From Chiloscyllium plagiosum (lineage: Eukaryota), in contig NC_057754.1 of assembly GCF_004010195.1 (NCBI RefSeq), forward strand, positions 6,153,971-6,173,970: a stretch of 20,000 nucleotides of DNA, given 5' to 3'. Shown in pieces: positions 1 through 20,000 of the stretch (the first letter of the stretch is position 1; each line of letters begins with the position of its first letter). The notes under the pieces are model-generated. The model ran no database searches and was not told the DNA's origin. It was given only the letters and a program-made list of their open reading frames with translations. The position numbers were made by a program, and so were the translations under genes.

Positions 1-410
1 GGGCTATTCAGCCCAAAGGGGCTATACTCTCTCCCTCTGGAGATGCTGCAAACCTGTCCCAATTCCCCTCCTATTTGCCCACATCCACCGAAATCTTTCC
101 TTAAAAATTAAAATTCCAAGTCTGTTTCAGAATACCTACTGAATCTGTGTCGTTCAGACTGTTCCTGATGCTCAGAACTTACTGAGTACAATAATATTCA
201 CATTTTCACTTTGTATTATTTGCCAATTACTTGAAAGTAGTTACTAAACGTTGTGATAGTGTTAACAATTCCTCTCTCTCCGCAAATTCAATATCTTGGA
301 ACCAGATCTGCACCAGGCCATGAATCACTGCTTCACCTTCTCAGCTCCAAGGACAATTATCTGTGCTTCAGCTTGCTCTCCACAAAACAGGAACACACCT
401 TAGTTTATTA
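1..410 (-). mobile_element. Old, highly degenerate CR1-like LINE 3' fragment
   Basis: The minus strand has CCTTGGAGCTGAGAAGGTGAAGCAGTGATT (SLEQRRLRGDL-like) and a CR1-type 3' UTR ending ...GGGCTGAATAGCCC. It is an inverted paralog of 13575-13999. Confidence 0.55.
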
Positions 411-413
411 ACG

Positions 414-1035
414 TCATAGACATGTACAGCACAGAAACAGAACTTCGGTCCAATTCATCCATGCCAACTAGGAATCCTAAACTACTGGAGTCGCATTTGC
501 CAGCTATTGGCCTATATCCATCAAACCCTTACTGTTCACGTACCCAATCAGATGCCTTTAAAAAATGTTGTGATTTCATCAGCCTCCACTACTTCATCTG
601 GCAGCTCATTCCATGCACACACCACATTCAGCTTGAAAACATTGCCCTTAGATTCCTTTTAAATCGTTGCCCTCTTAACCATGTGCTCTAGTTTTGGACC
701 CATCTAACCTCAGGAAAAAGAACCCTGGCTGCCCACCTTATCCATGGCCCTCGTGATTTTATAAATCTCCATGAAGTCACCTCTCAGTATTGGACTCTCC
801 AGGGAAATTAACCCCAGCCTATTCGGTCTCTCCCTGAATCCCAAATCCTCCAATCCTGGCAACGTTTTTGTGAATCTTGTCCGAACCTTTTCACATTTCA
901 CAACATCCTTACGAGAACAGGGAAATTCAAACTGAAAACAGAATTCCAGAAGTGGCTTAATCAACGTCCTGTCCAGCCACAGTATGACGTCCCAGCTTCT
1001 GTGTTCAATGCATTGACCAATAACGGAGAGCGTTA
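414..1035 (-). mobile_element. CR1 (shark HER1-type) LINE 3' end: ORF2 C-terminus and 3' UTR
   Basis: ORF 710-964 reads KPLLEFCFQF...RLGLISLESPILRGDFMEIYKI (CR1 RPHLEYCVQFW...RLRGDLIEVYKI). The 3' terminus CTGTTTCTGTGCTGTACATGTCTATG lies at about 414-440. Confidence 0.9.
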
Positions 1036-2705
1036 ATGGAGTCCCATTTGCCAGCGGTTCACCCTTATCCCTCTAAAGTCTTCCTCTTCATGTACCCAAT
1101 AAGGTGCCTTTTAAATGCTGCAATTGTACGAGCCTCCACCCCTTCCTCTGGCAGTTCACTCCATACTTGTAATGCCCTCAATATGAATAAGATGCCCCTT
1201 AGATCCCTTTTACATCTTTTCCATCTCACCTTAAGCCTGGACCCTGTAGTTCTGGACCCACTGAACTTGGGAAAAAGTCCCTGACTGCTCACCTTATCCA
1301 TGTCCTTCATGATTTTATAAGATCACCTCTCAGCCTCCAACTCTCCAGGGAAAACAGTCCCAGCCTATTCAGCATTTCCCATTAGCTCAAACCGTCCAAC
1401 CCTGGCAAAGTCCTTGCAAATGTTTTCTGAACCCTTTCAAGTTTCTCAACATTATTCCAAGAACAGGAAGATTGGAACTGAAAACAGAATTCCAGAAGGG
1501 CCTTAATCAGTGCCCTGTCCAGCCACAATATGATGTCACAACAGCTGCATTCAATGCATTGACTAATAACAGGGTGCGTACCAAATGCTGCATTCACTAC
1601 CCCGCCGACCTGTGACTATACTTTCAAGGAAATATAAACCTGCACTCCAAGGTCCCTTTGTTCAGCAATGTTCCCCAGGACTTTACCATTAATTGTATAA
1701 GTTCTGCCCTGATTTGCCTTTCCAAAATACAACAGCTTGCATTTATCTAAATTGAACTCCATCTGCCATTCCTTGCTCCAATGGCCCATCTGATCCAGAT
1801 CATATTGTATTCTGAACTAACCTTCTTCACTACCCACTACAACTCCAATTTTTGTGTCTTCTGTAAACGTACTGACCATACCTCATATTCACATCCAAGT
1901 CATTTATTTAAGGGCCCAATATCCATTCTTGCAGCACATTGCTGCTCACAGGCCTCCAGTCCGCAAAGCAACCCTCCATCATCCTCTGTCTGCTTCTTTC
2001 AAGGCAGTTTTGTAATGGCTTTGTCTCCCTGCATTCCATGTTATCTAACCCTGCTAACCAGTCTGCTTTGTGGAAACTTGTTGAATGTCCATATAAACAA
2101 CGTTCACAGCCTGGATTAATCAATTTTCTTTGTCACTTCAAAACATTCAGTCAAGTTAGTGACAGACAATTGCGCATGTACAAAGTCACACTGACTCTCC
2201 CTGATCATTCCTTACCTTTCGAAAATAGATGGATATCCTGTCCCTCAGAATCCCTTTCAACAACTTGCCTGCCACTGACTTCAGGCTCACTGTTTTCTTG
2301 TTCCATGGCCTCTCCTTACCACCTTTTTAAAAATAATGGCACCTCACCTGTCGCTATCAACGATACAAATACCTCAGGAGAGGCCCAACAATCACTTCCC
2401 TAGATTTCCATAAAGTTCCAGGGTACACCTGATCAGGTTCCAGGGCTTTATCCACCTTGATGTGATTTAAGACATCTAGTACCACCTCCTCTGTAACATG
2501 GACACTTTTCAAGTAATCACTGTTTCAAGTAATAACTCTTGAGCTTCCATATACTTCGCCAGTAAAAATGAAGTGAAATATTTGCATATTTTTCGCACAC
2601 CCTGTGGTTCCATAGACAGACTTGTTAACCTTTCAGAGGTCCTATTCTCTGGTCCAGTTAATCTTTTGTCAGTGATATATTTGTTTAATCTCTTTGGATT
2701 CTATT
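1036..2705 (-). mobile_element. CR1 LINE ORF2 (reverse transcriptase region), degenerate
   Basis: Frames include RQRMMEGCFADWRPVSSNVLQEWILGP (CR1 SGVPQGSVLGP), KLERVQKTFARTLPGLDGLS and VWSELPEEGVEARTIAAFKRHL, with many stops and frameshifts. It restarts at 1036 with sequence matching 486 onward. Confidence 0.9.
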
Positions 2706-2714
2706 CCAGGACAT

Positions 2715-2975
2715 CCCAGAAAGGCCTACTTCAAGGACCGTAATTTTCCTCTGACTTGATCAACAATGCCCTCCAACACATACNNNNNNNNNNNNNNNNN
2801 NNNNNNNNNNNNNNNNNNNNNNNNNNNNNNNNNNNCTTGACCCTCCCTTGCCGCCATGGGAAATGTAAAACGTGCTGCCACACCTCCCTCTGAACTCTGT
2901 CCAAGACCACAAAAGGATCTTTTCACATTAGGCAGAGATTTGCCTGCACATCCCAAAACCTCATATACAGCATCT
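2715..2975 (+). mobile_element. Penelope-like element fragment (RT-linker and start of GIY-YIG), spanning an N gap
   Basis: Before the gap it reads AYFKDRNF...NNALQHI. After the gap it reads TLPCRHGKCKTCCHTS and KGSFHIRQRFACTSQNLIYSI, the Cys-rich linker and GIY-like motif of Penelope elements. Confidence 0.8.
2784..2835. other. Assembly gap (52 N)
   Basis: Run of N. Confidence 1.
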
Positions 2976-3180
2976 GGACACTATGGGAAATATAATGTGG
3001 TTCATCCAACTAACCTACACATCTTTGGACTGTGGGAGGAAACTGGAACACCTGAAGGAAACCCTCACAAACACTGGTGAGAATGTGCCAACTTGAACAC
3101 AGGCAGTCGCCTGAGGCTGGAATCAAACCCAGGTCCCTGGTGCTGAGGAAGCAGCGCTAACCACTGAGTCACAATACTGT
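2972..3180 (-). mobile_element. HE1-type (V-SINE) tRNA-derived SINE, 5' and central part
   Basis: The minus strand has A-box-like TGACTCAGTGG, B-box-like GGTTTGATTCC and the core GTTTCCTCCCACAGTCCAAAGATGTG. Confidence 0.85.
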
Positions 3181-3248
3181 GGGATCTTTGCTGCTGATGC
3201 GCTGCCCCACTGATACCTCAGGAAATGAGGCAGGGTGAGTGACTAAGT

Positions 3249-3600
3249 GGCAGTGATGACAGAGTGACGTTATCGCTAGACAGTTAATCCAGAGACCCAG
3301 GTAACGTTGTGGGGACCCGGGTTTGAATCCCATCACGGCAGATTTTGGAACGTGAATTCAATAAATATCTGGGAAAAAATAATCTAGTGACGACAAGGAA
3401 TCCATTGTCAATTGTTGGAAAAACCATTGTGGTTCACCACGACCTTTAGGGAAGGACAATGCCATCCTTACCTGGTCTGGTCTGCATGGGACTCCAGACC
3501 TATAGCAACATGGTTGACTCTTAACTGCCCTCTGGGTAAACGCAGCAGTAAATGCTGGCCGAGCCAGTGACAGCCTTATCCTGTGAATGAATAAAGAAAA
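3249..3600 (+). mobile_element. SacSINE1-like tRNA-derived SINE, near full length
   Basis: B-box GGGTTTGAATCCC at 3319-3331, a central domain TGGTTCAC...CCTTTAGGGAAGG...GACTCCAGACC and a tail ...GTGAATGAATAAAGAAAA. Confidence 0.8.
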
Positions 3601-3609
3601 CAGGTCGGT

Positions 3610-5320
3610 GTTGTTCCTTCTCTAGTAGGTACATCCTACAAACTGAATCTGAAATATTCTCCTTCACACTGAACAAATACCTTTCCATCCAAGTCTTTAA
3701 CACCACCAACATATCTTCGGAGTGCTATAAAGTTAAAAACAACTTATCATTGCATCCATATTATTCTTACATATAACTGAGGTCTCCTGGTAAAATTGTG
3801 TCAATTCACCGGTGACTATTGGGAGGGACTCTAAAATACAATCCCAGTAAGATGGTCATCCCTTTCTTATTTCTCAGTACCAACCAAATAACTTGCCTGG
3901 ATGTACTCCCAGGAATATCGTCCCAAAGCCCAGCTATAATGTTATCCCTAACCAAAAACATCTCTCTCCCTGCTCTGTTGGCCCCTTTCTATCCTTGCTA
4001 TAGCATCTATACCCTGGAACATTAAGCTGTCAGTCCTATCCATTCCTGAGTGATGCCTCTGTAATTGCTATAATATCGCAGTCACATGTTCAAAACCATA
4101 TCCTGAGCTCACCTGCCTGACCTGTAAGGCCTCTTGCACTGAAATAAATGCAGTGCAACCGGTCCGTCGCACCTCATTCTGTGACTTGCTCTTGCCTGCC
4201 TTGACAGTCTGTCTGGTGAACAATACCAGCCTCAGACTCACCTCTTTTCTCACTATCTCTTTAGGATTACCCTGACTCCCTCACGGGTATAATGCCTCCC
4301 GAGTGGCATTAGCACATCTCCCTGCTCGTTAGGACCCCATGCTTTCCCCTTCCTATGCCATTGATACCAATGTACAATGTCCTCCCGCTGGTTATTTTCC
4401 CTTTTGAGAATAGTCTGCTCCCTCAGAGACATCATTGACACTGGCACCAAGCAGCACCATTCCATTCTGATGTCTCACTGTCAGCTGCAGAAACAGCAGA
4501 CTGTGCCCTTGAGTGGAGAGTCCCCTATCTCAATCGATCGTGTGGAACTGGATATACATCACATTATGTTAAAAGCCAGTCTCAGTACCAGTAACTTGGC
4601 TGTCAGTGCTACATTCCCCTGAGAGTTTATTATCACCTACATTTTCCAAAACGATACCCTTGCCTGAGATGGGGATAGCCACAGGAGACTCCTGCAGTAC
4701 CGACCTACCTCCCCTAGCTTTCCTGTCGGTAACCCATCTACCTGACTGTATCTGCAGTATCCTGCATTCCTGAGACTGCCCTATCACACCCCCCGGCTCC
4801 TGTCAATTCCTCACTGCCTTTGATCACTCCTCCACCAATCCATGTGATCCAATAGGATTAGCAATCACATTTGCTGCAGACATAATCATTAAGATCATTG
4901 AAACTCTCCCTAATCTCCCACATCCGAAAGGAACAGCCCCCCACTCTACAACTGACCATCTCTCCGCCTTAACAATCTACAAACCAAGACAAACGCACAG
5001 TCATAATGCTCGAAGAATACTGCCCGAGAAAACTTAATGCTTACGGTTCATATCTTAAACATTTAATCAAGAGACCCTCAGACATTAAAAAGAAATCCTC
5101 TCCTTACTCACGATTGTAGATTTAAGAAAATAAAACCAACTAAGATTGATATTTGAAGAGACTGAAACTCACTGAGCTGATCCCCGGCTCGGTGTACCTC
5201 CAAGGGCGCGGTCTCTCTGAGGGCAGCTGTGAAATGGCACTGTTTCTCTTCTCTGCCAACTCCGTTTCCAGAGAGGTTTTTAACTTCACAGCAAGTCAGC
5301 TCAGAGAGGGCACTGCTTGG
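3610..5320 (-). mobile_element. CR1 LINE 5' half: 5' UTR, ORF1 (Cys motif and SGNH/GDSL esterase) and ORF2 endonuclease start, degenerate
   Basis: The minus strand gives MWEIRESF..DYVCSKC (4860-4930), QESPVAIPIS...LSGECSTDSQV (ORF 4569-4787), IEIGDSPLKGT (about 4500-4540) and an endonuclease segment DWQLNVPGYR-like at 3850-4040. Confidence 0.8.
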
Positions 5321-5452
5321 TTTTATTCACTGGGGGTTGCCTTTGCTGCCCAGACCAGTATTTACTGACAACCTTTACTTGTCTTGGAGAAAGTGGTGGT
5401 TAACCGCCTCCATGAAATGCTGCAGTCCATGTACACCACAGTGATGTTTGGA
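5320..5452 (-). mobile_element. LINE 3' tail fragment related to the SacSINE1-type tail
   Basis: TTTTATTCACTGGGGGTTGCC...CCAGTATTTACTG...GAGAAAGTGGTGGT...CTGCAGTCCATG resembles the reverse complement of the tail at 3545-3600. Confidence 0.55.
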
Positions 5453-5715
5453 CAACAATCCCCCTCTGGCCCCACATCCCTCCCTGTCTCTGTAATCCCC
5501 CTCCGGCTTCAGAAATTACATGTCCGTGGCATAAGATTTTTATTTGGATTCATTTTTGTTTCATAACCCCCCCCTCTAAAAAAAAGTGAAATATTTGGCC
5601 CCAAACAAATTTCTGTTGATTAACCTTTCGGAGAGGCTGACACATGGACGCTGCAGAATTTTATCTCACATTATACACGTAGAATGATGGAACTTTCTTT
5701 TAAACATTGCTAAAA

Positions 5716-5990
5716 GGGAGGCAATGGCTTAATGGTATTTCTGCCAGATGAGTGATATGTGCAATGTTCCGAGGATTAGGGATAGAATCCCAACATGGCT
5801 GATGGTGGCATCGGAATTCAATACAATCTAGAATGAAAAGGCGAATGATGACCATGACACTATTGTCGGTTGTTAAATATCCATCTGGTTCACTAATGTC
5901 CTGTAGGAATGAAATGGTCATCCTCACCTTGTCTGGCCTACATGTGACTCCAGACCCACAGCAATGTGGTTAAATCAACTGCCCTCAGGA
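5716..5990 (+). mobile_element. SacSINE1-like SINE, 3' truncated
   Basis: CCATCTGGTTCACTAATGTCC...TCTGGCCTACATGTGACTCCAGACCCACAGCAATGTGGTT; homologous to 3249-3535. Confidence 0.8.
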
Positions 5991-6149
5991 AAAATACTTT
6001 AAAAACTGTTAACAAATATTCCGCAGGTATCACTTAACAGCTGGCTGTTCACATTGGGGACCATGTGAATATCTCAACGGCCTGAACTAAATTTGAGATT
6101 CAGCTTCACCTTCTCCCTGTCTCACATCAGTCTGTTTACACCCAACTCC

Positions 6150-6341
6150 AGAACACTCTCATTGAGCCAAGCAGTCCTCCCAGTTGTAGCCCTGTCATCT
6201 TCATTGTCTTCTCATGCCTACATTGCCCTCAGCCTCCTGTACTGTTCCAATGCATCTCAATGGGAGCTCAGGAACAGTACCTCATCTTTCAATTCAGCCC
6301 TTTGTAACCCCAGAGTCAACATGGACCTCAGCAGTTTCTAA
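6150..6341 (+). mobile_element. Penelope-like GIY-YIG C-terminal fragment
   Basis: SHAYIALSLLYCSNASQWEL, then after a frameshift EQYLIFQ...VNMDLSSF*, resembling LGLLHCSNEAQRKLEEQHLIFRLG...LNIEFSNF. Confidence 0.65.
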
Positions 6342-6344
6342 ATG

Positions 6345-6525
6345 AACAGACAGCTTTTCAGAAACTGGAACATTCCACCTGAAAAGGTATTGGAATTTGA
6401 GTCCAAAAGGAGTTTTAATGGGATGTTTGCAGGTAATTGAAAATGTGAAGTTTACAGGTTAGCATCATGAAGTGGATGGTTGGGTCTAAATCTGAGAGTT
6501 CTTACAAAGAGACGAGGTGTAATTT
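6345..6525 (+). mobile_element. Old CR1-like 3' fragment
   Basis: CAGAAACTGGAACATTCCACCTGAAAAGGTATTGGAA resembles RIWNALPERVVE, followed by a degenerate 3' UTR. Confidence 0.4.
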
Positions 6526-6539
6526 GGATAAATCTGTGT

Positions 6540-7345
6540 TCCCTCTCAGGCCAATACCTCCTTCCTCAGCTGCAAGGCACAGAACAGAGCACATACCCAA
6601 AGGGTGATCCAACCATGAATTTGCACATCTTTCTGCTTGACAAAAATATTGGAGATATCTTCTCACAAACACAACAAACGTTTCTCCTTCCACAGTTAAA
6701 TGCCAATGATATACAGATCCTGATGACTCCATTGACCGTAAAAACTTGCATTTGAGATCCCAGCCTCAATTGTTCTGATTTAATATCCTGCGAAATGAAT
6801 TCACAAAACAAAACTCTCAGTCAGTACAGGAAGAATATAAAGACATACTTTTTTCTTGGTATGTGCTTGATGTGGAAATGCCTCTCTTCAAGTTGCACGC
6901 CCCACCCATCATAGGAAGAGGACATGCACATGCGCCTCACTCTCTCTTGCCCCTAATAAAAATGGCGGCCATATCCCAGGACCTATCAACACCTGAGGGC
7001 CGCATCTGCTGCAAACGCGGGATTAAGAGTTTCTAATTCAGATTTACGAACCACACAGAGTGTAATTAAAACTTCCCAGTCTAAAGTGACTCATTATCTC
7101 CCCGTCTCTGAGGCCACTCTCCCCTTCCCTGTTTGCGTCTCCCACATTCACCAACGGCGGAGTCACGCAGCACTGCATCGGCTGGTTACTGTTGACGTGT
7201 CATCCCACTGGCCACGCCCCTCATTCACTCCCATTGTTTGGATGACCAGCTGGTTCCACGTGGTCCACCAGCCCCACCATGTTTTCCTATTGGTCCGAAG
7301 CTGCCATCAATCAGCTGGACCCCATTGTGAGGTCAGTGGTGGTAT
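6540..7345 (-). pseudogene. Decayed C2H2 zinc-finger gene 5' unit, copy 1 (promoter, putative first exon and intron, truncated second exon)
   Basis: Branchpoint TACTGAC (6826-6820), T-rich tract and acceptor TTTCGCAG|GATATT with the exon starting at 6787. It continues SSGSVYHWHLTVEGETFV, frameshifted to CCVCEK, with no His pair or further fingers. It matches my recollection of the 5' part of clustered shark ZNF genes. Confidence 0.6.
6915..7345 (-). promoter_or_regulatory. TATA-less housekeeping-type promoter motif cluster, copy 1
   Basis: NRF1-like TGCACATGCGC 6925-6935; YY1 AAAATGGCGGC 6959-6969; AP-1 TGACTCA 7087-7093; CRE-like TGACGT 7193-7198; Sp/KLF GCCACGCCCC 7211-7220; E-box CACGTG 7257-7262; CCAAT (ATTGG) 7289-7293. 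CpG is locally enriched. Confidence 0.65.
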
Positions 7346-7404
7346 CCTTCCCCTGTCTGAATCACACCCAGAAGGTGAATGGATAGTGTCAATCGGAAAC
7401 AACA

Positions 7405-7500
7405 AGCAGAAGGTGCTGGGAAATCTCAGCAGGTCTGGCAGTATCTGGGAACAGAAATCTGTCCAGTGGCCCTTCCTCAGAACCGATGGGAGCTGGGAAA
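7405..7500. mobile_element. Penelope-like terminal repeat remnant
   Basis: GCAGAAGGTGCTGGGAAATCTCAGCAGGTCTGGCAGTATCTG...CCCTTCCTCAGAAC. The minus strand keeps CTGAGGAAGGG, but the GAAAC half is deleted. Confidence 0.65.
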
Positions 7501-7706
7501 ATTAGAATCTTGACAGCATGGAAACAGGCTAATCGGCCCAAAACGTCCACAGCGTCCGTCCGAAGGGTATCACACCCAGACCCATTCCCCTACCCTATTA
7601 CTGTATATTTCTCCTAACTAATGCGCCTAACTGACATATCCCTGAATATTACGGGAAATTTAGCTTCGCCAATTCAACTAACCTACAGATCTTTGTATTG
7701 CAGGAG
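7501..7706 (-). mobile_element. HE1-type SINE, 3' half
   Basis: The minus strand reads CAAAGATCTGTAGGTTAGTTGAATTGGCGAAGCTAAATTTCCC...GGGGAATGGGTCTGGGTG...GGGCCGATTAGCCTGTTTCC...GATTCTA. Confidence 0.8.
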
Positions 7707-8230
7707 ATAGGGATTAAAGTGTAAATAACAGGGAAGGACAGAACCCAAAGAGAGACTGGAACATTTGGAAAGAAAAAGGAGTGGATTACGATCTGGCTGG
7801 GAGGGTGCACAGATGTTGATGGAGGGGACAGGAACCTGTGCCTGGCAGCATGTCAGTGGAGCTGGCAGAAATGGCGGCTGATGATCTACATTCTGCTACA
7901 AAAACAGACCCCGAGCGTCCAGCTGCCTGTCACTTTAATACACGAGCCTGTTCCCTGACCAACATCTCTATCTCATGCTTACTGTTGTGTTCCAGTCAAG
8001 CCAGAACATACCAAATGGCCCCGCATTTCAAGGACTGCAATTTCCCCTCCCATGTGGTCAATGCCATCCAATGTATCTCCTCAACTTCCTGCACCTCTGC
8101 CTTTGAAACCCACACCTCCAACTGCAACAAGGATAGAACCTCCCCCCCACCAAGTCCTTACCTTCCACCCAGATACAACACATCAGCCTCTGCCATTTCC
8201 ACCACCTACAATCAGACCGCACCACCAGAT
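7707..8230 (+). mobile_element. Rearranged Penelope-like fragments (GIY-YIG piece followed by RT-linker piece)
   Basis: ORF 7838-8236 contains DPERPAACHFNTRACSLTNISISCLLLCSSQA and QMAPHFKDCNFPSHVVNAIQCISSTSCTSAFETHTSNCNKDRT; another frame has VLTFHP. The purine-rich 7707-7870 part is probably an antisense 3' region. Confidence 0.8.
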
Positions 8231-8284
8231 TCTTAAGGGGTTTGACAGAATAAATACTGATGTGTCTGAGGGGAAATACTGAGA

Positions 8285-9190
8285 GGGGAGTCTGAAATCA
8301 GATTCTGAGCCAGTCACAGAATAAAGGGTTCTGCTTTGGATTCGTCAAGTTTAAGGTAACATAGGCATGGGTAAGTGGTTTCAGTAGCAATGGAGCAAGG
8401 GTGAAGAGGAAATAAGCAACGGTTTAGAGATTGGAATTCCTGGTGTTTGGGATTGTGTAGATGTCTAATCAGAAGGTCAGCTTCGCGTGAGATATAACAG
8501 CAGTATTGTGAAGAGTCTAGTTCTTCTCCATAGTTCCGAGTGAGAGGGAGAAGCTCAGCAGTAAGGGAAAGGAATTTGCCAGGCAACGGGTTTAACCACT
8601 ACAATGTTTCATTGGAGGGAACTGCACCTAATCGAGTAGTGATAGCTTGATAACTGAGTAACAGTGGAGTAATGGAGAGGGATGATGGGGAGGGAGAGCT
8701 GGGCATCGTCAGCGTACATGTGAAACCCAACATGGTACTTTTGCACAATGTCACCTCCTGGCAGAATGTAGGTGAGATAGAGTAGGGGCCAAGGATAGAT
8801 CCATGAGGGACACCAAATGCAAGGAATTCAGAAAGGAAAGGGACAGTGGAGATGGAGCAGGATTTTCCAAAAACCGTGAGGTCAAATGTCAGTTTTTCAC
8901 AAAATGGGAGAGAAGGACATAACCAGAAAACACAGAACAAGGAACAATGTCCGTGAATCGGTGAGGGGGACTGATGAGGAGCAGAAAAGAGAGTTGAAAA
9001 GTCTATGGTTTAGTGAGAATAGGATAAAGGGTCAAGATGAGCTCTGCTAAGGCTTGACATGAGATGAGATGGGAGATAGATGTTGGTTTGGACAAAAATC
9101 AGGAACACCACGTGAGGCAGTTTGGCTCCGTGGGCTAGTTGGAGGGAGGGAAGCAGCAGATCGGATTGTCTCAGTCTTAGTAACAGAGAA
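8285..9190 (-). mobile_element. L2/CR1-clade LINE reverse transcriptase fragment, degenerate
   Basis: GVPHGSILGP (ORF 8599-8940) and GFHMYADDAQLSL on the minus strand near 8690-8728. Confidence 0.8.
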
Positions 9191-9386
9191 AACAGAGGAC
9201 TGGCAGCTTCATGTTCTTGGGTATAGATGAAATGGAAAGGATAGAAAGGGGGACGAGAGGAGGCAGAATGGCGTTTTGTATTAGGGATACCTTTATGGTT
9301 GTGCTCAGGGAGGATATTATTGGGAGTATTTCCAGTGAAGTTATTTGGATGGAACTGGGAAATAAGAAAGGGATGATCACCTTGTT

Positions 9387-9622
9387 GTGGTTGTCTGCTT
9401 GGGTTTCGTCTGGTTGCTCTGGTTTCCTCCCACAGTCCAAAGATGTGTCGGATGGGTGGGTTCTCCAGGCTGAATTGCCCATAGTGTTCAGGGATGTGCT
9501 GGCCAGGTGGATTGCACATTGGAATTGCAACGTTATAGGGGTAGGGTAGAAGGCTCCGATGTTGAATGTGGATGTGATGGGCTGAATGGCCCGCTTCCAC
9601 GCTGTCTGGATTCTCTGATAAT
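9387..9622 (+). mobile_element. HE1-type SINE nested in CR1
   Basis: GCTCTGGTTTCCTCCCACAGTCCAAAGATGTG...ATGGGCTGAATGGCCCGCTTCCACGCTGTCTGGATTCT. Confidence 0.8.
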
Positions 9623-9774
9623 TCTACTAGCTTTAAAATAGTTACGGAAAATAGTAGACCAGATCTAATAGGAAGCCTTCTAAATTGGACAATTGTGATG
9701 GCACAAGGTAAAAACTTGCAAAACTTGTTTGCGGGAGGTTATTTCCAGGAAAATGGATGGCTGGAAAGGGGGAG

Positions 9775-10440
9775 CATAAGAACATAAGGAAGAGGAGCAG
9801 GAGTAAGCAATCTGGCCCCTCAAGCCTGCTCTGCGATTCAATAAGACCAGGGCTGATCTTTTCATCGCCTCAGCTCCACTTTCCTGCTCTTACTGGTAAC
9901 CCTCAATTGCTTTCCTGTTCAGAAATCTACCTTTTGCTTTAAAGACATTCAAGATGAAAGCCTCAGCTGCTTTACTCAGCAGCAAATTCCACAGATTCAC
10001 AACCCTTTAGCTGCAGAATTTCCTCCTGAACTCAGTCGTAAATCTCTCCACATACACCAACCCTCTCAACTACAGGCCCAAACGAGTGACCCTCATCTGC
10101 ACTCCCTCCAGTGCCAGTGCATCATTGCAGAAGTGAGGAGACCAAACCTGTACACAGTACTCCAGGTGTGGCCTCACCAGCACCCTGTGCATTTTTGTAG
10201 AATAAGTGGCATCACGTTTGCAGCTTGCCAATCTATTGGAACTGTCCCAGAGTCGAACAAATTTTATTGAATAATGACAAGAGCATTTGCGATTTTCCCC
10301 CGCCATCTCTGGGATGCATTCTATCAGGGCCAGGAGACTCATCTACCTTTGGACTCTTAGCTTTTTCAACAGTACCTCTTTAACTTAGAATGATTGATTG
10401 TTTTTGATGTCCACATCTACCAATGCCTCCATAGGCCTGT
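9775..10440 (-). mobile_element. CR1 LINE of a different subfamily, 3' end with internal deletions, nested
   Basis: ORF 10070-10342 has VLVRPHLEYCVQVWSPH..DALALEGVQMRVTRL. The tail is a TTCTTATG-type repeat (plus strand CATAAGAACATAAG at about 9775-9788). Confidence 0.85.
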
Positions 10441-11057
10441 GATAATGTGAGTACAGACACAGTATTTTCCTGTTCAGGCCAAGGCTGGTAGGTGTAGAGA
10501 ATGCTGCATGACTAGAGAAATTGAGACTCTGGTCAAGAAAATGAAGGAGGGATATGGCAGGTATGGAGAGCTGTGTTTGTGTGACTCCCTAGAGGAGTGT
10601 ACTCTCGGGAAACCAGGAGAGCAAAAAGAGGACATGGGATAGCTTGGGAACTTGGTTTCAGGAGAATCCAAAGAGATTAGACAAATATACTATGGACAAA
10701 AGAGTAACCAGGCAGAGAATAGCAACCCTCAAAAATCAGTAAGGCTGTCTATGGAACCGCAGTCGGTGGGAGAGATTCTGTAAGTATTTCACATCAGTTT
10801 TTACTGAAAAATGATATGAAAGCTAGAGAGTTGGGAGAAATAAATAGTGATAACTTGGCAATTATTCATATTATTGTGGAGGAGGTACTGGATGTCTTAA
10901 AAAGCAGAAAGGTGGATAAATCCCAGGGATCTGAGTAGGTGTATCCCAGAACTTTGTGGGAAGGCAGGGAAGTGATTGCTGGGCCCCTCGCTGAGATATT
11001 TGTATCATCGATTGCCACAGAAAAGGTGCTGGGAGATGGGTGCCATTATTTGAGAAA

Positions 11058-11194
11058 ATTAAAAATCACACACCAGGTTATAGTCAAACAGGTTTAATTG
11101 GAAGTGTGCTTCCAATTAAACTGGTTGTACTATAACCTGGCGTTGTGTGATTTCTAACTTTTTACACCCCAGTCCAACACTGATATCTCCAAAT
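11058..11194. mobile_element. Collapsed Penelope-like terminal inverted repeat (hairpin) with 14-bp target-site duplication
   Basis: Arms at 11063-11104 and 11109-11153 with loop TGTG. CATTATTTGAGAAA is duplicated at 11044-11057 and 11195-11208, splitting the CR1 PLFEKGSKEKPGNYRP coding stretch. Confidence 0.8.
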
Positions 11195-11468
11195 CATTAT
11201 TTGAGAAAGGTAGTAAGGAAAAGCCAGGGAACTATAGACCGGTGAGCCTGAAGTCAGTGGCAGGCAAGTTGTTGGAAGGGATTCTCAGGGACAGAATTTA
11301 CATGTCATTGGAAAGGCAAGAACAGATTAGGGATAGTCAGCATGGCTTTGTGCATGGAAGTCATTAACTTGGACTTGAGAAAGACACAAGGTTCCACATA
11401 ACAGGCTGGTTAGCAAGTTCAACACCACGGAATTAGCTATTTGGATACAAAATTGGTTGGAAGATCAA

Positions 11469-12544
11469 AGAGTCATAGATGTACAACACAGAAGCAGAGA
11501 CCCTTCGGTCCAACCAGCACATGCTGACCAGATATCCCAACACAATGTAGTCCCACCTGCCTGCACCCGGCCCATAACCTTGCTATTCATATACCCATCA
11601 AGATGCCTTATAAATGTTGCATTCGTCCTACCTCCATCACTTCCTCTGGCAGCTCATTCTATACTCGTACCACCTTCCGTGAAACAGTTTCCCCACAACT
11701 CTCTTCAAAGTCTTTCCCCTCTCACCCTAAATCAATGCCCTCTACTGCTGAGATCCACCACCCCAGGGAAGAGACTTTGTCTATCTATCCTATCCATACA
11801 CCTCATGATTTTATACACCTCTATAAGCTCACCTCTCAGCTTCTGACGCTCCAGGGAAAATAGCCCCAGTCTATTCAAAATCTATTCAACCCCCAGCTGA
11901 GCTCAAATCCTCCAATCCTGGTAACTTTCTTGTAAATCTTTTCTGAACCCTTTCAAGTTTCACAACATCCTTCTAATAGGAAGGAGACCAGATTTGTACG
12001 CAATATTCCAATAGTGGCCTCAACAATGCCCTGTACAGCCACAACATGACCTCCCAACTCCTGTACTTAATTTTCTAACCATATGCAGCCTTCACTATCC
12101 TATCTACCTGCGGCTCCACTTTCAAGGAGCTATGAACCTGCACTCCAAGGTCTCTTTGTTCAGTAACACTACTCAAGACCTTACCATTAAGTGTATAAGT
12201 CCTGCTAAGATTTGATTTCCCCAAATGCCATTCCTCAGCCCATTCACTCATCTGATCAAGATCCCGTTATACTCTGAGGTAATTGTTTTCACTGTCCACT
12301 ACACCTCCAACTTTGGTGTCATCTCACTAACTATGCCTGCTATGTTCACATCCAAGTCATTCATATAAATGACGAAAAATAGTGGATCCAGCACCGACAT
12401 TTGTGGCACTCCTCTGGACACAGGCCTCCAGTCTGAAAATCAACCTTCCACCACCACCCTCTATCTTCTGCCTTTGAGCGAGTTCTGGATCCCAATTGGT
12501 TAGTTCTCCCTGTATTCCATGAGCTCTATTCTTGCTGAGCAGTC
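11469..12544 (-). mobile_element. 5'-truncated CR1 nested in inverted orientation
   Basis: The 3' end is at about 11469 (AGAGTCATAGATGTACAACACAGAAG). It carries consensus-type LEYCVQI, and its 5' end reads RAHGIQGELTNW. Confidence 0.88.
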
Positions 12545-13574
12545 AGTGTCTTGGTGGAGGGTGCTTTTAGGACTGGAAGCCTGTGGTGAGCAAAATGATG
12601 TCAGGCTGGGTGTTGGGTCCACTGCTTATTGTCATTTATATCAATGATTTCCATGTGAATATAGGAGCTATGGTTAGTAGGTTTACAATAGACACCAACA
12701 TTTGAGGTGCAGTGGACAGTAAAATTACCTCAGCGTACAATGAGACTCCGATCAAATGGGCTGAGGAGTGGCAGATGAAGTTTAATTTTGATAAATGTGA
12801 GGTTCTGCATTTTGGAAAAGCAAATCAGGGCCTGACTTCTACACTTAATGGGAATGTCTTGGGCAGTGTTGCTGAACTAAGAGATCTTGGAGTGCACGTT
12901 CACAGTTCCTTGAAAGTGGAATCATAGATAGGCAGAGTAGTGAAGAAGCTGTTTAGTATTCTTGCCTTTGTCGGTCAGTGCATTGAGTCCAGGAGTTGTG
13001 ACGTCATTTTGCGGCTGTAGAGGACATTGATTCAGTCACTTCTGGAATTCTGTTTTCAGTCCTGGTCTCCCCACTATCGGAATGATATTGTGAAACTTGA
13101 AAGGATTCAGAAAAGATGTGCAAAGACGTTGCCAGGGTTGAGGGATTGAGCTATAGGGAGAGGCTGAATAGGCTGAGGCTGTTTTCACTGGAGAATCGGA
13201 TGCTGAGGGGTGACCATAGAGGTTGATAAAATCGTGAGGGGCATGGATAAGTCAAACAGCTAGGGTCTTATTCCTGTTTAGGTGAGTCCAAAACTAGAAA
13301 GCACAGGCGTGAGGGAAAAGATTAAAAAGGCATATTAGGGGCAAAGTTTCAAGCTGAACGTGGTATGTGTATGGAATAAGCTGCCAGAGAAAGTGTGGAG
13401 GCTGGTACAGTTAGAACATTTAAAAGGCATCTCACTGGATATGTGATTGGGAAAGGGTTAGAAGGTTATGGGCCAAGTGCTGGCATATGGGACGAGATTA
13501 ATTTAGGATATCTGGTCGGCGTGGACAATTTGGACTGAAGGGTCTGTTTCTATGCTGTACATCTCTATGGCACT

Positions 13575-14040
13575 AATAAATTAAAATTGAGGTAGGTTTC
13601 TCTTTTATGGAGAGTTAGCAGAAGGTCAGACAATTCTCCTTGGAGCTGAGAAGGTTAAGCAGTAATTTCGAACAGGAGTTGATTTATTTCCAGGATATTT
13701 CATTTACAGAGAGACAGTGAGAAATTTTTAACATCACAATTTTTAGTAACTATTTTCAGGTAACTGGCAACTAATGCAGTTTAAAAATGTGAAGATTATT
13801 TTACTCACTAAGTTCTGAGCATCTGGAACAGTTTGAAAGACAGCTGGATGCAGATTCAGTAGTTATTGTCAAAACAAATTTGAAATTTAACATTTTTAAG
13901 GAAAGATTTGGAGGGCTATGTCCAAATGGGAGGTGAGTTGGGACTGACTGGCACCATCTTCAGAGGGAGAGAGTACAGCCCCAATGGGCAGAATAGCCCC
14001 CAGCCCATGTGCTCTGTGATAATGACCTATTGACTGTGAA
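13575..14040 (+). mobile_element. Old CR1-like 3' fragment (paralog of 1-410)
   Basis: TTCTCCTTGGAGCTGAGAAGGTTAAG (FSLELRRL) and a degenerate 3' UTR ending ATGGGCAGAATAGCCCC. Confidence 0.55.
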
Positions 14041-14061
14041 TGATGAAGCTCATCACAGGGC

Positions 14062-14448
14062 AGAGCCGCAGAGATGTACAGCATGAAAATAAACCCTTTG
14101 GTTAAACTGATCCATGCTGACCAGTTATCCCAGTCTAATCTAGACCCATTTGCCAACACTTGGCACATATCACTCTCACCCTTCCTATTCGTATACCCAT
14201 CCTGATGCCAAATAGTATAATTGTACCAACATCCTTCACTTCCTGACAGAAGATTCCATATCCGCACCAATCTCAGTGGGGAAAAATAGTTGCCCCTCAA
14301 ATCCATGTTAAATTCTTCTCCTCTCATCTTAAACCTTTGGCCTCTCATTCTGGACTCCCCCACCCCAGGGAAACGACCTTGTCTATTTATCCTACCCAGG
14401 CCCCTCATGATTCTATAAACCTCTGAGGTCACCCCTCAGCCTCTGAGG
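14062..14448 (-). mobile_element. CR1 LINE 3' end
   Basis: ORF 13896-14432 begins EVYRIMRGLGRINRQGRFPGVGESRMRGQRFKMRGEEFNMDLRGNYF..VRIWNLL. Confidence 0.88.
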
Positions 14449-14450
14449 CA

Positions 14451-14518
14451 CCTGGGAGGATCCCACCACTCAGGTCACAATGGGGCCTTGGCTGATTGAC
14501 ACAGCTTCAGACCAATAG
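14451..14518 (+). promoter_or_regulatory. Third, more diverged copy of the promoter module (distal end only, cut by the gap)
   Basis: GGGAGGATCCCACCACTCAGGTCACAATGGGGCCTTGGCTGATTGACACAGCTTCAGACCAATAG aligns with 17560-17624 GGGAGGATCCCACCACTGACCTCACAATGGGCTCCAGCTGATTGATGGCAGCTTCGGACCAATAG. CCAAT is at 14512-14516. Confidence 0.75.
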
Positions 14519-15018
14519 NNNNNNNNNNNNNNNNNNNNNNNNNNNNNNNNNNNNNNNNNNNNNNNNNNNNNNNNNNNNNNNNNNNNNNNNNNNNNNNNNN
14601 NNNNNNNNNNNNNNNNNNNNNNNNNNNNNNNNNNNNNNNNNNNNNNNNNNNNNNNNNNNNNNNNNNNNNNNNNNNNNNNNNNNNNNNNNNNNNNNNNNNN
14701 NNNNNNNNNNNNNNNNNNNNNNNNNNNNNNNNNNNNNNNNNNNNNNNNNNNNNNNNNNNNNNNNNNNNNNNNNNNNNNNNNNNNNNNNNNNNNNNNNNNN
14801 NNNNNNNNNNNNNNNNNNNNNNNNNNNNNNNNNNNNNNNNNNNNNNNNNNNNNNNNNNNNNNNNNNNNNNNNNNNNNNNNNNNNNNNNNNNNNNNNNNNN
14901 NNNNNNNNNNNNNNNNNNNNNNNNNNNNNNNNNNNNNNNNNNNNNNNNNNNNNNNNNNNNNNNNNNNNNNNNNNNNNNNNNNNNNNNNNNNNNNNNNNNN
15001 NNNNNNNNNNNNNNNNNN
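14519..15018. other. Assembly gap (500 N, probably a placeholder length)
   Basis: Run of exactly 500 N. Confidence 1.
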
Positions 15019-15030
15019 CCAGAGATTTCA

Positions 15031-15195
15031 GGAGAAAAGGAACACTGCAGATGATGGAGATCAAAGTCAAGAGTCTGGTGCTGGAAAAGCACAGCAGGTC
15101 AGGGTGATGAAGGGCTTAGGCTCGAAACATCGATTCTCCTTCTCCTCAGATGTTGCCTGACCTGTTGTGCTTTTCCATCACCACAATCTCAATAT
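15031..15195. mobile_element. Collapsed Penelope-like termini with 28-bp inverted arms and a hammerhead-like core
   Basis: Arms at 15076-15103 and 15156-15183 (2 mismatches in 28). Between them is gTGATGAA-GGGC-TTAG-GCTC-GAAACATC. Confidence 0.75.
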
Positions 15196-15478
15196 CTTGG
15201 GATGGTGATGGCGGTGTCTGGCCATTGTCTGTAAGGGTTGATTTCATGAGTATGACTATGTCAGGCTGTTCCTTGATTGGTCTGTGAGACAGCTCTGCAC
15301 ATTTTGGCACCAAAATCCAGATGTTAGTCTGGAGGACGTTGCATCATCGAGACGGCTGATTCTGTGGTTGTATTAAATGGTGCCTTCTTAGATGCCGAGT
15401 GGTCCATCCAGTTTCATTCCTGTGTTGAGACTTTGCAGTGATTATTACAGTGAGTAGCTGGCTGGGCCACTGTCAGGT
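15196..15478 (-). mobile_element. CR1/L2-type LINE 5' fragment (start of AP endonuclease)
   Basis: The minus strand reads NVLQTNIWILVPKCAELSHRPIKEQPDIVILMKS, typical of the N-terminal N..GL...PDIVILTES motif. Confidence 0.7.
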
Positions 15479-15479
15479 T

Positions 15480-15600
15480 GGCAGGATGTTTTTCGCCATT
15501 GACAATGGTTCCATGGAGATCAGGAGATTCCTAATTCCAGTTATTTTTTCTTGAATGCAGATTCCACCATCTGCCAAGATGGGATTCGAACCAGGACTTC
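15480..15600 (-). mobile_element. SacSINE1-like SINE 5' fragment
   Basis: Minus-strand B-box GGTTCGAATCCC (15581-15592) followed by ATCTTGGCAGATGGTGGAAT, as at 3320-3360. Confidence 0.65.
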
Positions 15601-15760
15601 AGTCGTTTGTTTTAATAGTTTGGATAAAAGTTAAATACATTAGGTTTGTTCACTCACTTTAAATATCATTTAGCCAGGTTTTGTTTCTTTGTGAAACACT
15701 GTTCATCATCCTGTCTCCTCCATCCTTCTCTCCAACAACAAGAGTTTGGAGCACATGGAA

Positions 15761-16615
15761 TTTCTCTGTCACTAAGACTGAGATAATCCGATCTGTTGCT
15801 TTCCTCCCTCCCACTAGCCCACTGAGTCAAACTGCCTCACGTGGTGTTCGCGGTTTTTGTCGTAAACTTACGTCTTCCTCCAGTCTCTTGTCAAGCCTTA
15901 TCAGAGCTCACCTTGACCCTTACCCTAATTTCACTGAACTATAGACTTTCCAACTCTCTTTCCTCCTCCTCCTCATCCGTCCCCCTCACCGATTCACAGA
16001 TATTATTCCTTGTTCTGTCTTTTCTGGTTATGTCCTTCTCTTCCAAAATCCTGCTCCATCTCCACTCTCCCTTTCCTTTCTGAATTCCTTGCATTTAGTG
16101 TCCTTGGTCCCTTCTGTATCTCACGTACATACTGCCAGGAGGTGACATTGTGCAAAAGTACCATGTTGGGTTTCACTGACGATGCCCAGCTCTCCCTCCC
16201 CATCATCCCTCTCCATTACTCCACTGTTACTCAGTTATCAAACTGCTTACCACATTCCCACTCCTCGATTAGGTGCAGTTTCCTCCAATGAAACATTGTA
16301 GTGGTTAAACCCGTTGCCTGACAAATTCCTTTCCCTTACTGCTGAGCCTCTCTCTCTCACTGGGAACTATGCAACAGAACTACACTCTTCACAGTATTGC
16401 AGTTATATCTGACGCGAAGCTGACCTTCTGATCAGACATCTACACAATCCCAAACACCAGGAATTCCAATCTCTTAAACGTTGCTTGTGTCCTCCTCACC
16501 CCAGCTCCATTGCTACTGAAACCCCTGACCGGTGTCGGTGTTGCCTTAAACTTGACGAATCCGAAACCGAACCCTTGATTCTGTGAATCACTCAGAATCT
16601 GGTTTCAAACTCCCC
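15761..16615 (+). mobile_element. L2/CR1-clade RT fragment (paralog of 8285-9190)
   Basis: SVLGP...GFTDDAQLSL in ORF 16010-16291, with an 8-nt deletion through the YADD codons relative to the left copy. Confidence 0.8.
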
Positions 16616-16671
16616 CCTCAGTATTTACCCTCCGACACATCAGTATTTATTCTGTCAAACCCCTTAAGAAT

Positions 16672-17204
16672 TTGGTGGTGCGGTCTGATTGTAGCTGGTG
16701 GAAATGACAGAGGATGATGTGTTGTATCTGAGTGGAAGGTAAGGACTTGGGGGGGATGTTCTATCCTTGTTGCAGTTGGAGGTGTGGGTTTCAAAGGCAG
16801 AGGTGCGGGAAGTGGAGAAGATATAGTGGATGGTATTGACCACATGGGAGGGGAAATTGCAGTCCTTGGAATACGGGGTCATTTGGTATGTTCTGGCCTC
16901 ACTGGAACACTGCAGTAAGCATGAGACAGAGATGTTGGCCAGGGAACAGGCTTGTGTGTTAAAGTGGCAGGCAGCTGGAAGCTCGGTGTCTGTTTTTGCA
17001 GCAGAACATAGATCATCAGTCGCCATTTCCGCCACCTCCACTGAGATGCTGCCAGACACAGGTTCCTGTCCCCTCCATTAACAGCTATGCACCACCCCCC
17101 CCCCCCCCCCCAGCCCAGATCGTAATCCACTCCTTTGTCTTTCCAAATGTTCTGGTCTCTCTTTGGGTTCTGTCCCTCCCTATTATTTACACTTTAACCC
17201 CTAT
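16672..17204 (-). mobile_element. Penelope-like fragments (paralog of 7707-8230)
   Basis: ORF 16664-17059 has ELPAACHFNTQACSLANISVSCLLQCSSEA...KDCNFPSHVV. Confidence 0.8.
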
Positions 17205-17510
17205 CTCCTGCAGTACAAAGACCTGCAGGTTAGTTGAATTGGCCAAGCTAAATTTCCCATAATGTTCAGGGATGTGTAGGTTAGGTATATTAGTCAGGAG
17301 AAATATACAGTAATAGGGTAGGGGAATGGGTCTGGGTGGGATACCCTTCGGAGGCACACTGTGGACTTTTTGGGCCGAGTGGCCTGTTTCAATGTTGTCA
17401 GGATTCTAATTTTCCCAGCTCCCATCGGTTCTGAGGAAGAGCCACTGGACAGATTTCTGTTCCCAGATGCTGCCAGACCTCCTGAGCTTTCCCAGCACCT
17501 TCTGCTTGTT
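17205..17510 (+). mobile_element. HE1-type SINE 3' half (17205-17410) plus Penelope terminal remnant (17411-17510); paralog of 7405-7706
   Basis: GCAGGTTAGTTGAATTGGCCAAGCTAAATTTCCCATA...GGGCCGAGTGGCCTGTTTC...GGATTCTA, then GTTCTGAGGAAGAGCC...CAGATGCTGCCAGACC. Confidence 0.78.
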
Positions 17511-17557
17511 GTTCCTGATTGACACCATCCATACACCTTCTGGGTGTGATTCAGACA

Positions 17558-17985
17558 GGGGGAGGATCCCACCACTGACCTCACAATGGGCTCCAGCTGA
17601 TTGATGGCAGCTTCGGACCAATAGGAAAAGGTGGTGGGACTGGTGGACCAAGTGGGACCAGCTGGTCATCCAAACAATGGGAGTGAATGAGGGTCGTGGC
17701 CAGTGGGATGACACGTCACCAGTAACCCAGCCGATGCAGTGCCACATGACTCGGGCATTGGTGAATGTGGGAGACACAAACAGGAAAGGGGAGATAATGA
17801 GTCACTTTAGACTGGGAAGTTTTAGTTACACTCTGTGTGGTTCGTATGTCTGAATTAGAATCTCTTAGTCCTGCGTTTGCAGCAGATGGGAAAACGGCTG
17901 CGGCCCTCAGGTGGTGATAGGTCCTGGGATATGGCCGCTATCTTTATTAGGGGCAAGGTACAGTGAGGCGCATGTGCATGTCCCC
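17558..17985 (+). promoter_or_regulatory. Promoter motif cluster, copy 2 (partly eroded)
   Basis: Retained: CCAAT 17618-17622, ACACGTCA 17711-17718, AP-1 TGAGTCA 17798-17804, NRF1-like GCGCATGTGCA 17968-17978. The YY1, Sp/KLF and E-box sites are mutated relative to copy 1. Confidence 0.6.
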
Positions 17986-18380
17986 TCCCTAGGATGGGGT
18001 GCGGGGGGCGGGGTTGTGCAACTTGAAGAGAGGCATTTACACATCAAGCACATACCAAGAAAAAAGTATGTCTTTATATTCTTCCTGCACTGACTGTGAG
18101 TTTTGTTTTGTGAATTCATTTCATAGGATATTAAATCAGAATAATTGAGGCTGGGATCTCAAAAGCAAATTTTTACGATCAATGGAGTCATCAGGATCTG
18201 AATTATCATTGGCATTTAACTGTGGAAGGAGAAAGGTTTGTCTGTTCTATTTGTGGGATAATGTCTCCAATATTTTTGTCAAGCAGAAAGATGTACAAAT
18301 TCATGGTTGGATCACCCTTTGGGTATGTGCTCTGTTCTGGGCCCTGCAGCTGAGGAAGGAGATATTGGCCTGAGAGGAAG
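17558..18380 (+). pseudogene. Decayed C2H2 zinc-finger gene 5' unit, copy 2
   Basis: Branchpoint CACTGAC 18088-18094 and acceptor TTTCATAG|GATATT with the exon starting at 18127. The frame from 18222 reads VEGERFVCSICGIMSPIF, the N-terminal half of a C2H2 finger with no His pair. Confidence 0.6.
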
Positions 18381-18574
18381 CACAGATTTATCCAAATTAC
18401 ACCTCGTCTCTTTGTGAGAACTCTCAGATTTAGACCCAATCACCCACTTCATGATGTTAACCAGTAAACTTCATATTTTCAATTACCTGTAAACTTCCCA
18501 TTAAAAGTCCTTTTGGACAAAAAATCCAGCGCCTTTTCAGGTGGAATGTTCCAGCTTCTGACAACTGTCTGTTC

Positions 18575-18770
18575 ATTCAGAAACTGCTGACGTCCATGTT
18601 GACTCTGGGGTTACAAAGGTCTGAATTGAAAGATGAGGTGCTATTCCTGAGCTCCCATTGAGATGCATTGGAATAGTACAGGAGGCTGAGGGCAGTGTAG
18701 GTGTGAGCAGACAATGAAAATGACAGGGCTGCACTGTGAGGGCTACTTGGATCAATGAGAGTGTTTTGGA
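18575..18770 (-). mobile_element. Penelope-like GIY-YIG C-terminal fragment (paralog of 6150-6341)
   Basis: Reverse complement match to 6150-6341. Confidence 0.62.
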
Positions 18771-18924
18771 GTTGGGTGTAAACAGAGTGAGGTGGGACAG
18801 GGAGAAGGTGAAGCTGAAAGTCCGTTTTAGTTCAGGCCGTTCAGAAATTCACCGTCCCAAAGGGAACAGCCAGTTTTTAAGTGATACCTGCGGAGTATTT
18901 GTTAACAGTTTTTAAAGTACTTTT

Positions 18925-19203
18925 CTGAGGGCAGTTGAGAGTTTACCACATTGCTGTAGGTCTGGAGTCACATGTAGGACAGACCAGGTGAGGATGACCG
19001 TTTCCTTCCCGACAGGACATTAGTGAACCAGAAGGGTTTCTAACAATTGACAAAATGGTTTCATGGTCATCATTCGCCATTTCATTATAGATTGTATTGA
19101 ATTCCGATACCACCATCAGCCATGTTGGGATTCTAACCCTAATCCTCGGAACACTGTACATATCACTCATCTGGCACGAATACCATTAAGCCATTGCCTC
19201 CCT
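18925..19203 (-). mobile_element. SacSINE1-like SINE (paralog of 5716-5990)
   Basis: CCACATTGCTGTAGGTCTGGAGTCACATGTAGG...GGACATTAGTGAACCAGA. Confidence 0.8.
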
Positions 19204-19469
19204 TCATAGCAATGTTTAAAAGAAAGTTCCATCATTCTACGAGTACAATTTGAGATAAAATACTGCAACGTCCATGTGTCAGCCTCTCCAAAAAGTCAAT
19301 CAAAAGAACATTTTGGGGGGGCGAAATATTTCACTTTTTTTTTTGGGGGGGGGGGCGTTATTAAACAAAAACGAATCCAGATAAAAAATCTTATGCCATG
19401 GACATGTAATTTCTGAGGCCGGAGGGGGATTACAGAGACAGGGAGGGTTGTGGAGCCAGAGAGGGATTA

Positions 19470-20000
19470 TTGTCCAAACATCACTGTGGTGTACATGGAC
19501 TGCAGCATTTCAGGGAGGCGGTTAACCACCGCTTTCTCAAAGACAAGTAAAGGCGGCCAATAAATACTGGTCTGGGCAACAAAGGCAGCCCCCAGTGAAT
19601 AAAACCAAGCAGTGACCCCTCTGAGTTGACTTGCTGTGAAGTTAAAAACCTCTCTGGAAATGGAGTGGGAAGAGAAGAGAAACAGTGACATTTCACAGCT
19701 GGCCTCAGAGAGACCACACCCTTGGAAGTACTCAGAGCCGGGGATCAGCTAAGTGAGTTTCAGTCTCTTCAAATATCAATATTAGTCGGTTTTATTTTAT
19801 TAAATCTACAATAGTGAGTAAGGTGAGGATTTCTTTTTAATGTCTTCCGGTCTCTTGATTAAATGTTTAAGATATGAACCGTAAGCATTAAGTTATTCTA
19901 GGGCAGTATTTTTCGAGCAATAAGACTGTGCCTTTGTCTTGGTCTGTAGATTGTTAAGGCGGAGAGATGACCTGTTGTAGAGTGGTGTGCTGTTCCTGTC
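19470..20000 (+). mobile_element. LINE tail fragment (19470-19605) followed by CR1 5' UTR and ORF1 start (paralog of 4926-5452)
   Basis: Reverse complement match to 4926-5452. Confidence 0.65.

Follow-up and report, generated by a model that had tools for sequence, protein, structure and literature searches.

The window, which is the whole 20,000-nt stretch of DNA analysed here, contains no intact ZNF gene in its 20 kb. It appears to hold two copies of one repeat family and the start of a third, and each of the two copies comprises a promoter-like block, an exon and a decayed zinc finger. The features are as follows.

3310-3580, minus strand: downstream exon formed from the tail of an old repeat in antisense orientation, with an AG at 3582-3581; the 3' end is provisional
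4926-9242, minus strand: copy-1 arm of an inverted segmental duplication; the partner arm leaves the window, so the lower end is provisional
6581-6679, minus strand: decayed finger of copy 1, in which a 4-nt deletion takes the first Cys; second Cys at 6667, His at 6617, next Cys at 6593
6680-6787, minus strand: 108-nt exon like that of a zinc-finger gene; donor GT at 6679-6678, weaker in copy 1 with a C at -1
6788-6848, minus strand: intron 3' end with a candidate branchpoint, a T-rich tract and an AG at 6789-6788; four RNA reads leave here
6849-7351, minus strand: promoter-like motif block of copy 1, with seven motif classes; the 5' boundary of the family lies near 7351-7357
14454-14518, plus strand: start of a third motif block, more diverged (80-82%); the assembly gap begins directly after its CCAAT
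14519-15018: assembly gap of 500 N between the two arms
15708-20000, plus strand: copy-2 arm, extending past the window
17560-18065, plus strand: promoter-like block of copy 2, with four of the seven motif classes
18127-18235, plus strand: 109-nt exon of copy 2, with one extra base; donor GT at 18236, with a G at -1
18236-18328, plus strand: decayed finger of copy 2, with FVCSICG intact, His at 18302 and next Cys at 18326

The two copies belong to an inverted duplication with arms at 4926-9242 and 20000-15708 (87.3% identity); it is at least 4.3 kb long, runs past the window end and takes in about 1.9 kb of flanking sequence upstream. An assembly artefact was ruled out as its source, the arms being about 9% different with many indels. 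The two copies of the cassette differ at 62 of 835 positions (7.4%), against 310 of 3333 (9.3%) in the flanks (p = 0.09), and the excess conservation of the cassette over the arms is thus not significant. Divergence between the arms is lowest in the exon (6 differences in 108 positions), a value not significantly under the roughly 9% seen in the flanks. Among the repeats listed (25 of 50 inverted pairs), none of the terminal direct or inverted kind frames the unit, and Rfam and tRNA scans gave no matches. Frames at 6070-6340, 7820-8236 and 8600-9000 are, as we presume, Penelope-like and L2-like remnants, for which Pfam gave no support at these positions; these frames were copied together with the cassette in the duplication. 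Elsewhere in the window, two old LINE-like fragments form an inverted pair at 11477-13564, lying face to face at 67% identity, and LINE-like 3' fragments form a tandem pair at 483-1579, about 550 nt apart and 74% alike. The third block start at 14454-14518 adjoins a truncated LINE-like fragment.

Seven motif classes had been named for the promoter-like block in an earlier note on this DNA. All seven were found in copy 1 (CCAAT at 7293, E-box at 7262, Sp/KLF at 7219, CRE-like at 7202, AP-1 at 7093, YY1 at 6966 and NRF1-like at 6935), and just four of the seven are retained in copy 2. More than two classes occurred in none of 326 background windows and more than four in none of 2000 shuffles, although these figures are biased by patterns that were written post hoc. 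The word at 6966 in copy 1 is one that we take to be of the YY1 type, and an opposite-facing word near 7005 in the contigs of the family (see below), presumably also YY1-like, is deleted in copy 1 and mutated in copy 2, as judged from contig loose ends at 7003. If these motif identities are assumed, the opposed words at 6966 and about 7005 are arranged as in two-way promoters.

The block is followed by acceptors at 6788/6787 on the minus strand and 18126/18127 on the plus strand. In copy 1, the reading frame is open from an ATG in the exon to EGE-x-FV, after which the 4 nt are lost. Copy 2, in which VEGERFVCSICG is located at 18222-18257, had been regarded as the clear version; the (E)GE-x-F-V-C-x2-C-G segment is indeed legible there, but an extra base between the ATG and the EGE segment breaks the frame. 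An open frame running from the start codon through the fingers is therefore absent, with independent frameshifts in the two copies, and both copies are dead, through different lesions. Two further possibilities, an intron of 61 nt beginning at 6848 and a donor at 6940, have no support from any read or joint shown.

According to the available text of PMC5363842, C2H2 fingers follow the pattern C-x2-4-C-x12-H-x3-4-H. In the cassette, the distance from the second Cys to the last His is 47 nt against the expected 48, and an Asp occupies the position of the first His; a W-x-C follows the His at linker spacing, leaving what reads as one decayed finger plus the beginning of another at near-canonical spacing. 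The cassette thus departs from a C2H2 finger in its 47-nt spacing, in the Asp for the first His and, in copy 1, in the deletion of the first Cys; a second Cys pair, C-x3-C, is present in copy 1 only. Of the 1267 TGY sites, 142 have the His and 9 also the Cys, while the full pattern, which was defined post hoc, is found at two, namely the cassette copies. No full C2H2 motif occurs in the cassette; the sole full-pattern match in six frames lies at 13842, across two stop codons. Neither TGEKP linkers nor a tandem array were found in the six frames of the window, where the linker spacing alone survives. The earlier statement that no His-x3-His or TGEKP array follows the exon holds for the array and TGEKP, but it was too strong, since the decayed His and the W-x-C do follow. 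Contig loose ends at 6674 read C-S-V-C-G-K-I-F, with the Phe kept three residues past the second Cys.

Protein searches gave faint signals. A PDB search returned four weak matches (three of them SALL4/HIC2; E 0.9-6.4), none of which is significant, and the top match is to something other than a zinc finger; the linker and cysteines of the finger are the part covered in the two SALL4 alignments shown. The downstream half gave no PDB match. Pfam zf-C2H2 was absent from the 28 and 12 frames scanned, as was the KRAB domain from the 40 frames scanned, a subset of the frames of the window; KRAB-box families have reportedly been lost in cartilaginous fishes (PMC8455134, available text). Protein word searches, which are weak for a 47-aa query, recovered no finger-bearing paralogue, and an Atlas search with the natural frame gave no usable match. 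Two protein-search matches were dismissed as repetitive proteins without finger motifs. Overall, judged from the sequence, a zinc-finger ancestry of the exon is likely.

The share of the words of the window present in any one sequencing run was 0.20 at most, and the sequence data described below therefore come from relatives. Of the 24 runs listed, four were aligned, as contigs or reads, to 5995-7395 at 80% likeness, a threshold below which copies, among which intact genes might be, are invisible. The results showed that all 30 bins of this region were covered in three runs from related organisms (X1, X9 and X18), with 505 and 788 contigs aligned in X1 and X9, respectively. The summed depth was 207-13518 in X1 and 408-33051 in X9, whereas 11 of 16 listed long pieces had a depth of 3-20; summed depth is itself not a copy number, and we infer from these data a copy number in the hundreds. 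Such repeat-like depth bears out the earlier proposal that the cassette is amplified. The upper boundary that had been assigned to the block is also about right: from bins 7311-7357 to bins 7358-7395, the depth fell from 33051 to 1171 in X9 and from 800 to 207 in X1, and this fall above 7357 coincides with the start of the third-copy alignment at 7351. At the other end, long contig pieces are unbroken across 6203-6642 and 6205-6635. A solo-LTR end near 6400 was ruled out, as contigs pass through it.

The earlier note had placed the loss of the finger array in the local copies. In contrast, contigs at least 80% alike run on beyond the cysteines colinear with the window, and the depth downstream is of the same order as that over the exon. 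Near relatives that are colinear past the cysteines would be fingerless too, and the array was therefore probably lost before amplification, as far as such colinearity can tell. The indels of copy 1 near 6674 and 7003 are missing from the contig loose ends shown, which places copy 2 nearer to the family than copy 1. X18 contigs that align just over 6681-6723/6748 indicate more distant relatives. A 24-nt motif of the exon gave no matches in viral and metagenome contigs.

The exon is also found in RNA. In X21, a poly(A) single-cell RNA run from a related organism (A), of which about 2% was read, 19 reads stacked on 6653-6793; four of them leave at 6788 and ten at 6681, both being canonical splice ends. 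The four reads show that the acceptor predicted at 6787 is in use in a relative, and a spliced polyadenylated RNA carrying the exon of the dead gene is present, in a related organism only. The onward letters of the reads leaving at 6681 match window positions 3552-3581 at 29 of 30 letters, starting at the AG after a T-rich tract. Other copies of this downstream repeat in the window are 71-75% alike, and the chance of a 29/30 match is about 0.001 at 73% likeness and about 0.2 at 90% (p values); the match favours this unit or one of its sister copies as the source, short of proving the locus. The source may be a sister copy, the donor of copy 1 being weakened. A change at 6772 was present in seven of seven reads, the same as in copy 2, and the exon version in the reads has an early stop in all three frames. 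No single read can span both junctions, which we infer to lie on one transcript. Furthermore, in X18 (organism C; its RNA status is a guess), the exon is the most deeply covered part (89-356 versus 3-81), and five contigs leave at 6681, their consensus having 17 of 30 letters in common with that of X21 (p about 2e-4 to 2e-3).

For the upstream exon in the X21 reads, no counterpart was found in the window, the best score of 22 lying within the 20-28 range of shuffles, and no X21 reads in the orientation of the exon lie over 6794-7395. A likeness by eye of the first-exon end of the reads to the block near 6935 proved no better than shuffles. Speculatively, the missing first exon could sit in the 500-N gap, upstream of the 18127 exon. 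The suggestion that the cassette survives as a lncRNA promoter thus divides: a surviving non-coding transcript is plausible, but the motif block as driver of this RNA is not supported by reads whose first exon has no counterpart in the window. Given the few reads and a library that is possibly end-biased, a promoter role of the block for the RNA is unsupported, being neither backed nor refuted by the reads.

The repeat at 3310-3580 that carries the downstream exon is one that we take to be old and SINE/LINE-like. When the copy-1 exon is joined to the 3580 exon, the ATG inside the former opens a 91-codon frame across the junction; among database proteins of 40-128 aa, none has as many as three 5-residue words in common with the downstream 73 aa. 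The spliced RNA is probably non-coding. The putative 3.1-kb intron contains, at 3640-5200, a decayed LINE-like element oriented as the transcript, presumably a CR1 with ORF1-like words near 4878 and 4375.

We lean, with modest confidence, towards the view that this locus is a fingerless C2H2 gene head that became an amplified repeat family and was reused as an internal, probably non-coding RNA exon. On this view, what the window preserves is the front of a C2H2 zinc-finger gene whose fingers were lost before the remaining unit multiplied, along with adjoining transposon fragments, into a repeat family of related shark-type genomes. The old exon would now be internal in some copies at least, entered at acceptor 6787 and left at donor 6680 before the first cysteine pair; splicing onward to the antisense-repeat exon at 3580, 3.1 kb away, would turn the finger remnant into intron. 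Intact genes presumably have a Met where copy 2 has an Arg, before F-V-C, as in the consensus given in the earlier note; if so, a single T-to-G change would remove that Met codon and create the -1 G of the donor. Most likely, the amplified zinc-finger pseudogene unit is ordinary gene-family debris with a small twist. If true, this would be a tidy example of a dead zinc-finger gene head that spread as a repeat and was rewired into the non-coding RNA of sharks, and it would give a sequence with which the zinc-finger clusters of sharks could be mapped. This locus encodes no finger and lends no support to the idea of a KRAB-like system of transposon control, on which it would bear only if finger-bearing relatives were found.

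An alternative is that the cassette is the common head or promoter of many intact multi-finger genes and that the array was lost in the local copies only. The dense motif block of copy 1, the presumed YY1-like word near 7005 retained in family contigs, and the more distant relatives implied by the short X18 alignments are consistent with this. Large ZNF counts in sharks would also fit, with 703-3586 ZNF ORFs across six shark assemblies in the supplement of PMC10547256, in whose main text, as available, six shark-related words occur zero times. We nevertheless consider this alternative unlikely, since the depth over the exon and that past the cysteines are of a similar order, the long pieces are colinear there, and X21 has neither exon-oriented reads at 6794-7395 nor an upstream exon that matches the window.

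It is slightly more doubtful still that the cassette is a non-autonomous transposon or anonymous repeat, possibly with a captured gene fragment, whose RNA reflects cryptic splice sites and read-through noise. The finger geometry argues against this, as do the apparent use of the same donor in two organisms, the upstream flank of about 1.9 kb inside the local duplication and the lack of framing terminal repeats among those listed (25 of 50 inverted pairs); the repeat-like depth, the sharp common boundary near 7355, the failure to find a protein homologue and the non-significant conservation excess are all compatible with it. That the spliced RNA is itself functional, as a conserved multi-copy lncRNA or as a small-protein message from the ATG of the exon, is improbable: the 91-codon frame, a type of junction present in organism A and probably also in C, and the low divergence of the exon between the arms (6/108) would suit it, but the 73-aa part has no match among 40-128-aa proteins, copy 2 is frameshifted in the 91-codon frame, copy 1 has the weaker donor, and 6/108 is not significantly under the flank rate of about 9%. 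A long shot of the same kind is that sharks selectively keep a large family of spliced RNAs descended from the head of a dead zinc-finger gene, a single base change having replaced the finger exon by exons of transposon origin; the products of this family would be regulatory RNAs or proteins of about 90 residues and might tune the parent zinc-finger clusters.

Returning to the fingerless gene head, the cassette does not belong to the intact C2H2 or KRAB-ZFP genes, and no description of such an amplified family was found in the open-access literature searched. The locus would resemble the FiNZ-ZNF genes, described in PMC10547256 together with a correlation between ZNFs and transposons, in being part of a lineage-specific ZNF expansion outside tetrapods, but those genes have a conserved domain plus fingers and tested repression, whereas no finger is encoded here. 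Like the transposon-derived exons of vertebrate lncRNAs (PMC3636048), the downstream exon is repeat-borne and uses a T-rich antisense tail as acceptor; nothing about it is unusual, and its repeat class is a presumed one. Pseudogene-derived lncRNAs likewise keep an exon of a dead gene, and possibly its regulatory parts, in a spliced RNA; those compared are single conserved mammalian loci, unlike the multi-copy family here, in which no conservation or function was seen. A further likeness is to the decayed units of mammalian KZFP clusters, which are duplicated zinc-finger units, many of them coding-compromised and some first classed as a repeat family; those units are built from a KRAB exon and finger arrays, whereas the shark-type unit described here has neither and carries just one and a half decayed fingers.
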